Positions 1 through 64,000 of a DNA stretch of 64,000 bases are shown here, one piece after another (position 1 is the stretch's first letter; each line of letters starts with the position of its first letter). A program made the translations under genes and the position numbers. The notes under the pieces are model-generated. The model saw only the letters and a list, made by a program, of their open reading frames with translations, was not told the DNA's origin and did no database searches. Origin of the DNA: Octopus vulgaris (lineage: Eukaryota); NCBI GenBank assembly GCA_951406725.2, contig OX597818.1, positions 25,606,001 through 25,670,000 on the forward strand, in the 5' to 3' direction.

Positions 1-3000
1 TTGTAAACAACAAAATTTTGAGAACCTAGAAACCTACATAGCTGTCTTGCACCAACTTGCAAAAAACTGAAACTTTGGAGAATTAAAGGACAGACTTATT
101 AGGGATCAAGGTGTTGTTGGTGTTAAAGACGATCTTTTGAGAGAAAAACTTTTAGCAGACAAAAAGCTAACCCATGACAAATGCTTACAGATATCAAAAT
201 AACAAACAAAAGCTATTTCCTCAACTGTCAATGCAACAGGATCCACAATTAATCTGTGTCACAGGACCAAATAATAAAAAAGAGCATCAACATATAAAAA
301 GAAGATGCCTGAGAGAAAGTTCATGCAATGTGGAATGTTCATATTTCACAATAGAAATGACTGCCCCGCCTCAGCAACAAAATGCAGATGGTGTTCAAAA
401 ATAGGACACTACGCAACTGTTTGCAAGAATTTTTCAATGGTTAGGGGAGTTGAAGAGGAAGAACATCATTTCTTAGGTTTATGTTTCTTCGGAAAATATA
501 AATGCAGTTTGTGAAGACAATAAGATAGAACAGCAAGCAAAAATAGTAATCACCACCAAAGTCTGCAGCACAATTGTCGAATTTAGACTGCACACTGGCA
601 CAGATATGACAGTAGTACGTAACTGGTTCTTCAGGAAGAATTCTCCAATAATAAAACCTACAAACAAAAGGTTATATGGACCAGGTCAACACAAAATAAA
701 AGTAATTGGACGTGTAGATGCCACATTGAGTTATGGGAAAGCAACGTCACAACAGGAACTGTACGTAGTGCAAGACTTAGTTGAACTATTATTAGGTGGA
801 TCAGCAATTAAAGGTCTCAATCTATTAAGTAAAATCAATGTGATAAAAAGTGAAGCTCTCCAATACAAAAAAGACTTCCCCAGTGTGCTTACCGGCCTAG
901 GGAAATTGAGACATGTATACAAAATTCACTTGGATGAAACAGCTCAACCTTTCTCAATTACCACCCCCAGATGACAACCACTTACCATGAAGAAGAAAGT
1001 CCAGCAAGAGTTAAAACGATTGGAAAAAGAGAAAATTATCCATCCAGTGAAGTGCCCAACAGACTAGTGTGCTCCCATTGTAGCAGTCCCAAAAAACGAT
1101 GGAAGAGTCAGACTTTGGGTCGACTACACTAAATTAAACGAAAGTGTGAAAAGGGAAAATGTTTCACTTCCTTCAACTGATCAACTTCTTGCTGAACTTG
1201 AAGGAGCTATGAAACTTCACTGTAACAGTGGTTTCCATCAAATAGTTCTGCATGAAGACTCATAGATACTTACCACTTTCATCACACAGTATGGAGAATT
1301 CTGTTATTTACGGTTATCTTTCAGAATAAGCTCTGGACCTGAAATTTTCCACAGTGAAATGTCACACATTGTGTCAGGAATACCAGGGGTCATTTATGTA
1401 CTGGTCAGTGGAAAAACACAAGAGCATGCTAGTGAGTTGAAATTTCTGGGTTATCCAAAGAAGGAATCTGAGTAGATCCTGAGAAACTAAAAGCAATAAA
1501 GGAATTGACCAGACCACAAAATGTGTCTGGGCTAAGAAGGTTGCTTGGTATGGCAAATCATGTTGGCAAATTCGCTGAGACTTTAGTAGAGACGACCAAA
1601 CTAATCCAGGGTCTACTTAAAAAAAAAACCCACTTGGATATGGGACCAGCCTTAAGAAACAGTGTTTTGGATTCTAAAGGAAAAACTGAGCTCTGCACCA
1701 GTACTGATGCATTATAGTGCTGACAAACCAACAAAAGTCTCAGCAGATGCATTGTCTTATTTATGGCTTGGGTGGAGTGCTTCTTCAGAAGGAAGGAGAT
1801 AGCTGGAGATCTGTATTCTATGCATCAAGATCTCTCACTGAGACAAAGCAGAGATATGCCCAGATTGAGAAGGAAGCATTAGCAATCACGTGGCATTGTG
1901 AGAAGTTTGCTGACTTCTTGATAGGATTACCGAAGTTCTTGATAGAAACAGATCACAAGCCTCTACTATCACTGCTAAAGAGTAAACGTCTCGATGGATT
2001 GGCTTCAGGAATCCAGCATTTCCGCATGCACCTAATGAGATCACATACACCGCAGGGAAAAACCTCATTACAGCAGACATCCTATCCAGGACTCCTGACA
2101 GCATACTAACGAAACAAGAGTTCCAGCAGGAGACAGAGACAGACATGTTCGTCTGCTCTATCATAGAGAGCATCTCCGTGAATGACAAACAACTGAAGGA
2201 AATCAGGCAGAAACAAAACACCGATAAATTCTGTGGTCAAGTTATCAACTTCTACAAGATGGACCACTGGCCTGAAGCAGCCACACAAGATCTGGAACTG
2301 AGACCCTACTCGTTTGTACGGCAGTAGCTAACAGTTTATCAGGGACTCTTATTGTATCAGAGCTGACTCATCATCCCCGCAGACTTCCAAAAAGACATCT
2401 TGGATCGTCTACACAAAGGACACCAAGGTATCCTAAAATGCTGAGCACTGGCATGGGACAATGTTTGGTGGCCAGGCCTTTCCAAGCAAATTGCTGAGAA
2501 AATAGGAGGATGTAGTATCTGTGAGAAGGAAAAGAAATATCCACCAAAACCACTACGACCTAAGTTACTTGACTATACATGGCAGAAGGTAGGAACAGAC
2601 CTGTTCAAATTGAAAGGACACAGATATCTATTAGTCACTGACTAATATTCTAGATGGATAGAGATATCTCATCTACAGACAACAATATCAGGCAGTATCA
2701 TTGACAACTGCAAGTCAATATTTGCTAGATATGGTATACCAGAGGTTGTCATTTCTGATAAGGGTCCTCAATTCATATTGTAGGAGTTCTGGGATTTTTC
2801 AAATGTTTATGGCATTTTACACCTCACCAGTAGCCCCCATTATCCGCAAGGAAACGGAGAAGCTAAATGAGTGGTTCAGACAGTTAAAAACCTAAAAAAA
2901 GCAAGTGATTCATGTATCGCACTGCTTAATTATTGCAGTACTCCACTACAACATGGCAGAGTTGTTGATGAATAGAAAACTCAGGACTTGCATTCTAACA

Positions 3001-3490
3001 ATTATTTATAAAAATGTATCCTGCCAAGAAAATGTTGAGTAACACAAAAATGCAGACTCTCAGCTAAAATTGAAACAAAAAGTAAATTTCGACAAATGTC
3101 ATTGAGCTAGAGAGTGTGCATCTTTTACTGAAGGACAGCCAGTCCAGCCAAAGTGGTGAAAACTCTATCACGAAGGTCAGTACTTGTTGAGGCAGATTCA
3201 GGACTATGTTGTCAAAACAGAAGCCATCTTTGCAATAGAAGTAGGAAAACCAAGTTTTCTCAGATACTAACCCAACAGAATTGTCCGTCTTACCAACCGT
3301 ACCCAGAGACATTTCCAAGTACAGCCGTGACAATGCAGCAGAACATCTCATCGAACAAGTTGATCAACCAGAGACTCAGTTCACTGTGCACAAGGACGTC
3401 TGATCTGTCAACTCAGGAAATCCCAAGCCATTAGTGTACACTAGGAGTGATTGGAGAATTCGACCACCAAAGAAACTGTTGTTATGAACT
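1..3490 (+). mobile_element. Decayed Ty3/Gypsy LTR retrotransposon gag-pol (5' part outside window), with many stops and frameshifts
   Basis: Motifs in Gypsy order: zinc knuckle CRWCSKIGHYATVC (~385-425), protease site LHTGTDMTVV (degenerate LDTGAD, ~590), RT, RNase H (YAQIEKEALA, IETDHKPL), integrase (LHKGHQG, GIPEVVISDKGPQF, SSPHYPQGNGEA). Confidence 0.93.
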
Positions 3491-3498
3491 CATAACCT

Positions 3499-3673
3499 GA
3501 AAGGGGAATGTGGTGTTATTTCCCTTTCATTACTCACCTACCATAATGGGAACTCTCTAGTTTAAAAAGAACACATTCGGGTCCCAAATAGTGGGAGGCC
3601 ATTACTGTGAATGCTTTGCTAATAAACAGACATATCTTATCTCATGCTGAACTGTCTTTCTATTTATTAACCA
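3499..3673 (+). repeat. Polypurine tract (3499-3508) and probable 3' LTR (3509-3673) of the Gypsy element
   Basis: GAAAGGGGAA is followed directly by TG (3509). AATAAA at 3621. CA at 3672-3673 lies just before the Helitron insertion. The 5' LTR is not in the window, so the right end is inferred. Confidence 0.65.
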
Positions 3674-3674
3674 A

Positions 3675-4635
3675 CTAGCAGCATAGCCCGGCGTTGCCCG
3701 GGTATGTAAGAGCCCCTAGTAGGCAACGACTAATCCCAATCTAGTCCTTTCCCTCTAGGGAACGAAGGCGCATGTGTAGGTTACAATGTCTTCTCTTCAC
3801 TCGAATACTTCTGTGTATACGATGTTCCTAGCTGTCCCTTTGGGCGAAAACATGAAAACATCATTGCGCCTCCCAACGCGTGAACAGCCCACGTAGAGTT
3901 GACCGTGGGCGAAGCACTGTTCGCCCAACTGTAACCCAGCGACTTGTAGCGTTTGGCCTTGGGATTTATTGATGGACATTGCGAAGCAGAGTTTAACAGG
4001 AAACTGAGAACGCCTGAAGTGGATTGGTAGGTCAGCGCCCGATGGTTGAAGGTGCATGCGTGGAATGAAGACGTCCTCTCCCTTCTCACAACCGGTAAGT
4101 ATTGTGGCTGTTATTAAATGTGGTGGCAAATGTTTCACAACCAGACGTGTGCCGTTGCACTGTTTAGGTGGAACCAAATTCCTGATGAGCATAATGGGCG
4201 CACCGACTTTTAACTTCAGGATGTGTGGCGGCAGGCCTGGCAGTTCAAGTGAATTCAGGAATTCAACAGGATAATCGGCAAGCTCGGCGGGGTCTGCTGT
4301 CCTATCAATAGATTTGTAGATGTGGACATTACCAGGAATAGCTTCAAGTAGCTGGATATTGATGGAGTTGAGAGTTAAAAAGGTCGAGTTGCGTCCCCTA
4401 GACAGTCTGTGGTTTGTGTTTCTGATTCTCGACCCCATGTCGAATTTATTGATTTTTTTTCAGAACTGGGGGAACTTTTCAAAATTTTCGCTGCGTTAGT
4501 TTTGAATTATGACATTGGGCTATGTGTGTGTCAAGTTTCATCAGAATCGGTTGAAAGCCGTGGTCAGGGTGAGGGTACAACCTAACAGACACACAGACAC
4601 GCAGACAGACAAACTGCCGTTTATATAGAGAGAGA
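3675..4635 (-). mobile_element. Non-autonomous Helitron (961 bp)
   Basis: On - it starts TC (4635), ends CTAG (3678-3675) and sits in an A^T target. Subterminal hairpin CCCGG-cgttgc-CCGGG at 3687-3702. Carries a PIF1 helicase fragment. Confidence 0.9.
3797..4438 (-). CDS. C-terminal fragment of Helitron RepHel PIF1-family helicase (open frame, 213 aa)
   Basis: Motifs LKLKVGAPIMLIRNL, CNGTRL, RSQFPVKLCFAMSINKSQGQTL and HGQLYVGCSRV. Confidence 0.88.
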   Translation of the reverse strand: MGSRIRNTNHRLSRGRNSTFLTLNSINIQLLEAIPGNVHIYKSIDRTADPAELADYPVEFLNSLELPGLPPHILKLKVGAPIMLIRNLVPPKQCNGTRLVVKHLPPHLITATILTGCEKGEDVFIPRMHLQPSGADLPIHFRRSQFPVKLCFAMSINKSQGQTLQVAGLQLGEQCFAHGQLYVGCSRVGRRNDVFMFSPKGTARNIVYTEVFE

Positions 4636-4636
4636 T

Positions 4637-5392
4637 ATTGCCAAGCTTCATTATACTACATCAAGAACACATGAGGAGATCAGCCCAGAAAAGAGCAAGA
4701 TCTTGGTTAATAGTAACAACCAGAATACAGCAACCAACATTGTGCTGAACAGAGAGAGACTTGATGAAGTGGAAACATTTAAGTACCAAGGATCCACTTT
4801 GAACAAGGATAGCAGATCTCAAAAAAGAGGTAACAACAAGACTCAGTTTGGCCTCTGCTGCCATGATGAAGCTGAACATCATATAGAAAAGCAACTCTAT
4901 TAGTTTCCCAAAACTCAAAGTGTATAAGTCCTTGGTGACTTTGATCCTCCTGTATGGGCCTGAGATTTGGACTCTAACAGCTAACATGGAACAAAGAATC
5001 CAGACATTTGAGTACAAGTACTTCAGAAGGCTGCTACACATCCCCAAAACAGAGTACAAAATGAACAGCTTTGTAAGGCAGCGAGTCAACAAATACAATG
5101 GCAGTCAGGAACCACTCTTTGTGCAGGTAAGAAGGTGAAAGCTTGCATGGTATGTTACATATCCAGTCACAACTCCCTGTCTAAAACCATCCTTCAGGGC
5201 ACAGTTGACAGTAAGGGAGAAAGAGAGGCAGAGAAAATCCTAGTCTGACAACATTAAGGAATGGTCAAGTCACAAACCATGACCCTGCTATGCATGACAG
5301 AACAAAGACCAGTGGTGACGGCCGACTGAAAAAGTGTCTAGAGTGACACACCAATGACTGCATCAGTTAAGGGAAATTGATGATGATGATGA
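4637..5392 (+). mobile_element. 3' fragment of an RTE-clade LINE with (GAT)n tail
   Basis: LDEVETFKYQGS and YKSLVTLILLYGPEIWTL...IQTFEYKYFRRLL resemble the RTE ORF2 C-terminus. (GAT)n at ~5379-5392. Confidence 0.8.
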
Positions 5393-6241
5393 AATACATG
5401 ATAATTTAAATGACTGCTAAAATTCATATTTAATATGAGCTAAAAAAAAAAAGTTCTTCATTCAGAGATCATCTTTATAGAAACAAAGGGTTATTTTACT
5501 TTTAAAATGGATTGCAAAACATCTCCAAAACATTTAAACCAATTTGTTATTGGTGATTCTACAGATTCACATGATTTCTTCCTTATTAAGACTAACTTTT
5601 GAGAATTTTTGACAAAACACATTTGTTTTTATTAAGAGGAACAACATGATGTTAACATAGTTCATTCACTATTAAACCATATGGAAACATCTAACCATCA
5701 CCTGTCAAATCTAACAAAGCAAATAATAAACATATTCAAGGTTAGCTAGTGCTGCTGTTACTATCTGATCTTGATAGTGATAAAGACTGCCAGTCTTGTT
5801 TTGCCAACATTCTGTTCACTAGCTGTAATATACTGCTGTCTGGTCACTTAACATGCTTTCTCCCACCCCTCCTTTTAAACTTAATTGCCAACTATAAAAA
5901 GGTAGGTTGGTGAATTCTCATGTTTTTAATGTCAGAAATAATAACAGTTAGGTTAAATGCAATGATTAAGAAAGAATATTAGGACTATCATTATTCTTGC
6001 TGAAGCAAGAGAAAAAACTTTGAGTTATATTTCATCAGCTGAAGCATTTTGCTTGCTTGTACTGTAGCAACTGACTTGCAAACTGTTACAAAAGGTTTGC
6101 CTCCCTGGCATGGCCAGGATAATCAAGAAAGTATTAGATAGTTAAAAAGAACTGATAGCATAGTACCATAGGCTACAGGCAGCAAGCCTGCTAAGAATGC
6201 AGGACTCCAGGAGTTACAACAAAACCAGAGATAAAAAAAAA

Positions 6242-6852
6242 TAATAATCCTTACTGTTATAGGCACAAGGCCTGAAATTACATCAACCCCGGTGCTTAAC
6301 TGGCACTTATTTTACTAACCCCAAAAGGATAACAGGCAAAGTCTACTTCAGTGGAATTACTACTACTACTACTACTACTACTAATAATAATAATAATAAT
6401 AATAGTAATTTCAAATTTTAGGAGATAGCCAGCAATTTTGGGAGGGGGGTAAGTCAATTACATTGATCTAGTGTTCAACTGGTACTTATTTTATCAACTC
6501 TGAAAGGATGAAAGGCAAAGTCAACTTTGACAGAATCTGAACTCAGAACACAAAGACAGGTAAAATGGTGCTAAGCATTTTGCCCAGCATGCTAATGATT
6601 CTATCAGTTCACAGCCTTAATGATAATAATCCTTTCTACTATAGGCACAAGAACTAAAATTTGGGGGGAGGGGGCCAGTCGATTAGATCAACTCCAGTAT
6701 GCAACTGGTACTTAATTCATCAACCCTGTAAGGATGAAAAGCAAAACTGACCTTGGTGGAATTTGAACTCAGAATGTAAAAATGAACGAAATGCTGTTAA
6801 ACATTTAGCCCAGTGTGTTAATGATTCTGCCAGCTCACAGCATTAATAATAA
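6242..6852 (-). mobile_element. Three tandem copies of a tRNA-derived SINE (family A) separated by (AAT)n/(TAC)n tails
   Basis: Reverse-complement matches to the copy at 25198-25402 (aaggcggcgagctgacagaaacgttagcacg...gagttcaaat...gactttgcctttcatc). Confidence 0.8.
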
Positions 6853-7211
6853 TACTAAAGTTCAAAGACAGACTTGGAGATTGAAAATCAACAGGATGTG
6901 GAAAATGAAAACCAAAATGAAGGAGAGAAAGTTCACCAGCCATATCCCAAATAACATCAATATCTATACAGTTCAGATGTCCAACTGGGAACAGCCCACA
7001 TACTTGGCAGTTAATATCTTGCCTTTAGTGCCTTAGACTAACAGTTTGGATCCTGGACTTAAGGATACAAAACAGGAAATACGGATAGGAACAATATTAA
7101 ACATTGTCTAATTTTTAGTATTTGACTGATTTTTCCTTGAAAGGATGAAAAGCAAAGTTAAATTCAGTGGAGGTGGTGAGTCTAGGGTATAAAGAAGCAG
7201 AATAGATACAG

Positions 7212-7397
7212 CAAGGCATGGCAGTGTAGTGAGAAGCTTGCTTCCAAATCACATGGTTCCAGGTTCAGTCCCACCATGTGGCACCTTTGGCAAGTATCTT
7301 CTACTATAGACTTGGGTTGACCAAAGTCTTATGAGTGGATTTGGTAGACAAAAAGTGAAAGAAGCCTGTTGTGTATATATATATATATATATATATT
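7212..7397 (+). mobile_element. tRNA-derived SINE (family B), 5' part; the body resumes at ~9612 after the large palindrome
   Basis: ggcatggcagtgtagtgagaagcttgcttcc...ggttcagtccc (A/B-box-like head). Homologous to the minus-strand copy at 59030-59488. Confidence 0.75.
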
Positions 7398-8512
7398 AGA
7401 AGAAATGAGGTAATCAGAAGATGGGATGGCTTATATTTACAGATATTTATTTATATATTACATTTTTTATATATGTATATCATATAACTTAGATCATTAG
7501 CGCTTTCTCCCATTCTAGTGGGGTTTTCAAATCAAAATAAGTTCCTTTGTGGGGAATTTTAATCATTTTATAGAGCTTCATAGTGGTGGGGAGGAATATA
7601 AGACAGTACAAGAGGGTGAGGTGGATGAGGAGAAAGTGAGAGAGAAAGCATGTGTGTATGTGTGTGTGTTTGTATCTGAGGTGAGTGCTAAAGAGAAAGC
7701 GGGGGGGGGGGGAGAGGGAAGAAGAAGGAAAGAATTTTTTTGGTCTGCTGGACAGAATATTGACTCCAAGGGGGTTCTAAGAATTTCAGCTTTGACCACT
7801 TAACAGTGTCACTGAGAGTGTGGTGGCAGGGAGGTAGGCCATAAATTATATTTCCTTTTATCATTGTGAGAATGGTCAAATGCTTTTTTGGGTTTAAGAA
7901 TTCTTTCCACTTGTTAAGATCATTTTGTTGAGGTGTGTGTGTGAGTGTCTGTGTGTTTGGAGAAGGGGAGAGAGACAAAAAAAGAAAAAGAAAAATAAGG
8001 GAGGAAGGGGAAAAAATTGTGTTGATATTTATACCACTATATATATATATACATGCTTATATATGAAATATTTGAAAAAAACCTTTTATAGGTTCAAAAT
8101 GAACAACTAAATTACACCATCTTGAAAATTGTATATCATAGGAAAGTTAAAATTAAGTGACAATTAAAAAGTAAAGATGAAGTAAATTATAAAAATAACA
8201 ATGTATATAACAGGCAATATATATATACACACACACACACATATATATATACATATACAGACATATACTAAATGTTCTACTATATTAGATTGTAAATCGA
8301 AAGATGTGTCCTTCAATGTCACTATATATATATATGCTTATACATGAAATATTAGAAAAAAACACCTTCTATCGATTCAAAATGAACAATCAAATTACAC
8401 CATCTTGAAAATTGCATATCATAGGAAGGTTAAAATTAGAATGACAATTGACGAGTAAAGATCAAGTAAATTACAAAAATAATATAATGTATATAACAGG
8501 TAATATATATAT

Positions 8513-8561
<49 letters not shown>

Positions 8562-9569
8562 TATTAAATGTTCTACTATATTATATTGTAAATCGAAAGA
8601 TTTGTCCTTCAATGTATGATGAGATTATTTACTTGATCTTTACTTGCCAATTGTCATTCTAATTTTAACCTTCCTATGATATGCAATTTTCAAGATGGTG
8701 AAATTTGATTGTTCATTTTGAATCGATAGAAGGTGTTTTTTTCTAATATTTCATGTATAAGCATGTATATATATATAGTGACATTGAAGGACACATCTTT
8801 CGATTTACAATCTAATATAGTAGAACATTTAGTATATGTCTGTATATGTATATATATATGTGTGTGTGTGTATATATATATATATTGCCTGTTATATACA
8901 TTATATTATTTTTATAATTTACTTCAACTTTACTTTTTAATTGTCACTTAATTTTAACTTTCCTATGATATACAATTTTCAAGATGGTGTAATTTAGTTG
9001 TTCATTTTGAACCTATAAAAGGTTTTTTTCAAATATTTCATGTATAAGCATGTATATATATATATATAGTGGTATAAATATCAACACAATTTTTTCCCCT
9101 TCCTCCCTTATTTTTCTTTTTCTTTTTTTGTCTCTCTCCCCTTCTCCAAACACACAGACACACACACACCTCCACAAAACGATCAGTGGAAAGAATTCTT
9201 AAACCCAAAAAAGCATTTGACCATTCTCACAATGATAAAAGGAAATATAATTTATGGCCTACTTCCCTGCCACCACACACTCAGTGACACTGTGAAGTGG
9301 TCAAAGCTGAAATTCTTAGAACCCCCTTGGAGTCAATATTCTGTCCAGCAGACCAAAAAAATTCTTTCCTTCTTCCCTCTTCCTCCCCCTCTTTCTCTTT
9401 AGCACTCATCTCAGATACAAACACACACACATGCTATTAAAATTCCCCACATGATATACATATATAAAAAATGTAATATATAAATAAATATCTGTAAATA
9501 TAAACCATCGGATCTTCTGATTACCTCATTTCTTCTAATATATAATACCTGTACATCATCTCCAAACCT

Positions 9570-9573
<4 letters not shown>
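7398..9573. repeat. ~2.2-kb inverted repeat (arms ~7398-8470 and ~8628-9541) with an internal ~290-bp tandem duplication and a ~32-bp unpaired 3' tail
   Basis: agaagaaatgaggtaatcagaag (7398) mirrors cttctgattacctcatttcttct (~9515-9537). ORF translations 7688..7978(-) and 9217..9402(+) are near-identical. Units ~8045-8330 and ~8331-8613 are direct repeats. Confidence 0.92.
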
Positions 9574-9623
<50 letters not shown>

Positions 9624-10564
9624 TCTCACACCACCACCTGACAACTGGTGTTGGTGTGTTTGCATGCCATGCAGTGGGACTGAACCTAGAATGATGTGGT
9701 TGGGAAGCAGGCTTCTTACCACACAGACATGCCTAAGTATAAATATCAGCTAGGAAAAAAAAAATAAAAAACAACATCAAGATATTTTTTCTGTATCAAG
9801 ACACAGCCTCTCAGTGCCAGTGAAAAATGCCAAGGACCAATGACTGCTTGAAAACCTGTTAACCAATGACACTATTGTCCTCCAGCAGTGATATAAAATT
9901 TTGTAAATAAAATCAAAAGCATCATGCAAAAATAAGTCAAGCAAATGAGGGAGTGTATATCCAGTCAATTAAGCTGTTTAAATTAACAGCCAAATTTCTC
10001 TCAGACTATATCCTTTTGTCATGAGAAAGGAAAGAAGAAATGAATAACCTAGCCTTAATATATCACACCTAGAAAAACAAGTAGCAGCCATGACTAGAAT
10101 GTTTTCAATTGTTGGTTAGAGTAGACATGAGGTTCAATATAAATAAGCAGGGTTAAGGCAACTAAAAAAAAGTTGAGAAGTTATTGAAAGTTACAAAAAC
10201 CTGCATTATATACACTGTAGTGCAATATGATAGATAGATGCATGCATGCATGCATGCATACATACACACACACATACCTACATACACAGTATGCACAAGT
10301 TCAGGTTCATACATGTAATTATTGGGTCACTGAGACATCTAACACACTGCCTAAATACCAATCTTGAGAAATAGGCTTCTCAAAACCAGAAAGGAGAAAG
10401 GTGATTCAAAGACTACAGATTCAATCCATCACTGGAACTAAAAATCTGTAAAACTTTCCATGAGTTTATCATTTAAGTATATATGAGCATGTCTAGATAT
10501 GCAACTATAAACATGGGAAAACATACATAAAACAAAACATACAAATCTCCACACACACACACAC

Positions 10565-10624
<60 letters not shown>

Positions 10625-10734
10625 CCCAACTGATGTTGAAATTCCAATGAAGGAGTCTTAGAAACTGACTCTTTCTCTATTCACAAGAAATCTTGAAATA
10701 AATAAAATAACAATAGATATACATACATACATGT

Positions 10735-11030
10735 GATGTACTCTCCCATGTAAGACGACATATGAGTGTTCAGCTTTTGCTGAACGACCTTCAGATATGA
10801 TTTGTTTCTAGTGATCAAATGTATGGACCATATATTTTAGCTCACTGCCTCCATCAAATTGATGATGCCTGAGCAGGTACACTGTGTACCATGTGCCAGC
10901 TGTTGAAGTGATTGTAGAGAAATGTGAGATGAAGTGTTTTGCTCAAGAACAAAACGCACCACTCTGTCTAGGAATTGAAACCACGCAATCATGAGTCTAA
11001 CACCTTAACCAGCAGGCCATGCACTTTCTT
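10735..11030 (-). mobile_element. Decayed tRNA-derived SINE (family C)
   Basis: Reverse-complement head ggttaaggtgttagactcatgattgcgtggtttcaattcc resembles the + copy at ~60330 (ttagtggttatagtgttagactcatgatc...gggttcaatt). Confidence 0.55.
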
Positions 11031-11241
11031 CACGACTATATATATATATATATATAGTTGTTAAAAAATACAGAGTAGAGAAAACTGAAAACGCAAATTG
11101 CAGGCAAACAGATTCCCGAATGCATAAATGAAAACATTCAAAGTAGTTGAATCATATATATTTATAACATCAACATAAATCATGCATATAGTTGTCTAAG
11201 AATTCATAAGTCAGAAAAGAGGTGCATCAGTATTATAGATC

Positions 11242-11451
11242 CATTACAGCCAACCTTACCAATCAGTTTCACACTAGGTACTAAAACTGGATGTTACAAA
11301 ACAGCACAGTTAAGTAATACTGTGAAAGACCACCATATTCGTTTTTCCATACCTGCTATCTCTGAAGAGCATGTGGTATTACTTAACTGTGTTACCTAAC
11401 ATCCAGTTTTAGTACCTAGTGCAAAACCTATTGATAAGGTCTGCTGAAATG
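11242..11451. repeat. ~210-bp fold-back inverted repeat
   Basis: cactaggtactaaaactggatgtta...cacagttaagtaatac (11272-11320) mirrors gtattacttaactgtg...taacatccagttttagtacctagtg (11376-11421). Imperfect pairing continues outward. Confidence 0.85.
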
Positions 11452-11454
11452 ACT

Positions 11455-12210
11455 CCATCACCAATCAGTGTCATTTTCCATGCTAGCATGGGTGAACCTG
11501 GTGCTGGTAAGCTGGAGAACTGCACTGGACTCCAGTCTATTTTGGCTTGGTCTCTATGGCTGGATGCTGTTCCTAATGCCAACCATTCTACAGAGTGTAC
11601 TAGGTGCTTTTTACATGTCACTGGCACAGGCCACAACCACGATTTCACTTAGCTTGATATGTCTTCTCAAGTACAGCAAATCGCCAAAGGTCTCAGTCAC
11701 TTGTCATCACCTCTCATCCAAAGATGATACTTCACCACCTCATCCCATGTTTTCCCAAGTCTACCTCATCCACAGGTTCCCTCCACAGTTCTTTATGCAG
11801 CTGTCCTTGTCCATACGCATCACCTCCTGCATCTTATACCCGATTTTTCTCTCAAGATGTAATTTTTCTCTGTCGTATGTGCACATTGACATTGTACATC
11901 TAGTTAAGCTTACTAGCTTCATTTCTTTCAAGACTTCACATGTCCTCTGCAATTACAGCCCATGTTTCATTGCAATGCAATATGGCTGTTCACACACATG
12001 CATCATACAATCTGCCTTTCACTCTGAGGGAGAGACCCTTTGTTACCAACAAAAGCAGACGCTCTCTGGACTTTGCCCAGCCTATTCTTAATCTAGCAGC
12101 TATGCTCTTAGAGTATCCATCCATCTCCACTGCTGCTAGGTCACCTAGGTAATGGAAGCAACCTACTACTTCTAAGTATCTCCCTGAAGGGGTTTGTGAT
12201 TTATCCATTT
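11455..12210 (-). mobile_element. RTE LINE 3' fragment
   Basis: LEVVGCFHYLGD...RIGWAKSRERLLLLVTKGLSLRVKGRLYDACV. The 3' UTR is shared with the other RTE copies. Confidence 0.88.
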
Positions 12211-12781
12211 TCCTATTTTAATGAGTGTGCGCATGGCATGTGTGTGTGTATGCATATGCATATATATATATATAGTGTTTGAGTTTATCTAGGACCTAGA
12301 TTGCAAAGTACCAGATTTGTCGCTTACAGGAATGAATTTGCTTTCCGCCCCTTATATATATAAAAAATTACAGGAAATCAAGATTTCTGATTTGGCAGGT
12401 TAAAACAAAAAATTGCCAAAATCTCTTTATAAATGGTAGATTCTTCAATATTTTCGCTGTTTCTGACCAGCATGAAACTATGTAGTGAGCTTATGAGTCT
12501 ATGAACGTATTACAATTAATTCAATATTGCAATTTGTGAACAACAACCTATTGTACATTATTTACATTTGACGGATATTTGTCCTCATCTTGTTTGTTGT
12601 TAACACGTTTCTGTTGATATACCCTCCAGCCTTCATCAGGTGTCTTGGGGAAATTTCGAACCTGGGTTCTCTTTCCTAAGGTATTTTTCATTATATTATT
12701 ATTATTATTATTCAGGTCACTGCCTAGAATCGAACTCGGAATCTTGGGGTTAGTAGCCCGCGCTCTTAACCACTACGCCAC

Positions 12782-12852
12782 GGGCATATGGCGTAGTGGT
12801 TAAGAGCGCGGGCTACTAACCCCAAGATTCCGAGTTCGATTCCAGGCAGTGA

Positions 12853-12854
<2 letters not shown>
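12782..12854 (+). promoter_or_regulatory. tRNA-like Pol III type-2 promoter (pseudo-tRNA, anticodon ACT); mirror copy on - at ~12715-12780
   Basis: A box TGGCGTAGTGG (12789-12799), anticodon arm GGG-CTACTAA-CCC, B box GTTCGATTC (12834-12842). T and acceptor stems are imperfect. Confidence 0.75.
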
Positions 12855-12890
<36 letters not shown>

Positions 12891-12937
12891 TCGAAAAATA
12901 CCTTAGGAATGAGAACCCAGGTTCGAAATTTCCCCAA

Positions 12938-12983
12938 GACATCTGATGAAGGCCGGAGGGTATATTAGCCGAAGCGTTGTGTT
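12938..12983 (+). ncRNA. Minimal type I hammerhead ribozyme (degenerate copy); mirror copy on - at ~12601-12644
   Basis: Two-arm consensus: ACAC-CTGATGA-a-GGCTG-gagggtatat-CAGCC-GAAAC-GTT-GTGT. The + copy has GAAG; the - copy keeps GAAA but has stem II mismatches. Confidence 0.7.
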
Positions 12984-24789: not shown

Positions 24790-25402
24790 ATAATAATAAT
24801 AATAATAATTCTTTCTACTATAGACACAAGGCCTGAAATTTTGAGCAAGGGAGCTAGTTGATTATATGGACCCTAGTGCTCATCAATTATTTCTTTCATT
24901 GATCCTGAAAGGATGAAAGGCAAAGTCAACTTTGGCAGAATTTGAACACAGAACACAAAGATGGACGAAATGCTGCCAAGCACTTTGTCTAGCATGCCAA
25001 CAATTCTGCCTGCCCACCCAAACATTGTAGGGCTCAATTACACAGATGTATTTAATTGTTTAAGTTTTGAAAGAAAGAAGGATCTAAAAGCCAGATTAGA
25101 ATTTGGGGCTTCAAGGGCCCCTCTAACCAAACAACATCAAAGTACGAAACATTTGAATCCAAGAGCTATTCCAACTTAACAATATCTTTGATATTCAAAG
25201 GCGGCGAGCTGACAGAAACGTTAGCACGCCAGGCGCAATATTTAGCGGTATTTCATCTGTCTTTATCTTTCTGAGTTCAAATTTCGCCGAGGTCGACTTT
25301 GCCTTTCATCGATAAATTAAGTACCAGTTGCGTACTGGATTCGATCTAATCGACTGGCCCACTCCCCCAAAACTTCGGGCCTTGTGCCTAGAGTAGAAAA
25401 GA
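24790..25402. mobile_element. Two SINE family A copies (24790-25020 on -, 25198-25402 on +)
   Basis: The + copy retains many CpGs (ggcggcgagctgacagaaacgttagcacgccaggcg), suggesting it is young. Confidence 0.8.
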
Positions 25403-26111
25403 ATATCTTTGATACTCAGCAGAAACAGTATGAAACAAAGTGGGTTACCTCGTTGAACTCTTAAAGCAGAAAGAATATAATAGCTGCCAGAGTATATATA
25501 TGAGAGGCTTCTCGAAAAGCCTGCCATGCAAAGTAGCGGATCTTTGAAGCTTTTTTTTTTTATATTGAGTTGAGAATGACATCGCGTCTAATTGAATTGA
25601 AGGTTTTTTAAAAATCGATTTTGAGAACTATCTCGACCACTGGGAGTGTGTTCACGAAAATCTGTGGCGTGAAAGGTTGCTTCAGACTCTAGTTTATTAT
25701 CAACCTCGAGTCGAACGGGTGTGAATTTGGAAAAGAGATAATAGGAGACGTGAGCTTTCTTAAGTGCACATAACTGCTTTAGGACAGTGATCATTTAAGG
25801 AAACAATCACAAAGCAATGACGAACCAAAATGCGTTATGTAGGGAAGGATGCTTGGGTGAGAGTACTCTCCCTTACATTATTTGTTTATGAAATTGCGTG
25901 AGACACCTATAGTAAAAAACTTTCTCTACAAGCCGTCATTCTATTAATGTTACTAAATGTTCATTCGTGATAAGACAGAAATGGACACTTTTCTTCATTT
26001 TGAGTGAAACACTCAAATTACCTTTTCTGAATTAATGTGAATATAATTTAATTACCTAGTTATCTCATCTTGATTCCTTTTTACCCCGTTCCAGAAAACG
26101 TGCTTTACGCA

Positions 26112-26188
26112 ATGGCGGCATCATCTTGTGCGAGTGTCGTCTACAAACTCGGAAAGACTTTATTTGCACCTTCATCCTATGTAACCAG
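26112..26188 (+). CDS. MRPS7: MRPS7 exon 1 (mitochondrial targeting peptide)
   Basis: MAASSCASVVYKLGKTLFAPSSYVT, then AG|gtaatt (phase 2), in frame with exon 2. Confidence 0.82.
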
Positions 26189-26519
26189 GTAATTTTAAAA
26201 CTTTTTTTCTTTTTGTGAAAGAGTCTTAACACTTATATATCTAATCAAGAGTGCTTCAAGATCACAGCCATCGCTGCAGGCGACTTGATTTCTAAGTATT
26301 ATAATTTTGGTTCATTCTCGTCGTTCATGCCCTTGAAAAATATATCACAGTTCATAAAACTCAAGCATTTCGATGGCGTATGTATACGAATTGTAAAACA
26401 GTGCTTGTATAGTTAGAGTATACTATATATTTTCCACAGTAGTCGATTATGTATATACCTTAGACAAATACGGTTATTATTTTTCCAGTCACCTTGGAAA
26501 ATTGGCCCCTAAAATTTAA

Positions 26520-26835
26520 AGATACACGCATACAAGAAGTTTTTGGAATGCGGTGTTTACGGTCTGTATTAAGAGTAGGGTATAATTAGGAGATAGACGT
26601 AGAAATACTTCCATAAGAAAATCATCTCTACGTAATATATACCATACCGAGATTATAAGAAGGAACTGAAATGGCCGGTCATGTATTAAGAAGGCAATTC
26701 AATCATTGCGTAGACTTCTCAAACTCCGGAATACATGTTTGACCGTCCGAAGTATAGTTCTCTCATATCAAGAGGCTAATGATGGTTCAGCTGGCAAGAG
26801 AAAGCGAAGGTCTGGAGAGAAGTGAGCAGTGGACG
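26520..26835 (+). mobile_element. Old LINE (RTE-like) 3' remnant in MRPS7 intron 1
   Basis: Degraded IIRRRELKWPGHVLR-like coding (gagattataagaaggaactgaaatggccggtcatgtattaaga). Confidence 0.45.
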
Positions 26836-27461
26836 AATACATTTTCTCAAAAGCTGTTTATTGTACATAATGAAGGGTTGGTATTCACCGGGTTATTTTG
26901 GATAAATTCGTACTATTAATGTGTTGAAACTTTGCTAACACTATGTTGGACTTTGCGTTTAATACTCTGCCTAATAAACGATAAATGGTGTGAAAACAAT
27001 AACAAAATAATAAGAACGCTTAGAAAGAAAATTCATATTAATTCCCTAAGTCGATATAACTTTCCGAATATCATCTGATCTACAAATTTTATTTTCAGAA
27101 GCTAATGGATGCTCGTTTACAGTCAGCCTGTGTGACAGAATTTATCCACATTTGATCCGTTGTTATTGCTCTGTTAACAGACGGGTTCACTGCCTATAAG
27201 AACTAATATCTCCCCCACCCCAAAAAAAAGAAAAAAAATCACCCGCAAGCACACAAAAGCATGTACCTGTATACGTACAACATCAGAAAAATAGAGTAAA
27301 CATGTTTGTTTCTTTTTTTTATTTTAGATCTGGCCAAAAAAAAAAAAAAGGGACTAATGCAATTTCGCGCCTCTGCTTGAAAAATGCATTTTTTTGAAAA
27401 ATTTTTTTCGGATTTCTATGTTTTAGATGTGGGAGATTATGAATACGCGAAAAAAAAAATT

Positions 27462-28797
27462 AATTAAACTCGGAATATTGGGGGTCAGTAGCCTGTACAC
27501 TTAACCACTACGCCATATGACCGTGGGTAATTATGGAGTGAATTTTAGGGCTTATAAATCTAATATTTTCCTATCCTTTCTTAATACCAGTTTCCATATG
27601 CTATTCATATCTGCACTTGGTTTGCTTAGGAGATTGTTGTGTCCTAGCATACGTGCTGCTTCTTTTAGTTTTCATATTTTCCAATGGTGTTCTCTGTCTA
27701 TTATTTTAACTTCATCCCACAAGGGGAGATGGTCTCCATTTTTCCATATATGATCAGCTATACCCAATTTGTCAATATCTCCTTGTGTCACAGCTTTGTG
27801 ATGTTCGTCTACCCTTATTTTGAGGGGGCAGCATGTTTCGCCTTTGTATGACCTACCACAACTGCATGGGATGGAGTACATGCAGTCTTTGGCCATATTC
27901 TCTTCAATTGATGGTTTTACTCGAAGGAGATATTTGCAAAGTGTTGTATTACTCTTGAATACTGTCCTGATGTCATATGGGCCGCATATCTTTTGCACCT
28001 TTTCGAAAAGGCCTTTCACATAGGGTAGACAGACTGTGGACAGTTTGTTGGTTTCATCCTCTCTTTTCTTCATAATTGGAGTAGACAGTATGTTTTTGGG
28101 GTAGTTTTTGCTTAATAGATTGTTACTGAGCTTGATCATTTCTTCGTGGTGTGTATCAAAATCGCTACTTGTATTCTTTGCTCAATGTTTTAGGCACTGA
28201 GCAATCCCTCTCTTTACACTGTATGGATGGTGGGAATTGAATTTGAGGTATCGTCCAATGAAGGTTGGCTTGCGGTATACAGATATCCTGAATCCATACT
28301 TGATGTGTGTTATTGATATGACCAGGAATGCTAGCTGATTGTCTTTTCCCTTTTCCACTGAACTGTAAGGATGGCTTTATTGAGTTCACATGATCTAACG
28401 GCACATGGGCATCTTCCTGGTGGTGCCAGAATATAAAGGTGTCATCAACATATCACAGCCATAGAGTTGGTTTTAGTGGTGTTGAGCCTAAAGACAAATT
28501 CTCAAAGTATTCCATGTATATATTGGCTATTATCAGTGATAACGGTGAACCCATAGCTAAACCCTCTTCTTGTCGATATATTGATAAATCGGGTATAGCT
28601 GATCATGTATGGTTAAATGGAGACCTTCTTCCCCTGTAGGATGAAATTAAAATAATAGACAGAGAACACCACTGGAAAATAGGAAAACTAAAAGAAGCAG
28701 CACATATGCTAGGACACGATAATCTAAGTAGACCGAGTACTGATATGAATAGCATATGGGAACCAGTATTAAGGAAGGATAGGAAAATATTAGATTT
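27462..28797 (-). mobile_element. Penelope-like element (RT C-terminus plus GIY-YIG endonuclease) with an inverted duplication at its 5' break
   Basis: GLAMGSPLSLIIANIYMEYFE, RT motif 5 region (~28440), and CLPYVKGL...MYSIPCSCGRSYKGET...IRVDEH...IADH. 28578-28797 is the reverse complement of ~27557-27780. Confidence 0.9.
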
Positions 28798-28899
28798 ACT
28801 TGAGGCTAAATGACCTACTTCTGGTTATTGCAAGAAATGGAATTTGTACAGGTATAATTATACATGTCTCTACATGTCACATGTAGCTTTCCACTAGTA

Positions 28900-30043
28900 T
28901 TCATTTGTCTTTTACAGCTGCTGAAGTGGACTAATATGTTATAATGGAGGCAGTTGAATGCAGATCAGTGATCAGGTTCTTATACTTGAAAGGTTGTACA
29001 CCAAAAGAGACTATTGATGAGATGAAGGAAGTTTATGGTGATGATGCACCATCATACAGTATAATCAAGCATTGGCATCACCAGTTCAAATATGGTTGAA
29101 CATTGGTGGAAATTGTCCCTATTCCTGGATGACCACATTCTGCCATTGATGACAACACCATCCATAAAGTGGAAGCCGCCATTTTGTAGGATCACTGCAT
29201 AACTATTTGGCAACTAACCCAAGAAGTAAAGATAAGTGTAGCCTCCATGGAAAAAATCATTCATGACCATTTTCACATGCGGAAGTTGTCTGCACATTGG
29301 ATTCTCCAGATGCTCACACCTTTTCAGAAACAGTAATGAGTCAGTTGCTCCCAGGTTCTTTTGGCAACATGCCAAGAAAACAAGGAGGACTTTTTCACCA
29401 GATTTATCATACAGGATGAAACATGGGTCCATCACTATGATCCTGAGACTAAAATCCAGTTGAAGTAATGGCAGCATAACTCACCACCTCCAGAGAAGGC
29501 TTGTGTCCAACTCTCAACAAGCAAGGTGATGCTCACAGTCTTTTGGGACTAGTGCAGAGTGGTGAATGATAGATTTTCTGGCAAAGGGCACAATGAATAA
29601 TGGTGTGCTTCTGTGCTTCAGAAACAGAGGTGTGGCATGCTGACCAAAGGAGTCTGCCTCCTCCAAGATAATGCCCCAGTTCATAATGTGCATGTTATGC
29701 AGATGAAAGCACACTCTTGCAGCTATGAATCCTTCCTCATCCCTCTTACTCTTTCGACCTCGCACCATCTGACTTCACCTGTTTCCAACCATGAAGTCTT
29801 TTTTTGAAGGGGAAGCACTTTTTGGATGATGAACTGATTTCCAACGCAACCTACTGACTTCTACAGACAAGGTCTTCACAGCTGCATAAAGCAATTGGAG
29901 AAGTGTGTCACCATTAGTAGTGGCAATGTAGAAGTGTGTCACCATTGGTGGTGATGATTTAGAGAAGGACTAATTATGCCAAGTTTTGTTTATCCCAATC
30001 CTTGGGAAGTGGGTCAGGGGAAATCTTTAATGAACACCCCTCA
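28900..30043 (+). mobile_element. Decayed mariner, related to the 19528-20811 element
   Basis: IQDETWVHHYDPETK and LLQDNAPVHN with stops. The right TIR ttaatgaacacccctca is followed by TA. Confidence 0.88.
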
Positions 30044-30425
30044 TAGGACTAACCTACTGAACTTTCAATAAAACAAAGCCTTCAAGAAATCACATGAAAA
30101 ATGACTTTGTAATTTGTCAACCAAGTGTTCACTTTGAGAATGTTTTGTGCTTGCTATTCTGTGATGAAAGTGTTTGTGCATGTAATGCTCAATAGGTATA
30201 GAGCAATAGCCTTTTACTGTATTTGTGGATACTACATGCATATTTAAAAACAACGATAACATGTGTTAACATAATTTGGTCTTGTATGAAGATACAAAGG
30301 TTGGGACTTTTATGTTTCCTCAATAGTTTCCAGTGAAGTACTAAGTAACTATGAAGACGTCAGCACATCTAAAAAAATAAAAAAGAAACTGTACTACTAC
30401 TCATAATTTTATTATTTTTCTGCAG

Positions 30426-30599
30426 GTGGTCTTTGATCCCTTCCAGGGGTTCAATATGGAGTCCAAGATATTTACCTCCAACAATCTCTAAGAAAGAATT
30501 ATCAGAAGAGTTAGATGAAACAGACGAAAGAAAATATCGCCCTATCAAAGCTGCACGTAATGAAGAGACAACTTCCATTTTGTATGATCCAGTTCTTGC
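30426..30599 (+). CDS. MRPS7: MRPS7 exon 2
   Basis: tgcag| WSLIPSRGSIWSPRYLPP...RPIKAARNEETTSILYDPVL |gttagt. Resembles vertebrate IKAAP..TSSVFEDPV. Confidence 0.93.
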
Positions 30600-31529
30600 G
30601 TTAGTATATATTACATTTTATTTTTATATTCTTTATGAAACTGAAGGGGTTCTGCATGTGATGATGGTGTTACCAGATCATTGCAATATGTGTACTGGGC
30701 ATGTTTATTTACCTTACTCTTAATACGTTAGTAACGTAAATATCAGTTAAATCCCAGTATTTAACTCTAGTTTTTATAAGAAAATGAGATAATCTTCCTC
30801 TTGATAGGACATTAGTCTATCATAAGTAACATTTGAAGAAGATGTAACTTTCTGACAATGAACCATAGGGTTTGTGATCATCTCTAGTTTCTGTTGTATT
30901 AAGTGAGTAAAAGAGAAATCACTACGTGGATAAGATTCTCTTCTGCAGCAGGTAGCTTTTCTTGGTAGAAAAACTGAACTTACCATTTATTGTAAACTAT
31001 TGAATATTCATTAATATTCTTACAACCAACAACTGTTAATTATACCAATTGTAGTACTTAGAGATAAATCAACTTCTTTGTTGGAAGTCATATCTTGCCC
31101 ATGGGAGTAGTACAGTAGCATTACCTCCATTTCCTTTAGATGGTTGTATGGTATCTTGTTAACTCAGTCATTCCCGCTTTCTAGATCAACTGAAAAGGTG
31201 CATAGAATTAAGTGTACTATTTAAATATATTGTATTTATATAGTAATATATAGGATAGTTACAGGAGAATGACATGACTAATAAAGTTAATTGTATACAA
31301 TCAGTAAATTGATTGCTATGAATAAGAAAGAGTGGAAATAGCAAGAAATAAAGTTGGAGGAAATAGTTTTTAAAAACTTTTATCTTTGTTGCCATTGTTC
31401 AAGCAACATATCTGGATGTAATGTTTTTTTTTTGCTGCTTTCTTTCCATTTTAAAATTTTGGTTTTATTTATGAATATCATAAAATTATAAATATATTTT
31501 GTTTATAATAATTTATATACTCATTGCAG

Positions 31530-31593
31530 TAAATTCACTAATATGGTTATGAGATCAGGAAGAAAAGATGCTGCTGCTTTAGTTGTTGATGAG
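31530..31593 (+). CDS. MRPS7: MRPS7 exon 3
   Basis: tgcag| KFTNMVMRSGRKDAAALVVDE |gtatct (uS7 motif KFTNMMMxxGxK). Confidence 0.94.
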
Positions 31594-32574
31594 GTATCTT
31601 GTTGATGTTATTATTTCCATTATTAATTAATGTGACAAGTATTTTTTTGTACTGTTAAAAGGTTCTCTGTTTAAAGAATAGAATAGGTAGTCATCATCAT
31701 CATCATCGTTTAGCGTCCGTTTTCCATGCTAGCATGGGTTGGACGGTTCAACTGGGGTCTGTGAAGCCAGAAGGCTTCATCAGGCCCAGTCAGATCTGGC
31801 AGTGTTTCTACGGCTGGATGCCCTTCCTAACGCCAACCACTCCGTGAGTGTAGTGGGTGCTTTTTACGTGCCACCCGCACAGGTGCCAGACAGAGCTGGC
31901 AAATGGCCACGAACGGATGGTGCTTTTTATGTTATTCCAAGGGGGATGAAAGATTTTCATGCAAATCATACCTAAAAGAATATTTAAATGCTATACTGAA
32001 TTTTATTCACTGCATAAACTGAGAATCTTTTATATTTATGTACATTGTTCTCTATTAAAAATGGCCATTGCTTGTCTGCGATGTACCCACCCACTCCTGC
32101 CCCACCACCTATACCAGAAACCCCTATAGGCCTCTGCTGCCTCGCTTCTGTACCTGAAGACTTGCATACCTTCGCCCACACTACTGCATGCACCAAAAGG
32201 TGATATGTTACTTAGTAAAATATTAGTAAATTAACAAACCACCTACTTATATATAGGTAGGTGATTTGTTGAAATTTACAGAAAAACAAATGATGAAGAC
32301 AGGTGTATTTAACACTTGGGAAGGTGAGAAAGACTTTTACGTTTTGAGCCTACGCTCTTTAACAGAAAGGATCATGAGAAAATAAGCAGAGAGAGAATAA
32401 AAAAAACTTTTGGTGCTAGCGGTCAATCATGGCGGCTGGTTGGGCAATGGTAGTTAGACAGGAGAGTTAGGAAGAAGGGGAGATAATAAAGTATTGGTGA
32501 TCCCAAAACAAAGGTGCGTGTGCATGTGTATGTGAGAGTGTGTAAGTGTGTGCATGTGGATAGGGGCTGGTGAC

Positions 32575-34900
32575 TGACGTGGCTTTGTGGCTGGGGATTT
32601 CAATGGGCATGTTGGATGGCAGACTGGTATCTTCCATGGTGTCCGAGGGGGCCATGGAATTGATTCCTGAAACAAAGAGGGAACAAGGCTACTGGATGCA
32701 AATAACCTATTGATCTACAACACCAACTTCAGGAAGCCAGCCAGCCACCTGATAACCTACCAATTGGGTGACTGTGCTAGCAACATCAATTACATTCTCG
32801 CCAGACAGTGGGATGCATGGTTGATCCTAAATACAAAAATACTCCCTGGTGAAGAATGTACCCCACCAGCATAGACTAGTCATTAGTGATTTTAGACTCG
32901 AGGTCAGAAGGATGTCGAGAAGCAGACCAATTTGGAAATTTAAAGACCCTTCATATGGTCAGAGATTTAGGGACATCTTGAGAAAGTTGATGAGAGGGAG
33001 GAGGAACTACAGAATTGTGACATAGAGGGCAACTGAGAATTCCTGCAGGACAGCTTGCTGAGTGCCACAGACCAAATCTGCAGCTGGTGCCAAGTCCCAT
33101 CTAGACGTAGGGTAACATTAATGGTGGAACAATGTGGCAGACAGGGCCATTAGAGCAAAGAAACAGGTTTGGAAGAGTGGGGGTAGCAGGGGACTGTATC
33201 AGATAGTCAGAAGGGAAGTTAGGAGACAGGTATATCTAAAGTTACGGAAAGAGTCATAACCCAACTAATTAGGGAGAGAGTTAGACTAGATGAGATACAA
33301 CTTGGTTTTGTGCCAGGGAGAAGCACCACTGCTACTATATTTCTGGCAAAGCAGCTGCAGGATAAATACATAGCCAAAGATATACCTCTGTATTTGGCCC
33401 TTGTTGACTTGGAGAAAGCCTTTGACAGGGTCCTTTGATCCCTTATCTAGTGGTCAATGTGGAAGCTAGGGATAGACAAGTGGTTGGTGAGAGCTGTACA
33501 AGCCCTGTACAGGGATGCTACCAGTAAGGTGAGGGTTGGCAACGAGTACAGTGAAGAATTGAGGGTACATGTAGGGGTTCACCAAAGATCAGTGCTTGGC
33601 CCCATCTTGTTCAAGTCCTCCAGACAATAACAGGAATTTTAGACAGGCTGTCCCTGGGAGCTCCTCTAAGCTGATGACCTTACTCTGAATTACTACCAGA
33701 ACTAGAGAAGTTCCAGGTATGGAAGCAAGGTCTAGAATCAAAAGGCCTTAGAATTAATCTAGCAAAAACCAAAATCATAGTAAGTAGGATGGGAGACAAG
33801 TCACAAATCCCTTCAGGTAGATCTGTAGAAAAGGCATAGTTAGAAACTCCATAAGATGCACCTGGTGTAAGCTTTGGATACATAAAAGGTGCAGCAATAT
33901 TAGAAGATTGTTAACAGGGAAGCTAGTTTTTGTATATGGAAGATACGCAGGTGCAATAAACGCAGAAAATAGTCTCCATCAACTACCAGAGGGGCAAACT
34001 AGAGGTATTAGATAGCTTCCGTTATCTAGGTAACCAAGTTAGTACTGGAGGCTCCAAGAGCGTAACTGAGAATAAAATTAGGCTGGGCCAAGTTCAGAGA
34101 GCTCCTATCTCTGCAGGTAACAAAGGCCTCTCTCTTCAAGTGAAAGACAGATTTATGATGCTTATGCTACAAGGCAGTGAAACATGGTCTGTGACAGTTG
34201 AGGACATGTGTAGGCTTGAAAGCAATGAAGCCAGTATGTGTCACTGGCTGTGCAATGTCTGTGCATGTTTGACAAAGTGTAAGCATCTTGAGAGAAAAGT
34301 TAGGCATAAGAGGCATCAGATGTGGTTTGCAAGAGTCACGACTGGTGGTCAGGTGATGCATATGGATGAGAACAACTGTGTGAAGAAGTACTGATCTCTA
34401 ACTGTGGAGGGAACCTGTAGTAGAGGTAGACCCAGGAAGACCTGGGATGAAGTGGTGAAGCATGATCTTCAAACTTTGAGCCTCACAGAAGCAATAACTG
34501 GTGATCGAGATCTTTGGTATTATGCTGTGCTTGAGCAGACCTGTCAAGCCAAGTAAAATCGTAGTCATGGCTGATGCCAGTGTCATGTAACTGACACCCA
34601 TACCAATGGCACGTAAAGAGCACCATTCGAGCATTGGGCCTCATGGAGGCAAAGTGGTCAAGTTCCTTTCAAGTGTTGGGCCTCCCGGAGGCAATGACTG
34701 AAACCTTTGGCATTATATTGTACTTAAGAAGACCCATGAAGCCGAGCAAAATTGCAGTCATGGCAGATACTGGTGTCATCCAAATCAGGCTGGAAAACCA
34801 TGCCAAATCAGACTGGAGTCTGGTGCAGCCTTCCAGGTTGCCAGCCCTGGTCAAACTGTCCAACCCATGCCAGCGGAGATTAAATGATGATGATGATAAT
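32575..34900 (+). mobile_element. Decayed RTE LINE with internal deletions in MRPS7 intron 3
   Basis: GDFNGHVG, VDLEKAFDRV, VGVHQRSVLGP, RGRPRKTWDEVV; (GAT)n tail at ~34885. Confidence 0.9.
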
Positions 34901-35518
34901 TATTTGCAATGCTCTATGATCTTTTTTAAAAAAAATAGTCATTTCATATTAAAAATATTTTGATGTTAATTGAGATACAGTATCAGAGTATGTGATAATA
35001 ATTAGATTAGATTAGTTGTTGTGAACAGCAACATTTATCTTTGCATATCTGGCAGTCAGGACTGACATAGGAGCAAAAGGACTGTTTGTATGCAGGCTTC
35101 TTGTAAATTGCATTGATAACATGACTGATCTTAAAATGGAGCAAAAATCAATATTATCTGGCATTTAATAGCTGTATCTATATGTTTGTATTTATGTAAA
35201 TGTATTTATGTGTGTTGGTATATCAGGTGTGTGCTCATCATATGAATGTGCATGTATGTAGCAGCTACCCAGAATTTGCATTTGACAATGTAAAAAAACC
35301 ACATATATGTAATGTTGGACTATTGACTACCTTATTATGAGCTCAAACCTACAAAGTTGACATTTACTTTCACTACTGTTTCCTAATAGTTAGGCGCAAA
35401 AAGTACATCAATTTGTAAATATACTATCTCAGACAATATACACATGTTTAAATGTGCAAAAAAACTACCCCTCATGTCAGCATAGGAAAATGGATTAAAA
35501 AATGTTAATTTATTTTAG

Positions 35519-35686
35519 ATGTTGGAGAGCATAAAAATATCCCAGTTAGAAAAATATCATAAAGCCTCAGACGAAGTAAAAACTGAAATTGTGTTAAACC
35601 CAGTTACAATATTCCATGAAGCCCTTGAAAATTGCAAACCAGTTCTATATCTAATGAAGGTGTACAAAGGTGGTGTTCGATATAAT
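35519..35686 (+). CDS. MRPS7: MRPS7 exon 4
   Basis: tttag| MLESIKISQLEKYHKASDEVKTEIVLNPVTIFHEALENCKPVLYLMKVYKGGVRYN |gtaagt. Confidence 0.96.
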
Positions 35687-37220
35687 GTAAGTATAAAGAC
35701 AGTTTCTCTGTCTTTGATTACTTTGTGAAAATTTTATCTAAACATTGTTATATGTTAAGTATTAGAGATATTTTGAAAATTCTTTTTATTGTAGTGTTTT
35801 ATAACAAGGCTTCTTGACATAACCTTTAGGGCTGACTAGTTTCACTCCCCATCCTCACTATCTTTTTGAGTCATAAAATATTGTGTATGGGGATAGAAAT
35901 TGCTTTACTTTACAATGGTTTATACTCTGCATCAAATATGGGCTTACTTTAACAAACTACTTTACGATCTGTATTTACATAATAGCTACCTATGAAAATA
36001 AGACTAGGTGCTGCCATTCTATTATTTTATATGAATATTTTCTAGAAACATGTTAGCTGAAGATCTTGAAATATGAACAGTTTTTGCAACTATAACATTG
36101 TCATGGTTTTATGTACTATTTTTGTAGCTTAAAACAGTTATTACTTTGGAACGTATCATTTCAATGCAAAGGTTAGAAACTTCTATAATAATCGCTTCTC
36201 AGAACTGATAAGCTGTTTAGTCTGTCCACCCAAGCCCTCCTACTCTTGTCATTTGATACAATCAGAAAATGTTGGCCAATATAATGTATGGTATTTGGCT
36301 ATGTGCCTTTACATTCTTAATACAAACTGCCTCTGCTCCTTTTGAGGCTGATAAAATATTTAGTTATATGCTATTTATACAGTACCAGCTGCTGGGACTT
36401 GAAGGTAGAATCCCAACATGGCCATAAAATCCAATAGCTGAAACCAATGAAAGAATAAGATAATTCTTATTTCACTCTCAATTCCCTTGCTGAATCATGA
36501 ATTGTAGCCAACTTCTTCCTGCTTTTTTACTGTTCAGAAGTTTGGGTCGATCAGTAATCATATAGCTAGGTTTTACAAATGTTATGGGCTACATATCTCC
36601 TTAGACTAAATTTTAAAAATCATTGGCCACAGAGTATGGTCATATTATGAGTGAGTAGAATAACACATAAATATTTGAAAGCTCTTTCTCTTGAAAGTAT
36701 CGGGATTGTATGATTTGTTGGTTATATTGTAAGCATAGAAAGAGCAGGTTGTTTAAACACAGCTTGTATGCACACCGGCAAAACAGTATAAAGGTTGATG
36801 TATTATTTGATCTGTTAGAGCATGGTTTTATTTATCTTTCAAATTTAAACTAATTTCATTCAGATTGATACCATCCAGATATTTGTACAAATGAAATTAG
36901 ATTTGACAATGTATTAGAAGATTAACAAATATATAATTTGAAATAAAAGAAAATTTAAGATTCTCAAGAGCACCATGATAGAGCTTGATCTATCTATGAG
37001 AGAAAATCTATATCCTGTTATTTAGTCAGTAGACTCTGTTTTTACTATTAAATAGGGAGAAACTTTACTATCTTGTGATATTCTATTTGATTGTTTTGGT
37101 GTATTTCTGTTATTTACTTCTACCTTGTTATCCCTTTGTTGCTCATAACGCTTATTGAACTGTCTTAGAAAGTTAGTAGCAATCTATTTGAGTTGGTTCA
37201 ATTTTATGAAACAATTTTAG

Positions 37221-37358
37221 GTCCCAGTATGCTGTCCTCCAAAAAAGCAGACATTTCTGGCAATGAAATGGTTGGTCCAGAATTGTCGTGACAAAGAGTG
37301 GAAAGCGAAGATGTCATATAAGTTATCTATAGAAATCTTAGCTGCTTATAATTATGAG
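37221..37358 (+). CDS. MRPS7: MRPS7 exon 5
   Basis: tttag| VPVCCPPKKQTFLAMKWLVQNCRDKEWKAKMSYKLSIEILAAYNYE |gtatgt. Confidence 0.96.
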
Positions 37359-37603
37359 GTATGTCATACTTATTTTAATTTTTTTCTATTCGTTTAACTA
37401 AGTAAAATTTAAATAAGCTAGATTAATTGAAAGAAAATATAATTAAGAAAACATCAGCTGAGGGAATTCAACCAATTATCCATGTTATTTATTTCCTTTA
37501 GTTCATTTTATTTTTAATTATGTAAATTATATTAAGCTAAAAGTACTTGTAACACCTATTTATAAAAATTTAATCAAATCAAATGATTTTCAGGTTTGAT
37601 TAC

Positions 37604-37645
37604 ACTGTGCTGATGAGGTCTAATAGACCAAAACATGCTCATAGT
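37604..37645 (+). ncRNA. Degenerate type I hammerhead motif in MRPS7 intron 5
   Basis: ACTGTg-CTGATGA-GGTC-taata-GACC-aAAAC-atg-cTC-ATAGT. Stems I and II pair; GAAA has become AAAA. Confidence 0.55.
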
Positions 37646-38592
37646 TGTCTCTGTTTGCAAAAGGATCAGGCTGTCCTTTCCCGATATTTGTAAATTAATT
37701 CAAGAATTTAATTCTTAAATTCTTGAATGTTTGCACACTGGGCAAAATGCTCAGCTGCATTTTGTTCATCTTTACATTCTAAGTTCAAATTCCACTGGGG
37801 CTGACTTTGCTTTCATAAGTACCAGTTGATCACACGTTGATGTAATCGACTTACCCCCTGCACCGAACTTGCTGGCCTAAAATTTAAAACTAATTCTTGA
37901 AATTATCTGTCCTTCACTTTGAGTATTATTAACAATTGCTGCCAGGTTTTTTGATTTCTTTTCCCAAAAAGGAAATTTCAATTAAGAATATTTTTGTGTT
38001 GGGTGTTCAGTGCCTATCTTCTAAGTTGATAAAATATATATGTTTACTCCCTTTTCTAATTGCTTTAATCTTTCTTAATAGCAGTAACACTGATTTTATA
38101 AAACAGTTTTACTTCCGTTTCATCACTGGTAAAAATGAATGTAAATTATTTACAGTTACTTGTTGCAAGTATTTGTTTTGTGGGGTTTCTTCCCTTGTCT
38201 GAAATACATAGTTATGTGCCTTGCTTTGGGATACTCTAAAAGAATCAAAGATTTGAATTCATAGCAATGAATCTTGGTGTCATGCCACTTTCACTCAATA
38301 TCAACAGTTTCTTTAATAAGATTTACAAAGACTGGAGTTCTAAGCTTTAATATATTGAAGCTTAAAAGAAGCATTTTTTTCTCTTTTGTTAATAAGTCTA
38401 GGCCCACCTAAACTGGTAAATTGTTATGGATAGTATCAATCTGAATATCTGTGAGAAAAATGTCATTGGAGAAGGAACCTGAGACCTAGTCTAAATGCTT
38501 GCAACAGGTGATGGTCTTAGGAGTATGAAGGAAAGAGTAAAGAAAATTGAGTTCGTTATAAGAAGTTTATGTACATATTTCTATTTTTATAG

Positions 38593-38670
38593 GGACGGAC
38601 GATAATGAAGAAACAAGAACTTCACCGGCAATGTGAATCCAATAAAGCATATGCTCATTTCCGTTGGTAA
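38593..38670 (+). CDS. MRPS7: MRPS7 exon 6 (last coding exon); total CDS 699 nt = 232 aa plus stop
   Basis: tatag| GRTIMKKQELHRQCESNKAYAHFRW*, matching the uS7 C-terminus (HKMAEANRAxAHYRW). Confidence 0.96.
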   Translation, partial: GRTIMKKQELHRQCESNKAYAHFRW

Positions 38671-39604
38671 AGAAAAAACGAGGCAAAACTGAATTGTCCA
38701 TCTAATCTACTATGTTAAATATACCGTAGTTTGAAGTAACTACAATACACCAAGAGGAAACGTCTATGGACTGTTTACATATCAACTGAAAAGACGAGCA
38801 GTAGATGTGAATACATAGACATATGTGCATGGTTTGCTTGAAGGAAAAGCAGCACTGGGACAGAAAGCTTGTGTCCTGTGAAAGGTTCTGATTTGTTGTA
38901 CAGCTATTTGATAAAGAAATTTAAATAACTGTAGAGTGAGAAAAAAAATGTTTGTAAATTATATTATGTAAATATACTGGTAATTAGATAAATATTTTTA
39001 GTATTATTTGTTTTGAAACCTGATTTTATTTCTTTATATTTTTTTAAGGTCAGTGGCATAACTGGTAGAGTACTGGATAAAATACTTTGTGATAATTAGT
39101 TTACTGGGGTATAACTTAATTTTTCATTCTTCCTAACTAGTCAAGTTAATTAATTGTACCCTCCTAACATAGGTGTTATTTCTGAAATTTTATTTCACAT
39201 TTTTTTTGGAAATATCAACTAGATAATTTTACAAATTTAGTTGGCATGAATTGTTTGAATAAATTTGATATTGTTTTTTTCTCTTTGGTACAACTATAAA
39301 GTGATATATGCTCCTGTAAGTGTTTAGGAGGAAATAAAACAAAGAAATTATGACCTACAAAAACAGGAAAAAATGCCTGACTTAAAAGAAAAGATCAAAG
39401 AGTAATATGAGTATAATTGGTAACAACAGAATTGCTTGAATCCCAAAGGTGATGGTTAAACATTCTGTAGTACTTTTGTACCTTTATGTTCTGAATTTAA
39501 ATCTCACTTGTTATCTTTGTTTTCATCCTGAGAGTGGATGGTCGGGGGTCAGTACAATAAAGCACCAGCCAACTACTTGAAAGATTTTGTGTATTTATGC
39601 CTTT

Positions 39605-40295
39605 GTTCATCATCAACTGGTTGAGCTTGACTGGACATTTTTAACCCATGCACACCATCCATCTCTGTCCTGCATTAGTTGTGGGAGGTATTCAGTGTCT
39701 CTGGTAAGTTGATTTACATTACGTTGTTTGGATGACCAGCACGAGTATAGTTATGCTTTGGCATCCATAGCAGTAAGTCACTTGTCAACTCTTTTGTTTG
39801 TCACCAACTATGTCCTGCAAAGTGCAAGCACCTTTCCTTTGTAATAGAAAAAACAGGCAAATCTCCATACAGCCTGTTTCTTCATGAGATGAGTTCTCCA
39901 AGACATGTTTAAGATTGCTCTTAGCTTTTGGGTGTAAGATCCATCTAACTTGAATTCCAGTTTTTGGTAAGCATCCAGGCTGTTGCTCCATATAAAAGGA
40001 CTGACTCTACTGTTGCATGGAAAAAATTCAGACAGGGTTGATTTCCAGATAACACCCAGTTTGCTTAGGGTCAACCATGCTTTGGCCATCCAAGTTTTCA
40101 TATGCTTTTCAGTTGAGGCTATCTCAGAACCGAAAAACATGAAATCATCATCTTGATTGATGGGATCTCTGCTGATGTTGGTGATGGATCCTTGTTGATT
40201 GTAAGCAATAATTTTGGTTTTACTTGGATTAACAAGCAGTTTAACATCACATGCAGCTAAAATTGTACATCCAAGCTTCTCAAATGAAGCCAATT
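39605..40295 (-). mobile_element. RTE-like LINE 3' fragment (second family)
   Basis: LLVNPSKTK...DDFMFFGSEIASTEK...AKAWLTLSKLGVIWKS...LRAILNMSW. Confidence 0.75.
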
Positions 40296-40649
40296 TAAAA
40301 AAAACTACTGAAAGAACTAGTAGATATGTATCAATCTTAACAACATAGCTACATCCAAAGTAAAATAAATCAAATTAAACATGCTGCAGCAAACGAGCAG
40401 ACATCACTAGCCTGATAAATGAAATAAGCAGCCATAAAAACCCCAACAAGTCAAAAATTAAAGCTAAAAGTCCTCAGGAACAATAAATGGAGGGATCATT
40501 TTCAAAATTTTCTGGGAATATGCCTTTGTTAGAAATCAAAATTTTAGTCAATTTTATGAGCTTTATTTAACAGTAATAAGTGCAACTTGGTTCACTGGAA
40601 GTATTTGTGAAAACTTGTCTCTCCTGTCTTCTTTCATTTTGTATTCATT

Positions 40650-43060
40650 GCTTAAACCAGCCAGTCACCTAATCACTTATCAGTCTGGTGAGCACATAAG
40701 CCAGATTGACTACATCCTCACCAGACGAGATAGATGGATGCTAAAAAATGCTAAGTCTTTCCCCAAGTGAAGAGTGTTCAACCCAACATAGGTTACTAGT
40801 TAGTGACTTCAGAATTAGACCTAGAAAGACCTGGAGAAATAAACCAATCTTGAAAAGAAGACTATGGAAGCTCAAAGACCCAGCAAGCAGACAAAAATTT
40901 AGAGATTTGCTAATGGAAGCTTCTGACGAAAGATAGGTTGAGTTGGGGACATATAGCTTAGAGGACAACTGGAAGTTCTTGAGGGACAATCTACTGAGAG
41001 CTATGAATGAAATCTGTATTTGGTGCAGAGTCCCAGCTAGACCAAAAGTGACAAGATCGTGGAGCAAGGAGGTTGACAGTGTTATAAAGCAAAGAGACAG
41101 GCCAGAAAGAATTGGAAAATGGTGGAAGCAGAGAATTGTATCAGGTAGCCAAAAAGGCAGCTAACGTCAGGTATGCATAGCTAAATGTAAGAGACTTTCA
41201 AATGTCCTACAGCATGAGGATCAGAGGCGTGTGGTGTTCAGGACTACAAAGCATGTATCAGAGAAAATAGATATGTGGTTGGTAAGAAATGTGTGCAGAT
41301 GGATAATGGTATGCTTGCACTTAGTGACTCAGAGAAGAAAGATGCATGGAAGTGTCACAGTGAAAAGTTACTAAATGTGGAAAATGAATTTAACACATAT
41401 CAAACCAGTTGAGGGACCTGCCATCACAGTCAATAGCAGCATAATAGATAAGGCAATTGAGGACATGAAGACAAGGAAAGCCCCTGGGCCATCAGGAATC
41501 ACTGCCAAAATGATTAAAAATTTCTGGTGAAGTACAATACAGCTTAGTCATCTGAATAGTTAATTAGGTTATTCAGGAAGGCACCATACCCAACAACTGG
41601 TTTAGTAGCATTATAGTAATCTACTTATAAGGGTAAAGGTGATATCTTAGATAGAAACAACTACAGAGCTATTAAACTGCTAGACCATGTCCTGAAAATT
41701 ACTGAGAGGGTTGTAGTTCAATTGGTTAGAAATAGAATTAAACTAGATAAGATGCAGTTTGGTTTTGTGCCTGGGAAGAGTACCACAGATGCCATCTTCC
41801 TAATGAGACAGCTGCAGGAAAAGTACTTAGCCAAAAATAAGCCATTGTGCTTAGCCTTCGTCATCCTGGAGAAAGCTTTTGACAGAGTTCCCTGTTCTGT
41901 TATATGGTGGTCTCTAAGGAACCTAGGAGTAGAGGAGTGGCTTGTTAGAGCTGTCCAAGCCACGTACAGTGGTGCTGTTGGTAAGGTGAGAGTCTGCTAT
42001 GAATACAATGATGAGTTTAGCGTTCAGGTAGGGGTTCACCAGAGCTCAGTTCTCAGCACATTCTTATTCATTTTAGTCCTCCAGGTCATAAAAGAGGAAT
42101 TCAAAACTGGGTACCTGTGGGAACTACTATATGCTGACGGTCTTGCTCATATTGTAGAATATTTGGCAGAATTGGAGAAGAAATTGCAGGTATGGAAAAC
42201 AAAACCTGGAATCAAAGGGCCTTAAAGTTAACCTAGCAAAGACAAAAGTGGTTGTTAGTAAGAAAATAAAACTTCCTTTCCATCAGGTAAATGGTTCTGC
42301 CCTGTATGTAGGAAAGGAGTTGGAAGAAATTCCATTCGCTGCACCCAGTGTAAACTATGGATGCATAAGAGATGCAGTGGTATCACAGGTAGATTAACAG
42401 ATAGAGTAGTCTTTGTGAGTGGCAGATGTGCAGGAACAACAAGCACTAAGAGCATATGGGTTTTAAATTCTCTCAAATGCCCAGAAGTCTGTCTTGAGGT
42501 TGTAGATAGTTTCTATTGCCTAGGTGACCAAATTAGCAATGGTGGAGGATGCTCTGAAAGTATTGTTTCTAGAATAAGAATTGGGTGGAAGAAGTTTACA
42601 GAGCTTTTACCTCTGTTGGCAATAAAAGGCCTCTCACTCTCAGAATGAAAGGTAGACTATATGATGCTTGTATACAAACAGCTATACTCCATGGTAGCAA
42701 GACATGGGATCTGAATGCTGGAGACATGCGTAGAGTGGAGAGGAACGAAGGTAGGATGCTCCGTTGGATGTGCAACATCAGTGCACATGTACAACAAAGT
42801 GCAAATGTATTTAAAGAAAATGTAGCATACAAGAGAGTAGACTACATTAGTTTGGACATGTGATGTGTATGAATAAGGACAGCTGCATAAAGAAGTGCCA
42901 ATCATTGAAAGTGGATGGTGCCCGTAGAAGACAGAGACCCAGGAAGACATGGGATGAAGTGGTAAGGTCTGATCTCAGGATGTTAGACCTCACAGAGGAA
43001 ATAACCATAGACTGAGACGTCTAGCAATATGAAGTTCTTGAGAAGATCCACCCACATCAG
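40650..43060 (+). mobile_element. Long decayed RTE LINE (EN end, RT, PHD-like finger, C-terminus)
   Basis: SQIDYILTR, QHRLLVSDF, QFGFVPGKSTTDAIF, VGVHQSSVLS, ELLYADGL, LEVVDSFYCLGD. Confidence 0.94.
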
Positions 43061-43889
43061 CGAAACTGAGTTCAAGAAGTGCTGTGTAGAAAACTTCTTA
43101 CACTCTACCACAACAAGCCAAACTGTGTCTCTACATCCCTTCCCTTCCTCACATTCTCACCTTATGTACTATGATTACCTTCAACTTCCCAATCTTGTCC
43201 ATTGCCCCAACCTGTGCGTTCTACCCACATGACTTGTCTCACTATTTTTGTCATCTGCTAGCCCTCAACCTGGGTGTTCCATCCACACATAACAAGAAAA
43301 CTTTCCCTCACCCTACCCCAACAAACCAATTTACCACTCTTTCTTGCATTTCCTCCTTCATTCACTATGCCTAGTTCTCACTCCCCAATCCTGTCCTCAC
43401 ACCCCTGCTCCTCTGTATCATTGCAATCCATTAGCCCCTCCAACTCTATATATGCCCAGGTTTTTCGCCACTTACTCACACTTTAATTGCACTCCCTTCA
43501 CAATATCCTGTCCCTTATATTATGGCATTTGATCTTCAAGGGTATGCCCTGGCACTTGCCACAATCTATATCTCTCTCTTTCTTTACTCAACCATCTCAT
43601 TTATACCCTGATCCCCATTCCTTCTGAAAATGCCCAGCATTTTGCCACCATCTCCATCCTGCAGTCTCCCACTCTCTCTCTCTATTTCTCTTGCACTTCC
43701 CTCAGGCTGGGCAACTGTATTTTCTTTGCTGCAGCAGACCTGTTTCTGTCTTCATTCCTGATCTCTCTTCAGCTGGGTAACTTTGTACTTCCTCTTCAGC
43801 AAGGCACTTATATCTGTCACACTATAACCTTTTTATCATCACCTCCTCCAATGCCTCCTCCCCTCTTAAAAGATTTTTGTCTTGTCAGT

Positions 43890-44405
43890 ACTTGGTGACC
43901 CTGTCAGTGCAGGCACCACTTAAAAGCATCCAGTCCACACTGTAAAGTGGTTGGTGTTTGGAAGGGTATCCAGCTGTAAAAATCTTGCCAAAACTCACCT
44001 CGCCTGTGCTTGTGCCACATAAAAAGCACTAAGTCCACTCTGTGAGTGGTTGGTGTTAAGAAGGGCATCCAGCTATAAAAATCCTGCCAAAACAGTCACA
44101 GAAGTCTGGTGCAGGTTTCGGCCTGGCCAGCTCTTGTGGTACCATCCCACCATATGCCAGTATGGAACACAGATGTTAAATGTTGATGATGATGATGATA
44201 TATTATTTCATGCTAGTTCCATGTAAAAAGCACTGGTGATGGTGCCAGGTAAAAAGCACGCAGTTCACTCTGTAAAGTGGTTGTTGTTAGGAAGGGCATC
44301 TGGCTGTGGAAACCAAGCCAAAACAGACTATGGAACCTGGCCTTGCCAGCTTCTGTCAAGTGCTCCAAAATATGGAAAATGGACATTAAATGATGATGAT
44401 GATGG
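43890..44405 (+). mobile_element. RTE-tail-derived short repeats with (GAT)n tails
   Basis: Recurrent aaaagcac...cactctgtaaagtggttggtgttaggaagggcatccagc...aaatgatgatgat. Also at 31690-31930 (-) and 46325-46690 (+). Confidence 0.75.
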
Positions 44406-45689
44406 CAAGCAGCACTTGGCAAGCTAAATCCTCAACTTATATTCATTTTCTGGTTGAAGATGTTCACAATGTCACTGATAATAAAAATATTGAAGCCAAT
44501 ATTTTGATCTAATAATTAAAAAAAATTTGGCTCTCTAAGTGTTTATCTTGACCTTACTATTGATTGATGTAATGAAATGGTAAGGTTCTTGAAAGCTGAA
44601 TCTGTATAATGGTTTTGTTTACCATGTTTCTCTGTCAATTAGACCACAATGACTTTTCTCTGTCGAGTCATTGCTGAGATCTGGGCACTGATATTGGTAT
44701 TTTCCAGCAATAAATTTGAAGGACATATCTGTCTCTGATTCAGAACTACGCATAGGCTGATTAGGCTTATATCCCTCTGTCAGTTCAAGACCAGTATTTT
44801 ATGTATAAATTTTATTTTTAAAGAATTGAGGGTACTGTAGTTACAGAAATGGTTGAACACATAACTGAATGTGTTGCAGCATTCATATTTGTTCCCATTT
44901 AATTTTTGATTTCTAATTTAGATGAGGTCACTCTTGTCTTTCATTCCTCGTTGGTTGATAAAATAAGTACTTGGCTAACATTGGAATTGATTCAATTAAC
45001 TCTGTCCTAAAAATGTGACCATGTGTCATTATAAGAATATATTAACCATTCAAAAGTATTTTGAATGGTTATATTTTGAAAAGTATAGAGTTCTTCTTCT
45101 CTTGCTGGACAGATCTTCAATTTGAAAGACAATAGCCTTCCATATGACTGAGAATGGTCCATAACCAGCAAAGTTTTCAGCACAAATGCAAAAGTCTTTA
45201 AAATTTTTTTTTATCTGATACTGATAGTATTTGGAAACCAACTGAGATTTGGTGCAAGGTTTCCAACAATTTTGATCAATAACACAAGTTTGCATGATTT
45301 TCTATGTTTAAATGTCTATATAACTTTTTAAAGTGCAATTTTTTTACGCTGATTTCAGGTCTGTTAGGCTTTCTGCATCATGTCTAGTTTTTTGTTAATA
45401 AAGCTTTGTTTTTTTCCCCTTTATTATGGTATCAGATGACAGTGGTTATCTGATTTATTTTGCTCGACAAAATAGATTGCTACAAACCAATGCTGACCTA
45501 ATATTAGTAAAGGTAAAATAGCAGCAATTATAAAGTTTATTAAACAGTCGTTGGCAACTCTGGCAGATGACATGACCTTGAAAATTTGTGTACATGACTG
45601 CTAACTGATGCTTTAGTGTTGTTTTAGTAGTTCCCGTTGTTGGTGATATTTCCGTACAAACTCCATTTAAGATGAGTACATATAGACAT

Positions 45690-46998
45690 AAGTGTGTGAA
45701 CAATCCAGGCATATTTTGCTACATTTGTGGCAGGTTTGTTGTCATTAAGCAGAGACAAAACATAACTGATCTTGTAAAAAATCTATACTTTGCTTATTTT
45801 GATGTTAAACTCAGTGATGAAGATAAATCTTGGGCTCCACACAAAGTATGATGTACTTGTGTGGAGGATCAGAGACTCTGGAAAGCCAGTAAGATATTCC
45901 AATGGTGTGGTGGGAACCGAGTAACCACACTGACGATTGTTGTTTCTGCATTACTAAAGTCAATGGGTACAGAGCACAAAATAAACATAAAATAGTGTAT
46001 CATTGGCTATACAGCTTATTGCACATGAGGTTGACATTCCAGTTCCTCTCCCGCCACTTGTTTTGAAGAATGTTACAAAAGATAGTAATGAAGAAGACAA
46101 ATGTGAAGAAGGTGATGACTATGCTCCTGACAAAATTGAAAGTCTGCAGTTATTTACACAGGAAGAGCTCAATGATTTGGTGAAAGATTTGAACCTCCTA
46201 AAGGATGTAGTGGAATTTCTTGGTTCTAGGCTAAAAATGAAAAAAACTTTTGTTATCAGGAACCTTTTTCTCTTGGTTTCATCAAAAGGAACACAATTTG
46301 TTACCATTCTTTGCTGAGGATGAATGCTGGTGGCATTCAGTAAGTACCATGCATGTGTGGGTTGTTGCCAGTTCCACCTGACTGGCTCCCTGTGCCGGTG
46401 GCACGTAAAAAGTACCAACCAAACATGGTCAATGCCAGCCTACCCACCCTGACTGGCTCCTGTGCCAGTGACACGTAAAAAGCACCATCCGAATGTGGCT
46501 GATGCCAGTGCCACCTGATTGGCTCCTGTGCTGGTGGCATGTAAAAAGCAGGAGTTAGGAAGGGCATCCAGCAGTAGAAACACAGCCAGATAAGATTGGA
46601 GCCTGGTATGGCTTCTGGGCTTGCCAGTCTCCAGTCAAACCATCTAACCCATGCCAGCACGAAAAACGGACGTTAAATGATGATGATGATTACAATCCTG
46701 CTAAACTATTTTGAGATCGAGAGCTATCTCTCTGAATAGAGGCTATTCATTGATTCCTCCAAAAGGTGTTTGAAGGCTGTCCTGTTACACAATGGAAATA
46801 AGTATTCATCCATTCCAGTGGCACATTCGATAAAACTAAAGGAGACATATGAAAAACTAAAAAAACTTTTGTTAAAATATAAAGTATGCAGAATACCAGT
46901 GGCAAGTGTGTGGAGATTTCAAAATTATAGGCATGCTTTTAGGCCAGTGGGCAGGCTACTCATAAATGTCATGTTTCTTATGTGAATGGGACAGCAGA
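45690..46998 (+). mobile_element. Decayed Chapaev3-like (CMC) transposase, interrupted by an RTE-tail repeat and truncated by a hAT
   Basis: FCYICG, YFAYF...DEDKSWAPHKV, PMVWWEPSNHTDDCCFC, RLFIDSSKRCLKAVLLHNGNKYSSIPVAHS, CFLCEWDSR. Confidence 0.75.
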
Positions 46999-46999
46999 C

Positions 47000-48460
47000 A
47001 GATTAACTTCTGGAAATGTGCGCTTTCTTTTACACTGATTTTCATTTTCCCCAAATGAACCATTGATCAGAACTACAGATGCAAAAATAATTAATGATTG
47101 TATCATAAAGGAAAAGAGTAAAACTTTTTTAATGAGAACTATGTGTCTGGTGCAATGCAGCTAGTGCAGATACATTTGGTTTCAAACTTGTCAACTTTAG
47201 CCACAAGTCTCCTCATTGTGTCACATCCTGTCCAGTTCTTTTATGGGAAAGTAAAGTTCCAACATGGCTGAGACCAGATTCAATCAGGTATGAAGTAGGG
47301 AGGTCAAGCAAAAGTAATATCAGATGTTTCCACAGATTGGGGTAGGAATTCAATATACTCTGATGGTACTACAAACCTTTACCATTAAAATGATATCACA
47401 ATGTGGCATTATTGTCATTTTGTAATCCTATCAATTCCTCTTGAACGTCATCCTCACAATTGACTGCATCGACCTCAAATGGATTACGATACCAATTTGG
47501 AATATTCAGTACAATAACATCTTGAAATCGCTCCACCATGTTATCGTGCAGTGATTGTAAGTAGTTGCAATATGTAGTTAAGTCCTCATCAACCAATCCA
47601 TCTTTCAAAGAATCAAGTTGTGGAAATTGATGGAACTGACACTTTGAAATGTTAGTCTTATATAACACCAATTTCGAAATGAAGGTAGTGATAAATAATT
47701 TACAATCAACGAGATTTTTTCTGTTTCCTTGTAATAACTAATTCAAATCATTTAATTTTGTGAATATATCACAAAGAAAAAAGACATAGCACCTTGTAAC
47801 CATCAATGAAGTGGATAGTGGAGTATCTTCAAAGAAAGAGATGATTATATGAAACAGTTCAACAAAGCATAAAACAGTTTCCTTTTGACAGCCACCACAC
47901 TTTAGTATGGTCCTCATCATTTCTCAAACAAAGTTGATGGAAAATTCGATTAGACAAGGGACTGGACTTCAATTTGTTCACAGTCTTGTTAACTAACTGT
48001 AGCACATCATTCAATCTACTGTTCATATTTTTTGCCATTAAATGCTGCCAGTGTGCCATGCAAAGAAAAATTAGTATCTGGTGGGAAATTTCACGCTTTA
48101 GGAGATTGTCTGAGATTTCCCAGACTTAGCAACAATCAATGCAATGTTGTACGATGAAATCAGCCATCATTCTCCTGTTAACTAGTTTCCTGGAGTAGCA
48201 TGTTGACTGTTTGTATTTGCTTTTTGAAAGAGGAGCTCAGTTGCAAAAAGTATAAAAATAGCTTGTCCTTCTTGTCAGAATGCTTTGCATCAAAGTGATA
48301 CTTCAAGCATGAAGGTGTCATTGCTTCATTGGTCAATGTTTGATGGCAAAGAAGGCACATTGGTAACCTACAGTTCTGAGGAGAGAGAATAAATCCAAAT
48401 GATAAATAATCAGTACTGTATTGCCGACAAATTTTCTTGATTGGAGGCATCAGTAAAGTG
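47000..48460 (-). mobile_element. Decayed hAT Buster/Charlie (ZBED5/SCAND3-like) transposase
   Basis: BED finger RQYSTDYLSFGF...PMCLLCHQTLTNEAMTPSCLKYHFDAKH, HTKVWWLSKGNC, YCNYLQSLHDNMVERFQD, LPTSYLIESG. Confidence 0.88.
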
Positions 48461-48819
48461 AAAATATGAAAACAAATTTCTATAGATGGCATCAGAAAGG
48501 CAGTATGGTATTCCCAAAGAGAAGAAGAAGTCAATAGAGCAGAGTCAGATGACATGTCTTTACTGGAGCAAATATGGATCACTAAATGACTCATTGCTAA
48601 ACTATGTGTATTTCCTCTGTCTCAGCTAGTATTATAATATGAACTAACATTCCCCTAAGTTTACTTGTTTTATGTCACACTTCATTACATTTTTTTCATT
48701 CTTTAAAGCACAAGCTATATTCCCTTTTTTAGACAGTACATTGAAATCTATCTGAATATTTGTTTTGTAATTGCATGTGTCTACATCAACTCTTCTCTAG
48801 CAATTAATACTAAGAATTC

Positions 48820-50710
48820 ATCATCATCATCATCATCATCGTTTAACGTCCATTTTCCATACTGGCATGGGTTGGACAGTTTGACTGGGGCCTGGGAAGC
48901 CAGGAGGCTGCACCAGACCCCAATCTGATCTGGCAGTGTTTCTACAGCTTGATGCCCTTCCTAACACCAACCACTTCAAGACTGTAGTGGGTGCTTTTTA
49001 CGTGCCACCAGCACAGGGGCCAGAGGAGCTGACATCGACCATGATTGGATGGTGCTTTTTACGTGCCACCGGCAGGGAAGCCAGTTAAAGCAGCATTGGC
49101 ATCTACCACGTTTGGATAGTGCTTTTTACATGCTACCAGCACGGGGCTCACAACTACAATTTCCATTTGAATTGATTTTGATATTGCTGATGTTGATGTA
49201 CTTAACTCAATAGGTCTCTTCAAGCATGGAATGTCGCCCTACAATCCAAGGTACTTTTGAGTGGGTTGGTTATGCAACACTGATGTAGACTCACTTTATT
49301 TGCTGGGTCTTCTCAATCACAGCATACCATCAGAGGTCTCGATCTTTTGTCATTGCATCTGTGAGGCCCAATGTTCAAAGGTCATGCTTCACCACCTCAT
49401 CCCTTGTCTTCCTGGGTCTCCCTCTACCTCGGATTCCTTCCACTGTTTGGGAGTGCCACTTCTTCACACAGCTCTCCTTGCCCATCCACTGTATTTATCC
49501 ATAACAACGCAAACATCTCTCTTGCACACTGCATCTGATGCTTCTTATGTCTAACATTTCTCTGAGGGCGCTTACACTCTGTTGTGTGTTCACACTGGCA
49601 TTACACATCCAGTGGATCATGGTAGCTTCATTTCTTTCAAGCCTATGCATGTCTTCAGTAGTCATGGCCCATGTTTCACTGCCATGGAGCATGGCAGTTT
49701 GCACACATGCATCATACAATCTACCTTTCACTCTGAGCGAGAGGCCCTTTGTCACCAGTAGTGGTAGAAGCTTTCTGAACTTTGCCCAGGCTATTCTTAT
49801 TCTAGTGGTAACACTCTCTGAGCATCTACCCCCACTACAGACTAGGTAGCAGAAGCTATCAACTACTTCTAGTTTCTGCCCCTGGCATGTGATGGTGTCT
49901 GTTTTCTGAGCATCTGTGGTGTTTATTGCTCCTGTGCATATGCTGCACATGAAAGCTATCTTCCTGATTAATCTTCTTTTGGTGTTGCTGCACCTCTTAT
50001 GTGTCCATAGCTTACAATGGGTACATCTTATGGAGTTTCTATCTACACCTTTTCTACAGGTCGAGTAGGGCCACCTACCTGAGGGTGTGTGATGTGTTGC
50101 CTTCCTACTTACTAGACTTTGGTCTTTGCAACATTGACTCTAAGGCCCTTCAATTCTAAACCTTGCTTCCACACATGAAGTTTCTTTTCTAGTTCTGGTA
50201 GTGATTCTGCTATGAAGGCCAGGTTATCAGCATAAAGGAGTTCCCTGAGGCAACCTGTCTTGATTTTCTCTGTTATTGCCTGGAGGACTATGATGAATAA
50301 AAGGGGACTGAGGGCTGATCCTTGGTGGACCCCTACTTCTACTTGGAATTCTTCACTATACTCATTTCCAATCCTAACCCCACTAACGGCATCTCTGTAT
50401 AGGGCCTGTAAAGTCCTTATTAAATATTCATCAATCCCAAGTTTCCACATCGCCCACCAGATAAAAGATTGGGGGACCCTGTCAAAGGCTTTCTCTAAGT
50501 CCACAAAAGCCAAATATAGGGGTTTATCTTTGGATAGGCATTTCTCCTGCAGTTGCTGTACCAGGAATATAGCATCAGTGATGCATCTATCTGGCACAAA
50601 ACCGAACTGCATCTCATCTAAGCAGACTCTCTCCCTAATTAGTTGGGCTATGATCCTCTCTGTGACCTTCATTACCTGATTAGTTGGGCTATGACCCTCT
50701 CCATGACCAA
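48820..50710 (-). mobile_element. RTE LINE, RT to 3' tail
   Basis: FVDLEKAFDRVP, VGVHQGSALSPLLF, ELLYADNL; tandem 3' UTR units and (CAT)n at 48819-48840. Confidence 0.94.
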
Positions 50711-51797
50711 TTATACTAAAAATAATTCAATTTCAGTAGGCAAGGAAAACTTCTGTTCTCTTTCTTAGTCTATTAATAAACAGTTTTCTTTTTATCCAAT
50801 ATTGGTTTAATTAATTTTAACTAATGTTTTCCATATTTTGTACAAAACTATCCAAAATCTTTATCTGTACAATACATTTCCAAATTCTTTTCATTAGGTT
50901 ACCAACTTTCTCACTTCCTTCTCTTACCAAAATTTGCTTATTGTAGACAATTATGACTGCAGCTGTTGCAGCATGCAATCAATACATATATAATGAACTA
51001 AAGAGCCTTTTTGGTTTGTTACTTGAATGTATTGCAAAAACATTCCTAAATGAAATTCTGTGTCAAAAATGTTTCCTTTATTTTCAATTGTGAGTTATTG
51101 AAATTAGAAATTTAGTGTGCAAACTGAAGCTGGTATTTGGGAAATAGATTTGTGTAGATTAATAGGAGATGGATGTGTAGAATATTGACAACCATATGGA
51201 TATATTAAGTGTTTGAAAAATGAGGGGATATAGTATATCAGATTAGTAGTAGAGTTGAATTAGCTGAATGGATAAGGTGTCAGCCTCATTGCTAAAAGGT
51301 TATGATACATATTATACGAAAGTAAAACAGATAGGTATTGAAAAAGAATGATTCAGACATAGCTCTGAATTGATGGGAAGATGAGAACTTCATATTGTCT
51401 AATACAAGAATGAATAAATGAATCCATTTACGTGGAAAAACAAAACAAAAATATAAAGTGATTTAAGTATTAGATTGTGGTGAGTTAAGATTAATGACAT
51501 TATTAATCATTAATAGTTTATTTAAAAACATTTATATTAATCATATTTTTAACATTTATTAACATGATTAATTTTCATAAAATTAACATTTTTGTTAGCA
51601 ACATAAAGCATGTTAATGTAAAACAATTGCTCTAAAAATATACAAAATATCTAAATTTGCAACAAAAAAATAAACATTCCTTTTGTACTAGTATGGAAAA
51701 AGGATATAAAATAGTCTCAAAATACAAGGAAGTCTGAAGTATCAAGTAGTTCACTCATTCTTTAATACTTTATATTAATATTCTCAATCAACTTTAA

Positions 51798-52017
51798 CCC
51801 TTTAGTGTTCAGATTACTCTGTTAAATGTAGTACTTTTTCACTCAAATTGTTTTGAATTAATCATGCATTATCTTATAGCTTTGAGGTTTCAATGATGTA
51901 ATTGTTTATTTTTAGAATGTCAATGAAGGTTAGGTGTGAGAGGCTAGATATTGCCAGTTTGAATATAAAACATGTAGAATATCTGGGTCAGGTATGGCCA
52001 GTTTAAACACTAAAGGG
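51798..52017. mobile_element. piggyBac-type MITE (220 bp)
   Basis: TTAA-CCCTTTAGTGTT...AACACTAAAGGG-TTAA. Confidence 0.9.
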
Positions 52018-52989
52018 TTAATATAAAGATAGTTAAAGAAACTAATGTAGTTATTAAAAATCTATATCACAGAAGGTAGGTTACTACAGCTATACTGTTT
52101 TACAAAATGTAGACAAGTTACATCTCATTAAATATAAGAACTATGGTGACATCACAATATAAAAGATGCTGTTGCATCTTTGTGCATAGAAATGCCTTTT
52201 CCATACCCGATGTCAAGTCCTACTTAGAATAGAAATATCTTTCACTCAACAATCAAAATTTAGAACGATCTTCCAGAAGCTGCAATTTGAATCATCTCCA
52301 TCAATGGTATCTAATTTTTCAGAAGTTACACATAAGTTAAAGAGAATCATAGAGGGTTTCTCTTTGTAACCTAAATATCTAACGAGGCTATTGTTTAGAA
52401 AGTCATATATTATGCAAAAAAAAAAACAGGAAAAAAAAAAGGGAAAAAACCCCATATAGTTTGTATGGTTGAAATAAATGATGAACAAAATGTAGATTTT
52501 AATAAGCATTACAAGATCAGTTCAATTGAGATTCAGGCAAAAATTAATGACTAAAGAACGTAAGCAAATCTCTTGGAAATTGGCAGTATATTTAGTAAAA
52601 TTTAATAGAGAAATATTTTCTGATGATTCTTTTTTCAAACATATTGCAAAATGGTTTGAGATTAAAAGAAAATATGAATATGACAAATATGAAATTGTTA
52701 CATAGTTGAATTTTCCTTTCATGGCACTAAGCAAATACATCGGTTACATGACTGCTCCTCAAAAAAAAAAAGTTAAAGCTGGAATGGATGAAACAACTAT
52801 ATTAAAGGCAAAAGCAATAACTATACAAAATGTATGATAAATATAAATATTGTTTTAATATGCATGATTTATGTATTCTTGATTTTAACCTGAATTTGTA
52901 ATAACAATGTAAACTTCTTTTGATTAAGGTATCTTTTACATGTTGTTGCAAAAGTGCTTTTATGTGGCCCTGCATGGGTGCTTTAAACC

Positions 52990-53700
52990 ACCAGAAGGAT
53001 CGGTTTTAACACTTCTGCTGTGAAGTACTGGTCTTCTTGATTTCAGCAAGGTGCCAGGCATCTCAGTCCTTTCCCATTTTGCTTGAAATGATCAGCTTCC
53101 TGAGATTGTTCTTTAGGACTTCCTCCCATGTCTTCCTGAGTCTCCCACTTTCATGTGTTCCATATACTTTGAGAAATCAGCACTTTTTTATGGAGCTGTT
53201 GGCATCCATTCACATCACATGACCAAACCAGTACAGTTTTCTCTCTTGCGCACAGCAACCAATTACTCTTATGCCTAATTGCTCTCTCAGAACACTGGCA
53301 CTCTGTCAAACATGTACACTTACATTACACATCCAGCAGAGTATACTAGCCCCATTCCTTTGCATGTCCTCTGCATTCAGAGCCCACTTCTCACTATCAT
53401 GTAGAATTGCTGTCCATATACATGCATCATACAGTGTTCCTTTCACTTAGAGAGAGAAACCTATTGAGACCAACAGAGGTAAAAGCTTTCTGAATTTCCT
53501 TCATCCTATTCTTATTCTAGCTATCACACTCTCCATGCATCATCACCCCATACTAATTTGGTTCCCTAGGGAGCAGAACTTATCTACTACCTTTAATGAG
53601 CCACCATGGCATTTGAGAGAATTTCTTGAGTTTCTAAAATTTTTATGGATCCTGTGCATCTTCCATATGCTAAAACTATCTTCACTGATAATCTACATGT
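52990..53700 (-). mobile_element. RTE LINE 3' fragment
   Basis: Reverse-complement GRLRKTWEEVLKNNL, WFGHVM and LYDAC motifs. Confidence 0.82.
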
Positions 53701-56077
53701 ATTTGTGTGTGTGTGTGTGCATTCCAGAGTAAGCACATAAATGTGAAACAAGGTGGGAAAAATAGTACTTGACTACTGGAGAGAGAGTGATATGCTTTAT
53801 TATTAAAGATGCAAAAACATCACAAAAATATCACAAAAACTGCCTATTAAATGATATTTATCTCTCACCAGATTGTTGTGATTAATAAAAATTCTTGTGT
53901 ATGACACATGACAGGTATACATAATACTGAAATATGCATAAAATAAACACATGAAGACAAATATATTGATATAACAAATTAAGAAAAATAATAAAAACAA
54001 TAATCAATGAAGAGACAAAGAAGCAATAAGATGATATATGTTGATTTTATTAGGTATTTCTGTTTATTTAGAAACCTACAATGAACAGGTCATGTCACAG
54101 AGGCTAAACTATAAATTTCACAGTGTACAACCTTAAAGTTGACACCACTCCACTAAACGCAGAAAATTTCTGTCTCACTATTGACTAAAAATACAGTTTT
54201 TCCAATTTTAAAACCTCTGTAACTTTTTCCTCCAATTTTTTTCCCTACAACATCATACCTTCAAAGCAATGAGACTAGAAGATTACATTATTATAACCAA
54301 TTTTCAGATTTTTTCTTCTTTTTAAAAAATTCATATTTTGTGAATGAAAAAAGATCTGGAATGGGAAATACAAAAAAATATCATGAGAACAAGGATAAAA
54401 TTATTTATTCTAGAAAAAGAAGTAAGGCATGCATACATAGACCCTTCATCCCTGATATAAATATATATGTACACATACACACAAATGTTTTCATAGAAAC
54501 AAGTAGAAAATGTGCAATAAAACAAACACTAAATAAAATAGGATATGATTAAAGGAAATAAACTATGAAAGATTACTAGTTAGGTTGAGGTTTGGTACTC
54601 CACAACCCTTTTTACTTAACTGTTTTTTAAATTGTGAGCGAGCATAATCAAAAGAACCAGTAAGCATCATTTAGGATATTTGGTGTTAGAAAACACCAGC
54701 ATCTTGAGAATAACTTTTTAAGCTTGTTGTAATCTCATAGTTTTAATTTTAATAACATTCTATCTTTTACATGTTGTTGTATTCTGAACTGAACTGCTTT
54801 TATGTCATAACTTCTTTGAGAATTATGAATCTCAGTTTATCTTCTCTTAATTTTATTTGCTATTTTCTTGAGAAGTTTCATTGTCATTTGGAAGAGATTG
54901 TTTCACCTTACCTGTTTTTGTTGTTTTATGCTGGGTCTCATTTTAACGTTTTTCCTTTAATATATTCACTGACAGTTTGTAAATTTTCATCTGTGATTAT
55001 TATTTCTTCTTCATTGAACAATGAAGGCATTGTACTACAAGCTGACAACATTAGGGGATGAGGTTATTGTTCACCTCTTTCTGATATTGATACTGAGTAA
55101 GGTATTTCACTTACCATCCCCAGAATTTCGGTTGAGCTGCTCTGAAAACTGGGGTCTATTGTTCTTTTTGATGCTACTGTTATTTTCATTACTTATGCTT
55201 AATTTTTCTTTTTTGCCTAATCTGCCAAGATCATTTAAGTATTCAGCTCTGGAGTGACTTTTACTCTGACAAATGTAGCAACTAGGCTTTCTACCTAGCA
55301 TCATTAATTGCATGTCCTTTAACAAATTAACTTCTACTGGAACAGTTCTAGTATGGCTCTGTGACCTTTGGATATCATTAGGACTTGCAACTTTGCTTTA
55401 ACACCTTCTGATTACAGGTCAATTTTATTAACCTAGCCTTGACCATACTGCGATACCATACATCCATACTGCGATACAAAAATCAAAACTACCAACAAAT
55501 CATTTCTGATGTCTCTCTTATATGTAGGTGTATGCTAAGAGCTGGCCCATTTACTTGAAAGATACTTGCCACTTTCATCCACCGTTTAACAAATTTGCAG
55601 GGAGGCAATACTTCTGTCTCCACCCAAATTTTCTTTTTTTACCATAACTTTCTTTGTCAAAGCCACCAGGTTGATTAAGACTGCTTGCCCTTCCCAACCG
55701 AAGGAAGGTGACTGGATTGTCCTGAATTGTCAATGCCCCCCAGTAGCATGTCCAAACAAACCAGGGATTTGTGGAATTTATCTATGAGTGTTAGTGTGAA
55801 AGTCCTTCAGAACACACCAGTCAGTTGATTTTCATTGATGCCCAGCGTTTCCCTGAGAATATTGTGGCTTTTCCTGTCATTAATCCTCTATAGAATGCCA
55901 ACATGGAACTTCACTTACTTCATTGCTCAACTGGTAGAGAGCTACAAGCACTTGATGACATTCTGGACACTAAATGCTAACAAAGAGATTCTATCTTAAG
56001 ATATTGTTTAAGTATCCTATTTTAATTATGTTTATTATAATTTAATATAATATTGAAAGGAAAACTATTTTGATATA

Positions 56078-57395
56078 TGAGGGGATGCCCAATGGAAACT
56101 GTAATTTTGCAATATTATTTTATTCACTTAGTTTTACATGCTTTTACTTTTATTGCCTTCAAAGTATTCACCATTTGAAGCAATGCATCAGTTCAGACAC
56201 ATTTTCCACAGTTCAGAGCAGTCCGGGAACTCTTGTGAAGTGATGCCCATTAATGCCTCTGTTGTTTTTTTTTCTTCAACTCTCCTACATCTGCAAGGCA
56301 TTTTCCTTTCAAGACTTTTTCATTCAGGGTGACAAAAAAAAAAAAGTCGCAGGGAAAAAGCTTGGGTGAATAGGGAGGGTGGGTAAGCAGGGTCATACCA
56401 TTTTTGGTCAAAAACTGTCTCATACTCAAGGTGGTGTGTGCAGGTACATTGATGTGATGAAACCACCACTCTCCACTTTGCCACAGGGCAGAGCGTTTTC
56501 ATCTCACCACATCTCACAAACACTTCAGAACTTCCAAGTAAAATGTCTGGTTAAGAGATTGACCAGAAGGAACAAATTCTGTGTGGACAATTCTTTTCAC
56601 ATCGATGAAACAAATCAGCATCATCTTGACATTGGACTTCGCTTGACAGACTTTTTTGGGAAGTGGTAATATTGAATGGTTCCATTGACTTGATTGCTGC
56701 TTTGTTTCTAGGTCGTAGCCATAGCATCACCATTTATCACCAGTGATGACCTCTGGAAAAAGGTCCAGACAAACTCCCAACTGTTCTTTTAGTTCATGAC
56801 ACATTCAATCATGACTGATTTTGATCTTCCATGAGTAAGCAAAGCACAAATTTTGCTGCAACTCTTTTCATTCCCAATTCCTCACTCAAAATTTGTTGGC
56901 AGGAGCTCCAGGACACACCATCATGTCAACAGGTTTGTCAGTTGTTTGATGATGGTCCTACAAGATCAGTTTATGAATTTTCATGATGTTTTCATTTGTT
57001 AAGGAGGTTGACAGTTGTCCTATTAGATTGGTCTTCAAGTAACAAGTGACCATTCCTAAAGTGTGAAAACCACTTGTAAACTTGTGTTTTGTTCATGGCA
57101 GTGTCCTTGTAAGCTGTTTGAAGCATGGAAATTACTTCAGCCACTATTTTCCCCAGCAGAAAACAGAATATCACGAAAGCATGCTGTTCCTTCACTTTAG
57201 CCATCGTAAACATCAATGAACAGGAGAGAAGCACTGCTAAACAATGACATACCACATGGCAGCACAACTCCAGTAGATACTACTGGTCAGCAGAGTATCA
57301 AGAGTCGCATCAAGTGGCTTCTAATGGCAGAAGTCTGAACTACAATGGGCTTGTCCCACAGGGAATGTTTCCATTTACTTTTGGGTAGCCCCTCC
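56078..57395 (-). mobile_element. Decayed full-length mariner
   Basis: TA-flanked TIRs tgaggggatgcccaatggaaa / tttacttttgggtagcccctcc. EQHAFVIFCFLLGK...KTQVYKWFSHFRNG and HPPYSP-like motifs. Confidence 0.88.
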
Positions 57396-57908
57396 TATTA
57401 TTAAAAATACTAAGGCATTGAGTTGATAGAATTGTTACATGCTGGAAAAATGCTCAGGGACATTTCTTCCAACTTTATGTTCTAATTTCATGTGCTACTG
57501 GGGTTGACTTTGCCTTTCATTCATAAAATAAATACCAGTTGAATACCGATGGCTGATGTAATTGACTTAATCCTCCCCCAAAACTGCTGGCCTTGTGCCA
57601 AAATTTTGGATCAGTATACTATTAAAAAATACTTATATATCTTAATATAGTATTAAAAGAAAAGAAACAAGCAAAATAAATAATAACAGATAAATAATGA
57701 TTACTTTTAATTTACTTTATTTTTAAAAATGTATTTTCACTTTACTGAAAATCTTGAAGAGTCCTAAACTACCACAGCTCCATCCCACTTGCTCAGTATC
57801 AGTTTCTGCATTTTTCCTCATCTATTTTGTTAGCTCTCATATTAGCTAATATTTTTTTGCTGTCCCCTGCATCTTTTCTGACGGCTAGAAAAGTGAAATA
57901 TGTGCAAG

Positions 57909-58010
57909 TACACACACACACATGCACACACACACATGCACACACACACATGCACACACACACACATGCACACACACACATGCACACACACACATGCACA
58001 CACACACATG
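57909..58010. repeat. Compound microsatellite (CACACACATGCA)n
   Basis: Directly visible. Confidence 0.95.
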
Positions 58011-59029
58011 CGTGTTCTCTGCCCCCAAATTGCATACTTCCTCTTTTCTTAGTTTGTGATTATAAAAGTTGATTTATTTTAATATCATTTGTATCACAGA
58101 ATTCCAGCAGCCCTATAGTCTGCTTGTCACTCATATTGACTTCACTTTGAACTCATAAAAATTTTCAACTTCTTTGATTTTGAAAACAATATGCTGACCA
58201 TATCATTTGCCAACTTTCCACATCATCTCTATTGTAATTATTTTACAAATTGCAAGGAGAAACGTTTTGATCATTGCTTCTTTGAAATACCCTTTGTAAG
58301 GGGTTTTTAGCACTGATAATCCATCATAGTTTTCCCTGTTCATCTCATGTTGACAAAGCATAAATGGATCAATGGTGTTTCTCTATTAATGATTTTTCTC
58401 TATTTACACCTTCCTCAGCCCACAATACAAATATTGCCTTGTCACTGTTAAATACGTGTTTCTGAGGGAATTTCTACATCATTACTAAATCTGCTAGAAA
58501 TAGCATCTAAATTTCCCTCAAATCACACCCTCCTGTTTAAAAAAAAGGACCCATTGGCCAATATAGCCTTAGAAAAACAAAGAGATGGGATGGTCATGCA
58601 TGGAACACCTTTGATCATAAATCTGTTCAAATGAGACTGACCTCAAGCTAAACAGTAATAACAACAGAAATGCCCTTCTCCCATATTATATCTCACTATC
58701 ATTTGTTATCCCAGCTTTACTTTCCTCCAAAATGTCAGTCCAGCAAATCTAATACATTTTTTACTAACATTTATATCCCTGACTACAAATATATATCTCA
58801 TAATATAATGCGTAATATTACCCTGTCAATCTTGTTTATAATTCATCATTGATCATTCATCTATCTATCATTGATCATTCTTATCCACCCTCCACTCACT
58901 CACTCTTCGGTTCATTGTATTGTTCTGCCAATATTGGTAGTATCTGGTATTCCCTATCATCACCCTTTCTGTACTACCTGTCTTCACTATCTGTTTCATG
59001 ATCTCCTTGTAATCAACACCCATCACTTA

Positions 59030-59247
59030 CTCTTTTACTTGTTTCAGTCATTTGACTGTGGCCATGCTGGAGCACTGCTTTCAGTCGAGCAAATGGACCC
59101 CAGGACTTATTCTTTGTAATCCTAGTACTTATTGTATCGGTCTCTTTTCCCAAACTGCTAAGTTACGGGGACGTAAACACACCAGCATCGGTTGTCAAGC
59201 GATGTTGGGGGGACAAACACAGACACACAAACACATGCACACACACA

Positions 59248-59325
<78 letters not shown>

Positions 59326-59488
59326 TACATATATATGATGGGCTTCTTTCAGTTTCCATCTACCAAATCCACTCACAAGGCTTTGGTCGGCCTGAGGCTA
59401 TAGTAAAAGACACTTGCCCAAGGTGCCATGCAGTGGGACTGAACCCGGAACCATGTGGTTAGTAAGCAAGCTACTTACCACATGGCCA
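59030..59488 (-). mobile_element. Full-length SINE family B with an internal (CA)n(TA)n microsatellite
   Basis: Reverse-complement head gtggccatgtggtaagtagcttgcttactaaccacatggttccgggttcagtccc. Confidence 0.85.
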
Positions 59489-62400
59489 CTATTCTCCATC
59501 ACTCTCTCTCCTCACCTCTACCACTCTTCTATCCCAATTAGTTTATTTCTACCATCTCATTCATGCTACTTCCACTCACTCACTCATCTGGGTTCTTCTG
59601 ACATTGCTCTCTCTTCTACCAATTCTCTCAGAGTGCCTTGAGTGAAAAGAAAAAAGAAAAAAAACACATCACAGAATAGTGAGGACTGTTTAGTTTTAGA
59701 GGATACAAAGCAACCTCACTCGTGCTGGTACTGTAATAAAATGTACCCAGTATACTTTGTGGTTGGTAAATGAGCAGAGATATGAAATTATGATGTAAAG
59801 TTTTAACCATTATCACTTTAAAACTTTAAAGTTTGTATTAAAGAACCTGGAGCTGTCTCAGGTGGGTTGTTATCAAAAGTGGGGGTCAGAAGTCTCCAGT
59901 CAGAATGATCCCTCAGTGTGTTGCTGAAGCCTTCTCTCTCTCTTTCTCTCCATCCCTCCTTCCACCTCTCTCTCACCTCTATCTGTCTGTCTGTCTCTCC
60001 CCCTTCCCACTCTCTCACTGAATCCATTAGTCTTGGGACAAGCCAAGTTTGATATACCTCACATATTTTTCTTCTGTCCATGAACAACCTACTCATACTT
60101 ACCTCTACTCATGTACAGAGTCCTACAAAGATGATACTACCATTCACTCCTCCTTAATCTTCTGATTGCAGATATTCCATCAAATATGCATTGATTCTAT
60201 GAACAGAAACCTAAAAATAATTTGTGATGACATAGTCATGATACTTAATAAAAATACAAACTTGCAATACTATATTCTCCATACTCATGAATAACATAGA
60301 ACTAACACTTTCACAATCTTGACAAATGTCTTAGTGGTTATAGTGTTAGACTCATGATCATTAGGTAATGGGTTCAATTTTCAGATTGGGATGCACATTG
60401 TGTTTTTAACCAAGGCAGATAATTTTACATTATTCCTGTTTATTCAGCTGAAAATGAGTGCCCGTGGAAGCTGATAGTGGAGGATGTGAACCTTGTGACT
60501 GGCAGACATCCCATTCAATACAGAGTCTTGTACTGTTAATTGTTACCACTTTTGATTATCAACCCACATGAAACTGTCCCTGGATCTATAATACAAACAC
60601 CCTGTTTTAAAATGGTTTTAATTAAAACCTTCCATCAAAATTTTATCTTAATTTATATTCAAAACAGCAGCCTTTTATGACAAAGTGGTTTCAATAAATT
60701 CTTTGTTATTTTCAAAATTAATTGAAACAAAGTGCATTTCAACAGAAATATGGTAACAAAAGGATTATATGTCATGGAAGCAAGGATAAGCTCTGGCTTA
60801 ACAGGCCTATAGGCTTAATAAGACAAACTAACATCTTTTAACTAACTTAGACTTAGTTGGAAGAAAGAAAATGTGAGAAACTAATCAATCTTAACACATT
60901 GTAAGATATATTTTTCAAACTGAATGATATTTGCAAGTGACAGTGTTGTAGCTGTTCAAGAAAAATACTTGTCTTACTTGTTCTTACATGGTCCAATGAA
61001 ATTGACTTCATGTTCTTTTGAAAATATTAAATTATAGCTGACAAGTATACAATAAACTAGCTATTGTTTTGAAGTGTGGCTTGTATAACTACCACATTCT
61101 ACTGGAATAGAAGATTTGCAGTTGATTAATATATTTAGATTTGTTTCTGATTCACCTTTGCACTCTTGAAAATTGAAAAATTAATGACACTCAATACAAT
61201 TTGCTTATTTCCCTGTAGAATATTCATTGAGATGATTTACAGAAAATAGAAATATACCCTTTGTATAATCAATGCAGTCATATTAATTTGCAATCATTAT
61301 TACTTGCTTACCACCTTTTTAGCTGTCTAATTTAGAAGCCTACCAAATAAAAGTAATAGCTTATATTTTTAGAAGTGGCTTTCTGTTCCAAATTCTTTTA
61401 TAGGCATTAGTTAAACTGAAGCTTATTTTTATTCATTCATCAGAAGTGTTGGATCAATGAAATATGAATCTGTAATGCAGCAGTTGGTGAGCTACTGATT
61501 TATTAGTGAACCAAATATTACAGGTACTAATTAAGAATATTTGCTTGAGAAAATATACCAAGTTTAAACATTTTGCTTCTTTGTTGAAGATTTTAATTAT
61601 ATTAATGTTTATAATTAGGATTTTTCTCAGTCAATTGGATAAAGGATTAGACTTCTAGCTTGTTGGATATAAGCTGATAATTCTATGGCTAGTATGTTGA
61701 GCAGGATACTTAACTTGTATGAAACATGTAGTTAAATACAGAAAACTGAATCTCTCTTTCTTATTACTGCTCTATACTCAGCCAATACTTTGCTCAGAAA
61801 TATATGTATATTGAGTTCTACACTGGGTTTTTGGCCTTACAATGCCTAAGTGAAATATTAAGAAGTAATTATTTAGATTTACATAAGCACTCAATAGACT
61901 CTTTTCTCTATAAATTTCATTCCTGAGAAAGAAAGTATCTCTGACAGACATTTAAAAATCTTTGTAAGTTGATGCCAACCACAGTGTTATGGTCTGAAAT
62001 GTAAAATTGCTTTTGAGGTCACTGCTTCCTAGCTCATTAAACTTTTCCTTAAGACTTTTAATCCTTCTCTGGTAAAAAAAAAAAAAAAAAAAAAAAGAAC
62101 AAAAGCAAAAAACACTGAACATTACACTTAAGAAATAAGATATAAAAGTTTAACTTATCCCGCAATTCACTCCAAGTCAAACTGAGACCAGAAGTATGTT
62201 ACAAAATAAATAGACAAGCTGTGTCATTTTACAGAAGGGGAAACATCTGAGCGATGACAGAATTCAAACCCACTGCAAGGCATTCTATTGTAATTATACA
62301 TAGAATATTGTATTTTACATTTCCCTAGTTCCTGTAGTTGCTGCAAATAGATTAGATTTTCTAAGAAAGGTCACTCACTGGTAAATACCTCAGATCATAA

Positions 62401-62749
62401 AAGGTCAAGCAATTGAAAACTGTTTACTGCACATATCTGTAGAATAAATGAATTTTCATCTATTTTTTTTTTATTTCTATCTCATACTATATATATTCTT
62501 ATATTCTTTGTCACTCACTAGTTGCATGAATTTCTTCCACTATATGTGTCAATTTCTGGTGGGAAGTTAGCTCATGTGCAACATGGCCTGGAACTACTTT
62601 GCTCAGTTTTGCTTATCTAAAATAAACTGTTATGTACTAAATATGATCTTGATCTAACATTCTCAGCCTCTCCTTCTTTGTCCCTCAGCAAACCTATGTC
62701 AATTCTATCTTCTTTGGCCTCAATATATGGAATACTCTTTCTTTAGCTA

Positions 62750-63297
62750 TGTGGGTTGGCTGAAAAGTTCTTATGTTAACTAAGATACTCTCACAAAATG
62801 CAACAAAATGAGATTTATTTTTCAACATAGTCCCCCTTGCATTGGCTATTTTAATTATAATTAATCACCTGTCATCCATCACTATGTGGTGAACATGATC
62901 AATGCTTTCCTTGGTGGTGGCAGTTGCAGGACATCAAAATCTTGGGTCATCTTCAAGACTCCTCCTTCCCTTCATAAATTCAGTTGCTCACTTCTGCACG
63001 GTTGAAAAAGCTGGAGCATCATACCCTAATTTAGCAACCATGTCAGAATGAATATCCTTGGGGGCTAAATCCATTTTCCCCCAAGTACTTGATAACACTA
63101 TGATGTCCAATTTTGCCCATTTTCAAGAGCTGTCGCAACTAGTTACTTTTGAATTATTCTTTGAACAGTCAGATGTCAGTTTACTTGGAAAGAAACAATG
63201 CAATCATTAAGTAGAGTTGAAATTAATGCATGCAAGATTTCACATCTCTAGCATAATTTCTTCATAGACAGCCTATGAACTTTTCAACCCACCCTTG
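62750..63297 (-). mobile_element. Internally deleted mariner derivative (548 bp)
   Basis: TA-tgtgggttggctgaaaagttc...gaacttttcaacccacccttg-TA. Residual MGKIGHHSVIKYL transposase start on -. Confidence 0.8.
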
Positions 63298-64000
63298 TAT
63301 TTGGAAGTCTCAATATCAACTTTTTGAATAAATTAAAATCATTTCTATATATTGATGCCAAACACTATTTTTTTTACCTAATTTAATGACTTTTATTTTT
63401 AACATTGGTAGAATAACATAAATTTATTATCTACAGGTATCGTTGATTAAAATGACGCTTGTACATATATCATGGTCAATGAATCAGATATAATGAATCA
63501 GATGGTTCAATTGTATAATTGCCTTATACACCAATCATAAATTAATGTTATAGAATAAAAGGTAAACTATCAGTGAGCATAAGATTGTGAATCATTTTTT
63601 ATTTATGGGTGAAACAATATTTGCTTCACTTACCTAATTCTAAAGAAAGGCACAAACATCAAAAATACTATTTCAAATTTTCTAAAAATTTTAGGATTTA
63701 TACTAATCATGGAGATCAACAAGGAAACTACCCAAGGTACCCTTCTGGTGACCACATCATATAAAGATATGTCTTGAAGTACTGCTACTGTTAAAAAGAA
63801 TGCCTTTCAAATGAAACCTCTTCTATAGAATATGGTAAAAATGTCAAATTAAATTCCTAACAAAAATATTTCAGCGAAACATTTTTATTGATTGTATAAA
63901 GAATTGATCAAAAATGACAACTGATCAAATAATCTGGTTATGGGATTGACCATTGGAAGTCCTACATGGAAACTTCTAGGGGCTCACTCAGTTTCCTCAA

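What the first reader, a model, noticed from the sequence alone, without database searches (positions are those of the whole stretch)
27462..27560. The same tRNA-like head is built into the 3' end of a coding Penelope element
Seen: the reverse complement of 27462-27524 (acggtcatatggcgtagtggttaagtgtacaggctactgacccccaatattccgagtttaatt) matches 12781-12841, including the palindrome's spacer. It lies just downstream of the GIY-YIG frame on the same strand. Inference: the tRNA-hammerhead unit is the pseudo-LTR of an autonomous PLE family that captured a tRNA gene, and the 12.5-kb palindrome is a 5'-truncated inverted insertion of it. I do not know of an internal tRNA-type promoter described in a PLE pLTR, but I cannot check the literature.
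Basis: partly seen in the sequence, partly recalled or inferred. Interest (0 to 1): 0.8.

Follow-up and report, generated by a model that had tools for sequence, protein, structure and literature searches.

The report
Penelope retrotransposon carrying a tRNA-like head
A high-copy jumping gene in what is likely an octopus genome carries the two promoter boxes of a tRNA gene just after its protein-coding part; they likely let RNA polymerase III start short RNAs that would be copied back as small insertions like the 500-base palindrome nearby, an arrangement our literature searches did not find described for this class of element.

Summary
The match is real: 27467-27526 (minus) against 12778-12836, 52 of 60 identical. 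The head begins 29 nt after the stop of a decayed RT + GIY-YIG Penelope-type frame. It is family-wide, not a local insertion. In four runs from four organisms, depth runs unbroken from the endonuclease end through the spacer into the head, then falls about 100-fold (DNA) where another repeat cuts this copy. Other copies continue there with exactly the letters of the 12.8-kb unit. That unit reads head, (AAT)11, ATG, minimal hammerhead, and its peptide matches the N-terminus of the closest full-length relative. The palindrome arms end at +124 and +152, like the two reverse-transcription starts of Poseidon. The unit is therefore likely the pLTR, and the palindrome a short inverted insertion. The head has exact A and B boxes at tRNA spacing but broken stems, so it is likely a tRNA-derived promoter rather than a tRNA gene. 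Not shown: promoter activity, an intact autonomous copy, head-to-hammerhead contiguity in endonuclease-bearing copies, and direct tRNA capture versus an old SINE. No description found in 10 paper searches; Repbase and Dfam could not be checked.

The parts
27552..28581 (-). 5'-truncated, decayed Penelope-type ORF: RT C-terminal half, thumb/linker, GIY-YIG endonuclease; in-frame stop at 27554-27552
   Evidence: tblastn of P0001, P0005 and P0007, 51-75% identity; 9 homologs at 45-64%; TERT and T4 EndoII profile hits; I-TevI best fold match
27523..27551 (-). 29-nt spacer between stop and head; its last 7 nt form a short hairpin with the head's first 5 nt when the majority letters of other copies are used
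   Evidence: majority letters at 27520 and 27528 table 3
27467..27522 (-). tRNA-like head, positions +1 to about +56: A box at 27515-27505, B box cut after 3 letters
   Evidence: depth and loose ends
27352..27466 (.). separate, lower-copy repeat that abuts and cuts off the head at this locus (context, not part of the element)
   Evidence: its own depth plateau and loose ends at 27354; summed depth at 27446 about 100-fold below the head in the DNA runs
28580..28798 (+). inverted copy of the ORF's 3' end at the 5' truncation point; it ends just before the stop codon, where a mariner 5' end begins
   Evidence: blastn 87.7% over 227 nt; mariner HTH_48 E 1e-10
12782..12854 (+). complete 73-nt tRNA-register head in the palindrome's right arm: A box 12789-12799, B box 12834-12842, 34 nt apart
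12857..12889 (+). (AAT)11 tract after the head
   Evidence: sequence
12909..13060 (+). likely ORF start (ATG at 12909, present in the right arm only) and first 152 nt of the Penelope ORF; the last about 28 nt are a tail-like extension absent from the left arm
   Evidence: match to P0007 residues 18-59, E 3.6e-5; 0 of 200 shuffles reach 1e-4
12938..12983 (+). minimal type I hammerhead overlapping the ORF start (one core change in this arm); predicted cleavage after 12978
   Evidence: descriptor scan: 1 hit in the window, 0.007 per simulated window; the strict descriptor found none
12552..12780 (-). left, inverted arm: head from +8, shorter (AAT)n, decayed hammerhead, ORF start to +124
   Evidence: blastn self-match 87.6%; arm alignment
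12537..12544 (+). left copy of a possible decayed target-site duplication (right copy at 13061-13068)
   Evidence: 8-nt exact match; 0.44% of 5000 random flank pairs reach it

Best explanation
This is a high-copy Penelope-type retrotransposon family whose frame is followed, 29 nt after the stop, by a tRNA-like head with exact A and B boxes; that head likely makes up about half of a roughly 156-nt pseudo-LTR and likely acts as an internal RNA polymerase III promoter firing into the ORF start. Layout in a tandem: RT-GIY-YIG stop, 29-nt spacer, 73-nt head, (AAT)n, ATG with overlapping hammerhead, next ORF. Shown: stop-spacer-head linkage across copies; head-(AAT)n-hammerhead-ORF start in both palindrome arms. 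Inferred: that the two halves are one molecule; that the element's RT starts inside the ORF 5' end at about +124 and +152, as Poseidon_Ac does; and that the 12.5-kb palindrome arose from one such event, with a tail-bearing copy plus an inverted tail-less copy joined by 3 nt of microhomology at the hairpin at the head's start. Inferred and untested: Pol III transcripts from the head would carry the RT-start region and so serve as substrates for short SINE-like copies, while the protein would be made from longer read-through RNA of tandem copies. The 27.5-kb copy is a dead, 5'-truncated member whose pLTR was cut by another repeat. Confidence in the architecture is about 0.85, and in promoter function about 0.45.
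For: (1), RNA reads X24: depth 715 at 27579, 711 at 27528, 815 at 27520, 634 at 27499, and 16 at 27446. DNA contigs X2/X3/X4: summed depth 201k/204k/17k at 27499 against 103k/335k/27k at 27579 and 2.0k/3.0k/0.2k at 27446. (2) Loose ends at 27481 in 58, 59 and 48 contigs and 329 reads; their consensus equals window 12853-12824 minus at 30 of 30 letters; 175 more reads at 27482 differ by 2 letters. Majority letters at 27486, 27497, 27499 and 27520 equal the 12.8-kb copy. (3) Contig record 17 of X4 spans 27500-27783 with 46 other letters, i.e. an independent copy across the stop codon. (4) The unit's peptide matches the N-terminus of P0007 (E 3.6e-5; best of 200 shuffles 0.007), which is the closest full-length relative. 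(5) A hammerhead overlaps the ORF start and the arms end at +124 and +152, paralleling PMC11167929 (hammerhead at the ORF start, RT starts at +111-118 and one tail length further). (6) A+B box pairs: 2 in the window (both arms), 0 in 200 simulated windows; the boxes are exact while the stems pair only 2/7, 1/4, 3/5 and 3/5. (7) PLE promoters lie in the pLTR (PMC6765202 and PMC8557442 passages), and little else fits in this one.
Against: No intact copy or genome was available. Loose-end consensus is cut at 30 letters, so (AAT)n and the hammerhead were never seen joined to a GIY-YIG end. About half of the RNA depth comes from what looks like one locus truncated at 27870 (321 reads). Summed contig depth is not a copy number, and head-only copies are under-counted because they align over only about 47 nt. 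Only 24 of 1,889 loose-end rows, 40 of 341 variant rows and 24 of 23,694 pieces were shown. Record 17 has only 23 letters inside the head, under the tool's 31-letter rule for the spacer-head boundary. Only 1 of 42 full-length relatives has the matching N-terminal segment, a profile of all 42 N-termini did not hit the unit, and part of the match comes from hammerhead core codons that any in-frame PLE hammerhead would share. The ATG is in one arm only. No tRNA by Rfam or ARAGORN. No start-site pile-up was listed (table 6), RNA reads lay on both strands, and no promoter test was possible. The right arm starts 1-4 nt upstream of tRNA +1, which fits truncation of a long RNA at the hairpin as well as a Pol III start.
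Confidence: 0.6

Rival explanations
1. Passenger relic: a minimal tRNA-derived SINE (head plus (AAT)n tail) inserted once into the ancestral pLTR and was amplified passively. Transcription comes from a Pol II promoter elsewhere in the pLTR or ORF start, or from host read-through. Short palindromes are ordinary 5' truncations that stall at the hairpin or GC-rich head.
For: Head plus (AAT)n looks like a complete small SINE. Exact boxes with broken stems are what SINE heads look like before any capture. SINE insertion into a terminal repeat is the proposed origin of Helenus and Ajax (PMC10886601 section 21), which also argues that autonomous elements must use Pol II. The right arm starts upstream of +1 at the hairpin.
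Against: The boxes are exact in both arms and the A box in the 27.5-kb copy, and the majority letters seen restore the same head in four organisms. Only about 50 nt of the pLTR are neither head nor (AAT)n.
Confidence: 0.4
2. The head is the element's sole promoter: Pol III transcribes the whole ORF and the uncapped or hammerhead-processed RNA is translated, making this a Pol III-driven autonomous retroelement.
For: The head sits 127 nt upstream of the likely ATG in sense orientation. Both sense-strand T4 runs in this copy's 1,022-nt ORF remnant are broken by the majority letter in other copies (28160, 28006, 28008).
Against: Only about 2 such runs are expected from base composition, and 301 variant rows were hidden, so the T4 observation has no power. 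Pol III RNAs are short and uncapped (established knowledge; PMC10886601 makes the processivity argument). The predicted cleavage site lies inside the ORF (+70).
Confidence: 0.1
3. Two families: the GIY-YIG-head junction belongs to a defective chimeric subfamily, and the head-(AAT)n-hammerhead unit is a separate Sm-alpha-like non-autonomous element that borrowed an ORF 5' end; the autonomous master has another pLTR.
For: Contiguity past 12853 was not seen in endonuclease-bearing copies. 65 RNA reads and 26 and 30 contigs leave near the head's start (27527, 27519) into other sequence. Sm-alpha shows that non-coding promoter+hammerhead units exist (PMC6765202).
Against: No depth drop or listed loose end between 27553 and 27528, so headless GIY-YIG ends are not common among the rows shown. 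The N-terminus in the unit matches the same relative that best matches the C-terminus among full-length proteins.
Confidence: 0.12
4. An independent SINE insertion or chance adjacency at this one locus.
For: Both ends of the 27.5-kb copy are disrupted by other repeats.
Against: The junction is covered at family-level depth in 4 of 4 runs from four organisms, including copies 16% diverged from this one.
Confidence: 0.02

Closest known systems
Penelope/Poseidon-clade PLEs, e.g. Poseidon_Ac of Anolis (PMC11167929, parts 1-2 of 4 read)
   Same: Single ORF with N-terminal domain, telomerase-like RT and C-terminal GIY-YIG; hammerhead overlapping the ORF start; copies ending inside the ORF 5' end at two sites a tail apart; inverted 5'-truncated partner; endonuclease preference for ATT, which matches the (AAT)n tract.
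   Different: A tRNA-register head with A and B boxes fills about half of the pLTR. The parts read describe no such sequence; the Penelope and Chlamys pLTR promoters described in PMC8557442 passages overlap an intron.
Schistosoma Sm-alpha / Sj-alpha SINE-like repeats (via PMC6765202 and PMC8490949 passages; the original papers were not read)
   Same: A Pol III-type promoter followed by a type I hammerhead; tandem logic in which the upstream unit's promoter transcribes the next.
   Different: Sm-alpha is non-coding, with a canonical hammerhead. Here the promoter-like head is joined to an RT-endonuclease ORF on one side and to the ORF start on the other.
Helenus, Ajax and Cassandra TRIMs, 'TRIMp3' (PMC10886601, passages and section 21)
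   Same: A small-RNA-derived Pol III promoter embedded in a terminal repeat; not a functional tRNA; proposed origin by SINE insertion into the repeat.
   Different: These are non-autonomous true-LTR elements with PBS and PPT. That paper expects autonomous partners not to share such repeats, whereas here the head is attached to the coding sequence itself.
Metazoan non-LTR retrozymes (bioRxiv 10.64898/2026.07.22.740005, part 1 of 5 plus term search; PMC7761336 passages)
   Same: Short hammerhead-bearing units related to PLE pLTRs.
   Different: Retrozymes are head-to-tail tandem arrays; the preprint has no occurrence of tRNA, promoter or octopus. The unit here is inverted, carries an ORF 5' end and has a tRNA-like head.
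Octopus tRNA-derived SINEs (Ohshima and Okada 1994, seen only as a citation in PMC4758252)
   Same: tRNA-derived head in an octopus repeat.
   Different: This unit ends in a PLE ORF fragment rather than a LINE-type tail; whether it was earlier catalogued as one of these SINEs is open.

Membership tests
Penelope-like element (C-terminal EN+) | RT related to telomerase RT | tested here: met
   RT motifs at 28581-28336; profile of relatives hits TERT at E 7e-5, alongside other RTs with similar or better E
Penelope-like element (C-terminal EN+) | C-terminal GIY-YIG endonuclease in the same ORF | tested here: met
   Invariant Y102, R123, H127, H144; T4 EndoII E 0.003; I-TevI best fold match, probability 0.93, E 0.39; Pfam only sub-threshold
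Penelope-like element (C-terminal EN+) | Minimal type I hammerhead in the pLTR | tested here: met
   Right arm fits a relaxed descriptor, chance 0.007 per window; each arm has decayed positions and the strict descriptor failed; cleavage not tested
Penelope-like element (C-terminal EN+) | Inverted 5'-truncated partner and 30-40-bp tail at one end | tested here: met
   Inverted copy at 28580-28798; palindrome arms end at +124 and +152, a 28-nt difference
Penelope-like element (C-terminal EN+) | Direct tandem arrangement pLTR-ORF-pLTR on one molecule | not testable with these tools
   No genome held; no listed contig piece longer than about 410 nt
Penelope/Poseidon clade | No extra Zn-finger-like motif between RT and EN (unlike Neptune and Nematis), and phylogenetic placement | tested here: inconclusive
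   No conserved cysteines in the linker of the alignment consensus; no tree with named reference elements was built
Autonomous active element | Intact full-length ORF in the genome | tested here: inconclusive
   This copy is broken; three protein searches and one representative search returned no full-length protein near-identical to it
Functional tRNA gene | Cloverleaf with paired stems | tested here: not met
   ARAGORN none down to -ps70, Rfam none at E 10, stems 2/7, 1/4, 3/5, 3/5
tRNA-derived Pol III type 2 promoter (SINE2-type head) | A box and B box at tRNA spacing | tested here: met
   Exact matches to recalled consensus patterns, 34 nt apart, 0 in 200 simulated windows; loops fall in a 73-nt tRNA register
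tRNA-derived Pol III type 2 promoter (SINE2-type head) | Transcription by RNA polymerase III from the head | not testable with these tools
   The one RNA run shows reads on both strands and no start pile-up
Independent SINE insertion at 27.5 kb | Locus-specific, with its own TSD and empty sites in other copies | tested here: not met
   Other copies carry the same junction in 4 of 4 runs
Non-LTR retrozyme | Non-coding head-to-tail tandem units each with a hammerhead | tested here: not met
   The unit is an inverted pair and contains an ORF 5' end

The most novel reading that the evidence does not exclude
A protein-coding Penelope family uses a captured tRNA-type Pol III promoter in its pseudo-LTR. 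The same master elements would give both ORF-length RNA and short Pol III RNAs holding the hammerhead and RT-start signal, so the element manufactures its own SINE-like, often palindromic progeny. A sizeable part of the repeats catalogued as octopus tRNA SINEs, and of the octopus's unusual load of near-perfect double-stranded RNA, could then be Penelope pLTR copies.
Probability: 0.3. Interest if true: 0.8.

Novelty: new variant of a known kind. Interest (0 to 1): 0.6.

Why it matters
PLE promoters are known to lie in the pLTR but have been characterised in very few elements. Pol III promoters inside terminal repeats are described for non-autonomous elements (Cassandra, Helenus, Ajax, Sm-alpha), and PMC10886601 argues that autonomous partners should not share them. 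A coding PLE with A and B boxes 120 nt before its likely start codon would bridge Sm-alpha-type repeats and PLEs, and it makes the question of which polymerase drives PLE RNA directly testable by mutating two short boxes. It may also affect repeat annotation: O. vulgaris is annotated as 11.6% SINE and 6.83% Penelope-like (PMC13282606), and short head-first copies would be easy to file as SINEs. Palindromic insertions are ready-made long double-stranded RNA in an animal with exceptional hyper-editing (PMC5625713 passages). These last two links are untested here.

Tried and rejected
Pattern scans for the head or hammerhead region: 4 metagenome loci, all chance 19-21-nt matches; none in genome contigs or viral contigs; protein-based locus search in viral contigs none. 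Rfam: no tRNA or hammerhead in the whole window or in 12770-13070. ARAGORN none. The strict hammerhead descriptor found nothing; the relaxed one was written after seeing the sequence. The profile of 42 N-termini did not hit the unit. The peptide search with the left arm found one protein only, an Octopus bimaculoides dystrobrevin isoform with a fragment of the unit at its N-terminus; the search with P0007 residues 1-130 found only itself. The T-run test for Pol III compatibility has no power. A lone A-box match at 56483 lies in what reads by eye as a mariner-like transposase remnant and has no B box; rejected as chance. No RNA holder was listed in the run index; this says nothing about expression. 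The organisms of the relatives P0001-P0009 could not be looked up. Four look-ups of earlier findings returned nothing. The supplement of PMC8557442 has no match to three short DNA motifs or one peptide motif of this family (line breaks or cut cells could hide one). Treating the head as a functional tRNA was rejected; the source tRNA was not identified.

Full report
Observation. The reverse complement of 27467-27526 matches 12778-12836 at 52 of 60 columns (E 3.9e-12), including the palindrome's spacer. The match ends at 27467, three letters into the B box. The head's +1 (27522) lies 29 nt after the in-frame stop at 27554-27552. Upstream on the same strand, 28581-27552 is a 5'-truncated, broken RT + endonuclease frame. 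Nine relatives were found at 45-64% identity. A 52-sequence alignment has invariant Y, R and H residues in the C-terminal domain. Its profile hits telomerase RT and T4 endonuclease II, and the model's best PDB match is the I-TevI catalytic domain, with high probability but a weak E-value. An inverted copy of the ORF's 3' end sits at 28580-28798, as is typical of PLEs (PMC8557442, passages). The host is likely an octopus: the only protein hit of the unit's peptide is an O. bimaculoides isoform.

Is the head part of the family? No genome is held, so 27352-28251 was laid against 4 of the 24 listed runs, chosen to be four organisms and four studies, at 80% likeness. They gave 8,722, 9,439 and 5,362 contigs and 3,710 RNA reads. 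RNA depth is 715 at 27579 (ORF end), 711 at 27528 (spacer), 815 at 27520 and 634 at 27499 (head), and 16 at 27446. In the DNA runs the head and ORF end have summed depths of the same order, about 100-fold above 27446. No listed loose end falls between the stop and 27528. At 27481, 58, 59 and 48 contigs and 329 reads leave the window copy, with a consensus equal to window 12853-12824 minus at 30 of 30 letters. The majority letters at four head positions equal the 12.8-kb copy, and one 287-nt contig with 46 differences spans 27500-27783. So other copies carry the head and carry it whole; this copy was cut by a different, lower-copy repeat at 27352-27466.

Limits of that test. About half of the RNA depth looks like one locus truncated at 27870 (321 reads). 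Summed contig depth is not a copy number. Head-only copies are under-counted, although 65 reads and 26 and 30 contigs do leave at the head's start. Only 24 of 1,889 loose-end rows, 40 of 341 variant rows, 15 of 81 joints and 24 of 23,694 pieces were shown. Loose ends are cut at 30 letters, so the step from the head to (AAT)n and the hammerhead was not seen in endonuclease-bearing copies.

What the 12.5-kb unit is. The right arm reads: 73-nt head (12782-12854), (AAT)11, ATG at 12909, then a frame that matches residues 18-59 of P0007 (E 3.6e-5). P0007 is the closest full-length relative (747 bits against P0001, versus 490 or less for the other 41; 51% to the window frame). Controls: none of 200 shuffles of that N-terminus reached 1e-4 (best 0.007), and the next best of the 42 N-termini scored 0.003 elsewhere in the window. 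Against this: only 1 of 42 relatives has the segment, their joint profile does not hit, some identities come from hammerhead core codons, and the left arm lacks the ATG. A minimal type I hammerhead overlaps the frame at 12938-12983 (relaxed descriptor, 0.007 per simulated window; strict descriptor none), of the kind described in PMC4209133 (parts 1-2 of 4). The left arm ends at +124 and the right at about +152, followed by a possible decayed TSD (8 nt exact, 0.44% of 5,000 random pairs). Poseidon_Ac has its hammerhead at the ORF start and starts reverse transcription at +111-118 and one tail length further, and its endonuclease prefers ATT (PMC11167929, parts 1-2 of 4; supplements listed, not read). 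The simplest reading is that the unit is the pLTR plus ORF start of the same family, and that the palindrome is a very short insertion with an inverted partner, joined at a hairpin that spans the head's start.

What the head is. It has an exact A box and B box 34 nt apart: 2 such pairs in the window (the two arms), 0 in 200 simulated windows (the box patterns are recalled consensus). The loops fall in a 73-nt tRNA register, but the stems pair only 2/7, 1/4, 3/5 and 3/5, and ARAGORN and Rfam find nothing. It is therefore like a SINE head, not a tRNA gene. The source tRNA was not identified, and head plus (AAT)n could be an ancient small SINE.

Mechanism. The non-coding part of the pLTR is about 156 nt, of which 73 are head and 33 are (AAT)n. 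PLE promoters lie in the pLTR (PMC6765202; PMC8557442). I therefore favour the head acting as a Pol III promoter that yields short RNAs containing the hammerhead and RT-start region, copied in trans into short insertions, with the protein made from longer read-through RNA. This step is inference. A passenger relic is nearly as likely (0.4). Pol III transcription of the whole ORF is unlikely but not excluded (0.1): the two sense T4 runs of this copy are absent in the majority of other copies, but that test has no power.

Comparison and novelty. By RT, endonuclease, hammerhead, inverted partner and tail this is a C-terminal EN+ PLE; the clade is probably Penelope/Poseidon, not tested by tree. 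It works like Sm-alpha (Pol III promoter plus hammerhead, non-coding; PMC6765202 and PMC8490949 passages) and like the Helenus, Ajax and Cassandra TRIMs (PMC10886601, passages and section 21), but those are non-autonomous. Ten searches of the open-licence library turned up no description of a tRNA-type promoter in a coding PLE in the listings and passages seen. Term searches found no 'tRNA' in PMC4209133 or the 2026 retrozyme preprint (part 1 of 5 read; its supplements are closed). Also seen as passages only: PMC4758252, PMC8967140, PMC5625713, PMC6962438, PMC7761336; PMC13282606 part 1 of 3 and a supplement search. Repbase, Dfam, Ohshima and Okada 1994, Ferbeyre 1998 and the Terminon paper were not available, so prior cataloguing of this repeat, possibly as a SINE, is not excluded.

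Verdict. Observation confirmed; family-level architecture well supported; promoter role plausible and untested. New variant of a known kind, interest 0.6.

Noticed in passing
window 7658-9432: A 1.8-kb near-palindrome (90.6%) with nested duplicated segments of about 280 and 150 nt; no link to the Penelope unit was seen.
   Followed up: partly
window 28799-30046: A decayed mariner whose 5' inverted repeat is missing its outer part exactly where the inverted Penelope copy ends; a second related copy lies at 19494-20845.
   Followed up: partly
window 27352-27466: A separate multicopy repeat with its own end near 27354 and one opposite-strand joint, possibly a MITE or DNA transposon end.
   Followed up: no
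window 27481-27870 in run X24: What looks like one highly expressed locus carries a 5'-truncated copy of this element (321 reads share one junction at 27870), perhaps in a host transcript; smaller shared junctions lie at 27927 and 27994.
   Followed up: no
window 27527 in run X24: 65 reads leave at the head's start into a short inverted copy of the head's first bases followed by an (AAT)n tract; agreement is only 0.67, so this may be a mixture.
   Followed up: no
protein P0010 against window 12551-12673: An annotated O. bimaculoides dystrobrevin beta isoform begins with about 25 residues from this element's ORF start, a predicted exonisation or an annotation artefact.
   Followed up: no
window 6234-6858, 16692-18067, 24785-25406, 37734-37892, 57411-57606: A dispersed repeat built of roughly 230-nt subunits, in direct and inverted arrangements.
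   Followed up: no
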